Shown here one piece after another: positions 1-64,000 of a stretch of 64,000 bases of DNA. The translations under genes were made by a program, and so were the position numbers. The notes below the pieces were generated by a model. The model searched no databases. It saw only the letters and a list, made by a program, of their open reading frames with translations, and was not told the DNA's origin. This DNA comes from Spirochaetaceae bacterium (GTDB lineage Bacteria > Spirochaetota > Spirochaetia > DSM-2461), in assembly GCA_051531975.1 (NCBI GenBank), contig JAOPTT010000016.1:128221-192220 (forward strand), read 5' to 3'. The stretch's first letter is position 1. Every line of letters begins with the position of its first letter.

Positions 1-2
1 AT

Positions 3-2279
3 AAAAAACTTCTACATGTAACAAATAACATTGGTGTTGCATATTATGAAATAGACGAATATAACAAAGCTATTAAATATTATACTGATGCAAAAATACT
101 TGCGACCCAGTTAGAGGATTATGAAGAACTGAGTATCTCTTTGCACAATATTGCTCAGTCAAAAGCTAAACTTGCACTATTTGACGAAGCGTTAGAAATA
201 AATGAACAAGCCTTGGATATTGCAACAAAACATGGCTTATTAGATATAGAAGCTAATCTGTGGAACAGTCTTGGTGAACTTTATAGAGCCTGGGGTTGGT
301 ATGAAAAAAGTTTAACTTGTTACAATAATGCTTTTGTAATATTTGAACAAGAAAATAACATAGAAGGTATAGCGACTATAAATAATAATATAGGTCAAGC
401 TCTTAGGGGTAGTGGACAAGCCCAGGCTTCAATCCCTTATTATATAGATGCCCTAGAATTAAGTATAAAAGTTAACGATAAAAAATTACAGGCAATAACA
501 CTTAGTAATTTAGGTGAAGCCTATAGAGATAATAATGAAAATGATAAGGCTATGGAATATTATTCTAAGGCTTTACAAACTGATATTGAAATTAAAAATC
601 TAGAAGGTATTCATATAAGAAAAAATAATATAGCTCTTCTAGATCTTATTTCTGGGGATTACATAAAAGCACGGGATACTTTTGAGGTCGGTCTTAAATA
701 CTGGCAAAAAATAGGAGATAGGCGGGAAGAGTCTATAGCTTTAAAAAACCTATGGGCAGTTAATTTTCAAATGGATAAATATGAAACTGCAGCAGAATAT
801 TTAGTAGAAGTTGTAAGAATACAGGAACAATTAAGATTAACTGCTAAAGGAGCAATACGAAGAGAGTATCTTGATTCGCAGATAGAATCCTATAGAGATC
901 TTGCAGCTACATATTATTACATGAAAGACCCTTTAAACGCTTTATATTTTATGGAACTCTCTAGGGGTAAATATCTTCTTGAACAGATGAATATAACTAA
1001 TGATAGTGTCTATGATTGGAGTACATATACAGATTTTATTCAAAATATGAAACAAGGATCAGCACTTTTAACTTATTCAGTAACTGATAAAAATTTAATT
1101 CAGGCTATTTCAATAGAAAATGACAGGGTTTCAACGACTCTAATAAATATTGAAGAGCAGTTTCTAGATTCTATTTATGATGATTTTGGTTCTCTAATTA
1201 ATAGATACGTAGATGGATCTACAAATAACCAATTTGAAACTATTCTTAAGTTCTACCGTATTTTACTTTCCCGTCCTATTCAGTCCAGATCTACAACTAA
1301 AGCTATTAATGATATCGGAGGATATCTATATTCAAAATTAATTACTCCATTCCATGATAATCTTAAAGGTATAAATCAGTTAATTATTGTCCCTGATGGT
1401 ATTCTTGGAACTATCCCATTTGAAGTTTTAACCGATGAAAATAGTAAATATTTAATAGAAAGATATGATATAAGTTATTCACAATCTTTAGTTATTTCTC
1501 AGATAATAAATAATAGAGAATACAAAGAAGATCGAAATCCCATGCTTGCATTTGGTGGAGCTATTTATGAAGATAATATTAATGTTGTTAGTTCAGATAA
1601 AATAGTTGATCGTCAGGAAATATTAGAAATGATACGTTCAGGCCGGGATACTAGAAAGGCATATAATGGTATGGGGCTTGGATCTTGGCAAGACCTACCA
1701 GGAACATTGGAAGAGGTTAAAAAACTTTCTGAAATAGTTCCAAAATCAAAAATAATAACGGGTGCAGATGTAACAGAAGAGACAGTTTTTAATATATCAA
1801 ATTCTGGGGATCTTGCTAACTATAAAGTTATACACTTCGCAACACATGGTATTGTTGTACCTGAGATTCCAGAGTTATCAGCTGTCGTTTTATCCCAGAC
1901 TTCTAATAATAGCGGTGAAAATGATGGTTATTTAACAATGAGTGAAATTGCATCACTTAAAATAAAGGCAGATTTTGTAAATTTATCCGCTTGTGAAACA
2001 GGTCTTGGTAAAATATACCAAGGTGAAGGTGTTGTTGGTTTAACCCAAGCTTTTTTAATTGCTGGAGCCAATGCATTATCAGTTTCTCTTTGGCAAGTAT
2101 CTGATGAATCGACTATGAAGTTCATGACAGGGGTATATACTTTAGTAGAAGAACAAGGTTTCAGTTATTCGGGGGCAATTTCTGAAATGAAAAGGGTCTT
2201 TCTAAAAGACGATTTGTATAAAAACCCATTTTATTGGGCACCATTTGTATTGTATGGTGATTATGAGGCAGGATTATGA
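3..2279 (+). CDS. TPR-repeat + CHAT (caspase-like) domain protein, 5'-truncated by the window edge
   Basis: Frame is open from position 3 (KKLLHVTNNIGVAYYEIDEY...), so the 141 start is internal. Many TPR motifs (NNIG/SNLGE). CHAT motifs LIIVPDG, LPGTLEEV, HFATHG, NLSACETG, SLWQVSD, PFYWAPF; His-Cys dyad intact. Confidence 0.9.
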   Translation, partial: KKLLHVTNNIGVAYYEIDEYNKAIKYYTDAKILATQLEDYEELSISLHNIAQSKAKLALFDEALEINEQALDIATKHGLLDIEANLWNSLGELYRAWGWYEKSLTCYNNAFVIFEQENNIEGIATINNNIGQALRGSGQAQASIPYYIDALELSIKVNDKKLQAITLSNLGEAYRDNNENDKAMEYYSKALQTDIEIKNLEGIHIRKNNIALLDLISGDYIKARDTFEVGLKYWQKIGDRREESIALKNLWAVNFQMDKYETAAEYLVEVVRIQEQLRLTAKGAIRREYLDSQIESYRDLAATYYYMKDPLNALYFMELSRGKYLLEQMNITNDSVYDWSTYTDFIQNMKQGSALLTYSVTDKNLIQAISIENDRVSTTLINIEEQFLDSIYDDFGSLINRYVDGSTNNQFETILKFYRILLSRPIQSRSTTKAINDIGGYLYSKLITPFHDNLKGINQLIIVPDGILGTIPFEVLTDENSKYLIERYDISYSQSLVISQIINNREYKEDRNPMLAFGGAIYEDNINVVSSDKIVDRQEILEMIRSGRDTRKAYNGMGLGSWQDLPGTLEEVKKLSEIVPKSKIITGADVTEETVFNISNSGDLANYKVIHFATHGIVVPEIPELSAVVLSQTSNNSGENDGYLTMSEIASLKIKADFVNLSACETGLGKIYQGEGVVGLTQAFLIAGANALSVSLWQVSDESTMKFMTGVYTLVEEQGFSYSGAISEMKRVFLKDDLYKNPFYWAPFVLYGDYEAGL

Positions 2280-4078
2280 AAAAATCACGTTTATGGATAT
2301 CTTCATTCATTATTATCTTAGTTGTTTTTATTTCAGTTCTAAACTTTCCACTTTCAGGTATTTTAGAATTAAACACTCAAACCTTAAGAGCTAAAACCTT
2401 AGGGTATAATGAGGTCACTGCACCAATAGTTATTTTAGCTATAGACGACGCTTCATTTGAGAAAATTAACATTAGGTGGCCTTGGCCTAGACAGATTCTT
2501 GCAGAAGCTATAATCAAATTGAAAGATGATGGAGCAAAAGTAATCGGTCTTGATATTATGTTAGGAGAATCTGGTTATACATTAGAAGAAGATGAAGCTT
2601 TAACTAACGCAATAAAATATGCAGGTAATGTTGTTTTACCTTCTAAAAGAGATGAGAGGAAGTCGTCAGGCTATGTTATTGAATATTTTGATGAACCTAT
2701 ATCTTATTTCAGTGATAATGCCGTGACATCTGGTTATGTAAATCTCCTACTTGATAAAGATAAATATATCCGTCGATTATTACCTATAGATAGTTCTCTA
2801 GGTGAAACAAAACATAGTTTTTCGTTTAGCATTATAGAAACTTATGAAGGTCGTAATATCTCCACAAGTACTGGGAATATCAATATAGGAAAACATAAAA
2901 TACCAACTGCCCATGATAATAGCTTCTTAATTAATTATGCCGATGTTGGTGGTTTCCCTGTAATTCCTTTTTATGAGCTTCTTGAAGGAAATATAAAAAA
3001 GGATATATTTAAGGATAAAATCGTACTTATAGGTGCATATTTTAAAGATTCTCACGATCAATTTTTAACTGTATCGGAAGATTTATCTGGTATATATGGT
3101 GTAGAAATACATGCCAATAGTATCAATACTGTTTTTTCTGGAAACTTTCTTACAGATAATTCTAGAAGTGTAGAACTGCTTATAATACTTCTATTAACTA
3201 TAATTGGGTCATTTTTGTTTCTGAGACTAAAGCCACTAAAAGGTTTACTGTTTTTAGGGATTATAATCACTGTTTATCTAATTTTAGCTTCATACTTATA
3301 TCTGAATAGAGGACTTATATTAGAAGTCTTTGATCCCATATTGGCTATTTCACTTACATGGTTATGTTCAGTTTTATATAACTATTTAATAGTTGAAAAA
3401 GAAAAAAAATATGTTAGAAATACATTTTCTAGGTTTGTATCTGCTGAAGTTGTTAATAATATTCTTGATAGTGAAAATGAGATAGAACTTGGTGGAGAGT
3501 TAAGAGATGTTGCTATATTTTTCTCTGATATATGTGGATTTACCTCAATTTCTGAAAATATGAAACCATCACAAATTGTTGAGATGTTGAATGAATATTT
3601 TACTGAGATGACGGATATAATATTCAAATACGATGGTACATTAAATAAGTATATTGGTGATGCAATTATGGCTATATTTGGTGCTCCTATTCAATCTGAT
3701 AATAACTCTGAAAGAGCTGTTAGAGTAAGTCTTGAAATGAGAACGCAGCTGAACCTGTTAAATGAAAAAAGAATCATAGAAGGGAAAGCACCTATAAAAA
3801 TTGGTATGGGACTTCATAAAGGAAAGGTTCTTGTTGGTAATATAGGTTCTACAAGACAAATGGAATATACTGTAATTGGAGATGCTGTTAATGTATGTTC
3901 TAGAATAGAGGGGTTAACCCGTATTTTTGATACGGATCTTCTAATTAGTGACGATTTATATAGGGAAGTTAAAGATCTTGTTAATATTACAACTTGTGAA
4001 CCAATTGATGTAAAGGGTAAAAGTGAGAAAATCCTAGTACATAAAGTTATAAGCCTAAAAGGAGATTATAATGAATAA
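2276..4078 (+). CDS. CHASE2-domain membrane adenylate cyclase (class III)
   Basis: CHASE2 motifs AIDD, WPWPR, IGLDI, GVEIHAN; three TM helices; cyclase motifs FSDICGFT, KYIGDA, EYTVIGDAVNVCSR (Lys/Thr point to ATP specificity). ATGA overlap with the CHAT gene. Confidence 0.92.
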   Translation: MKKSRLWISSFIIILVVFISVLNFPLSGILELNTQTLRAKTLGYNEVTAPIVILAIDDASFEKINIRWPWPRQILAEAIIKLKDDGAKVIGLDIMLGESGYTLEEDEALTNAIKYAGNVVLPSKRDERKSSGYVIEYFDEPISYFSDNAVTSGYVNLLLDKDKYIRRLLPIDSSLGETKHSFSFSIIETYEGRNISTSTGNINIGKHKIPTAHDNSFLINYADVGGFPVIPFYELLEGNIKKDIFKDKIVLIGAYFKDSHDQFLTVSEDLSGIYGVEIHANSINTVFSGNFLTDNSRSVELLIILLLTIIGSFLFLRLKPLKGLLFLGIIITVYLILASYLYLNRGLILEVFDPILAISLTWLCSVLYNYLIVEKEKKYVRNTFSRFVSAEVVNNILDSENEIELGGELRDVAIFFSDICGFTSISENMKPSQIVEMLNEYFTEMTDIIFKYDGTLNKYIGDAIMAIFGAPIQSDNNSERAVRVSLEMRTQLNLLNEKRIIEGKAPIKIGMGLHKGKVLVGNIGSTRQMEYTVIGDAVNVCSRIEGLTRIFDTDLLISDDLYREVKDLVNITTCEPIDVKGKSEKILVHKVISLKGDYNE

Positions 4079-4763
4079 TAAAATACGATATATAATAACA
4101 TTTACAGTTTTAACGGTTTTAATTCCAACTTTTTTATATGCAAATGACGCAATTATACTTGAAAAAAGTGGGGTTGTGAGTATTCAAGACTCAGTAGAAT
4201 TTTATGAGGCAGAGATTGGAACTAGTCTAAATTTTGGTGATATTATTTCAACAGGGAAAGCCAGTTCTGCTATAGTTATATTATCAGATGGTACCCGTAT
4301 TGATCTCTTTTCAAGTAGTAAATTTGTTTTAACAGAACTAAATAACAGTAATAATAACAAAGTAACTGGAATTGGCAAATTGTGGAATAAGATTAAAAAT
4401 AAATTTTCTGATGTAGAATATTCAAATGCTCAGGCTGGAAGTGTTGGAGCTATTAGAGGGTCTATTACTGATGAAGTAATTTTTAATGATGAAATGTCTG
4501 AAGATCAAAATATAGAACTATTAAAAACGATAGATTCAATTACAAATGAGTCCATACTAGATGAAACAAAATGGCAGCTAAAAGCTATTATCTTTGAGGA
4601 ATATGGACAATTTATAGAGGCTGAAAAAATCTACTTACAACAAATCGAGTCAAATCCTACTGATCTTCTTATATATGATATGTTAATAGATCTATACTTT
4701 AAAGTTGATTTTTATGCCCATGCTTCAGAAATTATTAAGTTAAAAGAAAAATATAAAATATGA
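4071..4763 (+). CDS. Exported FecR-like domain protein with C-terminal TPR-like helices
   Basis: Signal peptide; GDIISTGKASSAIVILSDGT and GAIRG resemble FecR-like beta domains; helical C-terminus. Overlaps the cyclase stop; SD GGAG upstream. Confidence 0.6.
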   Translation: MNNKIRYIITFTVLTVLIPTFLYANDAIILEKSGVVSIQDSVEFYEAEIGTSLNFGDIISTGKASSAIVILSDGTRIDLFSSSKFVLTELNNSNNNKVTGIGKLWNKIKNKFSDVEYSNAQAGSVGAIRGSITDEVIFNDEMSEDQNIELLKTIDSITNESILDETKWQLKAIIFEEYGQFIEAEKIYLQQIESNPTDLLIYDMLIDLYFKVDFYAHASEIIKLKEKYKI

Positions 4764-4830
4764 AAAAATTCACCAAGTAAAGAGTATATTTAGCGGGTAT
4801 TATATAAAATAAGAATTTGGGATAGATCGA

Positions 4831-5562
4831 TTGGATAAAAAACACTCAAGATTGTTATATGGTGACATTGGTGGCATTTTTTTAGGGAAAAACATTAAAA
4901 CCAATTATCAATATAATAGACTATATACCATAATTTTATCTTTAAATAATGAATTAGAGTTATCAACTAAAAAGTTTGGAAATGAGATAACTCAATCAGT
5001 ATTAATTCCTCCTAATTTAAAATTTCGAATTAATACAAAAGATGATGATTTAATTATATTTATCCATATAGATCCATATTCTAACTTAGGATTAAAACTA
5101 CAAGATAACAGAGAAATAAATATTTTACCAAAAAACTGGTTCCAAAATCATAAAATAAAATTAAATGACTGTTATGCAAATAATCTTGAAATCAAAGAAG
5201 TTGATGATTTTATAAATGGAATTATTAACGACATTCCAAATAACTACTTTTCCCATAAAAATATTGATCATAGAATAATGGAATGTATAAACATATTGAA
5301 TAACTCAGATATTGTAGATTTTAATGAATTAGCAGCACAATTTTCTCTTTCGTTAAGTCGACTTTCTCATTTATTCAAGGAAGAAACTAATATTACTCTT
5401 AAACAATATATACAACATCGTAAAATGATTAAGGCAATTGATGGAATTCACAAAAAATTTAGTTTAACTGAGGTCGCATTTTATGGAGGTTTTTCTGATC
5501 AGCCACATTTTAATAATGTTTTCAAAAAGATGTTTGGTATAAAACCATCAAAAACACAATAA
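4831..5562 (+). CDS. AraC-family transcriptional regulator
   Basis: C-terminal double HTH: LSLSRLSHLFKEET, LTEVAFYGGFSDQPHFNNVFKKMFG. Confidence 0.9.
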   Translation: MDKKHSRLLYGDIGGIFLGKNIKTNYQYNRLYTIILSLNNELELSTKKFGNEITQSVLIPPNLKFRINTKDDDLIIFIHIDPYSNLGLKLQDNREINILPKNWFQNHKIKLNDCYANNLEIKEVDDFINGIINDIPNNYFSHKNIDHRIMECINILNNSDIVDFNELAAQFSLSLSRLSHLFKEETNITLKQYIQHRKMIKAIDGIHKKFSLTEVAFYGGFSDQPHFNNVFKKMFGIKPSKTQ

Positions 5563-5636
5563 TAGCTGTTTGGTACAATTCTTAATTTTATTGATGAGTT
5601 ACATTTTAATTACAAAAACAATCTTGGAGGATTAAA

Positions 5637-6038
5637 ATGTTAAAAAAAGGACTAAAAAGTTTATTAGCAATTATTATTAGTGGATTAGGAATGTGGGTTA
5701 TTGCAGGTCTTTGGCATAACTTGGTTTTACCAGCAGTTAATCAAAATGTAGATGCTCATCATGATGGGCTTTTATTGATGTTAATTTCATATTTTATATT
5801 AGCTGGGTTTATGACGTACTTTTATACAGTAATTAGTAAAAGTAATTTTATTTTATCAGGGCTTAAAGTAGGAATTCTAATTGGTGTTTTATGGGTTTTT
5901 CCCCATGGATTAACAATGGCTGGTATACATGATACTTCAGTTTTTTATGAGATAAAAAATACTTTGTGGCACTGTTTTGAACAAGGTGTAGGTGGTATTA
6001 TAGTTTCTTTAATTATGAAGAATGAAAAGTTTATATAA
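5637..6038 (+). CDS. Small four-TM membrane protein
   Basis: Strong SD (GGGAGG); four hydrophobic segments; directly downstream of AraC. Confidence 0.75.
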   Translation: MLKKGLKSLLAIIISGLGMWVIAGLWHNLVLPAVNQNVDAHHDGLLLMLISYFILAGFMTYFYTVISKSNFILSGLKVGILIGVLWVFPHGLTMAGIHDTSVFYEIKNTLWHCFEQGVGGIIVSLIMKNEKFI

Positions 6039-6090
6039 ATCATGTATTTTAAAATTATATTGTTTTGAATCGCAGGAATATAAAAAAGGT

Positions 6091-6119
6091 TTGATAGATA
6101 CTAATAAAATGAATATTAT
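6091..6119 (+). promoter_or_regulatory. Putative sigma70 promoter of the MBL gene
   Basis: TTGATA-17 nt-TATTAT. Confidence 0.45.
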
Positions 6120-6136
6120 ATTTAATATTAAATGAG

Positions 6137-6910
6137 ATGGGTAGTAAAGGAATAAAAGTTTTTGTCATGAGTAGAGTAAACAAAATTGGACTAATATGTC
6201 TATTAAATATAATTGTTATATCAGACGCATATTCTGAAAATAACCAAACCATACATATAAGTAGTGAAGTAAAATTAAATTCTATTTCAGATAATGTATG
6301 GATTTATATCTCAGATATAAAACTAGAAAAATGGGGTAAAGTATCGGCAAATGGTATGGCCATTATTACTAATAACCAACTGGTATTAATAGATACCCCA
6401 TGGAATGATGAACAAACCAAATTATTGATTTTATGGTTTACAAATAATTATGATATTACTGAAATAAAAGTAATTGTTAGCCATTATCATGTTGATAATC
6501 TCGGTGGATTAAACTGGATTCATCAAAATGGAATAGAGTCATATTCTATTGGTAAAACACAAGAGATTTGTAAAAATAAAAATCTTTCTATACCAATAAA
6601 TACTTTAAGTAATCCTTACATATTCGATTTTAGCGATACTATAATTGAAGTACATTTCCTAGGTGAGGGGCACACTGTTGATAGTGCTAGTGTATACCTG
6701 CCAAATGAGAAAATACTATTTGCAGGTTGCTCTGTTAAATCACTTAAAAATAGTACTCTCGGAAATGTAGCTGATGCTAATTTAAAGAATTGGCCGGTGA
6801 CCCTACAAAATATGATGAGTTCATTTCCTGATGCTAAAATAATAATACCTGGACATGGGCTAGAAGGTTCTATGTCTTTAATAGATCACACACTTTCATT
6901 ATTTAATTAG
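6137..6910 (+). CDS. bla: Subclass B1 metallo-beta-lactamase
   Basis: Signal peptide; ANG, LIDTPW, HYHVD (H-x-H-x-D), GEGHTVD, LFAGC, LGNVADA, IIPGHG: the full B1 zinc ligand set. Start may be 6167. Confidence 0.88.
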   Translation: MGSKGIKVFVMSRVNKIGLICLLNIIVISDAYSENNQTIHISSEVKLNSISDNVWIYISDIKLEKWGKVSANGMAIITNNQLVLIDTPWNDEQTKLLILWFTNNYDITEIKVIVSHYHVDNLGGLNWIHQNGIESYSIGKTQEICKNKNLSIPINTLSNPYIFDFSDTIIEVHFLGEGHTVDSASVYLPNEKILFAGCSVKSLKNSTLGNVADANLKNWPVTLQNMMSSFPDAKIIIPGHGLEGSMSLIDHTLSLFN

Positions 6911-6940
6911 AATTAATATTATAGAAAAAGGATATAGCAT

Positions 6941-7219
6941 ATGGGATTTCAAATTAAATTTAACTGGGTATTACAAATTGATTGAGATAAAGAAATCAAT
7001 AATAACCAAGAATATGACTTTATAAAGACAGGGAATCGAGCTTTCCCCCTAGATACACCTATTGATCTAATAAACCTAGAAAGAACAGCAATTGCTAAAA
7101 TTAAGATTTTAGAGTTTTGTAATACTACAAATAAGACAGAAGGCAAGTTTATCGTATTAAAAATATATTCTGGAGAAGAGAAAAATATTTTAAGTAATTA
7201 TTGGATAGAAAATCAGTAA
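6941..7219 (+). pseudogene. DUF2584-like small protein gene interrupted by one in-frame TGA
   Basis: SD AAAGGA, then ATG at 6941: MGFQIKFNWVLQID*DKEINNNQEYDFIKTGNRAFPLDTPIDLIN...NYWIENQ-TAA. TGA at 6983-6985. Missing from the ORF track. Family assignment is from recalled motifs. Confidence 0.65.
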
Positions 7220-7344
7220 TACATTTATAAAGATGAGTGTTAACATTAAATAGTTGTAGATAATTAATTAATTAAAATACAAGGAACAGTTCCCAGTATT
7301 ATAGTGTTATATTAATAAGTTTAAGATTTTTAAAAAGGAATAAA

Positions 7345-8241
7345 ATGAATACTAAACTAAAAAACATACTACTTCTAGTCTTCTGGCTGGTTGTTATATT
7401 CATTGGGACTCAAATTACAATAGTTGCATTCTCCTTTATTACTAGATTTATACTAGTCCGACTTGGACTTTTTGATGAACTATCTGGATTTTTACCTAGG
7501 ATTTTATCTATAGCAGTTATAATTACATTTGTATCAATCTATTTCAGATATGTAAAAAATGAAAATTTTAAAATTCACGCTTTTGGAAATCAAAAACTAA
7601 TATTTCAAGACTCATTATTTGGAATCATAGGTACGATCATTGTACTAACATCAATTTATACTGTATTAACAATGAACAAATGGCTAATAGTGTCTGGTTG
7701 GATGATTGATCGTCTAACTTCACAGCAATTAATCCGTCCAGTAGCTCTAGCTCTTGTAACAAGTTTAACTGCTGCCGTTGGAGAGGAAGTTCTTTTTAGG
7801 GGATTTTTTCAAAAGCGATTAGAACAAATACTCAAAAAACCATTTAATGCATTCTGGATCTCAGCATCAATATTTTCATTAGTACATTTTTTTGTATCAT
7901 CTTCCAATGAGGGTAATACTATAATACTTTTTATATGTATTTTGATTGCTGGTATGTTGTTTAGTTATTTATATTACAAAACTGAATCCTTAATTTTACC
8001 AATAGCTTTGCATTTCACATATGACTTTTTTGTTGAAGACTTTTTTAACCTTCCAGGAAAAAATATTGGACCAACTTTGTATGGAGCTATTACTGAGTCA
8101 ACTCTGCCCAACTATATTACAGGAACTGAATACGGTATAGAAACAGGATTATGTGGTGTAGTAGTGTGGATTTTTTTATTTATACTTTTTACTAGATATA
8201 CACGTTATCGGAGAAAAGGTATGAATCTGGAGATTAAATAA
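7345..8241 (+). CDS. CPBP (Abi/CAAX protease-like) intramembrane metalloprotease
   Basis: EEVLFRG, FSLVH, PIALHFTYD motifs; multiple TM helices. Confidence 0.9.
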   Translation: MNTKLKNILLLVFWLVVIFIGTQITIVAFSFITRFILVRLGLFDELSGFLPRILSIAVIITFVSIYFRYVKNENFKIHAFGNQKLIFQDSLFGIIGTIIVLTSIYTVLTMNKWLIVSGWMIDRLTSQQLIRPVALALVTSLTAAVGEEVLFRGFFQKRLEQILKKPFNAFWISASIFSLVHFFVSSSNEGNTIILFICILIAGMLFSYLYYKTESLILPIALHFTYDFFVEDFFNLPGKNIGPTLYGAITESTLPNYITGTEYGIETGLCGVVVWIFLFILFTRYTRYRRKGMNLEIK

Positions 8242-8439
8242 GGAGATGAGACCATTTAACTAATTTTTAATGAATGTTGCTTCCCTATATAAAATCATAG
8301 AAGAAATAATTACCTGAATATGAGCATGTTTTGTGGAATGAAGAAAAATTTGATACTACACTTTAGTTAAAAGAACTTGATTTATTATTAAGTTCTTTCA
8401 ACTACATGCCAATATATAAATATTAATAAAGGATAATGA

Positions 8440-8979
8440 ATGGAAATTACAAAATTTAAATTTGAAAATATCGAAGAAATACAAGAGTTATTTATCAAGA
8501 CATTTTCAGATACTGAAGGCAAAGAAGAGGGACTGTTAATTGGAAAACTAGCTTTTGAATTAATGACTAAAACAGATAAAAAAGATTTGTATGTTTTTAT
8601 TGCTATTGATGATAAAAAGATTATAGGAAGTATTCTTTTTTCTAGGTTGAAGTTTGAAGTTTGTGAGATTAATACATTTTTATTAGCTCCAGTAGCTATT
8701 CACTCCGGTTATCAAAAAAAGGGAATAGGACAGAAATTGATTAATTATGGGCATAATTATTTGAAGGACAACGGTGTAGAACAGGTCTTCACTTATGGTG
8801 ATATTAATTTTTATTCTAAAGTGGGTTATCATGTAATATCAGAAAATATTGTGAAAGCTCCATTAAAACTAATGTACCCAGAAGGTTGGTTAGCACAGTC
8901 ATTTATTAATGATGAAATTAAGCCAATTACAGATAATTCATTCTGTGTAGAAGCTATTAATAATCCTAAATACTGGTAA
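8440..8979 (+). CDS. GNAT N-acetyltransferase (YhbS-like)
   Basis: LLAPVAIHSGYQKKGIGQKLI and YGDINFYSKVGY motifs. Confidence 0.9.
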   Translation: MEITKFKFENIEEIQELFIKTFSDTEGKEEGLLIGKLAFELMTKTDKKDLYVFIAIDDKKIIGSILFSRLKFEVCEINTFLLAPVAIHSGYQKKGIGQKLINYGHNYLKDNGVEQVFTYGDINFYSKVGYHVISENIVKAPLKLMYPEGWLAQSFINDEIKPITDNSFCVEAINNPKYW

Positions 8980-8981
8980 TA

Positions 8982-10859
8982 TTAAATATGCAGTCCTGAT
9001 ATCAGTCTCCAGAAAATAATGATCCCCATTAGTGAAATTATTAAAACCTGGGAAGAAGTAAATAACAATTTGCTTCGTTTTGTAAGTGATTTTGCTGATT
9101 TACTAAAACGGTAGACGATAAATAGATCTAGTGCTACCAGTATGTAAGGTAACATAAGTGTTACTCTAGCAAGTGGAGGAATTCCAAATGCGATGGCAGG
9201 GAATCCCTCTTTTTTATTCATAAGTATGGCAAGTGTCAATGGAGTGTAGAGAAGAAGTGAAGATATGGTTATTAATAACATAGAGAATACGCCACGACTT
9301 TTTCTATTTTTAATGATTGTAACTATAATTAAAATTATGGAAACAAAAGATAATAAAAAAACTATGAGAGTAGAAATAATCAGAAAGTCTGGATTTTCGA
9401 TAAATGTTACTTTTTCGTAAGTTGAATGGTAACCTGCATCAGAAAACATATTTACAATTTTTCCGTTGTTGTCTTCTTCAAAATAAATATAGTGATTATT
9501 ATCACTTCTCCTGAATAGATTTTTTGAAACTGGGATAAGCTCCGCATAATCTGGCATACCTCCCCAACCGTAGACATCTCCAGGGGCTTTTGTAGTTAAT
9601 ATAAGCTTGTTATTATTATTCATAGAAACCTGTGAGTACTCACCAGCTACAAGAAGTGCCAGTTTCATCACATTTCTGTGATACTGTATAATTCTGTAGT
9701 GACCTTTATATTTTTTTAGTTCAGATGGAATATAAACTTCAGTCTCTGCCTGATCTTCGCCATATAATATATTAAGAAGTTGTCTGGTAAAGATATCATG
9801 CATTTCTACCTCACCTTCATCTCTAATATTTTGAATATAAGTAAAACCGATATTATCTTCTGGTATTATTAGCATTTTAGAGAATATTCCTACTCCACTT
9901 CCAATTCTTTCCAGGATTTTTTTTCCGTTATAATAATATTCTAAGAATCCAAATGTAGAACCACCTATACCACTATTAGATGTCAGTTGAGTATCGAGCA
10001 TATATGATAAAGATGATTCAGATAAAATTTGTTTTCCATCGTAGTATCCTGAATTTGTTAACATCTTTATGCTACTGGAAAAATCCTGGGATGTCATACT
10101 TGCACCTCCAGATGGGGGTGTTGTTAGGTATAGAAACGGACGGTTTATATATTCACCATCTTCTATAAAGTAAGTTGTTGCAAGAGATTGTTTCAAGTTT
10201 TTAGGAACGTTTTGGTTGAAGGTAGAATGATCCATATTCATAGGTATGAAAATAACCTGCTCTATGTAATCAGAATAACTCATTTTTGTAACTTCTTCTA
10301 TAATCAGAGCAGCGACAACTGTCCCAAATCCTCCATATGTAATAGCATTTCCAGGGGTCATTATCGGTGACTTTAGCTCTTTGATCATTAGGTCTTTTAT
10401 ACTTTCAGAGATATCAGTTATTGAGAGTGAGTTAAGATCCCTAGATGAAAATCCCTCACTATGAGTTAAGATATGTTTTACTTGTAATTCTTTAAGAATC
10501 TTTTTTAGCTTCGGATTTGTTATATAATCAGATACATAAGCTTCGGGATTCATTTTATTCTCTTCTATAAGTTTAAGAACAGCCATAAATACATACAGTT
10601 TAGAGGATGAGGCTATTCTGAATACTGTTTTATCGGTAACTTTTGTGGCACTTTCAAGGTCTGAGTATCCATATTTAATATCATGGATAGTTTTTCCATC
10701 TTCAATCAATGTAAATGCAAAACCCGGAATCATTAGTTCCTTGGCAGATGCTTTTAAATCAGATTCAAACAGAACTAAATCAACATCTGAAATTGATGAT
10801 GAAATGTAAACTGGTATAAATAGTGATAGTATAATAGCAATATAGAATCTTTTTAACAT
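8982..10859 (-). CDS. Membrane-anchored serine hydrolase, beta-lactamase class C/AmpH-like superfamily
   Basis: Signal peptide, FRIASSSK (SxxK), HILTHSEG, IFIPMNMDHS; three to four C-terminal TM helices. Confidence 0.85.
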   Translation of the reverse strand: MLKRFYIAIILSLFIPVYISSSISDVDLVLFESDLKASAKELMIPGFAFTLIEDGKTIHDIKYGYSDLESATKVTDKTVFRIASSSKLYVFMAVLKLIEENKMNPEAYVSDYITNPKLKKILKELQVKHILTHSEGFSSRDLNSLSITDISESIKDLMIKELKSPIMTPGNAITYGGFGTVVAALIIEEVTKMSYSDYIEQVIFIPMNMDHSTFNQNVPKNLKQSLATTYFIEDGEYINRPFLYLTTPPSGGASMTSQDFSSSIKMLTNSGYYDGKQILSESSLSYMLDTQLTSNSGIGGSTFGFLEYYYNGKKILERIGSGVGIFSKMLIIPEDNIGFTYIQNIRDEGEVEMHDIFTRQLLNILYGEDQAETEVYIPSELKKYKGHYRIIQYHRNVMKLALLVAGEYSQVSMNNNNKLILTTKAPGDVYGWGGMPDYAELIPVSKNLFRRSDNNHYIYFEEDNNGKIVNMFSDAGYHSTYEKVTFIENPDFLIISTLIVFLLSFVSIILIIVTIIKNRKSRGVFSMLLITISSLLLYTPLTLAILMNKKEGFPAIAFGIPPLARVTLMLPYILVALDLFIVYRFSKSAKSLTKRSKLLFTSSQVLIISLMGIIIFWRLISGLHI

Positions 10860-10995
10860 TTAGAACCCCTAAAAATTAATTCATCTTATCATTCTTTATT
10901 GTAGAAATAAAGAAATAATTGTTTTTGTACTTTCGTGGACTTTGATTTTATAATTTTTACTAACTATAATAAGTAGATAAAAAAAGGGTATATAA

Positions 10996-11547
10996 ATGAT
11001 TGAAATAGGGACAAAGAGATTAAAACTAAGGAAGTGGAGAATATCTGATTCACAAGATCTTTTTGAATATGGTAAAAATGAATTAGTTGGACCAAATGCA
11101 GGTTGGCCTCCTCACGAATCAGAAGAGACATCTAAAGAGATAATATCTATCTTTCTAGAAAATAATGATGTTTATGCTATAGAGTTAAAATCTGAAAAAA
11201 AAGTGATTGGTGGTATTGGTCTACATGAAAGAAAGCCTGATGAAAACAATAACTTAGGTAACCAACGTGAAATAGGTTATGTAATAAATCCTAGTTATTG
11301 GGGAAATGCATATGCTCCAGAGGCTGTTGAAGGGTTATTAGCATTAGGATTTAATGTTATGGGTTTAGATGTTGTATGGTGTGGACATTTTGAAGGTAAT
11401 TCTAAATCTAAAAGAGTTATCGAGAAGAGTTGTTTTAATTACAAGTTTAAAAAAGACGAAATTAAACCTCTACTAAATGATAAAAAAGTAGTTACTCATT
11501 ATTATTGTGTTACAAAAAAAGAATATTTTGATTTTATTCGTGAATAG
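10996..11547 (+). CDS. GNAT N-acetyltransferase (RimJ/RimL-like)
   Basis: TKRLKLRKW, EIGYVINPSYWGNAY, NSKSKRVIEK motifs. Confidence 0.9.
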   Translation: MIEIGTKRLKLRKWRISDSQDLFEYGKNELVGPNAGWPPHESEETSKEIISIFLENNDVYAIELKSEKKVIGGIGLHERKPDENNNLGNQREIGYVINPSYWGNAYAPEAVEGLLALGFNVMGLDVVWCGHFEGNSKSKRVIEKSCFNYKFKKDEIKPLLNDKKVVTHYYCVTKKEYFDFIRE

Positions 11548-11587
11548 TTCTTTTATATTTAAATTAACAATAAGAGAGGATATAAAG

Positions 11588-12274
11588 GTGAAAAGAAGAA
11601 GTAATAAAATAACATTTACTTTTATATATTTTGCTATAATCTCAATATTTGCATCTTGTGTAGGAACTTCTAATACTATTGATTATCAAATTAATAATAC
11701 TGAAAGCGAGGGGCTTATATTTAAAAATGAGACAGGGCTAGAACTAAATGTTTCACAAATGGAAGATATTGCATTTGGATTTGTACATACAGGTGAATTT
11801 AGTCCCGATTATGAAGTTCAAATTAAAGCTGAAGAAATTGAATTTAACTCCTTTATATTAACTATCAAAACACAATCAAAAACTTATTCTATAGAGAGTC
11901 TTTCTGTTTCACCAATCAGTTTCTCTTGGTCTTCTTCCGGGAGATATGTGGTTATCCACAATATTGATTATTATGCAGGTGAAGGATCTACTGGAATAGT
12001 AGTTTTAAATGTTCAAACTGGACATTTTATAGAGATCAATAAAGACCAAATAATAGGTGGTCGTGAAATAGGAAAACGAGACAAACTGAATATTTACAAT
12101 ATTGTTTGGTTAGATTTAGACAGATTTTCTTTGGTTGCTAGTGTCGGTTATTTAGGTGAATCAGGTCACCCTGGTATCGATTCTAATAGAAAGACATATT
12201 TAGGAGAATTTTTTGGTAATAAAGATGATATTGTTCTTGTTGCTAATTGGGATATTAAAATATTAAACGATTAA
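11588..12274 (+). CDS. Hypothetical lipoprotein
   Basis: GTG at 11588 after GAGGA; basic N-terminus, hydrophobic core and lipobox FASC. Confidence 0.65.
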   Translation: MKRRSNKITFTFIYFAIISIFASCVGTSNTIDYQINNTESEGLIFKNETGLELNVSQMEDIAFGFVHTGEFSPDYEVQIKAEEIEFNSFILTIKTQSKTYSIESLSVSPISFSWSSSGRYVVIHNIDYYAGEGSTGIVVLNVQTGHFIEINKDQIIGGREIGKRDKLNIYNIVWLDLDRFSLVASVGYLGESGHPGIDSNRKTYLGEFFGNKDDIVLVANWDIKILND

Positions 12275-12325
12275 ATTCATGATATAAAACATAATTCTCT
12301 ATTAGGTTCAATATAATCTTTTCCA

Positions 12326-12353
12326 TTGACAAAAATGGTATATAAAGTATTCT
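12326..12353 (+). promoter_or_regulatory. Putative sigma70 promoter
   Basis: TTGACA-16 nt-TATTCT upstream of the 12388 gene. Confidence 0.5.
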
Positions 12354-12387
12354 TTTAATACAAATAAAAAAGGAAATTTAAAAAATT

Positions 12388-15300
12388 ATGAAATTAATAA
12401 AAAGCATTATACTTATTTTATTTAGTCTATTTATAATTGGTGAACTATTTGCAGAAGATAAAGAGTACTCTGTTACAATATTAGAGAAAAATGTTGAATT
12501 CTATTACGAAGAAAACAATCTACAAAAATATACATTTCAGCAAAAGTATTTAATAAATAATCAAAAAGGTGCTGAATCATGGAATTATACATCCAGTAGT
12601 TGGAGTCCATGGTATCAAGAAAAACCAGTTATAACAGCCACAGTTACTAACCCTGATGGCCAAGTTTATGTATTAGATCAATCTACTTTAGTTGAAGTTG
12701 GAACAGAAGAAGATAATGATATATACAGTGATACTAAAAAATTAAAAGCACCTCTAGCATCTATTAAAATTGGTAGTATTGTTGACGAGAAAGTAGTTAA
12801 AGTAATGACAAAACCATACTTTAGTGGTGGTTATGATACTAGTTATTCATTTTTTAATAGTAAACCAATAAATAAAAATACAATAACAATCAATGTTCCC
12901 AAAGATATAGATATTATATTTAAAGAATTTATGATGGATTTTAATCCTAAAATTGAGATTAAAAATAACAGAAAAATATATACCATTTCTTTAGAAGACT
13001 TAGAAGCGTTAGACTCAAAACCTCTGCTTGTGGGAAGTGATTATAGACATTGGCCAAAACTGTATTGGACAACATCAAATAGTTGGAATAGTGTTGTAAA
13101 AGAGTATCAAAAGTTAATAACTCCACAACTAGTAATGGATAATAATGTAGAGAGCTTTTTAAAAAACGTTGATCTTACTGGAACAAAAGAAGAGATTATA
13201 ATAAATATTTTAATGCATTTACATGAAGAAGTTAGATATACAGGATTAGAACTAGGAGAATCATCAATAGTTCCCCATACACCAAACGAAACAATAGAGA
13301 GAAAATATGGAGATTGCAAAGATAAAGCTGTTCTTTTACAATCAATACTTAAAGAAGTTGGTATAAAATCAAATATAGCCCTTCTTAAAGCTGGATATGG
13401 ACCAGATGTTCCCACAGAAATTCCTGGTATTCGTCATTTTAATCATGCCATTGTATATCTTCCAAAACCATTTGATATATGGATAGATGCAACTTCTGAA
13501 TTCTCCAGATTAGGAGAGCTTCCAGTATCTAGTTCTAATAGAAATGCCTTAGTTATAGACGATAAAACTACAACATTAAAAAAGACAACTTCTAAAAAAG
13601 AAAAAGACAATACAAGAATACTTACCCACAATGTCTACATGAACCAGTTAGGAGAAGCTAAGGTTGTAGAGAAGCTTGAGGTTTCTGGTTTTTTTGGTAG
13701 GGACAGAAGAAGCTATTTTAATAGTTTATCCCCAAAAGAGACTGATGAAAAAATTGGTAATTATGTAGAAAGAACATATAACTCGGAAGAATTTGTTAAT
13801 TTTAACAAACTTAATAGTAGAGATATAAAAGATAATTTCTTTTATGAATTTACAGTTCCAGAGACAAATTATGCTTATACAGATACAGATAGTGCTTACA
13901 TCTACCTAAATTTAGTTGATGTTTTTAACATACTTCCTAAATCCTTAAAGAGTATGAACCAATACGAAAAAAATAACGGTGAAAAAGAGGACTCCCAGTG
14001 GTTTGAAAGGACTCAAGATGTTTATTTAGATTACCCATTTATTAATAATCATAACTATATAATTCATTTTCCAGAAGGTTTTGTTATTAACGAACTTCCT
14101 AAGGACGAAGAACATCTTTTTGGTACAACTAAATATAGTAGAACTTTTAAGCAGGATGAAAATAAAATCATAATTAATTCTCAACTTAATACTGGTAGTG
14201 CTAAATATAATCCAGAAGAGTTAGAAAAACTTCGTACATATCTCTTTAAAAATAATAATGAGAAAAATCAAAAAATCATAGCTACATCTTTTAAAAACTT
14301 ATATATAAATAATGATGAATTCCAGAACTGTATAAATTATTATTTAGATAAAATCGAGAGTGAACCTAACGACATCAGTCACCATGTTAGAATAGCAGCA
14401 GCTTATATCGAAGCTGGATTTGCCAAAGCTGGTAATAAACATTTAAAGATTGCTCTTACCCTAGATGAAGATAATACCGAGGCTAAAATGGCCTATGCCC
14501 TTTCATTTTTATACGATGAGTGGGGAAGATATGAATATTTAAAAGATAACAAGACAAAAGCTACAAAAGAGTATCTAGAAGTTACACAGATTAATCCTGA
14601 AATTGGAAATGCCTGGAGAAACTTAGCCATTATTTCAGAGTATGGAGATGAAGGTTTTAGGTATAGCAGTGGGGCTGATTTTGAAGGCGCTATAAATTAT
14701 TATAACAAATATACTGAATACACTAAAGAAGATGATTTAAATTATAATATTTTATTAGACTTAGTAAAACTTAATAAATTTGATGAACTACTAAATAATG
14801 TTGAATTAGTTAAAAAATTAAATACCTATGATGGATGGAGTCTCTATTTTACAGCTATAGTATTAAAAAATGGTGATGAAATAGCATATAAACAGATATC
14901 ATCCTTAACTAGTTCTCCTGATAATAGAAAAAGGTTAATAGATTCAACTGTAACTAATTTGCAACAACTTAGAGAGTATAAATTAGCAGCTAAAATGTTA
15001 TCTTATATTGATAAATCTACAGATAAATATATTGAAATTGAGAATAAAATAGATTTTCTAAACTCACTTTCTCATTATGAAGATGAGGTTTTTGATGAGA
15101 GTAGGCCAGAAAATGTAGTTCAGAAATACTGGTTCAAGGCTTTTGTTAAAGAAGATCTTTCATCGAAAGATGTAGGAGAAATATTTGCAAAAAAACTTAT
15201 AGAGAATGTGGGTACAAAACATCTCTTAGAAGAAATGACTGATGCAAAAGATGAATTTGAATTCAACTCACTTAATGCTAGTTCCAACTTAAATGTTATG

Positions 15301-16386
15301 AGGGACATGCTTTTAACAGAGATTAATTATAATGTTGAACAAGCTGGAGATTTATACCGTATTATTACCACAGTTAATCTTCCAACTGAACAAATATCAC
15401 AACAATTTTTTGTCTGGAAAGAGGACGGAAAATTTAAACTAATACACAATCAAGATCCTTGGTTAGCTAGTGATTCTATTACTAAAATGTTAAAAAGTGG
15501 TAAAAGAATCGAAGCAATAAAAATTCTTAACTGGATAAAAGACGGAGCTGATAATCGTAACTTTTCATCAATATTATCTAGTGTATGGAAATCTAATAAA
15601 AGAAGTGACGATTGGATTAACATGGGAGTTGCATCTTTAACTTATAAACTAAAAGAGAGTACGAACTTCTTATTAGGGGTAGAACAGGCTTTTATTAAAA
15701 ATGGTCTTAGAGATATATATACATGGATGCTTGCAATCCACTATAAAGAGAAAAAAGAGTATAAAAAGGCATATGATCTTATTAAGAAACATATAGCTAA
15801 TGAAGGTTTATCCACCGAAGTAGTTGGAGATTATTTTTATATATATCATAAAAATGACAAACATGAAGAGTTCCATAAAATATTAATGGAATCACTGGAG
15901 TTTGAACCAAATAATCTAATACTTCACGACCAAGTTGTTTATAACTATGTTATACAGAAAAGATATACTGAAGCATTTGATTATCTAGAATCCTACATAG
16001 AAAACAGTAGTGAAAGTGCTTTTATGTATAATAACATAGCTTGGCATGGTCTATTTAGTGATCAGGATTTTGAACAGTTACATTCATACGCTTTAACAGC
16101 AAATCAAATAACTAAATTTGAAAAAAATGCTTTCCTAGATACTCTAGCTGTAATATTAGCAGAGTCTGGAAAGGTAAAACAATCTAGAGAAATTTTATTA
16201 CACCTTATTGGGCAGAAAAAAAGTAAACATCTTGATGGTGAATATTATATTATGGGATTAAATGCAGTAACTTTAGGACTTAATGATGAGGCTATTAACT
16301 ATTTTAGTCAGGTTAAAAAACCAGAAATTGAAAGTGGTATATCAACCTATTTATTAGCTCAGAAAAAGTTAAAAGAATTAAAATAA
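12388..16386 (+). CDS. Exported DUF3857 + transglutaminase-like + TPR protein
   Basis: Signal peptide; VRYTGLELG, GDCKDKA (Cys), FNHAI (His), WIDAT (Asp) triad; long TPR-like C-terminus. Confidence 0.85.
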   Translation: MKLIKSIILILFSLFIIGELFAEDKEYSVTILEKNVEFYYEENNLQKYTFQQKYLINNQKGAESWNYTSSSWSPWYQEKPVITATVTNPDGQVYVLDQSTLVEVGTEEDNDIYSDTKKLKAPLASIKIGSIVDEKVVKVMTKPYFSGGYDTSYSFFNSKPINKNTITINVPKDIDIIFKEFMMDFNPKIEIKNNRKIYTISLEDLEALDSKPLLVGSDYRHWPKLYWTTSNSWNSVVKEYQKLITPQLVMDNNVESFLKNVDLTGTKEEIIINILMHLHEEVRYTGLELGESSIVPHTPNETIERKYGDCKDKAVLLQSILKEVGIKSNIALLKAGYGPDVPTEIPGIRHFNHAIVYLPKPFDIWIDATSEFSRLGELPVSSSNRNALVIDDKTTTLKKTTSKKEKDNTRILTHNVYMNQLGEAKVVEKLEVSGFFGRDRRSYFNSLSPKETDEKIGNYVERTYNSEEFVNFNKLNSRDIKDNFFYEFTVPETNYAYTDTDSAYIYLNLVDVFNILPKSLKSMNQYEKNNGEKEDSQWFERTQDVYLDYPFINNHNYIIHFPEGFVINELPKDEEHLFGTTKYSRTFKQDENKIIINSQLNTGSAKYNPEELEKLRTYLFKNNNEKNQKIIATSFKNLYINNDEFQNCINYYLDKIESEPNDISHHVRIAAAYIEAGFAKAGNKHLKIALTLDEDNTEAKMAYALSFLYDEWGRYEYLKDNKTKATKEYLEVTQINPEIGNAWRNLAIISEYGDEGFRYSSGADFEGAINYYNKYTEYTKEDDLNYNILLDLVKLNKFDELLNNVELVKKLNTYDGWSLYFTAIVLKNGDEIAYKQISSLTSSPDNRKRLIDSTVTNLQQLREYKLAAKMLSYIDKSTDKYIEIENKIDFLNSLSHYEDEVFDESRPENVVQKYWFKAFVKEDLSSKDVGEIFAKKLIENVGTKHLLEEMTDAKDEFEFNSLNASSNLNVMRDMLLTEINYNVEQAGDLYRIITTVNLPTEQISQQFFVWKEDGKFKLIHNQDPWLASDSITKMLKSGKRIEAIKILNWIKDGADNRNFSSILSSVWKSNKRSDDWINMGVASLTYKLKESTNFLLGVEQAFIKNGLRDIYTWMLAIHYKEKKEYKKAYDLIKKHIANEGLSTEVVGDYFYIYHKNDKHEEFHKILMESLEFEPNNLILHDQVVYNYVIQKRYTEAFDYLESYIENSSESAFMYNNIAWHGLFSDQDFEQLHSYALTANQITKFEKNAFLDTLAVILAESGKVKQSREILLHLIGQKKSKHLDGEYYIMGLNAVTLGLNDEAINYFSQVKKPEIESGISTYLLAQKKLKELK

Positions 16387-16409
16387 CAGTACTTAAGAAG
16401 GAGATTCTT

Positions 16410-17138
16410 GTGATTAGTTATGAAGAAAAATCATTAAATGCATGGCCATCAATTAAAACGTTAATACATAAAGGATGCCTTATTAGATTATCTGATGGAT
16501 ATACTAAAAGAGCTAATTCAGCAAACCCACTTTATATAAATGAAACAGATATAGAGAATGTAATAGATTTTTCAGAAAATATATTTAGTTCTTCAAAACT
16601 ACCAACTATTTTTAAAATTATTGATAATAAGGAATATAATAAGTTAGATGTAGTATTAGAAAAAAAGAATTATAAAAAAATTGATACAACACATGTTATG
16701 TTATGTGATATTTCAGAATTCAATAATTTTGATGCTAAATTATTACAAATAGATGATAACTTTTCTGATGAATGGTTAACTACATTTTTAAGTATTAACA
16801 ATGTAAAAGATGAACATAAAGATACAGCAGTAAAGATGTTAAAAAATATTTCAGTAGAACTGCTTGTTGCATCAATTATAGTAAATAATAAGATAGTAGC
16901 TTGCGGATATGCAGCTCTGGAAGTGGACCATATAGGTATTTATGATATTATTGTAGATGAAAATTATAGAGGTTATGGATATGGAAAAAGTATTATGTCT
17001 GGCATAATTAATAAAGCAAAAGATAAAGATATTAAATATGCATATTTACAAGTTGTTGCTTCAAATATGATTGCTAATGATTTATATAAAAAATTAGGAT
17101 TTAAAACATTGTATGATTATTGGTACCGAAAAAAATAG
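16410..17138 (+). CDS. GNAT N-acetyltransferase
   Basis: GYTKRANS N-terminal motif; YRGYGYGK, YLQVVASN and LYKKLGF. Confidence 0.9.
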   Translation: MISYEEKSLNAWPSIKTLIHKGCLIRLSDGYTKRANSANPLYINETDIENVIDFSENIFSSSKLPTIFKIIDNKEYNKLDVVLEKKNYKKIDTTHVMLCDISEFNNFDAKLLQIDDNFSDEWLTTFLSINNVKDEHKDTAVKMLKNISVELLVASIIVNNKIVACGYAALEVDHIGIYDIIVDENYRGYGYGKSIMSGIINKAKDKDIKYAYLQVVASNMIANDLYKKLGFKTLYDYWYRKK

Positions 17139-17189
17139 TCTTAAAATTTTATTGTGTACTAAAATACTTTTTACATTTAATATTAAAAT

Positions 17190-18116
17190 ATGAAAGCAAT
17201 AATATGTACACAGTATGGTTCTCCTGAAGTTCTAAAGTTAAAAGAAGTAGATAAACCAATACCAAAAGATAACGAAGTTTTGATAAAAGTTTATGGGACA
17301 TCTGCCCATATAGGTGATACCCGTATAAGAAGAGCTGATCCATTTTTAGTTAGAATTATGTTTGGTATATTTAGACCGAAGAAGAACTTAAAATTAGGAA
17401 TTGAAATTTCCGGTATAGTAGAATCTGTTGGAAAAAATGTTAAATTATTTAAGTCAAATGATGAAATATTTGCCTTAACTGGATTTAATTTAGGTGGATA
17501 TGCTGATTATATATGTCTACCAGAAAAAACTAAAAATGGAACACAGGAGCAAAAAGGTTTAATATGTCTAAAACCTATAAACTTAACATTTGAAGAAGCT
17601 GCAGTAGTCCCAGCAGGTAGTCTTACAGCTTTAAAGAACTTACAAAAAGCTAAAATAAAAAAAGGTGATAAAATCTTAATTAATGGAGCATCTGGTAGTC
17701 TTGGTACTTTTGCCATACAACTAGCTAAATATTATGGAGCTGAAATTACGGCTGTTTGTAGTACTGAAAATTTTGAACTCGTTAAGTCCCTTGGTGCAAA
17801 TAAAACTATTGATTATAGAACTGAAGATTTTACTAAAACTAATGAAAAGTACGACATCGTTTACGATGCAGTAATGAAGTCTAAAAAGTCAGAGTGTAAA
17901 AATATTTTAAAGAAAGATGGAATATTTCTAAACAACTTTAATCTTCCTAAAATAATTGATGGTGATTTAGACATTATTAAAGAGTTCATAGAAAAAAATA
18001 TTCTTAAATCTATTATAGATAAGACCTACTCAATAGAGAAAATTTCTGAAGCCCATGAATATGTAGATAAAGGCCATAAAAAAGGTAATGTTGCAATAAC
18101 TGTTAATAATATATAG
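17190..18116 (+). CDS. NAD(P)-dependent alcohol dehydrogenase / MDR (quinone oxidoreductase-like) family
   Basis: MKAI..YGSPEVL, INGASGSLG, AHEYVDKGHKKGNV. Confidence 0.9.
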   Translation: MKAIICTQYGSPEVLKLKEVDKPIPKDNEVLIKVYGTSAHIGDTRIRRADPFLVRIMFGIFRPKKNLKLGIEISGIVESVGKNVKLFKSNDEIFALTGFNLGGYADYICLPEKTKNGTQEQKGLICLKPINLTFEEAAVVPAGSLTALKNLQKAKIKKGDKILINGASGSLGTFAIQLAKYYGAEITAVCSTENFELVKSLGANKTIDYRTEDFTKTNEKYDIVYDAVMKSKKSECKNILKKDGIFLNNFNLPKIIDGDLDIIKEFIEKNILKSIIDKTYSIEKISEAHEYVDKGHKKGNVAITVNNI

Positions 18117-18149
18117 GTACAGAATCTCATAAAATTATCTGAAACAAAA

Positions 18150-19250
18150 ATGGAAAAAGAAATGAAAAAAATTATTATATTAATACTAATAAGTTTATTA
18201 AGTTTACAGGTTTATTCACAAGATAATACAGATAAGCAGGAAGCTTATGATAACGCCATTGAAGCTATAAAAATAATGGATAGTGGTGAAATTGATAAAT
18301 CCATAGGGATGCTTAAAAATTCTCAACTACTTGATCCAGAGAACTATATATATCCATATGAAATTGCTTATGCACATTTCTTAAAAAAAGATTATGGTAA
18401 TGCAATATCAATATTAGAAGATGTAATCCAGTTTAAGAATAAAACAGATCAATGTTTCACCTTATTAGGTAATATTTACGATATGGATGGAAAACCAGAA
18501 AAGGCTATTGAAGTATATAAAAAAGGTCTAGTACTTTTTCCTACTTCAGGACGGCTGTATTTTGAGCAAGGTAATGTTCAAGAGGTTCTTGGAAAGTATA
18601 ACGAGGCTTTGGTGACCTGGGAAAATGGAGTTTATGTAGACCCTAGATATGCATCAAATTATCATACATCAGCAATCTATTATAGTAATTATACAACTGA
18701 GAAGATTTGGGGTATTTTATATGGTGAACTTTTTATTAACTTAGAAAGAGGTTCAGATAAAACAGAACAGATAAGTAAACTTTTATATGATACCTATATG
18801 TCTTCAATAGAAATTACGTCTAATGCAGAGGTTCGAGTTAATTTTACTCAGACCTCAACAGTAATTTTAGATGAAGATGTTCAAGAAAAAAATACACCAT
18901 TTCCAATTAGTTATGAATTGACATTAGCTGTTGCATTAATACCTGAGTTAAAAGAAGAGAATTTTGGAATGAAGAGTTTATATAATATCAGAAAACTATT
19001 TATTGAAGAGTGGTTTAAATACAGTATAGATTCCATGTATCCTAATATACTCTTTGATTGGCATAAAAAGTTAATAGAATTAGGATATTTTGAATCATAT
19101 AATTATTGGTTATTCATGAAAGGTAATGAAGATGAATTTAGAAGTTGGTTATCTGAAAATGAAGATAAATATAACTCATTTATTCAGTGGTTTAGTGATA
19201 ATCCAATGTCTATTAATGAAAATAATAGACTTCATCGATATCAATATTAA
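18150..19250 (+). CDS. Exported TPR protein
   Basis: Signal peptide (likely start 18162, MKKIII); several TPR motifs. Confidence 0.8.
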   Translation: MEKEMKKIIILILISLLSLQVYSQDNTDKQEAYDNAIEAIKIMDSGEIDKSIGMLKNSQLLDPENYIYPYEIAYAHFLKKDYGNAISILEDVIQFKNKTDQCFTLLGNIYDMDGKPEKAIEVYKKGLVLFPTSGRLYFEQGNVQEVLGKYNEALVTWENGVYVDPRYASNYHTSAIYYSNYTTEKIWGILYGELFINLERGSDKTEQISKLLYDTYMSSIEITSNAEVRVNFTQTSTVILDEDVQEKNTPFPISYELTLAVALIPELKEENFGMKSLYNIRKLFIEEWFKYSIDSMYPNILFDWHKKLIELGYFESYNYWLFMKGNEDEFRSWLSENEDKYNSFIQWFSDNPMSINENNRLHRYQY

Positions 19251-19267
19251 TAATTTAATGAATTCTT

Positions 19268-22200
19268 CTATGTTAATATTCCTCCAATTTTAAGAGATAA
19301 TTCAAGCTTCTTATATGGTTTTTGAATAAAACCTGAGACACCATCTTCAATTAGTTTTTCAATACTAATGTCTTTAGAAAAACCAGAACTAATTAAAACT
19401 TTAACGTCCGGATTAATCTCTTTTATTGCATAAAATACATCTCTACCATTCATATTTGGCATTACCATATCCAGAACAACTAGATCAATAGAAGAATATT
19501 TTTCATTATATATTTTAATACATTCTTCACCATCACTGGCATATATTACATTATATCCTAATTCTGTTATTAACTGACCAATTACTAACCTTACAATATT
19601 TTCATCATCAACTACTAAAATAGTACCATTACCATGATGTACATTAGGTTTAAAGTTTATATCTTTAATAATACTATTCTTTGGTATTATAGGTAATAAA
19701 ATTTTAAAAACAGAACCATGACCTAATTCACTAAATAAATGAATATGACCTCTATTTTCTTTTATTGTATTATAAACAATGGAAAGTCCTAAACCTGTGC
19801 CTTTACCCATGGTTTTAGTAGTATAAAAAGGTTCAAAGAGACGCTCTTGTACCTCTTTTGTCATACCACAACCATTATCTTCAACATCAATTTCTATGTA
19901 ACTACCTAGAGGTATTGTGGTGGTAGGACTAGGGTTTTTTCTATCAAAACAGACATTTGAAGTTTTAAATATTAGTTCTCCACCATTTGGCATCGCGTCT
20001 CTAGCATTTAAACTTAAATTTAAAAGAGAATTCTGAATAAGAGATTTATCCCCATTTATTAGAGAATTCTTTGCATTTAAGTCTGACTTAATCATAATTG
20101 ATTTATCTATACTCCTCTCTAACATCGAATGCATTGTCCTAATATATTCATGTATATCAAATATCTCATTTACTGACTTTCCTTTATGGGAGAAGGATAA
20201 TAATTTTTTAGTTAGTTCGGCAGCTTGCATTGATGTATCCATTATTAAATTGGTAAATTGAAGTAGCTCCTCATCTTGTGAAACTCTAGCTGATATTATT
20301 TCGGCACATCCCATTATACCTGTCAACATATTATTAAAATCATGGGCAACTCCACCAGCAAGCTGACCAATTGCTTCCATTTTTTGAGATTGCCTTAACT
20401 GATCTTCAATCTTTTTGTCTTCTGTTATGTCCGTCTTAATTGCTACATAATTGGTTATTTTATTTTTATCATTAAGAATAGGAGTTATAATTGTTTTTTC
20501 ACAAAACATTTCCCCATTTTTTTTCCGATTATAAAAAACCCCTTCCCAAGTTTTACCACTACTGATGGTATCCCACATCTCTTTATGAAATTCAGATGGG
20601 TGATAATCTGTCCTTAAGATGCTGACATTTTTACCTATATACTCATCTACGGAATATTTTGTTAGTTCTGTGAAAAATGGATTAGCATATTCTATTATTC
20701 CATGATTATCAGTAATTAAAATAGTTGCGTCAATTTTTTCAATTACTTTTTTAAATTTATTTAATGATTTTTCAGCCAAATTCTGCTCTGTTATATCCCT
20801 GGCATAAACATTTACATAATCTTCATTTTTAACTGGCATTAACGAAAACAGGTACAACTTATCAAAAATATCTTCTTCTACTGTTAACGTTTCCGAGTTA
20901 GAAATTACTAGTTTAATTATTTTAATCCATTTTTGGGGAACATTTCCCATAATATTTGTTTCCCAGGATTTAATAACACTGTTTGTGGCATTATTTGCAT
21001 ATAAAATCTTACCTTTAGTAGAAATTCTAAATACTGGATTTGGATTTTCTGAAGGGAACTTAGCTAGATAATCTCTCTCTATGGATAATAACTTTTCTTT
21101 AGTTATATCTTCAACTACAGCAATATAATAATAAGGCTCATTATTTTTATCTCTGACTAAACTACTTGTAAGGTTTACCCATATAATGTCTCCACTTTTT
21201 TTAATATATCGTTTTGTAAAAGTGTAAGTAGTGATTTCACCTTTTAATAGTTTATTCATATAAATTAAGTCATTTTCTAAGTCATCTGGGTGAGTCATTT
21301 CCTGAAATGTTATTAATTGTAGCTCTTCTAGAGTATACCCGACAATGTCACATAACTTTTGATTAACTTCCATCCATAATCCATCTATATTTAATTGAGC
21401 TACCCCAACAGTTGCTTGATCAAAAATAACTCTATATTTCTCTTCACTCTCTTTTAAATTTGATTTCATTTCCAAATCGTTAGTTTGTTCGGTAAATATT
21501 ATGGCAACTTTTTTATTTCCAGCTTTCCAAGCTTTAATAGAAAAATATTTATCAAGTTCTTTAGTATAATTTATATAATTTTCAGGAATTCCTGAAGATT
21601 CAACTTTCTCATATAAATCAATCCAATAGTCTTCAACAATACCAAATACTTCCTTTGCCTTTTTTCCAATGAGATCATCATTTTCTAATCCAACTAAGTT
21701 TTTAAAAGCTTTATTAACCTGAAGAAAATAATAATCTATAGCATTACCATTTTTATCATATATAAGTTCTATTAGCTGAAACATTGAATCCATAGAGTCA
21801 AAAAGTTGGGTTTGTTGTTCTTCATTTAAGTTATCTGATTTTATTAAAATATCATTTTTGGGTATCGTAGTTTTACGGTTTGTTTTATATTCTAGTGTTG
21901 TTAAAAACTTTTCTAAATCATTTTTGACTTCTAATGCTGTTTTATAGCGATGGTCTAAACTCTTCTCTAATAGTTTCATTATTATATCAGAGATTATTTT
22001 AGGAATCTTATGATTTATAATACTAGGCGGGGTAGGGACTTTATTTATATGAGAATTTATCAACTCTGATATTTCTAGTGTTGTAAATGGTAATCTACCT
22101 GTTAGTATCTCGTAGAGTGATACTCCTAATGAATATAGATCTGATGCAAATGTTAGTTTTATATTTGAATACCCTGTTTGTTCAGGTGATATGTAAGCTA

Positions 22201-22711
22201 AAGTTCCTTCTATATAAACATTTTTTTCTGGACTATTAAGACTTTCTGCGATTCCAAAATCAATGATTTTAACCTGGTTAGTCTTGGGATTCCAGATTAT
22301 ATTTGAAGGATTTATATTCTTATGAATGTATTTCGCACTATGTATATCTGTTAAACTATCTGTTATTTTTATTGCTAAAAATACAAAGTCTTCAAATGTT
22401 AAACTACTATATTTTACTAGTATATCCAGTGATTTCCCATGAATGTCTTCCTCAACTATCACCATGGATTGTTTTATCTTTTCAACTGATAAAATTTTAT
22501 TTATTCCAATGGAGTTTATATTGCATGTGATAGAATATTCCCTTTTTAATCTCTGAAGTTCTTGTGTGGTAGGATTTTTAGACTCAAGTACTTTTAGAAT
22601 AACCGACCTATTAGTTTGTTCTTCTATTGCTCTATATATTATTGAACTTGAACTTTCATAAAGAATAGTAATTAGGTCATATCCTATTATATATTGAATC
22701 AATTCATCCAT
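19268..22711 (-). CDS. Hybrid Ser/Thr-kinase-like domain + multi-PAS + histidine kinase + receiver
   Basis: Kinase motifs VILK, HKNINPSN, IIDFG, GTLAYISPEQTG, DLYSLG; PAS domains; H-box GVAHDFNN, NARDAM, GTGLGL; REC LVVLDMVMP. Confidence 0.92.
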   Translation of the reverse strand: MDELIQYIIGYDLITILYESSSSIIYRAIEEQTNRSVILKVLESKNPTTQELQRLKREYSITCNINSIGINKILSVEKIKQSMVIVEEDIHGKSLDILVKYSSLTFEDFVFLAIKITDSLTDIHSAKYIHKNINPSNIIWNPKTNQVKIIDFGIAESLNSPEKNVYIEGTLAYISPEQTGYSNIKLTFASDLYSLGVSLYEILTGRLPFTTLEISELINSHINKVPTPPSIINHKIPKIISDIIMKLLEKSLDHRYKTALEVKNDLEKFLTTLEYKTNRKTTIPKNDILIKSDNLNEEQQTQLFDSMDSMFQLIELIYDKNGNAIDYYFLQVNKAFKNLVGLENDDLIGKKAKEVFGIVEDYWIDLYEKVESSGIPENYINYTKELDKYFSIKAWKAGNKKVAIIFTEQTNDLEMKSNLKESEEKYRVIFDQATVGVAQLNIDGLWMEVNQKLCDIVGYTLEELQLITFQEMTHPDDLENDLIYMNKLLKGEITTYTFTKRYIKKSGDIIWVNLTSSLVRDKNNEPYYYIAVVEDITKEKLLSIERDYLAKFPSENPNPVFRISTKGKILYANNATNSVIKSWETNIMGNVPQKWIKIIKLVISNSETLTVEEDIFDKLYLFSLMPVKNEDYVNVYARDITEQNLAEKSLNKFKKVIEKIDATILITDNHGIIEYANPFFTELTKYSVDEYIGKNVSILRTDYHPSEFHKEMWDTISSGKTWEGVFYNRKKNGEMFCEKTIITPILNDKNKITNYVAIKTDITEDKKIEDQLRQSQKMEAIGQLAGGVAHDFNNMLTGIMGCAEIISARVSQDEELLQFTNLIMDTSMQAAELTKKLLSFSHKGKSVNEIFDIHEYIRTMHSMLERSIDKSIMIKSDLNAKNSLINGDKSLIQNSLLNLSLNARDAMPNGGELIFKTSNVCFDRKNPSPTTTIPLGSYIEIDVEDNGCGMTKEVQERLFEPFYTTKTMGKGTGLGLSIVYNTIKENRGHIHLFSELGHGSVFKILLPIIPKNSIIKDINFKPNVHHGNGTILVVDDENIVRLVIGQLITELGYNVIYASDGEECIKIYNEKYSSIDLVVLDMVMPNMNGRDVFYAIKEINPDVKVLISSGFSKDISIEKLIEDGVSGFIQKPYKKLELSLKIGGILT

Positions 22712-22828
22712 AAATTAAACATAGGTTATGCAGTGTTATTGTCAACGAATTTAACAGAATTTTTGGTGTATTATATAAATAAAACTATTAAGTTTGTAAT
22801 TTATGTATTAAAAAACTATATTTTTAAT

Positions 22829-23173
22829 ATGAAGAAAATTTTACTTATTGATGATGATATAATCATCTTAAAAACTTATGAACATATATTTAAAAATTTA
22901 AATTATCAGTTAACGGCAATAAGTGATAGTAAAAAAGGTTTAGAGATTGCTATAAATGAAGATTTCGATGTTATTCTTACAGATAATAAAATGCCTAACC
23001 TTACTGGTATAGAATTAATATTGGAGTTAAAAAAAGTAAAAAAAGATGTTAATATTTATTTATTAACAGGATTTATCGAAAAAGATCAATTAAAATTACT
23101 GAAGTCTATAGGAGTTACAGGAATAATAGAAAAACCTTTTAGTTCTTCTCAGATAATATCTCTTTTAGAATAA
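22829..23173 (+). CDS. Single-domain response regulator (CheY-like)
   Basis: MKKILLIDDD, ILTDNKMP, LTG, EKPF; true start 22829 rather than 22694. Confidence 0.88.
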   Translation: MKKILLIDDDIIILKTYEHIFKNLNYQLTAISDSKKGLEIAINEDFDVILTDNKMPNLTGIELILELKKVKKDVNIYLLTGFIEKDQLKLLKSIGVTGIIEKPFSSSQIISLLE

Positions 23174-23198
23174 TGTAATAACATCACTTATGATCCTA

Positions 23199-24314
23199 TT
23201 AGTTATTATTAAATCTTAATATAAATATATTACTTTTATTAGTTAATCCTTTAAGTTTTACCTTTTTCTTTTTTAATGAAATTGATCTTTCTAACAACAG
23301 TTGTTCTATACCAGAATCTTTGGAAACTTTCTCTGAAATTAGAATCTGGTTATTTTTAGCTTCATTCTGTATTCTTGCAGCAATATTAATAGTTTGACCA
23401 AAATAATCGATACGTTTATTTAATGTAACCATTATTGTAGAGCCCATATGGATTCCCATTTTAACTAGAATCTCCCTCTCACTATCTAACTTTGTATCAA
23501 ACTCTTTAAATCTTTCTCGTATCTCAATAGCAGCTAAAGTTGAATCAGTTGGTTTTTTGAAGGATGCCATTACAGCGTCACCAATAGTTTTTATTACAAT
23601 ACCATTATATTTTGCTATTATATCAAAAAGTATATGGAAGTGCTCTCTAATTAGACGGTATGCTGTAGCATCTCCAACTCTTTCGTATAGAGCTGTGGAA
23701 CCTTTAATATCAGTAAATAGTATTGAGATGTTTTTAATTTTTAGAGACTGATCAAAAGGCAGGTTGTCATCGTCGAATAACTCCTTAAATGATTCTATAT
23801 GTATACAATCAATTCCAGATACAAATGTCTGACTTCTAAGATATTTAGCTAGTTCTAGTTTCTTTTCTAATGGTGCATTAATTGCATCATTCATTATTTT
23901 TTTGTTATTTTCGAAGAATTCAGTAGGAAAATCTACATATGCCTCTGATGGTGTAAAACATATACCTATATTTTGGTCTAAAGTATTACTAAAAGTAATA
24001 CTACACATCTGACAGTTTGATTCATGGGTTACATCTGCTAACAGTTTGTGGGCTTCAGGCACTCCATTACATGATGGGCAGTGATATTGCCAATTAATAT
24101 CAACTAACTCGTTATGAGCCATTTCTATAAAACATTCTAACATTTTTCTTCTATCAATATTTAAAGTATCTGCTAAATTATGAACATTTATCTGATAAAT
24201 ATCTGATAGAGTTGCTGACTCCCCCCATGTTTTTAATTTTATATATTCTTCAGAGGTTAATAATAATTTATCTTTGATCTCATCAGTTTTGGTAAAAAAA
24301 ATATTTAATAACAA
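23199..24314 (-). CDS. Cytoplasmic adenylate cyclase with N-terminal zinc-ribbon (DUF5939-like) domain
   Basis: CPSC...CQMC; FTDIKGST, KTIGDAVMA, DYFGQTINIAAR; TTG start with SD AAGGTGG. Confidence 0.85.
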   Translation of the reverse strand: MLLNIFFTKTDEIKDKLLLTSEEYIKLKTWGESATLSDIYQINVHNLADTLNIDRRKMLECFIEMAHNELVDINWQYHCPSCNGVPEAHKLLADVTHESNCQMCSITFSNTLDQNIGICFTPSEAYVDFPTEFFENNKKIMNDAINAPLEKKLELAKYLRSQTFVSGIDCIHIESFKELFDDDNLPFDQSLKIKNISILFTDIKGSTALYERVGDATAYRLIREHFHILFDIIAKYNGIVIKTIGDAVMASFKKPTDSTLAAIEIRERFKEFDTKLDSEREILVKMGIHMGSTIMVTLNKRIDYFGQTINIAARIQNEAKNNQILISEKVSKDSGIEQLLLERSISLKKKKVKLKGLTNKSNIFILRFNNN

Positions 24315-24699
24315 TTTGTACCACCTTTTTACATATGTAAAATATTTTAACTTTAAGTTACAATAAACGCTACATAAAATTTATAATATTCCTTAGTTAA
24401 GATAATAGTTAGTAAATGCATTTATCACAGCTTTACAATAATCTACAATAATAAAGCTTTAATAGCATATATACAGTTCAAGTATGTTAATTGTGATCCA
24501 AGAATAAAGTTTAAAAAAATGGTAAATATATATATTATATACAGATTAAAGAAGATAACAGATGAAGCAAGATATCGTTATTTGATTTTTAGAATAGATT
24601 CTTTAGATAACTGTTGAATATTAAAAACTAAATATTGACATTTACTGTAACAATACTTATTTTCTATTACTACGAATAATAATAGTTCTTGGAGAATAA

Positions 24700-25530
24700 A
24701 TGATAAAAATTGATGAAACAAAATGTACACAGTGTGAGCTTTGTGTACAATCCTGTACTACAGGTGCAATACAACCATTAGATTATAGTGTTACTATGTC
24801 AAAATGCATGGGGTGTTCACACTGTATGTCAGTATGTCCTACGGATGCTGTCACCCAATTTGGTGAAACTGGTGAGTATATTTCAGACCATAATATATCT
24901 CCAGAAAACTTTGAAAACCTAGTATATGCTAGAAAATCCATTCGGAATTATAGCAATAAAGTAATTGAAAAAGAGACACTAGATCAGTTTTTAACTTTAT
25001 TACAATATGCACCAACAGGAACTAACTCTCAACAAACTTATGTAACAGTGCTTACTGATGAAAAAAAGATTGAAAAATTTGCATTTGAGATGATTAGCTT
25101 TTTTAAGAAGTTAGTTAAAATTATATTTAACCCAGTAACATATATATTTATGTTACTTTTTAGTGGTAAAGAGAAAACTGAAAAGATGTTCTCATATAAA
25201 CGAATGTTAAGCGGGGCATCAGGAAATGATGACTTTTTAACATATAAAGCGCCATTAGTTGTAATTTTTCATGCATCCCCAGATGCTTCAACCCCTGAAA
25301 TGGACTGTAATATTCAGGCCTCATACGCTAGTTTACACGCTGTAACCCTCGGACTTGGAACATGTTTTAATGGTTTTATTACAATTGGTCTTAAAGCAAA
25401 TAAAAAACTTAAAAAAGAACTTGGAATTCCTAAAGATCATAAGGTATATAGTTCTCTCTTAGTTGGTTATCCAAAGTTAGATTATAAGAAAAGAGTAATC
25501 AGAGAAGAATTAAAAGTTAATATGGTTTAA
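24700..25530 (+). CDS. Nitroreductase family protein with N-terminal 2x[4Fe-4S] ferredoxin domain
   Basis: CTQCELCVQSC and CMGCSHCMSVCP; RKSIRNY, APTGTNSQ, LGLGTCFNG. Confidence 0.9.
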   Translation: MIKIDETKCTQCELCVQSCTTGAIQPLDYSVTMSKCMGCSHCMSVCPTDAVTQFGETGEYISDHNISPENFENLVYARKSIRNYSNKVIEKETLDQFLTLLQYAPTGTNSQQTYVTVLTDEKKIEKFAFEMISFFKKLVKIIFNPVTYIFMLLFSGKEKTEKMFSYKRMLSGASGNDDFLTYKAPLVVIFHASPDASTPEMDCNIQASYASLHAVTLGLGTCFNGFITIGLKANKKLKKELGIPKDHKVYSSLLVGYPKLDYKKRVIREELKVNMV

Positions 25531-25565
25531 TCACAAATGATTAGTTTTAAATCTGATGATTAACA

Positions 25566-26255
25566 TTAATCACCAACTCCAAAATCTGTATTAACCCATA
25601 ATACATCACATTTTGGTTCTAATTCTAACCACTTATACTCATCCTGGAACCATTGTATTAGTTCTGGGTCGGGTTTAATCATTGTTGAGTTGGCTATATA
25701 AATATTAACAGTAAAATGTTCAAAATTATCCATAGCAAGTTGAATATCACTTTTTATCATCTCTTTAGTCTGTCCTAAAACACCTGGCATCAGACATACG
25801 GAGTCGAAGTAGCTTTTTAATTCTGCAATTGAATTGTGTTTAAAACCTTTAACTAAAACGTTTTCTCTAAAATCTGTATCAAAGGTTTCAAGCCCTGTTT
25901 TTATTATTGTTTTTACTCCAAAGAAGTCTCTAATGGATTTTATTCTGTTTTTGTACATCCAGTGAGACTCAAGAAAAATAGTATGTATATTCTTTTCATC
26001 AATAATTTTTTTGATTAAACCTAGAGTAGCTTCCGGTAGTTCAAAGATATTACCTGAGTTAATGACCTCTAAAACTCCAAATTCTCCGGTAATACTGCTT
26101 AAAACAGAGGTATTTAATATATGGTTCGATTCTTGGTCTACAGAGTTATCAGTTATATAATCGCAAAAGGTACACTTTCCCCATTTACATGGACTGCCTT
26201 TTAAAAGCACAATTTCCCTTTTAGTTTTATTCGTTATCTTACTATATCTATTCAT
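25566..26255 (-). CDS. queL: Short radical SAM protein, queuine lyase QueL-like
   Basis: Atypical CX4CX2C motif (C23-C28-C31); REIVLLK, EVINSG, ESHW, GLETFD, NTDFGVG resemble clostridial QueL as I recall it; divergent from yhhQ and a preQ1 riboswitch. Confidence 0.75.
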   Translation of the reverse strand: MNRYSKITNKTKREIVLLKGSPCKWGKCTFCDYITDNSVDQESNHILNTSVLSSITGEFGVLEVINSGNIFELPEATLGLIKKIIDEKNIHTIFLESHWMYKNRIKSIRDFFGVKTIIKTGLETFDTDFRENVLVKGFKHNSIAELKSYFDSVCLMPGVLGQTKEMIKSDIQLAMDNFEHFTVNIYIANSTMIKPDPELIQWFQDEYKWLELEPKCDVLWVNTDFGVGD

Positions 26256-26258
26256 CTA

Positions 26259-26291
26259 TTGCATTTTATCGTAATTATCTATACATTACAA
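26259..26291. promoter_or_regulatory. Overlapping divergent sigma70 promoters for queL-like (-) and yhhQ (+)
   Basis: Plus strand TTGCAT(26259)-17-TACATT(26282); minus strand TTGTAA(26291)-17-TAAAAT(26268-26263). Confidence 0.55.
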
Positions 26292-26312
26292 ATCGCTGAA
26301 AAACTTATCAGA

Positions 26313-26349
26313 CGCAGTTCGTAACCATCCTGCGAAACAAAACTAGGAG
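26313..26349 (+). ncRNA. preQ1-I riboswitch (type I-like)
   Basis: P1 CGCAG/CTGCG, loop TTCGTAACCATC, A-rich tail AAACAAAACTAG running into SD AGGAG; directly upstream of yhhQ. Confidence 0.92.
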
Positions 26350-26355
26350 TCAATA

Positions 26356-27072
26356 ATGGATAATTTATTAATTTTTTTAATCTTTGCACTGTTTAACTTT
26401 GCATTGATAGCAGTAGCTTACCGTTTTTATGGTAAAAATGGTCTATTAGGGTATATTATATTAAGTGTAATTGCCGCTAATCTACAAGTAAACAAAGGTG
26501 TTATCTTCAATTTTGGTCTTTTTGAATTAGAAGCAACACTAGGGAATATCATGTTCGCTGGTATCTTTTTAGCAACCGATCTACTAAACGAGAAGTATGG
26601 ATTAAAAGCAGCAAGAAATGCAGTTGTTATTTCAATTTTTGCTAACGTATCTTTTGTTTTAATTATGTTTATTTCAACACTTTTTAAAGGTTTAGAGTAT
26701 AGTCATGATTTTAACGAAGCATTAAAACTCTTTTTCTCTATAAATGGAGGAACTTTTAAGGCTGTCTTAGTTGGGAATATTGTTTATTTTATCAGTCAAA
26801 GTTTAGATGTATATATTTATGCAAGGATAAAATCATGGAATAGTTCAACTAAAACTTTGTGGATCCGAAACAATGGTTCAACATTTATATCCCAGTTTGT
26901 AGATTCTGTATTAGTTACTATAGGTTTTGCTTTAGTTGGTATCTTTCCAATGGAGATAGTCATTTCAATAGTTACTACAACACTGATTGTAAAATATATT
27001 GCAGCTATTATCGATACACCATTTTTATATTTAATGAATCTTATAAAACCAGTAGACAAATCCAACATATAA
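26356..27072 (+). CDS. yhhQ: Queuosine precursor transporter (YhhQ/VUT family)
   Basis: ANLQVNK, LGNIMFAGIFLATDLLNEKYG, SQSLDV, LWIRNNGSTFISQFVDS, DTPFLY. Confidence 0.92.
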   Translation: MDNLLIFLIFALFNFALIAVAYRFYGKNGLLGYIILSVIAANLQVNKGVIFNFGLFELEATLGNIMFAGIFLATDLLNEKYGLKAARNAVVISIFANVSFVLIMFISTLFKGLEYSHDFNEALKLFFSINGGTFKAVLVGNIVYFISQSLDVYIYARIKSWNSSTKTLWIRNNGSTFISQFVDSVLVTIGFALVGIFPMEIVISIVTTTLIVKYIAAIIDTPFLYLMNLIKPVDKSNI

Positions 27073-27074
27073 TA

Positions 27075-27107
27075 AAATAGACTTATACTAAAACTATGAG
27101 TCTATTT
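27075..27107 (+). terminator. Putative intrinsic terminator after yhhQ
   Basis: AAATAGACTTATA-loop-TATGAGTCTATTT followed by a T-rich tract. Confidence 0.6.
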
Positions 27108-27127
27108 ATTAATTTTGTATTAATAAA

Positions 27128-27156
27128 TTGCTTAACTCCCCGCCTTGAACTAGAAT
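27128..27156 (+). promoter_or_regulatory. Putative sigma70 promoter of the MCP gene
   Basis: TTGCTT-17 nt-TAGAAT. Confidence 0.5.
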
Positions 27157-27175
27157 TTAATAATAGGAGTAAGCT

Positions 27176-29041
27176 ATGACTTTAAAAAAATTATTTAAGT
27201 TTGGAATTGGTGGTTTAATCTTTCTATCCATAAGTTATGTCGTTTTAAGTGGTGCAAATATGCGAATTACCAAAGGTGTAAATGATAAACTCTCTGAGAG
27301 ATTTTTAGCCTTTAGTATTGCTGATGAGTTTCGACATACATCTATGGATCTTACTAGATTTGCAAGAACATATGCAGCTACTGGTTTACAAAAATATTCA
27401 GATGATTATTGGGCTATAGTAAATTGGAGAGGTGGTAAAGCTCCTAGACCCTCAACAGTTCATAAAGAACTTATGCCTAATGAAACAATCCCTCAAAGTG
27501 AAATAATGAAGCAGATTGGATTTACAGATGGTGAATTTAAAATGCTTGAAGATATTGGAAAGATGTCTAACGACCTTATTAATTTAGAAGACCAGGCAAT
27601 GAAAAGTATTAACAAAAAAAAATATGTTGCTGGGCCTGAAAAAATCCTTCCTGGGGAAGAATATAACGAATTTGCAGTTAGAATATTATATAGTGATCTA
27701 TACCATGTGGAAGTTTACAAAATTTGGGGTACTGTTAATGAGTTTGTTGCAATTTTAGATGAACGTATTAATGGAGAAATCCAAGTCTTAAAAATAACTG
27801 GTGGAATATTATCAGTATTAACTTATATCATTTTAGTTATAATTATTTTTGCTGTAGTTTATATAATTAACTATATTCTAAAAAAACTTCTAGGTGGAGA
27901 ACCTGAAGAAATAATGAATATTGTTACTAAAGTATCAACTGGTAATTTGGATATAGCATTTGATAAATTAACTGCATTAGGGATATACGGAAGTATGAAA
28001 AATATGTGTATCAAACTAAAAAATGTTATATCTGAAACAAAAAATAGCTCCGAGGAATTAGAAGAAATAGGAGAATCTTTATCAGCAAATGCTGAGGAAT
28101 CAAGTGCATCGTTAGCGCAAGTAACTACTAACTTAAGTTCTATTAACGGTCATTTTCAGGAACAATACAGTAGTGTTGAGAGTGTAACATCTGCAATAAC
28201 TGAGATAACAAGTAATATTGAGTCCCTAAATGAATCAATAAACAAACAAAACTCCCAGATAAATGAATCATCAGAATCAATAGAAGGAATGGTAAAATCT
28301 ATTGAGGATGTATCTTCAAATATGGATGAGGTTCATAACTCTATGGGAGATTTAACAGCTGCAAGTGTTACTGGTCAAAAGAATATTGATACTAGTTCAA
28401 ACCAAATTAATACCGTATCTGAAGAATCAAAAAAACTAATGTTAACAAATCAGGTAATTAGCTCAATAGCAAGTCAAACAAACTTATTAGCTATGAATGC
28501 TGCAATAGAGGCAGCCCATGCGGGAGAAACCGGTAAAGGTTTTAGTGTTGTTGCAGATGAAATTAGAAAATTAGCAGAATCAACAACACAACAGAGTCAT
28601 GAAGTTGCTAGCATATTAAAACAGATGGATTTTCTAATTTCAGAAATTGTGAATAGTTCAGACGACACCGTTCAAAGTTTCAAAGTAATTCAGAGTTTGA
28701 TTAAAACTGTTAGCGAAAGGGATGATGAAGTCCGTGATGCTATGAGTATTCAGAGAAAGGAATCTAGACAGGTTTTAGAATCACTTGGAACTATGAGTCA
28801 AATAACCCAAACTGTATTAGGTGGAGCCAATGAGATTAAAATTGGTAGTAACCTTGTATTAGATGAAGTACTTAATTTAAAAGAGATAACAGCCAAGAGT
28901 AGTTCTAGTATTTCTGATATAACCACTAGCACCGAAGAGATTAATATGGCAGTAGAAAATGTAACTGAAATGAGCCTAAGAAACAGAGAGATGGTAAAAA
29001 AAATAGCAGAAGAGATGGAGTATTTTACTTTAGATTCATAA
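27176..29041 (+). CDS. Methyl-accepting chemotaxis protein
   Basis: Two TM helices; signalling tip [38 protein letters not shown]. Confidence 0.95.
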
Positions 29042-29390
29042 AATGTGGTATATATATTAAACATCCCAAAATTGCTGATATTATAACTGCTAACAGTACA
29101 GCCCCAGCACTTATATCTAGTAGCTTTTCAGCGAGTTCATGATATTCATCGGTGAACATTTTAACTATGTACTCTATAGCAGTATTAAATAACTCAGCAA
29201 CTAAAACTTGACCAATTGAGATAATAATAACAATCCACTCAAAACTACTAAAATTAAGAATAAACCCTGAAATTATGATAGGTATTGAGACTGCAAAATG
29301 AACTTTAAAACTGTTATCAGATGTAAATGCTATGTATAGCCCTTTAAAGGCATAAGTGAATTTATTTTTTATTCTTTTAATTGCCGACAT
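29025..29390 (-). CDS. dgkA: Diacylglycerol/undecaprenol kinase (DgkA family)
   Basis: [26 protein letters not shown]; three TM helices. Confidence 0.88.
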
Positions 29391-29391
29391 A

Positions 29392-30570
29392 TTAAATACT
29401 CAACCTTTCAAGAACAGTCAAAAGTCTACAGTTTAACTCTTTAATTTGTTCTTTTTTTTGTGTCCTGTTAATTGTAGTTTTATATTCAATTACTGAACCT
29501 GTAATAATTTTAACTTCTTTATATATACCTGTAAACCTAGTTGCAATTGTTCCACCGTTTAAACGGTTAATAACATCTAATAAGTTTAACAGATACTCAA
29601 TTTGTCTATTTTTATTAGTAGATGTTAAAATATAGGTAGGGTTTATATATTCTAAAACATCAACCACTTCCATATATCTAAGTATAGGAATTAACTGATG
29701 GGTTACACCATTTTTATTTATATACTGTTCACAGTTTTCTCTAATTGTTAAGACTCTATTTAATAAAGAACCACTGGGTTTTATTTTGAAAAATGCTTCA
29801 GCTTTGGATAGAATACTATTACAGAGAAAAGTTATCTTTTGAATCCTCGGTTTATTATCATTTTTTTGAGATCCACTATCTGCTTTCAAGAACTTTTGTA
29901 CTCTACTAATTACAAAATCTGTATATAACATTAGGTCATCACTATTATTTAAAACTGGTGATATTAAATGTTTTAATATTTTAATAGATGTATCAGCTTT
30001 TTTACTGTAGTCGTAATATAGTGTTAGTGGAAGAATATTAACCTTTTTATCAATATTGAGCTTTAGTAAATCATCTTTACACCAGCCTGCAATAGATATT
30101 ACTCCAGGTTCAAGTTCCCCACATTTTCCATTATGATATGTTATCTGAGCCTCTGGAGCTAACGCTAATGGGTGTTTACCATCTATCATCATTCTACGGA
30201 TCTCTTTCATCCCCTCTAGACTTCTTCCACGGTTACTTAGAGGTATTGCACCAATTCCTGGAAACAGCCACTTAACAAGTGAGTTTGCCCATTTTAATAC
30301 CCATGTACCGTAAACAAACTGGCAATGAGTATTACCACTGTATTTATTGTTTAATACATGCATTAAAAGAGCTGGATCGTGTTTAGATGGATGCCTAAAT
30401 GCAATTATTAACCTAGATTTATCTTTTTTAAAATTATCTAACTCTTCTTTTAACTCTTTAGCATCAGATAAATCAATTTTACTTATACCTTCAACAAACT
30501 TAACATAAATAGGACTGAGTAATTTCATAAATATAAATTGTAGAGGTTTTACCTTTATTGTCTTGCTCAT
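29392..30570 (-). CDS. Glycerolipid acyltransferase (PlsC/GPAT superfamily)
   Basis: HX4D motif RHPSKHD; LALAPEAQ; GELEPG. Confidence 0.8.
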   Translation of the reverse strand: MSKTIKVKPLQFIFMKLLSPIYVKFVEGISKIDLSDAKELKEELDNFKKDKSRLIIAFRHPSKHDPALLMHVLNNKYSGNTHCQFVYGTWVLKWANSLVKWLFPGIGAIPLSNRGRSLEGMKEIRRMMIDGKHPLALAPEAQITYHNGKCGELEPGVISIAGWCKDDLLKLNIDKKVNILPLTLYYDYSKKADTSIKILKHLISPVLNNSDDLMLYTDFVISRVQKFLKADSGSQKNDNKPRIQKITFLCNSILSKAEAFFKIKPSGSLLNRVLTIRENCEQYINKNGVTHQLIPILRYMEVVDVLEYINPTYILTSTNKNRQIEYLLNLLDVINRLNGGTIATRFTGIYKEVKIITGSVIEYKTTINRTQKKEQIKELNCRLLTVLERLSI

Positions 30571-31907
30571 TAATTCTGCTTTGTTAACTCTTTAATATAA
30601 TATTTTTGGTTAATAGGATATTTTTTAAGTATCAAGATACCGATTATTATAAGTATTACTGGTATAGGTCCACATATAAAAGCTATACCATCCAAAGTTC
30701 TTTTACTTTGAACTATTACCTGATCAGGACTACTTGGTGGTATAAATCCTACAATGTCGAGACTTACTCCAATTAACAATCCAGCAAGTGCTTGTCCACA
30801 CTTCATAACAAAGTTCCAAATACTATAATATACACCTTCACGTCTTATTCCAGTTCTAACTGCGTCTAGTTCAATAACATCAGGGATAATAGAATGGGGC
30901 ATTATATAGTGGGTTGAGAAACCAATACCTGATATTGCAATAATAATTACAGTTGTCATTGATCCTAATAATGGTGATATAAAATATGAAATAAGTAGAG
31001 ATAATGAAAATATACCCATACCTAACATATAGCTAGAACCCTTACTTATTTTTTTAGATATTTTCACCCATAAAGGAAGACATATTAACGATACAAAAAT
31101 AAGACCAAACAGTGCAATTTCAAATTTCCCAGCATCATTAAAGTTATATTTAAAATAATATAAAAATGCACCCTGAATAATAGTTACACCAGTTACAAAA
31201 AGTGTCCAAGGTATTAGGGCATAAATAAATTCTTTATTAGCAAAAGCTTCTTTATAGGACTGTAATACACCTCTTTGTTTTTTTAGTTTTCTATTGTCAC
31301 CTTCTTTAACAGTAAAAACTGTAATCCAGGAACTTATTAACATAATAGATCCCATAATAATTGCCATTATTGTCCAACCATTGTTATCTGTACCAATACC
31401 TTCAGCAATTGGTCTAGCTGTAACAGCTAATATGGTTCCCAAAATAGCAAAGCCCATTCTTAGACTCGTTAAACTCGTTTTTTCATTATAATCGTTGGTT
31501 AATTCTGGTTGTAAGGCAGAATATGGAATATTTACAAGAGTATATGCTGTACCTAAAAGGCAAAACAGTAATGTTGCAACAATAAATGTGGTTGTATTTG
31601 ATTCAAACCTAGGTATGGAGAACATTAAAACCATAGATCCTCCTAAAAGAAGTGCACCCCAAAATATAAAAGGTCTTCTACGGCCAAACTTACTTTTACA
31701 CCTATCAGATATTGAACTTACAATTGGATCTGTAATTGCATCCCATATTTTACCAATCATCATAGCAGTTCCTGCTAGAGTACCTGATAAACCTAATTCT
31801 TCTGTTAAATAAAATATAAATATAAATCCAATAATAGAAAAATAGAGGTTCCCTCCTACATCTCCAACTGCAAAACCTAAGGATGTTCTAAATTTTAGTT
31901 TTGGCAT
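30570..31907 (-). CDS. MFS transporter, glycoside-pentoside-hexuronide (MelB-like) family
   Basis: WDAITDPIV, FGRRRPFI, NIPYSAL, RREGVYY; ATG at 31907 with SD AAAGGAG. Confidence 0.9.
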   Translation of the reverse strand: MPKLKFRTSLGFAVGDVGGNLYFSIIGFIFIFYLTEELGLSGTLAGTAMMIGKIWDAITDPIVSSISDRCKSKFGRRRPFIFWGALLLGGSMVLMFSIPRFESNTTTFIVATLLFCLLGTAYTLVNIPYSALQPELTNDYNEKTSLTSLRMGFAILGTILAVTARPIAEGIGTDNNGWTIMAIIMGSIMLISSWITVFTVKEGDNRKLKKQRGVLQSYKEAFANKEFIYALIPWTLFVTGVTIIQGAFLYYFKYNFNDAGKFEIALFGLIFVSLICLPLWVKISKKISKGSSYMLGMGIFSLSLLISYFISPLLGSMTTVIIIAISGIGFSTHYIMPHSIIPDVIELDAVRTGIRREGVYYSIWNFVMKCGQALAGLLIGVSLDIVGFIPPSSPDQVIVQSKRTLDGIAFICGPIPVILIIIGILILKKYPINQKYYIKELTKQN

Positions 31908-31947
31908 GAAAACTCCTTTTAATTCTTGTATTATCTTATAAAGATTA

Positions 31948-32538
31948 TTAGTTGGCAAGAAAAAGATGTTTTAATTTGGTTAATTGTGTCTCAAAGCTTA
32001 TGTTAAGATCAAAGTAATAGAGATCATATTCGTAATTTGATCTATTTAAGGTTAATATATTATTTAATATTTTAAAGTATTCTTTTTCGTATTCTATTTC
32101 ATACTCTACTGGTTTTAACAATTCTTGTTTTGGATACTCTTCATCTTCAAAGTTTCCAAGGCAATTTTCAGTTGGTTTAGTATAGGTATAGCTATCTAAT
32201 TCTGTTGTAACATCAAATTCTTTACTAATAGGAGCTAATATACAAACTAAAGGCTTCTTATATGGGTGTAACGAACAGTACCCCTTTAATTTCATCTCTT
32301 CATCAACATCGTTAATTAAAAAAGGACAAAACTTATACGGAACTATTTTAAAAACCATTTGAGGTATTTTTATACTGTTTTGTCCAAGAACGAGTTTTAG
32401 TATATTTTTTTCAAAGAGTTCCTTAGTTGAACTGAACCCCATATGTTTACCTAATTTATAAACATCGTATAAATTAAGATTTATCTTCATATTACCTGAG
32501 CAACAATCACCACAGCATAAACAATTAAACTTCTTCAT
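31948..32538 (-). CDS. YkgJ/UPF0153 cysteine-cluster protein
   Basis: CLCCGDCC, CPFL, CSLHPYKKPLVC. Confidence 0.8.
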   Translation of the reverse strand: MKKFNCLCCGDCCSGNMKINLNLYDVYKLGKHMGFSSTKELFEKNILKLVLGQNSIKIPQMVFKIVPYKFCPFLINDVDEEMKLKGYCSLHPYKKPLVCILAPISKEFDVTTELDSYTYTKPTENCLGNFEDEEYPKQELLKPVEYEIEYEKEYFKILNNILTLNRSNYEYDLYYFDLNISFETQLTKLKHLFLAN

Positions 32539-32598
32539 ATAGTTATATTATACTATTATGTAGTTGCGGTTATAGACAAAAAGATTTAAAGTTTTAAT

Positions 32599-33645
32599 AT
32601 GAAAACTAAAGAGATAAAAGTTGGAAATGTCTTAATTGGAGCAGATAACCCAATATCTATTCAGACAATGTGGGACAAACCAATAAACAAAGTAGATGAT
32701 AACCTAATAACTCAGTTTAATGATATACAGGATGTAGGATGTGATATTATCCGTTTTGCGGTTCCTGAAATTAAAGATGTAAAAATTATTGGTGAGATAG
32801 CAAAACGTATAACTATGCCTGTTGTTGCTGATGTTCACTTCGATTATAAAATAGCTTTAGAATGTATGGATTATCCAATAGCTAAGATTAGAATAAATCC
32901 AGGTAATATTGGTGCTAAGTGGAAAGCCATTGAAGTTATAAAAAAAGCTACAGATAAAAACATACCCATTAGAATAGGAATTAATGGAGGTTCTCTTCCC
33001 TCTGATTTAAGAAAAGGTAATAGTATATCTGAATCTCTGATTATTGCGGCAGAAAGACAGATGGAACTGCTAGACAGTCTGAATTTTAGTAATTTTTTAG
33101 TCTCTTTAAAAGCATCAAATATCGAAGATGCATATAGAGCAAATAAAACTTTTTCAGAAAAATATAATAATCCACTGCATTTAGGAATAACTGAAGCTGG
33201 TTCTCTAATTCCTGCAGTTGTTAAATCTTCAATATATCTATCTAGAGTGTTATCTGAAGGAATAGGAGATACTATTAGAATTTCAATTTCTGACGATCCT
33301 TTAAAAGAGATATATGCTGCAAATGAGATATTATCTGCTCTTAAACTTAATAAAAGGGAAAGAGTTGAACTAATTTCCTGTCCTAAGTGTGGTAGAGCGT
33401 CATTTGATACCCATGAGTTTAATAACCTAATAAACAAGAAACTTTCTACCGTTAATAAGAATATATCTGTGGCAATTATGGGTTGTACTGTAAATGGCCC
33501 AGAAGAAGCTAAACATGCCGATTTGGGTATTACTGGTTCAGGTAATAGCATTCTCATTTTTAAAATGGGTAAAATTATCAGAAAAGTGACTAAAGAAATG
33601 GCATTAGAAGCATTTATTGAGGAGATTGATCGATTTGAAAAATAG
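32599..33645 (+). CDS. ispG: (E)-4-hydroxy-3-methylbut-2-enyl-diphosphate synthase
   Basis: VADVHFDY, RINPGN, HLGITEAG, GIGDTIRIS, SCPKCGR, MGCTVNGPEE. Confidence 0.97.
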   Translation: MKTKEIKVGNVLIGADNPISIQTMWDKPINKVDDNLITQFNDIQDVGCDIIRFAVPEIKDVKIIGEIAKRITMPVVADVHFDYKIALECMDYPIAKIRINPGNIGAKWKAIEVIKKATDKNIPIRIGINGGSLPSDLRKGNSISESLIIAAERQMELLDSLNFSNFLVSLKASNIEDAYRANKTFSEKYNNPLHLGITEAGSLIPAVVKSSIYLSRVLSEGIGDTIRISISDDPLKEIYAANEILSALKLNKRERVELISCPKCGRASFDTHEFNNLINKKLSTVNKNISVAIMGCTVNGPEEAKHADLGITGSGNSILIFKMGKIIRKVTKEMALEAFIEEIDRFEK

Positions 33646-34531
33646 ATTCTTGTTTATATTAATAATTTTATCTACATCTTTTCTTTATTCTATTGATTTA
33701 GATATCCAGGAAAAACCTTTGTGGGTTCAATTCGAAGAGGCAAAATCTTTATACCAGAATGGTGAGTTTCAAGAAGCTTTAGACTTTTTTTTAGAGGTTA
33801 CAAAAAATCCAAGACCTTTTCCTGAAGCTGAATATATGATAGGCCTTCTGTACCTAGAAGAGGGGGAGCTGGAAATTGCTGAAGAGCAGATTTTAAAAGC
33901 CCTAGGATATTCAAATTATCTTCAGGTACCTCAAGATCTTATGAAATATAAATATACTCTTTCTAATATCTATCTTTTAAAAGATGATTATGATGGATAT
34001 GTATATACCTTAAAAGATATTATAGGACAAGATGAGATAGATCTTCAGGAAGTTAGAGACGATAAAGCGTATTACGATACACTTCTAGAATCAGGGCTTG
34101 ATAGACTATTACATCTGTATAGAAAAGATGCAAACAATGTTGTTAATGCAAGGATTAATCTTGGTTATTATTACAATAGTATTGGAGAATATAAAAAAGC
34201 TGTAAATTATCTTTTATCTCCAACTATAGCTTTAATAACAGAGGTTATAAACGATAATATTTTGAATGACCGAGAGTATGTATTCCAAAGTATGACACTT
34301 TTTTTCAGTGAGGTTAAAAATAGTGATAGAGCTAGGAATTATTTTATAGAGCATGGTTTTTATAGACTCTTTTATTATTTAGCAGAATCTCTATATGGAA
34401 TAGGTGAAGATGATACAGCACAAGAGATCTGGATTTTACTAAAAGACAGTGGTGTAAAATCTAAATGGATTACTAAAGCAAAGAGACAAATTTTAGTTCC
34501 AACACTTGAAAAATGGAAGTTTATATATTAA
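33635..34531 (+). CDS. Exported TPR protein
   Basis: Signal peptide after a likely TTG at 33635 (SD GGAG); TPR motifs. Confidence 0.7.
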   Translation: MKNRFLFILIILSTSFLYSIDLDIQEKPLWVQFEEAKSLYQNGEFQEALDFFLEVTKNPRPFPEAEYMIGLLYLEEGELEIAEEQILKALGYSNYLQVPQDLMKYKYTLSNIYLLKDDYDGYVYTLKDIIGQDEIDLQEVRDDKAYYDTLLESGLDRLLHLYRKDANNVVNARINLGYYYNSIGEYKKAVNYLLSPTIALITEVINDNILNDREYVFQSMTLFFSEVKNSDRARNYFIEHGFYRLFYYLAESLYGIGEDDTAQEIWILLKDSGVKSKWITKAKRQILVPTLEKWKFIY

Positions 34532-34566
34532 TCTAACTTAACAGTTGTTAAGTAAAGAGGTTCGTT

Positions 34567-37386
34567 TTGAAAAGTATAATAATTAAAGGCGCTAGAGAGC
34601 ATAACCTTAAAAATATAGATATAGAGTTACCTAGAGATAAAATGATAGTTATTTCTGGAAAAAGTGGTAGTGGAAAGTCTTCTTTAGCTTTCGATACTAT
34701 TTTCGCAGAAGGACAGAGACGTTATGTTGAATCACTTTCTGCCTATGCCAGACAGTTTTTAGGCAAAGCAAATAAACCAGATTTAGACTATATCGAGGGT
34801 TTATCCCCAGCAATAAGTATTGAACAAAAAACTACAAGTAAAAACCCAAGATCTACAGTTGGAACCATTACAGAAATATACGATTATTTACGACTATTTT
34901 ATGCTAGAGTTGGAAAACCTACCTGTCCTAAATGTAAAACTGAGATATTTGAACAATCAATAGATCAGATAATTGAAAAAGTTAAATGTAACCCAGATGG
35001 TGAAAAAATGTTAATATTATCACCTGTTGTAAATGGTCGTAAAGGGGAACATAAAAAAGTCATTGAAGATGCTAGAAAGTCTGGATTTACTAGAATTAGG
35101 GTAAATGGTGAAGTTTTACATTTAGATGATGAGATAAAACTTTCTAAGACTAAAAAACATTCAATTGAGATTGTTGTTGATAGAGTTAAATTATCCTCTG
35201 AAGTTAGGAAAAGATTATCAGAATCAATTGAAACTGCTTTAGAAGTGTCTGGTGGTAATGTAATAATAAATTATATTGATAAAGATACAGATGAATTCTT
35301 TTCTGAACATAACTCTTGTTCAACCTGTGGTTTTAGTATGGATGAATTACAACCTAGGTTATTCTCTTTTAATAGTCCATTTGGTGCATGTCCAGAGTGT
35401 TCTGGTCTTGGACGAACAATGGACTTTGATCCTAATAAAATAATACCAGATAAAAGTTTGTCATATAAAAAAGGTGCTGTAACAACATCTAATCCAAAAT
35501 CTGCTTGGTCACTTTCTATGTTTAAAGGTCTTTCTAAACATTATGGTTTTAGTTTAGATACTCCATTTGATAAACTAGACCCAAAAATGATTGAAATTAT
35601 GTTATATGGAACCACAGATAAAATAGAAATTTTATACGAAAATAGAGAAAAAACGGGTAAGTTTGAAATAAATAAGGCTTTTAGTGGAATAATTTCTGAC
35701 TTAAGAAGGCGATATAAAGAGACAAATAGCCCAGGTATGCGTGATTGGTACGAAAAACTGATGACAGATGAGGTCTGTACAACCTGTAAAGGCAAAAGAC
35801 TTAAACCAGAGGCACTGTCTGTATTTGTAAATGAGAAAAATATAGCTGAAATTACATCTTTATCAGTACAGGATGCCTTAAGCTTTTTCGAAAATTGTAA
35901 GTTATCAGAATCTGAAGAGATTATAGCAGAACAAATATTAAAAGAGATTCGAAATAGGCTGAAGTTTTTGCAAAGTGTTGGTTTATCATATCTAAATCTT
36001 AACAGAAAATCAGGAACACTCTCTGGTGGAGAGTCCCAAAGGATACGACTAGCAACACAAATAGGAGCATCTCTAGTAGGGGTATTATATATTTTAGATG
36101 AGCCAACTATTGGTTTACATCAAAGAGATAACGATAGATTATTAGCTACCCTTACTCATTTAAGAGATATCGGTAATACACTAATAGTTGTTGAACATGA
36201 TGAACAGACTATTAAAATGGCTGATTATATTGTGGATATGGGACCTGGTGCTGGTATTCATGGTGGTAATATTGTTGCTGAAGGTAGCTATGAGGAGATA
36301 ATTAATAACCCAGATAGTCCTACCGGTCAGTTTTTAAGTGGAGCTATAACAATTGAAGTTCCTAAAAAAAGAAGAGAGGGAAACGGAAAGCAGATAATTA
36401 TAAAAGGCGCTGCTCAGAATAACCTTAAAAATATAGATGTAAGTTTCGACCTTGGAAAGTTAAACGTTATTACTGGTGTTTCAGGTTCCGGGAAGTCAAC
36501 GCTGTTATCACAAATATTATATCCAGCATTAGCAAATTCAATTAATAGGGGATCAAACCATCCAGTTGGTAAATATAAGGAAATTTTAGGTTTAGAACAC
36601 TTAGATAAAGTTATAAACATTGATCAGAGTCCTATAGGTAGAACTCCAAGAAGTAACCCAGCTACATATGTTGGTGTTTTTACTCATATTAGAGATCTAT
36701 TTTCATCACTACCAGAGTCTAAACTCCGGGGGTATAAGCCAGGAAGATTCTCTTTTAATGTAAAAGGTGGTAGATGTGAGCACTGTGGTGGTGGTGGAAC
36801 TAAAAAGATAGAGATGCACTTTTTACCAGATGTATACGTTCAGTGCGATGTTTGTAAAGGTAAGAGATTTAATACAGAAACATTAAATGTTAGATATAAA
36901 GGCAAAAATATTTACGAAGTGTTAGCAATGTCCATAGAAGAAGCAAATGACTTCTTTAAAAATATACCTCCTGTTAAAAGAAAACTTGAAACACTGTTAT
37001 CTGTTGGGCTTGGATATATTAATTTAGGTCAATCAGCAATAACTTTATCAGGTGGTGAAGCACAAAGAGTTAAACTAGCTTTAGAATTATCAAAAAGAAG
37101 TACTGGTAAAACAATCTATATTATTGATGAACCAACAACAGGTTTACATTTTGCAGATGTAAAACAATTAATGGAAGTTTTACATGACTTAGTGGATACA
37201 GGAAATACAGCTATATTAATTGAACATAACTTAGATGTAATAAAATGTGCAGATAAAATCCTTGATTTAGGTCCAGAAGGTGGAGATAATGGTGGTAAAA
37301 TAATTGCTGTAGGTACCCCAGAAGAGATTACTAAATGTAAAAAATCTTATACTGGGCTCTATTTAAAAGAAGTTTTAGGAAAATAA
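34567..37386 (+). CDS. uvrA: Excinuclease ABC subunit A
   Basis: GAREHNLKNI, two Walker A and LSGGE motifs, zinc fingers. Confidence 0.98.
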   Translation: MKSIIIKGAREHNLKNIDIELPRDKMIVISGKSGSGKSSLAFDTIFAEGQRRYVESLSAYARQFLGKANKPDLDYIEGLSPAISIEQKTTSKNPRSTVGTITEIYDYLRLFYARVGKPTCPKCKTEIFEQSIDQIIEKVKCNPDGEKMLILSPVVNGRKGEHKKVIEDARKSGFTRIRVNGEVLHLDDEIKLSKTKKHSIEIVVDRVKLSSEVRKRLSESIETALEVSGGNVIINYIDKDTDEFFSEHNSCSTCGFSMDELQPRLFSFNSPFGACPECSGLGRTMDFDPNKIIPDKSLSYKKGAVTTSNPKSAWSLSMFKGLSKHYGFSLDTPFDKLDPKMIEIMLYGTTDKIEILYENREKTGKFEINKAFSGIISDLRRRYKETNSPGMRDWYEKLMTDEVCTTCKGKRLKPEALSVFVNEKNIAEITSLSVQDALSFFENCKLSESEEIIAEQILKEIRNRLKFLQSVGLSYLNLNRKSGTLSGGESQRIRLATQIGASLVGVLYILDEPTIGLHQRDNDRLLATLTHLRDIGNTLIVVEHDEQTIKMADYIVDMGPGAGIHGGNIVAEGSYEEIINNPDSPTGQFLSGAITIEVPKKRREGNGKQIIIKGAAQNNLKNIDVSFDLGKLNVITGVSGSGKSTLLSQILYPALANSINRGSNHPVGKYKEILGLEHLDKVINIDQSPIGRTPRSNPATYVGVFTHIRDLFSSLPESKLRGYKPGRFSFNVKGGRCEHCGGGGTKKIEMHFLPDVYVQCDVCKGKRFNTETLNVRYKGKNIYEVLAMSIEEANDFFKNIPPVKRKLETLLSVGLGYINLGQSAITLSGGEAQRVKLALELSKRSTGKTIYIIDEPTTGLHFADVKQLMEVLHDLVDTGNTAILIEHNLDVIKCADKILDLGPEGGDNGGKIIAVGTPEEITKCKKSYTGLYLKEVLGK

Positions 37387-37387
37387 G

Positions 37388-40300
37388 CTGAAAAAATATT
37401 TTTTATTACTATTAATTCTATTATGTTGTTATTCTCAGTTGCTCTCCCAAGAAGATACTGTTTCTATAGAAAACAGAGCTATTATCAAAGATATAGAGAC
37501 ATCAAGTATAACTGAATTATCGGTTTGGGCTAAGAGCCTTGGACTAAAAGATAGTACCAATATTGAAAGTTTAAAAAAGTCTATTGCTAAATATTATAAA
37601 TTAAAACTAACACCTAAAATTGAACAAACAAATACTAAAATTATAAAAATAAATAGAGCTGAGTTATCTAAATATTACACATTAGAAGAAGTAGATGAGA
37701 GTATTGCAGAGTTTGAAGGTCGTGTGGATATTATTATCGATGATCTAGAACAAGAAATTCAACATGCAATTGTTGCTGATAAAGTTAACTTTAATAGAAC
37801 TCTGAATAGTGTTACAGCATTTGGTAATGTAGAGTATATTAAAACTGAAAAAGGTAAACCTGAACTAATAACAGCCGATTCATTAACTTTTAACCTATCA
37901 AACTGGAAAGGGTCACTTTTAAAATGTATTTCTAAACAAAATAAAGTCATAGATGAAGAAGAGATGGTCTTTTATTATGTTACTGGTGAAATAAAAAAAA
38001 GTGATACACAAGTCATGGGAATGAGTGATGTTACTATTCAAACAGTAATAGGCTCCCCTTATTTTAATATAAGTGCTTTAGATTTATGGATGTTAGATTC
38101 ATCAGATTTTGTCATTGTTTTACCTTCAGTAAAAGTTGGTCATGTTCCAGTTTTTATTGCTCCTTTTTATTATCATTCAGACACTAGTCTCTATTTTAAT
38201 CCTGTTTTTGGTGAGAGAACTCGAGAAGGTACTATATTTCAAAATACTATCTATTTAATGGGTGCAAAAGAAATTGATGATAAGGAATCAAACTTTTCCT
38301 TTTTATCTTTTGATGACGACGAAGCTCTTGGAAACCTAGAACTTAACGGGTTAACATTAGTAGCATCTGGGGATAAAACAAAATATAGCCCAGACTATTC
38401 TAAAATAATGTTAGATTATTATTCTAAATTAGGTATTTTTGTAGGAAATGAAACATCATTGACTCTTAAACCTTATATAAATAATTTTGAGCTTCAAACC
38501 GGATTAGGTTTTTCAAGAAATATAGATAGCAGTGATGGCTCAATATATACTTCAGAAGAGTCAGAGTGGAATAACTCCTACTTTTTAGATGAAGAATTAC
38601 CATTTAGGTATTTATTATATATGTCATTAACATCTCCAATAGTTGAACTTGATTTTAAAATTTTGTCAGATAGTTATTTTAGAAGTGATTTTTTAAACCG
38701 AGCAGAGAATTTTATGTGGATAAATTACGCAACAAGTCTGATGGATGATGGCCTAGAATCATTAGGTGATGACTCAACTGAATATGATCGGAATACGGTT
38801 GTAACTGAGACTATAGATGGTAAAAGTGTAGATAAAGATTATGTTGTAAACGATTATAGTTGGGGAATAGATTTTACTAAATTTGCACCTTCAACAACAA
38901 AACTAAACCCTTTTCTTAGTAGTTTTGAACTTGATCTAGAAAAGATCGAAATAGAGTATAAATCTAAGGTTTCATTAGATGATGAAGTTGACTTATACTC
39001 TGAATTTGACCCAGCATATAAGTTCTTTTACCCTGATAATATACTTCTACCTTTAAAATTAACGATTAAAGGAAGTTTTTTTGATACTGATTATCAGAAA
39101 AGTAGAGAGTTAAAAAAAGATGTAATAAAAATTGATGATGCTGTAAAAGATGAAGACAGTGAATTGGATGGCAAAGATAATAAACTATTAAAAATAGAAA
39201 ACCCAGTTTCAATAGAACCTAAAAAGAAAGAAATTAAAGCTACAGAGAATGATTTTTTAACTTTAGAAAAAGATGATACTTTTAAAGATGTTAAAATAAA
39301 AAGTAATACTAGTTCAGCTCTGTTTAATGCTGATATGACTTATGTAATTAAAATGCCATCCAAGATTGATGGATATTGGGATAATACAGATTGGGAAAAT
39401 CGATCTGATATTGATTATGACCTTGATGACAGTGGTATAAAATATAAATTCGATCCCAGTGCAACAATAAATAATTCAATTAACATTTTAGACTCTTTTT
39501 TAGTCTTTAATAATAACCTAAATGGCTATATTTTTAAATCTGCATACCTAGATATTGATGATCAGATTGATTTATTAGAAATCTATAAAAATAATCGTAC
39601 AGTTTTAATTAATGATTTTAAAACTACAATAAGTTTATTAAAGCTTAATCCTGAGATTGAAAGACATACACTTTCAACATCCTATAATTTAAAAAGCACT
39701 CTATATCAGAACCTGTTTGATCAAGATGAATATGAATTAAATGGTGAAGTTGATGCTTATTATCTAGAAGAAAGTTTTGAATGGACAGATGATTTTATAG
39801 ATAAACATGAGTTAGATGTTAAATATATTTATAAATTAGATTTTTCAGAAACAAATATTGGATACAAAAAAATATTACCACCTATAGATCAAGTAGATGA
39901 TTATAGTGTAAAACAAGTCTTTGACTTCAAAGTTTTTAATTTATTAGAAAATAAAAGTGAAACAAATTTTTTATACAGTATAGTCGCAGAAACTGATGAT
40001 GAGGATGAAGTAGAAATAATATCAGCAGATCAAAAATACTCCATGGGTATATATGGTGCAAAAATATCGGCAGTTAGTGGTTTTGATTATAGTGAATCAT
40101 ATATAGATGAGGATAGTGATACTGATGAATGGGATTTTTCCCCATTAGATTTAAGTTTAGAATATAAATTATTAGATTTTTTATCTTTTAACACCGGGTT
40201 TAATTATAGTTTTGAAGATGAGAAGTGGAATCAATACGACTTATCATTAAAACTTTGGGATTTTAATATTAGTCTTAAATCTATCTATGAAGCACCAAAG

Positions 40301-40906
40301 AGTTGGGATTCTGATGATTTAAATTGGACTCAAGATGATTCCGAAATAGATGAACTATTATTGGATTCTATTTCTATAACTCATAACCTAGATATTAAAA
40401 AGTTTAAATTCTGGAGAAATAGAATAACACTAGATGTAAAGTCAGATTTAACAATAGAAAAGAAACTTATAGAGGTTGATAAATCTAGTTTTAGATATAA
40501 TCTTAAATTTAATTTAGAAGTATTTGAATTCTTGAATCTTAGCTTTAAGTCTACATCTGTAAATAAAGCAATGTTTTATTATTGGGAAGATGATGCAACA
40601 ACTCTTGGTATTAATACAGATAAAAATATATTAACTGATTTTGTAAAATCTTTTAACTTTTTTTCTGATTCAGATCGTGAGGAATCTAGTTTTAATTTGG
40701 AGACTATAACCATTGCAGCTACTTATATAATGCCAGACTGGAATTTAATTTTTAGCTATTCAGGTAGTCCTGAGGTTAATGATTCAGAATATGAGTGGAA
40801 TCAGGAGTTCTCTTTTTTTATACAGTGGAAACCATTAGGATTAGTACGGTCTAAAGTGGTTAATGAAGATGATAACTGGACTGTTTCTACATCAAAAACA
40901 GACTAG
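37388..40906 (+). CDS. Large outer-membrane protein, spirochaetal LptD-like
   Basis: Signal peptide if initiated at CTG 37388; OstA-like N-terminus (EFEGRVDI, VTAFGNVEY); beta-rich C-terminus; adjacent to uvrA as I recall for Borrelia BB0838. Confidence 0.65.
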   Translation: MKKYFLLLLILLCCYSQLLSQEDTVSIENRAIIKDIETSSITELSVWAKSLGLKDSTNIESLKKSIAKYYKLKLTPKIEQTNTKIIKINRAELSKYYTLEEVDESIAEFEGRVDIIIDDLEQEIQHAIVADKVNFNRTLNSVTAFGNVEYIKTEKGKPELITADSLTFNLSNWKGSLLKCISKQNKVIDEEEMVFYYVTGEIKKSDTQVMGMSDVTIQTVIGSPYFNISALDLWMLDSSDFVIVLPSVKVGHVPVFIAPFYYHSDTSLYFNPVFGERTREGTIFQNTIYLMGAKEIDDKESNFSFLSFDDDEALGNLELNGLTLVASGDKTKYSPDYSKIMLDYYSKLGIFVGNETSLTLKPYINNFELQTGLGFSRNIDSSDGSIYTSEESEWNNSYFLDEELPFRYLLYMSLTSPIVELDFKILSDSYFRSDFLNRAENFMWINYATSLMDDGLESLGDDSTEYDRNTVVTETIDGKSVDKDYVVNDYSWGIDFTKFAPSTTKLNPFLSSFELDLEKIEIEYKSKVSLDDEVDLYSEFDPAYKFFYPDNILLPLKLTIKGSFFDTDYQKSRELKKDVIKIDDAVKDEDSELDGKDNKLLKIENPVSIEPKKKEIKATENDFLTLEKDDTFKDVKIKSNTSSALFNADMTYVIKMPSKIDGYWDNTDWENRSDIDYDLDDSGIKYKFDPSATINNSINILDSFLVFNNNLNGYIFKSAYLDIDDQIDLLEIYKNNRTVLINDFKTTISLLKLNPEIERHTLSTSYNLKSTLYQNLFDQDEYELNGEVDAYYLEESFEWTDDFIDKHELDVKYIYKLDFSETNIGYKKILPPIDQVDDYSVKQVFDFKVFNLLENKSETNFLYSIVAETDDEDEVEIISADQKYSMGIYGAKISAVSGFDYSESYIDEDSDTDEWDFSPLDLSLEYKLLDFLSFNTGFNYSFEDEKWNQYDLSLKLWDFNISLKSIYEAPKSWDSDDLNWTQDDSEIDELLLDSISITHNLDIKKFKFWRNRITLDVKSDLTIEKKLIEVDKSSFRYNLKFNLEVFEFLNLSFKSTSVNKAMFYYWEDDATTLGINTDKNILTDFVKSFNFFSDSDREESSFNLETITIAATYIMPDWNLIFSYSGSPEVNDSEYEWNQEFSFFIQWKPLGLVRSKVVNEDDNWTVSTSKTD

Positions 40907-40987
40907 TTCTTGACTATTAAGTTTTTTTCCAATTAACTTAAAAACAAAAAATCAGAATTTATTTGGTAAAATTCTGAATAAAGGCTT

Positions 40988-43174
40988 ATGATAAGAGGCG
41001 AGATGAAGAATAAAATTTATTTAAACGATTTTAATCGTTTTATAAAAAGTAATAGATTATTTACTAATATATTTGTTGTTGTAAGTTTTATATTATCAGT
41101 AGTAGTTATACTTTTTTTTAATTACTTTATAGATGCTTTTTTTGCTTTCAATCAAGATGATTTTAAAGTAGGAGAACCAGCAAAAAGAGATTATGTTTTA
41201 AAAGCAGATTTAAATTATTTTAATGAATTTGAAACTAATATTGCTAAAGAAGTTGAAGAGAAACTTGTACTACCTTTATATTTAATAGATAAAGATATAA
41301 CTGCAACATCAATTTCTAACTTTGAAGCTTTCTATAAAACTATACTGAATTTAAAAGACTCACAAACAGATATCAATGTAATATACCTGGAGTTTGAATC
41401 AATTATTCCCGGTGTATTTAACAAGACTGATGTTGATAAAATAATAGACAACGATCCTAATCTACTGTTTTCGTTAGCATTAACTGAACTTGAAAAATTA
41501 TTGAGTCGAGGTTTTATCTCATCTGTTGTTTCTAATTTTGATAGTGGCTCAGGTTTAATAAATGTTGTATCAACTGGAAATACTGATAATTATTCTCAAA
41601 ACATAAGTGCAATATCTGTATTAAGATCTATAGACGTAAATAAGTCATTAGACAGTGCTTATGTACCATTTGTATATAAACTTGTAAAAGCATTTATACT
41701 TGTAAATTGTTATTATGATAATGAGCAAACAAAACACAATAGAGCACTCTCTTTATCAAAAGTAAAGCCAGTAATAGATTTATATAGAAGAGGGGAAGTT
41801 TTAGTATTAAAAGACTTTGTTGTAAATCAAGATGTAAATAATAAAATAAATCAAGCTGAAGTTTTAGTTAAAAGAAATACCTTTTCCAATGTTTTACTAG
41901 TACTAGGTTTTGTATTATCTGTATATATTGCAGGCTTAATACTATTTAATAGTAGGTTTATTCAAATACAACTTAAAGAGAGCGATATTATTTTGCTTGT
42001 TGGTGTTACACTTTTTTATATTGTAATAAGTGTTCTTATCAGATATTTTCTTAGCTCTGAGTTAAGTTATCTGTTTCCATTGGTAATTCCATCAGTTTTA
42101 TTATCTATGTTAATCACTTTTTTATTAAATGATCGTGTTGGAGTATATTTATCGGTACTTTTTTCTTTTCTAATATTATTAATATCTGATTTTTCAATTA
42201 GTGCATTTTCTATTACATTGATAATGTCAATTTTTGGAACAATTATTGTTCATGATGTTGAAAAACGTATTGATCTTCTTAAATCTAGTGGTGAATTAGC
42301 TCTTATACAGACTCTTTTAACTCTCTACCTTTTTAGTGTTGGTATTATCCAAAATCCAGATATCTTTTTATTAGTTTTTGTATCTATATCATCTTCTCTG
42401 ATTTCTGGTGTATTAACACTAGCACTGTTACCATTATCCGAGCATCTTTTAAAGATTTCTACATGTTTTCAGTTAACAGAATTATGTGATCTTAATGCCC
42501 CATTATTAAAGAGTATGTTAATTAAAGCACCAGGAACTTATGCTCACTCTATTGCAGTTGCAAATATGGCTGAATCTGCTGCTCAACATATTGGTAGTAA
42601 TCCCTTATTGGCAAAAGCTGGTGGATATTATCATGACATAGGTAAAATTGATCAGCCACACTATTTTATAGAAAATCAAAAGGGTGGCAAAAATTTACAC
42701 GATGATATGAAACCATCTTTATCTGTAGCAGTAATAAAATCCCATGTTAAACTTGGAATAGAAAAGGCAAAAAATATTGGACTACCTAGTGATATTATTG
42801 ACATAATAGAACAACACCATGGTAAGGGTTCAATAGCGTTCTTTTTAGATAAAGCAAAAAAAGAGAGAAAAGGAAACACTATTTTAACAGAGGATTTTGC
42901 CTACTCTGGTCCTAATCCCCAGAGTCCAGAGGCTGCAATCGTTATGTTAGCAGATAGTGTAGAAGCTGCTGTAAGATCCTTAAAAAATCCAACAATATCC
43001 CAGTTAGATAAATTTGTGTGGGATTTAATATTAAATAAATTAAAAGAGGGTATGTTAGATGCTTGTGGATTAACATTATCCGACCTAACAACTATAAAGA
43101 ATTCTTTTATTAATACTCTAATGGGTCATTACCATTCAAGAATAGAGTATCCATCAGGAGATGAAAAAAAGTGA
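40988..43174 (+). CDS. 7TM-HD phosphohydrolase (PgpH-like cyclic-dinucleotide phosphodiesterase)
   Basis: Extracytoplasmic domain, seven TM helices, APGTYAHS, YYHDIGK, QHHG, MLADSVEA. Confidence 0.88.
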   Translation: MIRGEMKNKIYLNDFNRFIKSNRLFTNIFVVVSFILSVVVILFFNYFIDAFFAFNQDDFKVGEPAKRDYVLKADLNYFNEFETNIAKEVEEKLVLPLYLIDKDITATSISNFEAFYKTILNLKDSQTDINVIYLEFESIIPGVFNKTDVDKIIDNDPNLLFSLALTELEKLLSRGFISSVVSNFDSGSGLINVVSTGNTDNYSQNISAISVLRSIDVNKSLDSAYVPFVYKLVKAFILVNCYYDNEQTKHNRALSLSKVKPVIDLYRRGEVLVLKDFVVNQDVNNKINQAEVLVKRNTFSNVLLVLGFVLSVYIAGLILFNSRFIQIQLKESDIILLVGVTLFYIVISVLIRYFLSSELSYLFPLVIPSVLLSMLITFLLNDRVGVYLSVLFSFLILLISDFSISAFSITLIMSIFGTIIVHDVEKRIDLLKSSGELALIQTLLTLYLFSVGIIQNPDIFLLVFVSISSSLISGVLTLALLPLSEHLLKISTCFQLTELCDLNAPLLKSMLIKAPGTYAHSIAVANMAESAAQHIGSNPLLAKAGGYYHDIGKIDQPHYFIENQKGGKNLHDDMKPSLSVAVIKSHVKLGIEKAKNIGLPSDIIDIIEQHHGKGSIAFFLDKAKKERKGNTILTEDFAYSGPNPQSPEAAIVMLADSVEAAVRSLKNPTISQLDKFVWDLILNKLKEGMLDACGLTLSDLTTIKNSFINTLMGHYHSRIEYPSGDEKK

Positions 43175-43629
43175 ATGATGTAACACTAATGTATCAGAAT
43201 TTAAAACCAGATACATGGGAAAATAGTTTTAAGGTTTTTTTAGATAAAGTATTGGAATTATTAGATATTGATAACTGGGAATTCTCTGTAACATTATGTG
43301 ATAATAAATATATACATATAATAAATAGAGATTATAGGGAAAAAGATAAACCAACAGATGTAATAACATTTGTAATGTCTGATGAACCATTTCCTGTAGT
43401 TGATGAAGAAGAATTATATAGTGCAGGTGATATTATTATTTCCTTAGAGACTGTTAAGGAGAATTCTAACTATTTTAAAGTAACATTTGAAGAAGAGTTA
43501 AAAAGAGTTCTTATTCATGGTATTCTACATTTGAAAGGTCTTGATCATAAAACAAATAATCCAGAAGAAGAGATGTTAATAGTGCAGGAACAAATTTTAA
43601 AAAAGTTATTTAAACAGGGGATTTTTTAA
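43171..43629 (+). CDS. ybeY: rRNA maturation RNase YbeY
   Basis: NRDYREKDKPTDVITF; HGILHLKGLDH. Confidence 0.95.
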   Translation: MNDVTLMYQNLKPDTWENSFKVFLDKVLELLDIDNWEFSVTLCDNKYIHIINRDYREKDKPTDVITFVMSDEPFPVVDEEELYSAGDIIISLETVKENSNYFKVTFEEELKRVLIHGILHLKGLDHKTNNPEEEMLIVQEQILKKLFKQGIF

Positions 43630-43633
43630 GAAG

Positions 43634-44401
43634 ATGGGAATTCTAAATATGTTATTTGGAAAAAAGAATTTAAATGTATTAGTAGAAAATAGTATAGAAA
43701 CTCAAGATATGATCAATGGGATAGTAGAGCTCTCTGATACATCAGTAAAAGACGTTTATGTACCAAGGATTGATGTTGTATTTATACCTGAGGAAGCTTC
43801 TATGGAGCAAACCTTATCAATAATTGAAAACAGTGGGCATTCTAGGTTTCCTGTATATAAAGGAACATTGGATGATATTATAGGTGTATTGTATGTAAAA
43901 GATCTTTTTATCTATATGAATAATGATAAAAACATAAACACCTTCCATATAACTGATGTCATAAGAAAACCATATTTTGTACCAGAAAGTAAAAAATTAG
44001 ACTCACTTTTAAAAGAATTTAAACGATTACATGTTCATATAGCAGTTGCTGTTGATGAATATGGAGGTGTATCTGGTATTGTTTCTATGGAAGATATTAT
44101 TGAAGAAATAGTTGGTGATATACAAGATGAGTTTGATAATGAAACTGAAGAAATAGTTAAAATTGATGATAAAATATGGTTATGTGATGCAAGAGCTGAT
44201 ATAGATGATATTAATGAGCAATTAAGTATAAATCTTGATACTACAGATATTGAAACAATTGGTGGCTATGTTTTTAACCTTATAGGTGAAATTCCAGTGA
44301 AGTTTGAGAAGGTTGAGACTGATTTCCTAACAATAATTATTACCGAAGTTGATGGATACAAAATAAAACGAGTTAAGTTGGTTAAAAAAAGTGAAATATA
44401 A
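43634..44401 (+). CDS. tlyC: CBS/CorC_HlyC domain protein (TlyC/CorC)
   Basis: GHSRFPVY, VDEYGGVSGIVSMEDIIEEIVGDIQDE. Confidence 0.88.
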   Translation: MGILNMLFGKKNLNVLVENSIETQDMINGIVELSDTSVKDVYVPRIDVVFIPEEASMEQTLSIIENSGHSRFPVYKGTLDDIIGVLYVKDLFIYMNNDKNINTFHITDVIRKPYFVPESKKLDSLLKEFKRLHVHIAVAVDEYGGVSGIVSMEDIIEEIVGDIQDEFDNETEEIVKIDDKIWLCDARADIDDINEQLSINLDTTDIETIGGYVFNLIGEIPVKFEKVETDFLTIIITEVDGYKIKRVKLVKKSEI

Positions 44402-46370
44402 ATATTTTATAATCTTAATTACTCTTCTAACTTCATTACATTCGTTAACAATTAAGGATTTCAGGAATCTTGGAGAAACAAACCTAATAAAGCAGAATTA
44501 TTACAATGCAATTGAAAACTTTAAGGAAGCAATTCAATTAAATTCTAGTGATAAATACTCTTTAAAAGGTCTAAGCGACTCTTTTTTTATGCTTGGGGAA
44601 TATGAGGAAGCACTTTTATATATAGATATTTGTATTGGATTAAATAAAAACGATTTAGAGCTGAAAAATTGCAAAGGTCGTATTTTAACAGCATTAGAAG
44701 ATTATATACAAGCTGAAGCCATTTATAGAGCTGTTATCGATACTGAAATGTATAATGTTGGTGCACAAAGTGGATTAGCTGAATTGAGAATTGTTAGTGG
44801 TGATTTAAAAGGATCATTATATGATTTTGAAAAAATATTAAAATTTTCTCCTAATAGTAGAAGACTTTTATTATCACTTGTTGTTTTAAATGATAATTTG
44901 AAAGATTTCGAAAATGCGGATAAAATAATTCAAAAGGCTATAAGACATTATCCCCAAGATCCAATAGTTTTAGAAGCTGCAGTTAGGCATTATATGAACA
45001 CCAAAAGTTATCAAGGTGCTCTTTTATATATGGATGAATTAATAAAAATCTCTGATAATATTGAACTTAAATTATTAAATGCAGAGCTTTTGATATATTT
45101 AAATGAATATAAAGAAGCATTGAATATTCTTTCTGACTATATGAAAGTAGTAAAAGATGATCCCGAATCATATTATATTGCAGCTATTATATTAGATGCA
45201 ATTGATGAAAAGAACCAAGCTATTTCTTTAATGAAAAGAGGATTGGATCTAAAACCAGATGAAGAGATTTATAGGTTTTTTAGTGAAAAAATTGTTAATG
45301 ATCATCTGATTTTAAAAGATGAAAAACGGTCTTATTATTCTAACTGGTATTATGAAAAAGGAAAGTTATTAGAAGGTAGATACTATTATGAAAAAGCAAA
45401 AACATACTACCTAAGAGGTCTAGATTTAGACCCTTTTTCGAAGAAATTAAGATTAGCATATGGTGAAATTTTAAATAAAATGGGATTTAGGCAAAGATAT
45501 TTAAAAGAGATGGATATCATTTTAGATAGAAATCCTGACGATATCGATATTAAAGAAACTCTTCTTATTCAAAGAAGTTTACCAACTCTTAACATTTATG
45601 AAAAATGGGGCGCTGAAACTTTTAAGTTTGATAATAGATTTACATTAAGTCTGTTTATTAAAAATAGTGTTGGTGAAAATCATCTAAAATCTGCGAATAT
45701 TATTAAGGATATAACGTCACGTTTTTTATCTGGTCAGAGTCACATTACAACAGAAGAAGTTAAGCTATATAATGGAAACTATTCTAGTGCATTCAATTTA
45801 GCACGGGATGCAAATAGTGAATATTTTGTACTTTTTGACTTTTTAGAGGGTAATAGAACATTTTCTCTAAATGCAACACTTCATTTAACAAAAAGTGGTA
45901 GAGAGATACAATCTTTTAGTTATTTGAAAACTGGAAATAATAGAATATTTAATTGTTTTGAAAATTTCTCAAAGGATCTAAATAATTTTTTTCCAATAAT
46001 AGGTTCAATTACAAATATTAAAGGACAGGATATTTTAATAAATTCTGGGAAAATGGATAATATAGAAGTTGAACATATCTATGATGTTGTAAAAAAAAGA
46101 AGTATTGAGTTAATACCAGAAGAACCATATTTGCGGTATGAAGCTGATAAGTTTTTAGGAACTGTAGAAATTACTGATGTTGGAGAAGGTATGAGTTCTG
46201 GGGTTTTTACAGGATCTAGTAATTTTAACCTCTTAAATATTGGTGATAAAGTTTTACTTTTTGAAAAGACTGAAGTAGAAGAAATAGAGTCGGAAGAAGA
46301 TATTATAATTAAAGAGGAATCTATTATTACTGATAAAGAATTAATAGAACAACTTCTACAGGTCAACTAG
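44391..46370 (+). CDS. Exported TPR protein
   Basis: Signal peptide and multiple TPRs; lies between tlyC and gap. Confidence 0.8.
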   Translation: MKYKYFIILITLLTSLHSLTIKDFRNLGETNLIKQNYYNAIENFKEAIQLNSSDKYSLKGLSDSFFMLGEYEEALLYIDICIGLNKNDLELKNCKGRILTALEDYIQAEAIYRAVIDTEMYNVGAQSGLAELRIVSGDLKGSLYDFEKILKFSPNSRRLLLSLVVLNDNLKDFENADKIIQKAIRHYPQDPIVLEAAVRHYMNTKSYQGALLYMDELIKISDNIELKLLNAELLIYLNEYKEALNILSDYMKVVKDDPESYYIAAIILDAIDEKNQAISLMKRGLDLKPDEEIYRFFSEKIVNDHLILKDEKRSYYSNWYYEKGKLLEGRYYYEKAKTYYLRGLDLDPFSKKLRLAYGEILNKMGFRQRYLKEMDIILDRNPDDIDIKETLLIQRSLPTLNIYEKWGAETFKFDNRFTLSLFIKNSVGENHLKSANIIKDITSRFLSGQSHITTEEVKLYNGNYSSAFNLARDANSEYFVLFDFLEGNRTFSLNATLHLTKSGREIQSFSYLKTGNNRIFNCFENFSKDLNNFFPIIGSITNIKGQDILINSGKMDNIEVEHIYDVVKKRSIELIPEEPYLRYEADKFLGTVEITDVGEGMSSGVFTGSSNFNLLNIGDKVLLFEKTEVEEIESEEDIIIKEESIITDKELIEQLLQVN

Positions 46371-46400
46371 TTTCAAGCACCTATTTTGTTCTTCTATTTA

Positions 46401-46429
46401 TTGACACTTAGGTCTGAATTATCTATTAT
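46401..46429 (+). promoter_or_regulatory. sigma70 promoter of gap-pgk-tpiA-secG
   Basis: TTGACA-17 nt-TATTAT, near consensus. Confidence 0.75.
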
Positions 46430-46467
46430 TGAATAAATAATTATACAATGATTTTTCTGGAGGAATA

Positions 46468-47472
46468 ATGAAAATAGCAATAAATGGATTTGGAAGAATC
46501 GGTCGAAACGTATTTAAAATCGCAATGGAAAGAGAAGGAATGGAAATTGTTGCATTAAACGATTTAACTTCTCCTAAAACACTAGCTCATTTATTAAAAT
46601 ATGACTCCACATTTGGTGTATATAATAAAACTATAGAAGCAACATCAGACGGAATAATAGTAGACGGAAAAAAAATAAATATATATGCAGAGAAAGAGCC
46701 AAAAAAATTACCTTGGGGTGAACTTGATGTTGATGTTGTAATTGAATCAACTGGAATCTTTAGAGATGCATCAGGACCTAAAGGTGGTTACAAAGATCAT
46801 ATAGTTGCTGGGGCAAAAAAAGTAATATTAACTGTACCTGCTAAGGATTCAATAGATCAAACAATAGTATTAGGTGTTAACAGTAATGAACTTGATATAA
46901 ATAACGTTGCGTTTTCAAATGCATCTTGTACCACAAATTGTTTAGCTCCAATTGCAAAAGTACTAAACGATGAGTTTGGAATAATTGATGGTTTAATGAC
47001 AACCATTCATGCATATACAAATGATCAAGTTATACTTGATGGACCACATTCTGACCTTCGTAGAGGTCGATCAGCAGCAAGTAATATAATACCTACAACC
47101 ACAGGAGCAGCAGTTGCAGTAGGGAAGGTTTTACCAGAGCTTGCTGGAAAACTTAACGGTTCTGCTATGCGTGTCCCTGTTCCTACAGGTTCAATTGTTG
47201 ATTTGACTGTAAGAGTAAATGGAAATCCAACAGTAGAGCAGGTAAATGCCGTAATGAAAAAAGCAGCGGATGGAGATATGAAAGGAATCTTAGAATATAC
47301 AGAGGATCCAATAGTATCCTCAGATATTGTCGGTAATCCCCATTCATCAATATTTGATGCTTTATCAACCATGGTTATGGAAAATGGATTAGTAAAAGTA
47401 CTATCATGGTACGATAATGAAATGGGCTATTCAAATAGAGTTGTTGATTTAGCCGCTAAAATATCAAAGTAA
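46468..47472 (+). CDS. gap: Glyceraldehyde-3-phosphate dehydrogenase type I
   Basis: [29 protein letters not shown]. Confidence 0.99.
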
Positions 47473-47497
47473 TAAATAACTATATAAGGAGGTAAGG

Positions 47498-48679
47498 ATG
47501 AGCCTTACAACTGTTAAAGATTTAGATTTAACAAATAAAAGAGTATTAGTAAGAGTGGACTTTAATGTTCCTTTAAAAGAAGGAAAAATTACTGATGATA
47601 CAAGAATGGTACGAGCACTACCTACTTTAAAGTACATTTTAGAGCAGGAAGGTACTTCCCTTGTTGTAATGAGTCACTTAGGTCGACCATCAGAAGAGAG
47701 AGAATCTCAGTATAGTTTAAGCCAATTAAAAGATCACTTAGCAACACTAACCGGTGCTAATGTAGTTATGGCACCTGATTGTATTGGTCCTGAAGTTGAA
47801 ACATTAGCGAAAAACTTAAAATCTGGTGAAATTCTATTATTAGAAAACACTCGATACCACAAAGCTGAAAAGAAAAATGATGAATCATTTGCTAAACAAT
47901 TATCAGCTGTTGCAGATATTTATGTAAATGATGCATTTGGTACAGCTCATAGAGCACACGCTTCAACTGAAGGTGTTACTAAGTTTTTACCATCATGTGC
48001 TGGTTTCTTAATGGAAGTTGAGTGTAAGTTTTTTGATAAAGTATTATTAGCACCAGAAAAACCTTTTGTTGCTATTATTGGTGGAGCTAAAGTTTCATCT
48101 AAAATTACTGTTTTAGAATCTATGGTAGATAAATGTTCAACATTTGTTATTGGTGGTGGAATGGCCTATACTTTCATGAAAGTAAAAGGTCTAGAAATTG
48201 GTAAATCAATGTATGAAGAGGACTTTTTAGAAACTGCTAAGAAATTCTTAGATGATGCTGAAAAAGCTGGAGTTGAAGTTATCTTGCCAGTAGATCATAT
48301 ATGTGCTGCTGAGTTTAGTGAAAATGCAACACCTATTGCTATCGATGATGCTAACATCCCAGCTGATGTAATGGCATTAGATGTTGGTCCTAAAACTTCT
48401 GCCTTAGTAAAAGATAGAATTCTTGCTGCTAAAACAATTGTGTGGAATGGTCCAATGGGTGTTTTTGAGTTTGACAACTTTGCACAAGGAACAAAAGATG
48501 TTGCATCTTATGTTGCAGAATGTAAAGGTGTAACTGTTGTTGGTGGAGGAGACTCTGTAGCTGCTGTAAATAAATTTGGATATGCTGAACAAATAGATCA
48601 CGTTTCAACCGGTGGTGGAGCTTCTTTAGAGTATTTAGAAGGTAAAGTTCTTCCTGGTGTTGTAGCTTTAAGAAAATAA
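47498..48679 (+). CDS. pgk: Phosphoglycerate kinase
   Basis: RVDFNVPL, VNDAFGTAHRAH, WNGPMGVFE, STGGGASLE. Confidence 0.99.
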   Translation: MSLTTVKDLDLTNKRVLVRVDFNVPLKEGKITDDTRMVRALPTLKYILEQEGTSLVVMSHLGRPSEERESQYSLSQLKDHLATLTGANVVMAPDCIGPEVETLAKNLKSGEILLLENTRYHKAEKKNDESFAKQLSAVADIYVNDAFGTAHRAHASTEGVTKFLPSCAGFLMEVECKFFDKVLLAPEKPFVAIIGGAKVSSKITVLESMVDKCSTFVIGGGMAYTFMKVKGLEIGKSMYEEDFLETAKKFLDDAEKAGVEVILPVDHICAAEFSENATPIAIDDANIPADVMALDVGPKTSALVKDRILAAKTIVWNGPMGVFEFDNFAQGTKDVASYVAECKGVTVVGGGDSVAAVNKFGYAEQIDHVSTGGGASLEYLEGKVLPGVVALRK

Positions 48680-48704
48680 AATTAACTAATATAAGGGAAA
48701 CGAA

Positions 48705-49457
48705 ATGAGAAAAACATTTATTGCAGGAAACTGGAAAATGAATAAAACTCCTTCAGAAGCAGTAGCTTTTGCAAAGGAATTAGTTGTAGCACTAAAGGGT
48801 TCTGATACAAAACTTATGATTGCTCCATCAATGACAGCAATTTCACAAGTTGCAGAAGTAATTAAGGGTTCAAACATTATTTTAGGTGCACAGAATATGG
48901 CAGCTGTTGAGTCTGGTGCCAGAACTGGAGAGACATCAGTTTTAATGTTAAAAGATTTAGGTGTTACAGCAGTTATCTTAGGTCACTCAGAAAGAAGAGC
49001 AATTTATGGTGAGTCAAATGCTTTAATTAATGAGAAAACTAAATTAGCATTAGCAAATAATATGGAAGTTTTATTCTGTATTGGTGAAACTTTAGATGAA
49101 AGAGAAGCTGGAAAAGCAGAAGAAGTTTGTTTTACTCAAACAGAAGCTGGTTTAAAAGACATTTCTGCTGCTGACATGGCTAACGTTGTAATTGCATATG
49201 AGCCAGTATGGGCTATTGGAACAGGTAAAACTGCTTCTCCTGCAGATGCACAAGCAATTCATAAAGCAATTAGGGGTAAAATTGAAGAACTTTACTCAAA
49301 AGAAGTTGCAGAAAAAGTAATTATCCAGTATGGTGGTTCTGTTAAGCCTGAAAATGTTAAGGAATTAATGAGTCAAGCTGATATTGATGGTGGTTTAATT
49401 GGTGGAGCAGCTCTAAATACTGAGTCTTTCACTGCTTTAGCTAACTATTACAAATAA
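48705..49457 (+). CDS. tpiA: Triosephosphate isomerase
   Basis: AGNWKMN, GHSERR, AYEPVWAIGTG, YGGSV. Confidence 0.99.
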   Translation: MRKTFIAGNWKMNKTPSEAVAFAKELVVALKGSDTKLMIAPSMTAISQVAEVIKGSNIILGAQNMAAVESGARTGETSVLMLKDLGVTAVILGHSERRAIYGESNALINEKTKLALANNMEVLFCIGETLDEREAGKAEEVCFTQTEAGLKDISAADMANVVIAYEPVWAIGTGKTASPADAQAIHKAIRGKIEELYSKEVAEKVIIQYGGSVKPENVKELMSQADIDGGLIGGAALNTESFTALANYYK

Positions 49458-49480
49458 AATATATATACTGGAGAATTTTA

Positions 49481-49825
49481 ATGGAATTTGTTTCAACTCT
49501 ACTATTAGTACTGTTTGTTATTGTGGCAGTTTTATTAGTGGCATTAGTACTACTACAAGATGACCAAGGTGAAGGCCTTGGAGGTATGTTTGGTGGGAGT
49601 AGTTCGTCACCTTTTGGTGCAAAATCGGGTAATGTTTTATCTAAAACAACTACAATCCTAGGTGTTCTTTTCTTTGTTACATCTTTTGGATTAGCTTGGG
49701 TTTCTAGATCTCAAAGCGACGATGATATTCTTAAAGCTGCTGTGAAAGCAGAAATTGAGAGTGTAGAAGGTAGCAACTGGTGGGATGAAGAACCAGAAGC
49801 TGATAAAGAAACAGAAACTAAATAG
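49481..49825 (+). CDS. secG: Preprotein translocase subunit SecG
   Basis: LVLLQ..GEGLGGMFGG, two TM helices; follows tpiA. Confidence 0.95.
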   Translation: MEFVSTLLLVLFVIVAVLLVALVLLQDDQGEGLGGMFGGSSSSPFGAKSGNVLSKTTTILGVLFFVTSFGLAWVSRSQSDDDILKAAVKAEIESVEGSNWWDEEPEADKETETK

Positions 49826-49831
49826 CAATAT

Positions 49832-49856
49832 AGAGGGGGGGGAACCCCCTTTTTTA
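49832..49856 (+). terminator. Intrinsic terminator after secG
   Basis: AGGGGG-loop-CCCCCT followed by a T-run. Confidence 0.8.
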
Positions 49857-49874
49857 TTTTTATAAGGATAAAAA

Positions 49875-50285
49875 ATGAGAATATGTGTAGCTTTTAGCAG
49901 TTTAAATGATAAAAAAATTGAAACCTTTGCAAAAGAAATTGTAAAAGGTTTGGAAAAACAGACTAATTCAAATATCGATTTAATAGACATAGCGAAAGAT
50001 AGTGATAAGCGATTAACTGGATATTCATATCTTATATTTGGTTGCAGCAAAACTGCTTTCTTTAATTCAAAAGTCGACAAGACTTTTCTGCAATATCTTA
50101 AGAATTCTGGACAAATAACAGGTAAACATACTTTTGTTTATACAGCAAAAAAGTTTGGTGATCAAAAGTTTTTAAACAATTTGATGAGAGCATTAGAGAG
50201 TGAAGGTGTTCTTTTAAAATCATCATCAGTTATCAGTTCAAAAGAACAGGCTAAAATAATTGGTAGCAAATTACATATTAAATAG
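49875..50285 (+). CDS. Hypothetical protein, flavodoxin-like fold
   Basis: SD AAGGA; alpha/beta pattern (AKEIVKGL, YLIFG, GKHTFVY). Confidence 0.6.
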   Translation: MRICVAFSSLNDKKIETFAKEIVKGLEKQTNSNIDLIDIAKDSDKRLTGYSYLIFGCSKTAFFNSKVDKTFLQYLKNSGQITGKHTFVYTAKKFGDQKFLNNLMRALESEGVLLKSSSVISSKEQAKIIGSKLHIK

Positions 50286-51334
50286 TGGAGTTTAAATTGA
50301 AAAAAATTATATTATTAATATTATTAGTCATTACTATCTCTATTACATCTGGGATTAATTTTGGTGACCCTATAATCGCAAATGTTAAATTAACAGATAC
50401 ACATCTAATTAAATTAAAATACACAGAAGAAAGAATTAAAGCAGCAGAACAACAGGTTGGACATGAATTTTCTTCGGAAGAAAAAGATTTCATATTAGAT
50501 TCAATAATAAATAATGTATTAATTAAACAAGCTGCAAAACGTGATGGGGTTGTAATCACTGAAGATATGATATTAAAGCAACTTAGAATGCAAGTTGGGC
50601 CTAACGTTTCAGATCAAAAAATAAAAGATACAGTTGCTACTCAAAATAAAAAATCGTGGAAAGTTGTTTCATTAGCTTTAATTGAACAACTTACTTTACA
50701 AGAATATATTAAAAAAGCTGGGGCTGAGGACTTTAAAAAGTTTGCACCACTAGCAACAGAAAAAGAGATATTAACTTTTTATAATAACAATAAAACTAAA
50801 TTTGTAAACTCAGATATGGTTAGACTAAATCATATCTTTTTCTCAACCCAAGGCAAAAATCAAACAGAAGTTAATCTAGCTAAGAAAAAAGCTGAAGAGT
50901 CTATGTTACTTATTAAACAAGGGAAAAAAACATTTGAAGAACTTGTACAAAGTGAAAGTGATGATCGAACATCTGCACTTAATGGTGGAGATCTAGGTTA
51001 TGTTGCAATGGACGAAAAAAGAACAGTTCAATTATTAGGTAACGATTTTATATCAAAAGTTTTTAGTTTAGATATGAATAGTTATCACGGAGTTTTAGAG
51101 TCAAAATCTGGGTTTCATATTGTTACAATTACAGAAAAAAGGTCAGCACGGTTTTTAAAGATAAACGACAATATTAATCCAACTTCAAATGGAACTGTTA
51201 GGCAGTACATACAACAAAATATTCAACAACAAAGAGTAAATGCGGCTTTACCTAAAGTAACAGAGATAATTGTTAATAAATTAAGAAGTGAAGCACGAAT
51301 ACAAATCATTGATAAAAGTATTCCATGGAAATAA
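50285..51334 (+). CDS. SurA/PrsA-like parvulin peptidyl-prolyl isomerase
   Basis: Signal peptide; VRLNHIFF, FEELVQSESDD, NGGDLG, ESKSGFHIV. Confidence 0.88.
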   Translation: MEFKLKKIILLILLVITISITSGINFGDPIIANVKLTDTHLIKLKYTEERIKAAEQQVGHEFSSEEKDFILDSIINNVLIKQAAKRDGVVITEDMILKQLRMQVGPNVSDQKIKDTVATQNKKSWKVVSLALIEQLTLQEYIKKAGAEDFKKFAPLATEKEILTFYNNNKTKFVNSDMVRLNHIFFSTQGKNQTEVNLAKKKAEESMLLIKQGKKTFEELVQSESDDRTSALNGGDLGYVAMDEKRTVQLLGNDFISKVFSLDMNSYHGVLESKSGFHIVTITEKRSARFLKINDNINPTSNGTVRQYIQQNIQQQRVNAALPKVTEIIVNKLRSEARIQIIDKSIPWK

Positions 51335-51337
51335 GAT

Positions 51338-51757
51338 ATGGAGCGTCGTCATAAGGCAAGAGAACTTGCCTTTAAAGCGTTGTATAGTTGGGAATTAAAT
51401 AAATCAACAACTTTTACCGATATTACTACTATAGAAAGTGATCTATTATTAAAAGATATAGATTCACCTTTTGGAAATGAACTTTTCTGTGGTGTTTTAG
51501 ACCATATTAAAGAGATAGATTATATACTTAATAATAATTTAGAACATTGGCAAATTGAACGATTAGCTAAAGTTGATTTTTCTATTTTAAGATTAAGTAT
51601 ATATTCTTTATATTTTCAGAAAGAGATATCTAGGGTTATCACTATTAATGAGGCTATAGATCTTTCAAAAGAGTTTGGTTCAGATAAGTCATATAAATTT
51701 ATTAATGGAATTCTGGATGCAATAGATACTGATATAGGAGTACCACCATTAAGATAA
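51338..51757 (+). CDS. nusB: Transcription antitermination factor NusB
   Basis: RRHKARELA, INEAIDLSKEFG, KFINGILD. Confidence 0.95.
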   Translation: MERRHKARELAFKALYSWELNKSTTFTDITTIESDLLLKDIDSPFGNELFCGVLDHIKEIDYILNNNLEHWQIERLAKVDFSILRLSIYSLYFQKEISRVITINEAIDLSKEFGSDKSYKFINGILDAIDTDIGVPPLR

Positions 51758-53511
51758 GAAAAAATTTATTAATTACTGCAATTATCTTATTCATCTTAGC
51801 CATATGTATTGGAGGACTGTTATTATTTTTATCAGTTAAAGATAATAATGACCTTGATAAGCAGATTTTAGTTGTTGATGAATTAATTATAGAATCAGAT
51901 TATGTAAAAGCTTCAAAATTAGTTTCCAAGTTAACTGATAAAATACCAGATAGATATAGTTGTTATAGATTGATTAAAAGAAGTTTGACAATTTCAGAAG
52001 CTTTATCTGATTATTCTTTATATCTAGAGGTAAGTGAAATTTCTGTGGATATGTATCCAGGAAATGAAGACCTTCAAGCATTTTATGTTATGGCACTATT
52101 AAAAAATGGTAATTATACACAAGCATTTTCTATTGCTGATCAACATTTAATGTCAAATGAGTTTAAACCTTTATTAGCTCAAACTATCTTATTTAATGAT
52201 AATGAAAATCCGGATACTTTAGGTATTGTAGAATATGTTAATAGTCGAAAAGATCCATCTTTTTTTGAGTATTTAGCAAATTTGTTAGGAGAACGCTCCT
52301 TATTAATTGATTCAGCACTGTTGTGGGCTAAAGATGGAGAAGTTGAAAAAGCTTATACACTTATAAAAGATTTACAAGATGAAAATTTACAGGAATTAAT
52401 AGCACTACTTGCATATGATTCTGGAAGAGTAAGCGAAGCATTATTAAGATTAATTGAATTACCATCAAGTGATTCAATTAAATATTATAACATATTATTG
52501 ATTGCAGATCTTTTTTACTTGAAAGAAAACTGGGCTAGAAGTAGATTTTATTATGAAAAAGCAATTGAATTAGAAACTATAAATTCAGCACCTTATATAA
52601 ATATAAGCTCAATTTATCACAAATCTGGAAATATTAAAAAATCAATAAGTTTTATAGAAGACGGTATAGATCAATATAAAAATTATGTTTCAATTTTATT
52701 TGATGAAATAGATTTAATACAATCAGAATTATCAAGTTCAAATAGTGAAATAGATCCAGAATTAAATAAAAGACTATTAACTAAAAAACAAGATGAACTT
52801 TCAAAATTAAGAATCGAGTATAGAGAATTAGTTTTATTATCTAGTAGTATATATAAACTTATTAAATCAGATAATAGACTAAGAGTAATTGATGATTATA
52901 GACAAATATTTAAAGATGACGTTAAAATTGAACTAGTTCAAATGAAAGAACGAAATAATATATTACTCCCTGAACTTTTTGTAGCTAATTTATGGAAATT
53001 ATTAAATAAAGACAAAGATAATAGAGAAGTTTCTGAATATTTAATATGGTATCTATTAGGAATTGAAAATTATAATGATATTGAATTAGTAATGAAAAGA
53101 AGTGAAAATAGATATCCTAATAGTAATTGGACTATTTATTACCGAGGTATATTAAGTGGTTTAAAAGGGGATTACGAAGACTCTTTGACCTTTTTTAATG
53201 CTGATGGCTTAAATATACCATCCTGGGAACTTGTATATAATAAAGGTGTTATACAAATGGCAATGAAGAACTATTCAGAAGCGTTAACTCTTTTTAATAA
53301 AAGTATAATTTTAATAAATCAAGAAAACTATATAAATAATATAAATATACATCTTTCTCAAATTAAAACTAAGATTGCCCAAGTTTTAATTTTCTTAAAT
53401 GATATAGATGAAGCTATTAGAGTTCTAAATAGCGCTTATGAATTAGATCCTGATAATTATAGTAGCGACCTTCTAAAATCTATACATTTAAATCTTAAGG
53501 ATAACCGATGA
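51748..53511 (+). CDS. Membrane-anchored TPR protein
   Basis: Frame is open from 51733; ATT at 51748 lies 7 nt after AGGAG and adds an N-terminal TM anchor; TPR motifs downstream. Confidence 0.7.
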   Translation: MKIRKNLLITAIILFILAICIGGLLLFLSVKDNNDLDKQILVVDELIIESDYVKASKLVSKLTDKIPDRYSCYRLIKRSLTISEALSDYSLYLEVSEISVDMYPGNEDLQAFYVMALLKNGNYTQAFSIADQHLMSNEFKPLLAQTILFNDNENPDTLGIVEYVNSRKDPSFFEYLANLLGERSLLIDSALLWAKDGEVEKAYTLIKDLQDENLQELIALLAYDSGRVSEALLRLIELPSSDSIKYYNILLIADLFYLKENWARSRFYYEKAIELETINSAPYINISSIYHKSGNIKKSISFIEDGIDQYKNYVSILFDEIDLIQSELSSSNSEIDPELNKRLLTKKQDELSKLRIEYRELVLLSSSIYKLIKSDNRLRVIDDYRQIFKDDVKIELVQMKERNNILLPELFVANLWKLLNKDKDNREVSEYLIWYLLGIENYNDIELVMKRSENRYPNSNWTIYYRGILSGLKGDYEDSLTFFNADGLNIPSWELVYNKGVIQMAMKNYSEALTLFNKSIILINQENYINNINIHLSQIKTKIAQVLIFLNDIDEAIRVLNSAYELDPDNYSSDLLKSIHLNLKDNR

Positions 53512-54260
53512 TTCGATTAAAAAATAAAAATCAAATTGAACTCATTCGTAAATCAGGGCATCTTCTTTTTCGAACTTTTGAACATTTAAAAGATCATATA
53601 AGTCCAGGAATTTCAACTTTTGATATCGATAGAATTGCAGAAGAGTTTATTCTTAGAAATGGTGGTCGTCCTGCATTTAAAGGTTATGCAGGTTTTCCTA
53701 ATAGTGTATGTACATCTAAAAATAGTCATGTAATACATGGTATTCCTGGTAAAAAAGATTTTCTTAAAAATGGTGACATTATTGGTTTAGATATTGGAAT
53801 AGATCTTGATGGTTATATCAGCGATTCTGCATATACCTACCCAGTTGGTAAAGTATCAAACAGTAATCTAAAACTATTAGAAATTACTGAGAATTCTTTG
53901 TATAAAGGAATAGAAGCTTGTATCGTTGGTAATAGAATAAAAGATATTGGCAAAGCAATAACCGACTATGTTAGTAGGTTTAATTATGGTATAGTTCATC
54001 AATATTGTGGACATGGTGTAGGGTTGGAGGTTCATGAAGAACCCCAGATCTTTAATAATTATCCTACTGAAGGAAAAAATCCTAGAATTAAATCTGGTAT
54101 GGTTTTAGCAATTGAACCTATGATTAATTTAGGTCTGGCTGATGTTAAAGTTTTATCAGATGATTGGACTGTTGCAACAACAGATGGATTAAATTCTGCT
54201 CATTTTGAACATACAGTTGCAGTTTATAAAGATAGAACAGAGGTATTAACAAAGATATGA
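53508..54260 (+). CDS. map: Methionine aminopeptidase type I
   Basis: HGIPG, DIG..DS, GHGVG..HEEP, AIEPM, SAHFEHT. Confidence 0.97.
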   Translation: MIRLKNKNQIELIRKSGHLLFRTFEHLKDHISPGISTFDIDRIAEEFILRNGGRPAFKGYAGFPNSVCTSKNSHVIHGIPGKKDFLKNGDIIGLDIGIDLDGYISDSAYTYPVGKVSNSNLKLLEITENSLYKGIEACIVGNRIKDIGKAITDYVSRFNYGIVHQYCGHGVGLEVHEEPQIFNNYPTEGKNPRIKSGMVLAIEPMINLGLADVKVLSDDWTVATTDGLNSAHFEHTVAVYKDRTEVLTKI

Positions 54261-55552
54261 AACAAATTAAACAATTAGTTATAACATTATTAATATTTGC
54301 ACAGTTTACGTCATGTCTATCTCTTGGTGGATATCTAGAATCTAGATATGTAAAAATTGCAGACAATGTTTTACCTTCAGTTGTAGAAATAATTGCTATA
54401 GGTTTAGATGGTGATGTTGAACAAAAATGGTTAGATTTCTTTCAAGATCAAGAAGACTTTAAAAATGAAGATAGGAATACTGGTGTTGGATCAGGTGTAA
54501 TTGTTGAATCATTAGATAATGATTATTACATTATTACAAATAATCATGTTGTAGGTAATTTAACTGAAGTTTCTGTATTGTTATATAATGATAAAATAGT
54601 TGAAGGGACAGTTCTTGGAGTTGATAACAGATTTGATATCGCTGTAATTAAAATAACTTCAACAGAAAAACTTGAAATTGCAAATCTGGACTTAAGTGGT
54701 AATATTAAAGTAGGTCAATTTGTTGCAGCTCTTGGTAATCCAATGAGTTATGTTCAAACAATTTCAATGGGTATTATTAGTAATATAGGTCGTTTTGGAG
54801 GACCAAAGGAAAATCTAAGCAATTATATCCAGACAGATGCTGCGATTAATCATGGTAATTCAGGTGGACCTTTAGTTAATATGAAACAAGAAGTTATTGG
54901 TATTAATACATGGATTTCATCTCCATCAAGTGGTAATGTAGGATTGGGTTTTGCTATGCCAATAGAAAATATCTATCCCTCATTTAGAAGTATTGTTGAT
55001 TATGGGAAAGTATCAGTAGGCTGGGCTGGAATAAGCTCCTATGGTTTACCTAATAGTGATTTCTATTTAGATAAATCAGGTGCATTTATAAATCAAGTAG
55101 TACTTCATTCTCCTGCATACCTTTTAGGTTTAAAAGCTGGGGATATAATAACTAAAATCAATAATAATTATATCAGTTCTTCAGATGAACTTTTTTTAAA
55201 TATATCACTTTTAAAACCAACAGAAATAGCAAACTTAGTTATTCTCCGAGGAGACAATGAAATTAGTCTTTCATTAGTTTTAGGTGAATCAGAAGATAAT
55301 GTTTTAGAAGTATCAAAAAATATTTTCCCAGGGTTTGTATTAGGTTCTTCAGAAGACATCGTCTCAATAATACAGATTCTACCTAAGTCTGTGGGTTTAG
55401 CTTCTGGATTTTTGAAGGGTGATACTATCAACAGTTTAAATGGTAAAAAAATAAAGAATATAGAAGATTTTTATATGCTTTTAAATAAAGGTAAAAATAT
55501 GTTAATTATAAGTAGAGAAGATAACGAGCTTGAATTAGAATTAATTTATTAA
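54257..55552 (+). CDS. htrA: HtrA/DegP serine protease with PDZ domains (lipoprotein)
   Basis: TNNHVV, DIAV, DAAINHGNSGG; two PDZ-like domains; lipobox FTSC. Confidence 0.92.
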   Translation: MKQIKQLVITLLIFAQFTSCLSLGGYLESRYVKIADNVLPSVVEIIAIGLDGDVEQKWLDFFQDQEDFKNEDRNTGVGSGVIVESLDNDYYIITNNHVVGNLTEVSVLLYNDKIVEGTVLGVDNRFDIAVIKITSTEKLEIANLDLSGNIKVGQFVAALGNPMSYVQTISMGIISNIGRFGGPKENLSNYIQTDAAINHGNSGGPLVNMKQEVIGINTWISSPSSGNVGLGFAMPIENIYPSFRSIVDYGKVSVGWAGISSYGLPNSDFYLDKSGAFINQVVLHSPAYLLGLKAGDIITKINNNYISSSDELFLNISLLKPTEIANLVILRGDNEISLSLVLGESEDNVLEVSKNIFPGFVLGSSEDIVSIIQILPKSVGLASGFLKGDTINSLNGKKIKNIEDFYMLLNKGKNMLIISREDNELELELIY

Positions 55553-55561
55553 GAGGTTAAA

Positions 55562-56158
55562 ATGAAAAAAGATTTTGTTCAATTTGATGAAATGAGGAAT
55601 AATATCCTAAAATTAGTACATCAGATTCATAAAGAAGGATTTAATCCTGATGTCATCTATTTGTCACTTCGTGGAGGTGCATATATGGGTAACATTATGA
55701 GTGAATACTTTAAAATAGTAAGAAAGGATGAGAGACCAGTTCTTTTTGCAGCAGTTGTTGCAAGATCATATACAGGAGTACGGGAACAGAGTAAAGTCCT
55801 TATCGATGGTTGGACTTATGCACCTGAGCATTTACGAACTGGTGATAAGATTCTGTTTGTAGATGATATTTTTGATACAGGTAGAACTTTAAATCATTTA
55901 GTTGAAGTCATTCTTGATAAAGGAATTCCTAGAGAAGATATAAAAGTCGCTGTATATGACTATAAGGTCTTTCCAGATAAAGAACCTTTACCTATTCAAC
56001 CTGACTATTATTGTAATAAACATATAGTTACAGCAAATAGTGATAATCCATGGATACATTATATGTCCCATGAGTTAGTTGGACTTACTCGGGAAGAGTT
56101 TGAAGAAAATTATGTAAAACATGATAAATCTTTAGAAGATATGAAAAATATATTTTAA
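55562..56158 (+). CDS. Type I phosphoribosyltransferase
   Basis: LRGG; PRPP loop ILFVDDIFDTGRT. Confidence 0.9.
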   Translation: MKKDFVQFDEMRNNILKLVHQIHKEGFNPDVIYLSLRGGAYMGNIMSEYFKIVRKDERPVLFAAVVARSYTGVREQSKVLIDGWTYAPEHLRTGDKILFVDDIFDTGRTLNHLVEVILDKGIPREDIKVAVYDYKVFPDKEPLPIQPDYYCNKHIVTANSDNPWIHYMSHELVGLTREEFEENYVKHDKSLEDMKNIF

Positions 56159-56159
56159 T

Positions 56160-56194
56160 AAAAAAAGCATTATGTAATCATAATGCTTTTTTTT
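56160..56194. terminator. Bidirectional intrinsic terminator between the PRT gene and thiC
   Basis: AAAAAAGCATTATG-TAAT-CATAATGCTTTTTT. Confidence 0.85.
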
Positions 56195-56195
56195 A

Positions 56196-57497
56196 TCAGG
56201 AAATATCTACAGTTTCCCCTTTTAGTATATCATTCATATTTTTAACTGCGCACATTTCCCCACACATTGTACATGTATCATCTTTTTGTGGTGTACTACT
56301 TTTTCTATATTCTTTTGCCTTTTGTGGATCTATGGCTAATTCTATCATTTTATCCCAATTTAACTCAGACCTTGCTTTACTCATAGTGTAATCTTTTTCA
56401 ATTGCACCTTTAAATCCTCTTGCAACATCTCCTGCATGGGCAGCTATTTTGGTTGCCATAATACCTTCAATCATGTCCTTTTCAGTTGGTAATCTAAGAT
56501 GTTCTGCTGGTGTAACATAACATAAAAAATCTGCACCAGTAGAGGCTGCAATTGTTCCACCTATAGCACTTGTAATGTGATCATAGCCAGGTGCAATATC
56601 TGTCACTAAAGGTCCCAGTACATAAAATGGAGCATTATGAATTAACTTTTTTGCTAATATCATATTTGTTTCAATTTCATTTAAAGGTACATGGCCAGGA
56701 CCTTCAACCATAACTTGAACATCATTTTCCCAAGCACGTTTTGTTAACTCTCCAAGTGTTATTAGTTCTTCTATTTGGGATGCATCAGTTGCGTCATGTA
56801 TTGATCCCGGTCTACAACCATCACCTAAACTTAAAGTTACATCATACTCCCTTAATATGTCCATAAACTCATCAAAAAACTCATAAAAAGGATTTTCATT
56901 ACCTGTCATCTCCATCCATGCAAACAATAATGAACCTCCTCTAGATACAATATTTGTAAGTCTTGGATTTTTTTTAACTCGCTGGGCTGTTTTTTTATTT
57001 AGACCTGCATGAATTGTCATAAAATCGATACCATCCTCAGCATGATCAACAACACATTTTATGAAATCTTCCTTTTTAAGATCTATTAAAGCTTTTCCAC
57101 TATTTCCAATCATGTCGTACATAGGAACTGTTCCAAGCATACAAGGGGATATCTCTACTAAGTTTTTTCTAAAATTTCTAGTATCTCCCCAACAACTCAG
57201 ATCCATAATAGCATCAACATCTAATTCTATAGCTTTCATTGCCTTTTGTAGCTCCCTTTCTTCTTCAGGGCAATCTTTAGATATACCTAAGTTTACGTTT
57301 ATTTTAGTAGAAGATATTTCACCAACAGCTTTTGGTTGAATATTTTTATGGTTAATATTACATGGAATAATAAGTGATCCTTTTGCCATCTCTTGTACTA
57401 TTAAGTCTATTGATAAATTCTCATTTTGAGCAACATAAAGCATCTCTTTTGTGATAATTCCTTTTTTTGCAGCTTGCATTTGTGTTTTATATTTCAT
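56196..57497 (-). CDS. thiC: Phosphomethylpyrimidine synthase
   Basis: [39 protein letters not shown]. Confidence 0.98.
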
Positions 57498-58527
57498 TAG
57501 TATACTCCTTAAGTATGTTATTTAACTTTTGAACTTTATTAGGGATATTTTTATTCCCAGTTATTTCAGATACTAAAGCAATGGATTTAGCACCACGATT
57601 TAATATTTCTTTGATATTAGATTCTTTAATACCACCAATTACGACATAGGGAATATCTATGTTTTTCTCTACCCATTCAAGATAAGAGTAACCTACAGGA
57701 TCACATACATTTTCTTTTGTTTGTGTAGAGAATATAGGACCAACACCAATGTAATCGACTCCATCTTTTACTGCTTTTATAGCTTGTTCCTGTGAATGAG
57801 TAGATAGTCCAATAATTTTATTAATTCCTATTAAATTTCTAACTACATTTATTGGTAAATCATCCTGTCCTAAATGCACACCATCTGCATCAACTAATTT
57901 TGCAATATCAATATGATCGTTGACAATAAAACAGACACCAGCTTTTCGAGTCATTTGCCGTATTTCAAGACACTCCTTGTATTTAACTAAAAAAGATAAT
58001 TTTTTTTCCCGATATTGAATAAGTTTAATTCCAGATTTAATAATCTCTCTAACGACTTCAATATTACTTCTTCCCTGGGAGACTTCGTGGTATGTAATGG
58101 CATATAATGGAGGTAGAGTAAAATGTGATCTAGATAGAAATGATATAGCTTTTTTTTCAAGATTATAAACTTGGTATCGAATTAATTCATATATTGAATA
58201 GTCTACGATATCGTAGATAGTTTTTGTAAGTTCTTCTAAAGTTCTTAGACCCTCTTGTATACGTTTAAAGTTTCCACATACAATTGATATTATAGATTTA
58301 TCACGATTTAGGTTTAATGATTTTGTAACTTTAGGTCCTAAATCAGAATTTACATCTCTGTGTTCTAATAAATTAGTATCATTACTTTTTAGGGAATCTC
58401 TTACTTTATGTCTTAACATTTTAAGATCTTTTGACAGATTAAAGTTATTATAGTTAAACCTAAAAATATCTTCTAAAACTCTAAACCCTTCACATACTCT
58501 ATTAATATTGCTATCAATTATTCTCAT
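57487..58527 (-). CDS. thiE: Thiamine-phosphate synthase with N-terminal ThiD2-like domain
   Basis: N-terminal [19 protein letters not shown] and [15 protein letters not shown]-terminal [27 protein letters not shown]. Confidence 0.92.
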
Positions 58528-59078
58528 TTAATCTCTCCTAATGCAAACTTTAAAACGATTGCAGCTTCCTTAGCAGCACTAATTGTTACACCAGGACTAC
58601 GTGGAGGAATACCATAATCTGTGTCTGACTTAAAATCTCCAACTATCCATAGATTTTTATTAAGCTGAATAGTTTTAATATCATCCACATTCCAGCTATT
58701 ACCTAATCCAGAAGCAGCTACACAAGGCTTAGTAGGGGAGAGATACTCTATTAAAATTTGTTTGTATTTACTCTTATCAAAACCTTCAATAACTATGTCA
58801 CAATCTTTAAATATATTAATAATATTATCTTTTGTAACTTTTATTTTAATTGTTTCTATTTCTAGATCCATGTATATCCTACATAAATTTTCTTTTAAAG
58901 CGTCACATTTTAAAAGACCAATTTGATTATAAAAATAGAACTGTCTATTTAGATTACTTAACTCTACAAAATCAAAGTCTACTAAAAGAAATCTTTTAAA
59001 CCCTAATCTTACTAAATTTTGAGCTGCATTAGATCCTAAGCCACCACAACCGGCTATACCAATCTGGATATCTTTCAT
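58524..59078 (-). CDS. thiF: Sulfur carrier protein ThiS adenylyltransferase
   Basis: IAGCGGLGS, DFDFVELSNLNRQ; ATG at 59078 overlaps the thiH stop. Confidence 0.92.
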   Translation of the reverse strand: MKDIQIGIAGCGGLGSNAAQNLVRLGFKRFLLVDFDFVELSNLNRQFYFYNQIGLLKCDALKENLCRIYMDLEIETIKIKVTKDNIINIFKDCDIVIEGFDKSKYKQILIEYLSPTKPCVAASGLGNSWNVDDIKTIQLNKNLWIVGDFKSDTDYGIPPRSPGVTISAAKEAAIVLKFALGEIK

Positions 59079-60178
59079 AAATATACCCAATTTTTATATA
59101 CTGGTTGGTATCCAAAACCTTTTAAGTCCTTATCTAGCTGGGAAACAGTCCTTAAGTCTGAAATTTCAAACTGTTTACTATTTTTATCTGAACTATGTCC
59201 ACCAACACTTGTTTTTGAAGAAGCCGACATCTTAGTTACCCCTAAATGAAGCAGATTATTTCTTAAATTTGAATCTTCTCTGGTAGATATAGATATTGAA
59301 CTTTTAGGCATAAATAATCTAAAAGCCATTATAAATTTAGCAAGTAGTTTATCGTTAACAGTTTCAGTTTTGTTAATTACTCCAAATGCATTTTTTATTC
59401 TTGGAAATGAAATTGCAACTTCACAACCATCGTAGTTTTGTTCAATAAATTTACAATGAAGAGCAGTTTTAATAAAATCATCTATAGGTTTGTCTAAACC
59501 CAATAACGCACCTAAATTTACACTTCTTATTCCAGCTTTTGCAGCTCTTTCAGGGGCACTAAGTCTAAAGTTATATGAACTTTTTTCTCCTGAAAGGTGA
59601 ACTTGTTCATATCGTTTTTTGTTGTATGTTTCTTGGTATATAGTTACATTTTCTACACCAATATTTATAAGTCTTTCATACTCATGTTCATTTAATGCAT
59701 ATATTTCTACTGAAATAGAGACAAACTTCGAAGATAATATTTTAATAGCATCTTCAATATATTCTAGAGGTGTATTAACTCTATCTCCACCTGTTAAAAT
59801 TAGGATATGTTTTATACCTAAGTTTAATATTAAGTTTGATTCAGCTATAATTTCATCAATATTTAATTTTGATCTTAAAATATCATTATCAATATTAAAG
59901 CCACAATATGTACACCTATTTTTACAATAATTTGAAAGATAAAGAGGAGTATATATTTGTACTGTTTTACCAAACTCATTTTGTGTCAAACGATTTGATT
60001 TAGTTGCAATTTCTTCTAAGAATTGATCAGCAGCAGGAGATATTAAAGCCAAAGTATCCAATATAGTTATTGATTCCTTCAGTAATATATTAGAAATATC
60101 TTTTGGGATTACACTTTCAGTATATTTTTTAAAATTAAAATTTTCCCATTTTATAAGTTCAGAATAGAATTTACTCAT
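59075..60178 (-). CDS. thiH: 2-iminoacetate synthase (radical SAM)
   Basis: [39 protein letters not shown]. Confidence 0.95.
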
Positions 60179-60941
60179 TTAAAAAACCTGTTAAAGGGCT
60201 AGATGCCTCTGCCTCTTCGTTTATTCTACCTAAACCAGCTAAATACGCTTTTCTTCCTGCTATAATAGAATGTTTAAAAGCCTCAGCCATCAAAATTGGA
60301 TTTGGACTAGAAGCAATTGCTGTATTAATTAGACATGCATCTGCCCCCATTTCCATAACTAATGCTGCATCAGAAGGTTTACCAATTCCTGCATCTACAA
60401 TTATTGGAATTTTTATTTGATCAATTAATATCTTTATCATCTCTTGGCATTTTATACCTCTATTACTTCCTATTGGACTTCCTAATGGCATTACAGCTGA
60501 AGCTCCAACATCTACTAAACTTCTTGCAATATACAAATCTCCATTTATATAAGGTAAAACAATAAATCCTTCTTTTGCCAAGACTTCTGTGGCTCTAATT
60601 GTTTCGTAACCATCTGGTAGTAGATACTTAGTATCTCTGATAATTTCCAGTTTTATCCAATTACCACAGCCAGATGCTTTGGAAATTCGTGCAATTTTTA
60701 TAGCTTCTTCTGCAGTTCTGGCACCAGATGTATTAGGAAGAAGTTTCATTGTAGAGGGAATATAGTCCATAAGACTTTTTTTGGGTGAATTTAAATCAAC
60801 TCTCCTAAGAGCTACAGTTATAATTTTAGATCCACTAATTTTAGAAATAGAAGGAATTATTGAGTCATCTGAATATTTACCACTACCAGTTAAGAGTCTA
60901 GATGAAAAACTTTCACCACCAATTATTAGATTATCATTCAC
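60171..60941 (-). CDS. thiG: Thiazole synthase
   Basis: [42 protein letters not shown] start at 60941. Confidence 0.97.
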
Positions 60942-60942
60942 T

Positions 60943-61143
60943 TCAACCACCTCCAACGATGGCTAATATTTCAATTTTAGACTCGGGTTTGATAGAGTAA
61001 TTACTAAAATGTTCTTTTTTAATTATTTCATCATCGATTTGAATAATAATTTTATTAAGATCTAAACTGTTTTCCTTAATAAGATTACTTAGAAGAGTTT
61101 TATCATTTATGATTTTCTCTTTGCCGTTTAAAACTATTTTCAT
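60943..61143 (-). CDS. thiS: Sulfur carrier protein ThiS
   Basis: MKIVLNG...[10 protein letters not shown]-terminus; SD AGGAG. Confidence 0.95.
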
Positions 61144-61190
61144 ATTTTCTCCTATATTAGAGGAGACCAATTAAACCATAAAAAACCTAT

Positions 61191-61229
61191 AAAAAAAGGC
61201 TTTTGAATTAATAACAAATTCAAAAGCCG
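61191..61229 (-). terminator. Riboswitch-linked intrinsic terminator in the thi leader
   Basis: Minus strand GGCTTTTGAATT-loop-AATTCAAAAGCC-TTTTTTT. Confidence 0.85.
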
Positions 61230-61260
61230 TATATTTTAAGAATAAATAATTTCTTTATAT

Positions 61261-61340
61261 AGGCTTCCCTACGACAGTATTAACTGTATCAGGTTCAAAG
61301 GGTCAGATTTAACTTCTCAGCCTGTTGGCTCCCCTAGCAT
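61261..61340 (-). ncRNA. TPP riboswitch (THI box)
   Basis: Minus strand CTAGGGGAGCC...GGCTGAGA...GACCCTTTGAACCTGATACAGTTAATACTGTCGTAGGGAAG upstream of the thi operon. Confidence 0.96.
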
Positions 61341-61428
61341 TAAAAGCAGAATAAAGAGTTTTCATAATTATTACAATAGGTGTGCAAAAAAAAATATGAT
61401 ACATTAAAGAAACAAGAAGGGGAAAATA

Positions 61429-61698
61429 TTGGAAGAAGTCGACGGTATTTCAAGATTAACTGAAGTAATGCATTTAACAAGAACTGCAGATGGTAAGATA
61501 GATAAAGTATATGATGTAGACAATAAAGAGATTGATAAAACAATGTTATTTAAATCATTTATGATTAGAGTAGAAAAGAATGGTTTTTATTATAAAGATG
61601 AATTTATAGAGATGAATAACATACTAGAAATGATGAAGAAAAGATCATTAGGATATCAGAGAAGAAGAAAAGGTCATGATTTTAGTTCAATATGTTAA
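61429..61698 (+). CDS. Small hypothetical protein
   Basis: TTG start with SD AAGGGG; followed by a terminator. Confidence 0.6.
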   Translation: MEEVDGISRLTEVMHLTRTADGKIDKVYDVDNKEIDKTMLFKSFMIRVEKNGFYYKDEFIEMNNILEMMKKRSLGYQRRRKGHDFSSIC

Positions 61699-61709
61699 AT
61701 AATTTAGAC

Positions 61710-61737
61710 AAAAAAAAATCCCTGAAAAGGGATTTTT
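61710..61737. terminator. Bidirectional intrinsic terminator
   Basis: AAAAATCCCT-GAAA-AGGGATTTTT between convergent genes. Confidence 0.8.
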
Positions 61738-61746
61738 ATATTTTAT

Positions 61747-62424
61747 CTACTTTAACTGTCTAATTACATCTAAAGCTTTATCAGTAACAATTTGAATATA
61801 ACCACTATCAGGTAGAGTCATTTCTGAAACCATCTGAAATATATTTGGATTTGTAATTTCAATTTCATTTTTTGCTAAGTTTTCAACTGCTAGTAAAAAA
61901 GCAAATGCAAAGTTATGATCTTTTGATCTTCCATGAACTTCCATTAATCTAGAAACAGTATTAACTACATCATCTGCATCAGCAACTGTATTTCTAGAAA
62001 TACCAACTATAATCTCAGATAAAACCATAGATTCACTTTCCATCTCTCCAAGTTCTATTAAAGCATCAGCTGATTGCTGAGTATTAATATTACCTAGTAA
62101 CTTACTAGCCTTTTGTCTAATAGTAGGAAAATTATTAACTATTCTTCCGTTGTTGGTAGAAATTATACCAGTACCTTCAGCACCTAAGTTTGTAATAATT
62201 CTCATTACAAATGGGTCATTCCCATTAAGACGACCCTCTTCATTCATAGCAGTTAAATCTGCAACAGCCATATTCTTTAAGTCTCTATTAGGTGAAGATG
62301 CCTGACTATCAATAATTCTTGTCTCAGCAGACACTTTTAAATATAGATCTTCAACAGTTTCTTCTAAAGCAAATAAAGACAAACTAGCTGCAAGAAATAG
62401 TCCAAATAAAATTGTTTTTTTCAA
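61747..62424 (-). CDS. Exported HEAT-repeat-like helical protein
   Basis: Signal peptide; IRQKASKLLG HEAT-like motif; TTG start with SD GGAG. Confidence 0.7.
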   Translation of the reverse strand: MKKTILFGLFLAASLSLFALEETVEDLYLKVSAETRIIDSQASSPNRDLKNMAVADLTAMNEEGRLNGNDPFVMRIITNLGAEGTGIISTNNGRIVNNFPTIRQKASKLLGNINTQQSADALIELGEMESESMVLSEIIVGISRNTVADADDVVNTVSRLMEVHGRSKDHNFAFAFLLAVENLAKNEIEITNPNIFQMVSEMTLPDSGYIQIVTDKALDVIRQLK

Positions 62425-62502
62425 TGTTAAACTCCATATAACTTATTATACTATATTTCTATTATATATCATCTTTAAGCAAAATAACTAGCTTTTTTAT
62501 AA

Positions 62503-63063
62503 CTAATCTGTTATGAGCCAGTTACTTTCATTTCTAATTAATGTATATATAACAAATTTACTATCATTTTTATAAGTAAATACTTTTATTTTGTCTTCAG
62601 TTTCGAATTGTATTTCATCTACAACTACGTATGATCTTGAAGGAACAACAACATATGTAAAATAATCTTTTAATTGTTTTAACTTAATACCATAGTCTTG
62701 TAACACTGGGTTTTCAGATAATTTTTTTAAAAATTCATCACTCCCATATTTTTCTACATAACTTTCACTTAAATAACTCTGCCAAGTATTAAAGTTTTTT
62801 TTGGAAATAATCTTATTTAAATCAGCAATTAGCGCTTCTATCTGTTCAAAAGTTGTTTCATATTCTTCTTCAGTTGCTACATATACTTCAGGTTCAGCCG
62901 GTATTTCTATTACAGGTTCAGGCTCAGGTTCAAGTACTGGTTCTATTACTTTAGGCTCTTCAACAATTATAACCTCTTCAATTATGGGCTCAGGTGTTGG
63001 AGTTAAACAAGAAGTTAGAACTAATATTGTAAGTAGTATATATATATATAAATATTTTATCAT
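62503..63063 (-). CDS. Hypothetical lipoprotein with Pro/Glu-rich linker
   Basis: Lipobox LTSC; EPEPEP linker. Confidence 0.75.
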   Translation of the reverse strand: MIKYLYIYILLTILVLTSCLTPTPEPIIEEVIIVEEPKVIEPVLEPEPEPVIEIPAEPEVYVATEEEYETTFEQIEALIADLNKIISKKNFNTWQSYLSESYVEKYGSDEFLKKLSENPVLQDYGIKLKQLKDYFTYVVVPSRSYVVVDEIQFETEDKIKVFTYKNDSKFVIYTLIRNESNWLITD

Positions 63064-63127
63064 TTTTAAAAGTTATCATTATAATGGTGGTATTGTCAAA
63101 ATAAACTACAAATGTTATTTTTTTATT

Positions 63128-63601
63128 ATGAAAAATATAGTTTTTCCCGGAAGTTTTGATCCTCCAACATATGGCCATTTAGATATTGTTTCCAGATGTG
63201 CGAGTATTTTTGATAATGTAACTATTTTAATTGCAGAAAACTCTGAAAAAGAAACAATGTTTAGTATAAATACTAGACTTAAATTAATAAAAGAAATGAT
63301 TTCTGATTTTTCCAATGTAAGTGTTGATTATTATGAAGGACTTGTTGTAGAATACGCGAAGCTTAATGATATTAATATAATTGTTCGTGGAATTAGAAAT
63401 AACGTAGATTATAACTATGAATCTGAAATTGAAATGGCAAATAGTTATATTTCTGATATCATTGAAACAGTATATATTAATGCGAGACCTGGTTTTACTA
63501 ATATAAAATCATCTCTTGTTAAGGAATTATTTAAATATAATGTTGATATTTCAACTTTAGTAACACCTAGTGTTTACAAAGAGATGAAGGATCAATATTG
63601 A
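63128..63601 (+). CDS. coaD: Phosphopantetheine adenylyltransferase
   Basis: FPGSFDPPTYGHLDI, IVRGIR, SSLVKE; true start 63128. Confidence 0.95.
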   Translation: MKNIVFPGSFDPPTYGHLDIVSRCASIFDNVTILIAENSEKETMFSINTRLKLIKEMISDFSNVSVDYYEGLVVEYAKLNDINIIVRGIRNNVDYNYESEIEMANSYISDIIETVYINARPGFTNIKSSLVKELFKYNVDISTLVTPSVYKEMKDQY

Positions 63602-63606
63602 TTATA

Positions 63607-63635
63607 TTGACAAAAACAAAAAAGTGTCGTAATCT
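63607..63635 (+). promoter_or_regulatory. sigma70 promoter of rpmF-acpP
   Basis: TTGACA-17 nt-TAATCT. Confidence 0.65.
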
Positions 63636-63667
63636 TTTTTACGACATATTTTATAAGGAAGGTTTAC

Positions 63668-63856
63668 ATGGCAGTACCTAAGTTTAAAATATCAAAGGCG
63701 AAAACTCGGAGAAGAAGATCAATCAATATGAGAATGACTGCTCCGAATTTAATTGGCTGCTCTAGCTGCGGAAATAAAATCCTAAGACATCGTGTATGTC
63801 CAAAATGTGGGTTTTACAAAGGGCAACAGGTTCTTGAATCTGTAGAGATGGCATAG
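63668..63856 (+). CDS. rpmF: 50S ribosomal protein L32 (zinc-ribbon type)
   Basis: MAVPKFKISK, CSSCG, HRVCPKCGFY. Confidence 0.97.
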   Translation: MAVPKFKISKAKTRRRRSINMRMTAPNLIGCSSCGNKILRHRVCPKCGFYKGQQVLESVEMA

Positions 63857-63878
63857 TCTAAACTAAAGGAGAATTTTA

Positions 63879-64000
63879 ATGGACGAATTATTTAACCAGC
63901 TTAAAGAGTTAATTATTGACAAGTTAGAAGTATCGGCTGATGCAGTTACTTTGGAAGCTAGATTTAGAGAAGATCTTGGAGCTGATAGTTTAGATACTTA
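63879..64000 (+). CDS. acpP: Acyl carrier protein (3'-truncated by the window edge)
   Basis: SD AAGGAG; MDELFNQLKELIIDKLEV...FREDLGADSLDT with the DSL phosphopantetheine motif; missing from the ORF track. Confidence 0.93.
   Translation, partial: MDELFNQLKELIIDKLEVSADAVTLEARFREDLGADSLDT

Follow-up and report, generated by a model that had tools for sequence, protein, structure and literature searches.

How could a spirochaete that probably makes neither preQ0 nor preQ1 obtain queuosine, and which step of the supply would be regulated? This question is raised by a radical SAM gene and a YhhQ transporter gene that lie side by side in the window, the whole stretch of 64,000 nucleotides of Spirochaetaceae DNA analysed here. 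The two genes, together with the preQ1 aptamer between them, probably form a self-contained queuine-salvage cassette of the indirect type, with preQ1 feedback on uptake only.

According to the open reading frames, the two genes diverge head to head, with exactly 100 bp (26256-26355) between their start codons. An earlier note on this DNA had described a 229-aa CX4CX2C gene and a YhhQ gene 100 bp apart, which is borne out by the reading frames and by family models. Its description of the genes as lying back to back was wrong, whereas the word "divergent" in its title was correct. The features of the locus are as follows.

25566..26255, minus strand: queL, predicted queuine lyase orthologue (open reading frame of 229 aa, radical SAM, C23x4C28x2C31)
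26256..26307, no strand assigned: intergenic control region shared by the divergent queL and yhhQ, promoters presumed
26296..26311, plus strand: P0-like hairpin (CUGA...UCAG) immediately 5' of the aptamer, present in the MFE fold
26308..26352, plus strand: preQ1-I aptamer, class I type I (Rfam RF00522)
26345..26349, plus strand: Shine-Dalgarno sequence AGGAG within the 3' tail of the aptamer; 6 nt separate it from the ATG at 26356
26356..27072, plus strand: yhhQ/QPTR of the queL-linked "type A" subtype, 238 aa (PF02592, TIGR00697)
27075..27107, plus strand: terminator-like hairpin 3' of yhhQ, with a 13-bp AU-rich stem, a 7-nt loop, and a U-rich tail

The 229-aa protein is, as judged from its sequence, an orthologue of QueL. 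Its residues 1-229 align with positions 23-251 of the PDB chain 6p78_A, "Queuine lyase", with an E value of 3e-79, and the CX4CX2C spacing is identical in this alignment. A gapless comparison with the queL product of the Clostridioides difficile locus L047 gave 135 identical residues out of 229 (59%). The cysteine triad C23/C28/C31 is invariant in 21/21 aligned homologues. In a tree of the best 80 QueL loci, which includes C. difficile and no non-QueL outgroup, the protein belongs to a nested clade of 12 rows (support 98/95). The full-length match, the identity to the C. difficile enzyme, and the grouping in the phylogeny uphold the QueL assignment proposed in the earlier note. QueL would then split the cyclopentenediol off queuine, leaving preQ1, as expected from its orthology to the characterized enzyme.

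It might be supposed that the protein has diverged from QueL and uses radical SAM chemistry for a different change to a 7-deazaguanine compound, perhaps one related to that of RaSEA, the radical SAM enzyme that forms archaeosine. RaSEA and QueL both act on 7-deazaguanine side chains. Pfam gave no match for the protein, its sole NCBIfam match is RaSEA (TIGR01210; E 3.5e-10, residues 12-144), and the profile libraries searched hold no curated QueL model. However, this match is a weak similarity confined to the N-terminal half: its score of 39.6 bits is far under the cut-off of 212 bits. The protein also differs from RaSEA in length (229 residues against a model of 313 positions) and in its bacterial context. 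The closeness to the C. difficile protein and to 6p78, the position within the QueL tree, and a genomic context that is queuosine salvage throughout make such a divergent reaction very improbable.

Profile searches of the window's genome (98.5% complete) detected tgt (501 bits), queA (400 bits), and queH (192 bits). In the same genome, queC, queF, queT, and an IU-nucleoside hydrolase of the QueK family were not found, and nothing above the cut-off was obtained for queG. One QueD/PTPS homologue is present, isolated and outside any que operon. The search for Qng1 (PF10343) gave no match in this genome, but its control likewise matched in no genome, which makes the result uninformative about an alternative queuosine hydrolase. 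With queC and queF not found, the host seems to be without its own synthesis of preQ0 and preQ1, the single QueD/PTPS homologue notwithstanding; preQ0 would be useless to it, because no QueF was found. The earlier note had expected a genome with the later genes of the pathway and without the early ones. This holds for tgt, queA, and queH on one side and for queC and queF on the other; the QueD/PTPS homologue departs from it. The same note had stated that neither QueT nor QueK is nearby, and neither was seen in the window or found in the genome.

The type of Tgt determines whether queuine must be converted before use. In the Tgt of this host, GGLSVG and Cys stand at the Z. mobilis 158 and 233 positions; GGLSVG is a preQ1-type pocket. 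Queuine-inserting TGTs are described in PMC11570991 as having GG[LS][AS]G, in which the Val is missing. Since this Val is kept here, conversion of queuine would be needed before insertion. In Chlamydia trachomatis, by contrast, a direct route has been proposed, in which a COG1738/QPTR transporter carries queuine base and a queuine-type Tgt inserts it in an organism without queCDEF (bioRxiv 10.1101/2023.12.05.570228). The transporter family and the lack of early genes are points of likeness, and it might be thought that Tgt inserts queuine directly in the spirochaete as well, with queL dispensable or a remnant. This is extremely improbable. Besides the retained Val, the genome has intact copies of queA and queH, which have a role only once preQ1 has been inserted; queL is intact as well and is conserved in 4/4 genomes of the genus, the window's included. 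A preQ1-type Tgt, QueL, QueA, and QueH together correspond to the indirect route.

The 238-aa YhhQ protein matches PF02592 (Vut_1; E 3.1e-36, 125.5 bits, cut-off 27.2) and TIGR00697, "queuosine precursor transporter" (131.6 bits, cut-off 50.95). Unlike the E. coli protein, it lies far from the E. coli-type equivalog NF008406 (37.7 bits against a cut-off of 252). Copies with 76-85% identity occur in 8 other genomes of the spirochaete family, whereas the identity to the ordinary, type B YhhQ of the family is 37-41%. The queL-linked transporter is a distinct YhhQ subtype, designated type A. Three genomes of the family keep both types; this coexistence suggests that types A and B carry different substrates. 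From its linkage to queL, we infer that type A YhhQ transports queuine.

This linkage is tight. The cassette of queL, aptamer, and yhhQ is present in 8/38 genomes of the family, and all eight queL genes from these 38 genomes are divergent to a type A yhhQ. Among the best 80 QueL loci, 17 show the divergent queL-yhhQ arrangement, and these belong to Spirochaetota and marine Bacillota. Nine metagenome loci were collected via YhhQ (at least 71% identity), and a divergent queL and the aptamer core were seen in each of the eight that were assessable. Furthermore, across 26 loci the pairwise identities of QueL rise and fall with those of YhhQ (r 0.83; reached by 0/2000 permutations).

An explanation that has to be weighed here is that the transporter imports preQ1 only, and that the queuine on which QueL acts enters by a different route or is released when the cell turns over its own Q-tRNA. 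In that case the two proteins would be pathway neighbours with no relay from transporter to enzyme. The characterized E. coli YhhQ carries preQ0 and preQ1 (PMC5372724), and yhhQ and queT are reported as common targets of preQ1 riboswitches (PMC11625349). In addition, the relative G017 has retained the riboswitch together with type A yhhQ and has a cNMP-binding gene where queL would stand; queL was not found in its genome (99% complete, all but 1038 bases covered). Judging from G017, type A YhhQ appears to serve a purpose even where the lyase is missing; import of preQ1 would be one example. However, the window's genome yielded no further transporter of a kind known for Q precursors: queT is absent, and a second COG1738-like match is only 28% identical. 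Nor was there any match to an IU-nucleoside hydrolase, by which queuine could be released from queuosine nucleotides of the cell itself. Both the tightness of the linkage and the retention of an ordinary type B YhhQ alongside type A in three genomes speak against import of preQ1 alone. Furthermore, yhhQ-queK operons occur in four relatives (L012, L017, L020, and L030); the hydrolase is cytoplasmic, and imported queuosine would therefore be needed there. Import of preQ1 only is thus considered unlikely, and import of queuine for cleavage by QueL is the reading followed below.

The RF00522 match in the yhhQ leader is marginal: it reaches 39.7 bits, 0.7 bits over the gathering score of 39 (window E value 1.5e-4). 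No second RF00522 match occurs in the 5.46-Mb genome. The preQ1-I aptamer that the earlier note had placed between the two genes is backed by its conservation in 17/17 divergent queL-yhhQ loci and by covariation in P1. In syntenic relatives the scores were 27-38.9 bits, sub-threshold in 9/9 tested; within the spirochaete family, RF00522 matches are found only before type A yhhQ, in 8/9 carriers. P1 pairs 26313-26317 with 26330-26334. These pairs are formed in 80/80 cells (16 distinct sequences), compared with 22-59% of cells in slid controls, and two of the five pairs are changed on both sides. The covariation score of 0.143 was reached by 0/500 shuffles.

The aptamer has the marks of type I: UU at 26318-19 follows the 5' strand of P1, and UC at 26328-29 precedes its 3' strand. 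These are the type I criteria for class I preQ1 aptamers in PMC11625349. In E. coli, according to the same source, the yhhQ gene, which belongs to this transporter family, is controlled by a class I preQ1 aptamer acting on the Shine-Dalgarno sequence; that aptamer is, however, of type III. The loop and the 3' tail are invariant in 18/18 sequences, and no covariation could therefore be read for P2; canonical P2 pseudoknot pairs were not derivable by hand from the window's aptamer. The MFE fold of the leader (z -0.45) is uninformative, as is expected of a pseudoknot. The 3' end of the aptamer lies 3 nt before the ATG of yhhQ, which leaves no room for a terminator; control would therefore be exerted at translation initiation. 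We infer that the ligand is preQ1 and that the switch acts in the OFF direction.

Taken together, these components would work as follows. Type A YhhQ/QPTR would import queuine base, and perhaps preQ1 too. QueL would trim the imported queuine to preQ1 as a radical SAM lyase. The preQ1-type Tgt would put preQ1 into tRNA, where QueA and QueH would then rebuild queuosine. Surplus preQ1 would bind the aptamer in the yhhQ leader, and the pseudoknot would take up the Shine-Dalgarno tail, so as to lower translation of the importer. As queL is read in the opposite direction, product feedback would reach uptake only and leave the lyase free. The earlier note had drawn the same course from import of queuine through its cleavage to the shutting off of uptake, and as far as the checks it proposed are computational, this interpretation is supported.

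QueL-based indirect salvage of queuine under the control of a preQ1 riboswitch has already been published for C. difficile (PMC11477304), where a queK-qrtT(queT)-queL operon stands behind a preQ1-I riboswitch (Yuan et al. 2019, as cited in PMC11477304 and PMC11130926). This order, with queK-queT-queL downstream of an RF00522 aptamer, is also seen in locus L047. The two systems share an orthologous QueL, a host without de novo synthesis, the route via a preQ1-type Tgt, and a class I preQ1 aptamer before the uptake gene. They differ in the transporter, which is an ECF S-component in C. difficile and YhhQ/QPTR in the spirochaete, and in QueK, which does not stand beside queL in the spirochaete and was not found in its genome. 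Furthermore, one riboswitch precedes all of queK-queT-queL in C. difficile, whereas the spirochaete queL is on the opposite strand, outside the riboswitch transcript. The hosts also differ: a gut Bacillota on one side, a marine spirochaete on the other.

The queL-yhhQ cassette is thus a rearranged form of the known C. difficile pathway; its parts are all known, the arrangement is new, and the novelty is modest. A full-text literature search met neither a queL-yhhQ cassette nor a spirochaete QueL; Yuan et al. 2019 and PMC10966956 were outside its coverage. The earlier note, which knew of no such wiring in spirochaetes, is supported to this extent, but it overrated the novelty, since three known families are involved and riboswitch control in C. 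difficile is described in PMC11477304. The known logic of queuosine salvage is unchanged, and the gain is an incremental one for specialists. Nevertheless, QueL-based indirect salvage, so far characterized in C. difficile only, would be extended to free-living marine spirochaetes and clostridia, in a second conserved architecture with a QPTR in place of the ECF transporter and the lyase outside riboswitch control. Within YhhQ, the type A subclade stands out as a promising candidate for a QPTR specific to queuine, and relatives in the family supply the paralogue for comparison. Since the Rfam threshold misses the aptamer in most carriers, such cassettes are probably under-annotated.

A wider reading can be offered tentatively, as a possibility slightly short of an even chance: type A QPTR might be a dedicated importer of queuine (and of queuosine where QueK follows) that co-evolved with QueL and with its own type I aptamer for preQ1, the three forming a portable unit of ~1.6 kb that crossed between marine Bacillota and Spirochaetota. 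If so, queuine would be a micronutrient traded among free-living marine anaerobes, beyond animal hosts, and the genomes with both type A and type B YhhQ would be a natural experiment on substrate choice. The GC content of the cassette (~0.30-0.31) is the same as that of its flanks, and there is therefore no sign of recent acquisition. That several transfers are established from the tree alone was also considered and dropped: a single spirochaete QueL clade was not rejected by the AU test (p 0.351).

It should be mentioned that a ferredoxin-like neighbour was considered as a dedicated reductant of QueL. This idea was dropped, as the neighbouring genes (a Fer4-nitroreductase fusion, a cyclase, and an MCP) do not recur next to queL in relatives. 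In the control region between the two genes, a plus-strand match TTGCAT-17 nt-TACATT was seen by eye; a promoter consensus scan gave candidates on both strands at chance level (11 against 10.3 expected). The hairpin 3' of yhhQ, whose last position, 27107, is also the end coordinate given in the earlier note, has a folding energy of -13.2 kcal/mol (z -3.81), and 0/200 shuffles fold equally well. It was missed by a simple terminator scan because its G-C pairs are too few. At the position of the P0-like hairpin, hairpins of differing sequence were seen by eye in the spirochaete relatives.

The two genes at the centre of this locus lie among the following features.

23199–24314, minus: adenylate/guanylate cyclase with a DUF5939 N-terminal domain, flanking the cassette
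24700–25530, plus: two 4Fe-4S ferredoxin motifs fused to a nitroreductase domain, convergent with queL at 36 bp
25566–26255, minus: queL ORF, 229 aa, C23-x4-C28-x2-C31 (ORF call)
26356–27072, plus: yhhQ ORF, 238 aa, YhhQ/QPTR transporter (ORF call and family models)
27075–27107, plus: terminator-like hairpin after yhhQ (z −3.8)
27176–29041, plus: methyl-accepting chemotaxis protein, flanking the cassette

The earlier note had placed a 229-aa CX4CX2C gene and a YhhQ gene 100 bp apart; both ORFs are present, and exactly 100 bp separate their start codons. Its wording "back to back" has to be corrected: the starts face apart, so that the pair is divergent, or head to head. The end of the terminator-like hairpin accounts for the end coordinate of its finding, 27107. 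Among the genes near the pair, no conserved neighbor of queL other than yhhQ was found in relatives. There is no evidence that the ferredoxin-nitroreductase fusion serves QueL, since it is not kept beside queL in relatives.

A Pfam scan of the 229-aa protein gave no match, and the only NCBIfam match was a weak one to RaSEA TIGR01210 (39.6 bits, cut-off 212; residues 12–144, E 3.5e-10). The PDB entry 6p78_A, named "Queuine lyase" by its depositors, aligns with the entire protein (E 3e-79). The Clostridioides difficile copy (L047) aligns gap-free with all 229 residues at 59% identity and stands in a queK-queT-queL context behind an RF00522 aptamer, an arrangement published for this organism (PMC11477304). 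Across 21 aligned homologues, neither the cysteine triad nor 59 other columns vary. Because of this full-length match, the identity to L047 and its operon, and the invariant residues, the protein is, judged from its sequence, a QueL orthologue, as the earlier note had proposed. The resemblance to RaSEA, the archaeosine-forming radical SAM enzyme, is weak but significant and is confined to the N-terminal half of QueL; it hints at a common ancestry of radical SAM enzymes acting on 7-deazaguanines. It should be mentioned that Francisella spp. (L044, L063 and L076) have QueL orthologues, 58–59% identical, without an adjoining Q-salvage gene; L044 has a pyridoxal/HMP-kinase-like and an LpxD-like gene as its neighbors. 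In a quick tree of 81 rows, the Francisella proteins join one Mycoplasmatota QueL, a join flagged as long branches meeting.

The preQ1-I aptamer that had been noticed between the two genes was recovered as an RF00522 match at 26308–26352 (plus; 39.7 bits, just above the gathering score of 39), the sole match in the 5.46-Mb genome. Its 3' end is 3 nt from the yhhQ ATG, and the Shine-Dalgarno sequence AGGAG (26345–26349) lies inside its 3' tail. The core, CAGUUCG..ACCAUCCUG followed by AAAACUAGG, was found in all 17 loci where yhhQ is divergent from queL. When 18 sequences, 16 of them distinct, are aligned, all 80 cells of the 5-bp P1 are paired. Double-sided changes occur at two of its five pairs: C-G becomes U-A twice, and G-C becomes C-G once. 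None of 500 shuffles reached the covariation score of P1, and slid controls were paired in only 22–59% of cells. The loop and tail are invariant in this alignment, leaving no variation from which to read P2. A UU follows the 5' strand of P1 and a UC precedes the 3' strand, as is characteristic of class I type I aptamers, for which cooperative binding of two stacked preQ1 molecules and indirect occlusion of the Shine-Dalgarno sequence are described (PMC11625349).

At the Rfam threshold, RF00522 was found in 0 of the 17 divergent loci, searched together with two others; with an E-value threshold instead, it was at the expected place in 9 of 9 loci tested (27.0–38.9 bits). The gathering threshold misses the aptamer variant upstream of yhhQ (L008–L024, L030), and variants of this kind are probably under-annotated. 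A short P0-like hairpin lies directly 5' of P1 (26296–26311 in the window) and at the same place in L009, L010, L013, L021, L022, L024 and L088; as read by eye, its sequence varies among the spirochaete loci with pairing kept, and it is not obvious in clostridial loci. The window also holds a TPP riboswitch (RF00059, 61249–61345, minus; 75.1 bits, gathering score 54.3).

QueL relatives number at least 585 in species-representative genomes, and the best 80 were sorted by their neighboring genes. A divergent yhhQ was present in 17 of these 80 loci, belonging to Spirochaetota, marine Bacillota (e.g. Vallitaleaceae and Oceanirhabdus) and one Mycoplasmatota; at L014, 1.5 kb separates the pair, and in four loci, queK follows yhhQ. 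The others were queK-queT-queL (27), queT-queL (8), yhhQ elsewhere than divergent (2) and none of these layouts (26, some ending at contig edges). Eight of the 38 genomes of the window's family, its own included, carry queL, and all eight genes are divergent to a yhhQ 76–85% identical to that of the window; a ninth match, only 30% identical, does not count as an orthologue. A metagenome scan from YhhQ gave nine loci at 71% identity or more, with divergent queL and the aptamer core in all eight that could be assessed, the ninth ending 279 bases upstream of yhhQ. Over 26 loci, QueL and YhhQ vary together in pairwise identity (r 0.83, a value reached by none of 2000 permutations), part of this correlation being expected from relatedness alone. 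A third layout is seen on the metagenome contig L099: queL comes first, followed on the same strand by a yhhQ of 55% identity, and a search for the strict aptamer core found none there.

The window YhhQ scored 125.5 bits with PF02592 (cut-off 27.2) and 131.6 bits with TIGR00697, "queuosine precursor transporter" (cut-off 50.95). It falls outside the E. coli-type equivalog, scoring 37.7 bits with NF008406 (cut-off 252). YhhQ is present in 37 of the 38 family genomes; most have an ordinary type (type B), only 37–41% identical to that of the window, and nine have the queL-linked type of the window (type A). Three genomes (G017, G018 and G020) have both. In a family search covering the RF00522 class, with about 121 candidates scored per genome, RF00522 was confined, apart from two weak matches elsewhere (23–24 bits), to the position immediately before type A yhhQ, in eight of the nine carriers. 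The co-occurrence of type A with queL, and the keeping of type B alongside it in some genomes, would be expected if the substrate of type A differed and were queuine. The clearest case against type A as the queuine carrier is G017 (L088, G017:C1:258500-263000), where the aptamer and type A yhhQ have a cNMP-binding gene upstream in the place of queL, and the rest of this genome, searched except for 1038 bases, yielded no queL.

At L012, L017, L020 and L030, a yhhQ-queK operon lies behind the aptamer, divergent from queL. Since queK follows yhhQ there, this YhhQ subtype may also import the nucleoside queuosine in those organisms. A second and distant COG1738-like ORF at another place in the window's genome (G000:C2:501355-501849, minus, 205 aa) is 28% identical to the window YhhQ (E 1.7e-14).

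The genome (98.5% complete) contains tgt (501 bits), queA (400 bits) and queH (192 bits), genes for which the earlier note had advised a search; queG stayed below its cut-off (48 bits against 200). Neither queC, queF, queT nor an IU-nucleoside hydrolase (QueK family) was found. Of the queCDEF absence that the earlier note had suggested checking, this bears out queC and queF; one PTPS/QueD homologue is present, with a Mur-ligase-like gene on one side and a D12 methyltransferase on the other, outside any que operon. When Tgt is aligned with Zymomonas mobilis TGT, a Cys falls at position 158 and GGLSVG around position 233. Queuine-inserting TGTs read GG[LS][AS]G, and the E. coli type reads GGLAVG (PMC11570991). 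Because the Val of the pocket motif is kept, the Tgt of this organism is, by sequence criteria, of the preQ1 type. Its named relatives are almost all Spirochaetales, which makes the host a spirochaete, as the earlier note took it to be; the only DNA run containing the stretch is labeled marine metagenome. Among the 38 family genomes, no convincing queC (matches of 27 bits or less, covering only the first ~60 positions) and no queF above cut-off was found; therefore, all of the family seems to rely on the salvage of preQ1 or queuine.

In the proposed pathway, type A YhhQ would import queuine and QueL, its activity assigned by orthology, would split it to preQ1. Tgt, with the pocket type observed, would put preQ1 into tRNA, and QueA and QueH, whose genes are present, would complete queuosine. 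The leader geometry and the riboswitch family suggest that preQ1 bound to the aptamer would lower translation of yhhQ. queL would be beyond this control because it is on the opposite strand, whereas in C. difficile queL is under riboswitch control. In C. difficile-type loci, the aptamer lies ahead of the first gene of the operon (9 of 10 queT-containing loci; 19 searched). The cassette differs from the characterized C. difficile case in the transporter family, in that no QueK was found, and in the divergent layout.

All parts of the cassette are known families, and QueL-based salvage with preQ1 feedback is already published. The earlier note was unaware of a description of this wiring, and none was found in a literature search whose coverage did not extend to Yuan et al. 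2019, the founding paper, or to a review from 2024; large-scale presence/absence tables by these authors' group (sections 2.1 and 2.2 of PMC11130926) may already contain such genomes. Besides the differences from C. difficile named above, the hosts are new, and a distinct QueL-linked YhhQ subclade comes into view.

In a tree of 26 QueL proteins, that of the window lies in a 12-row clade (support 98/95) of seven Spirochaetota and five Bacillota, beside further Bacillota. This implies that transfer between phyla has occurred at least once. A single spirochaete clade was not rejected by the AU test (p-AU 0.351), and the tree fits more than one count and direction of transfer. Since its base composition is the same as that of its flanks and all four genomes of the genus, the window's included, carry it, the cassette can be regarded as no recent arrival.
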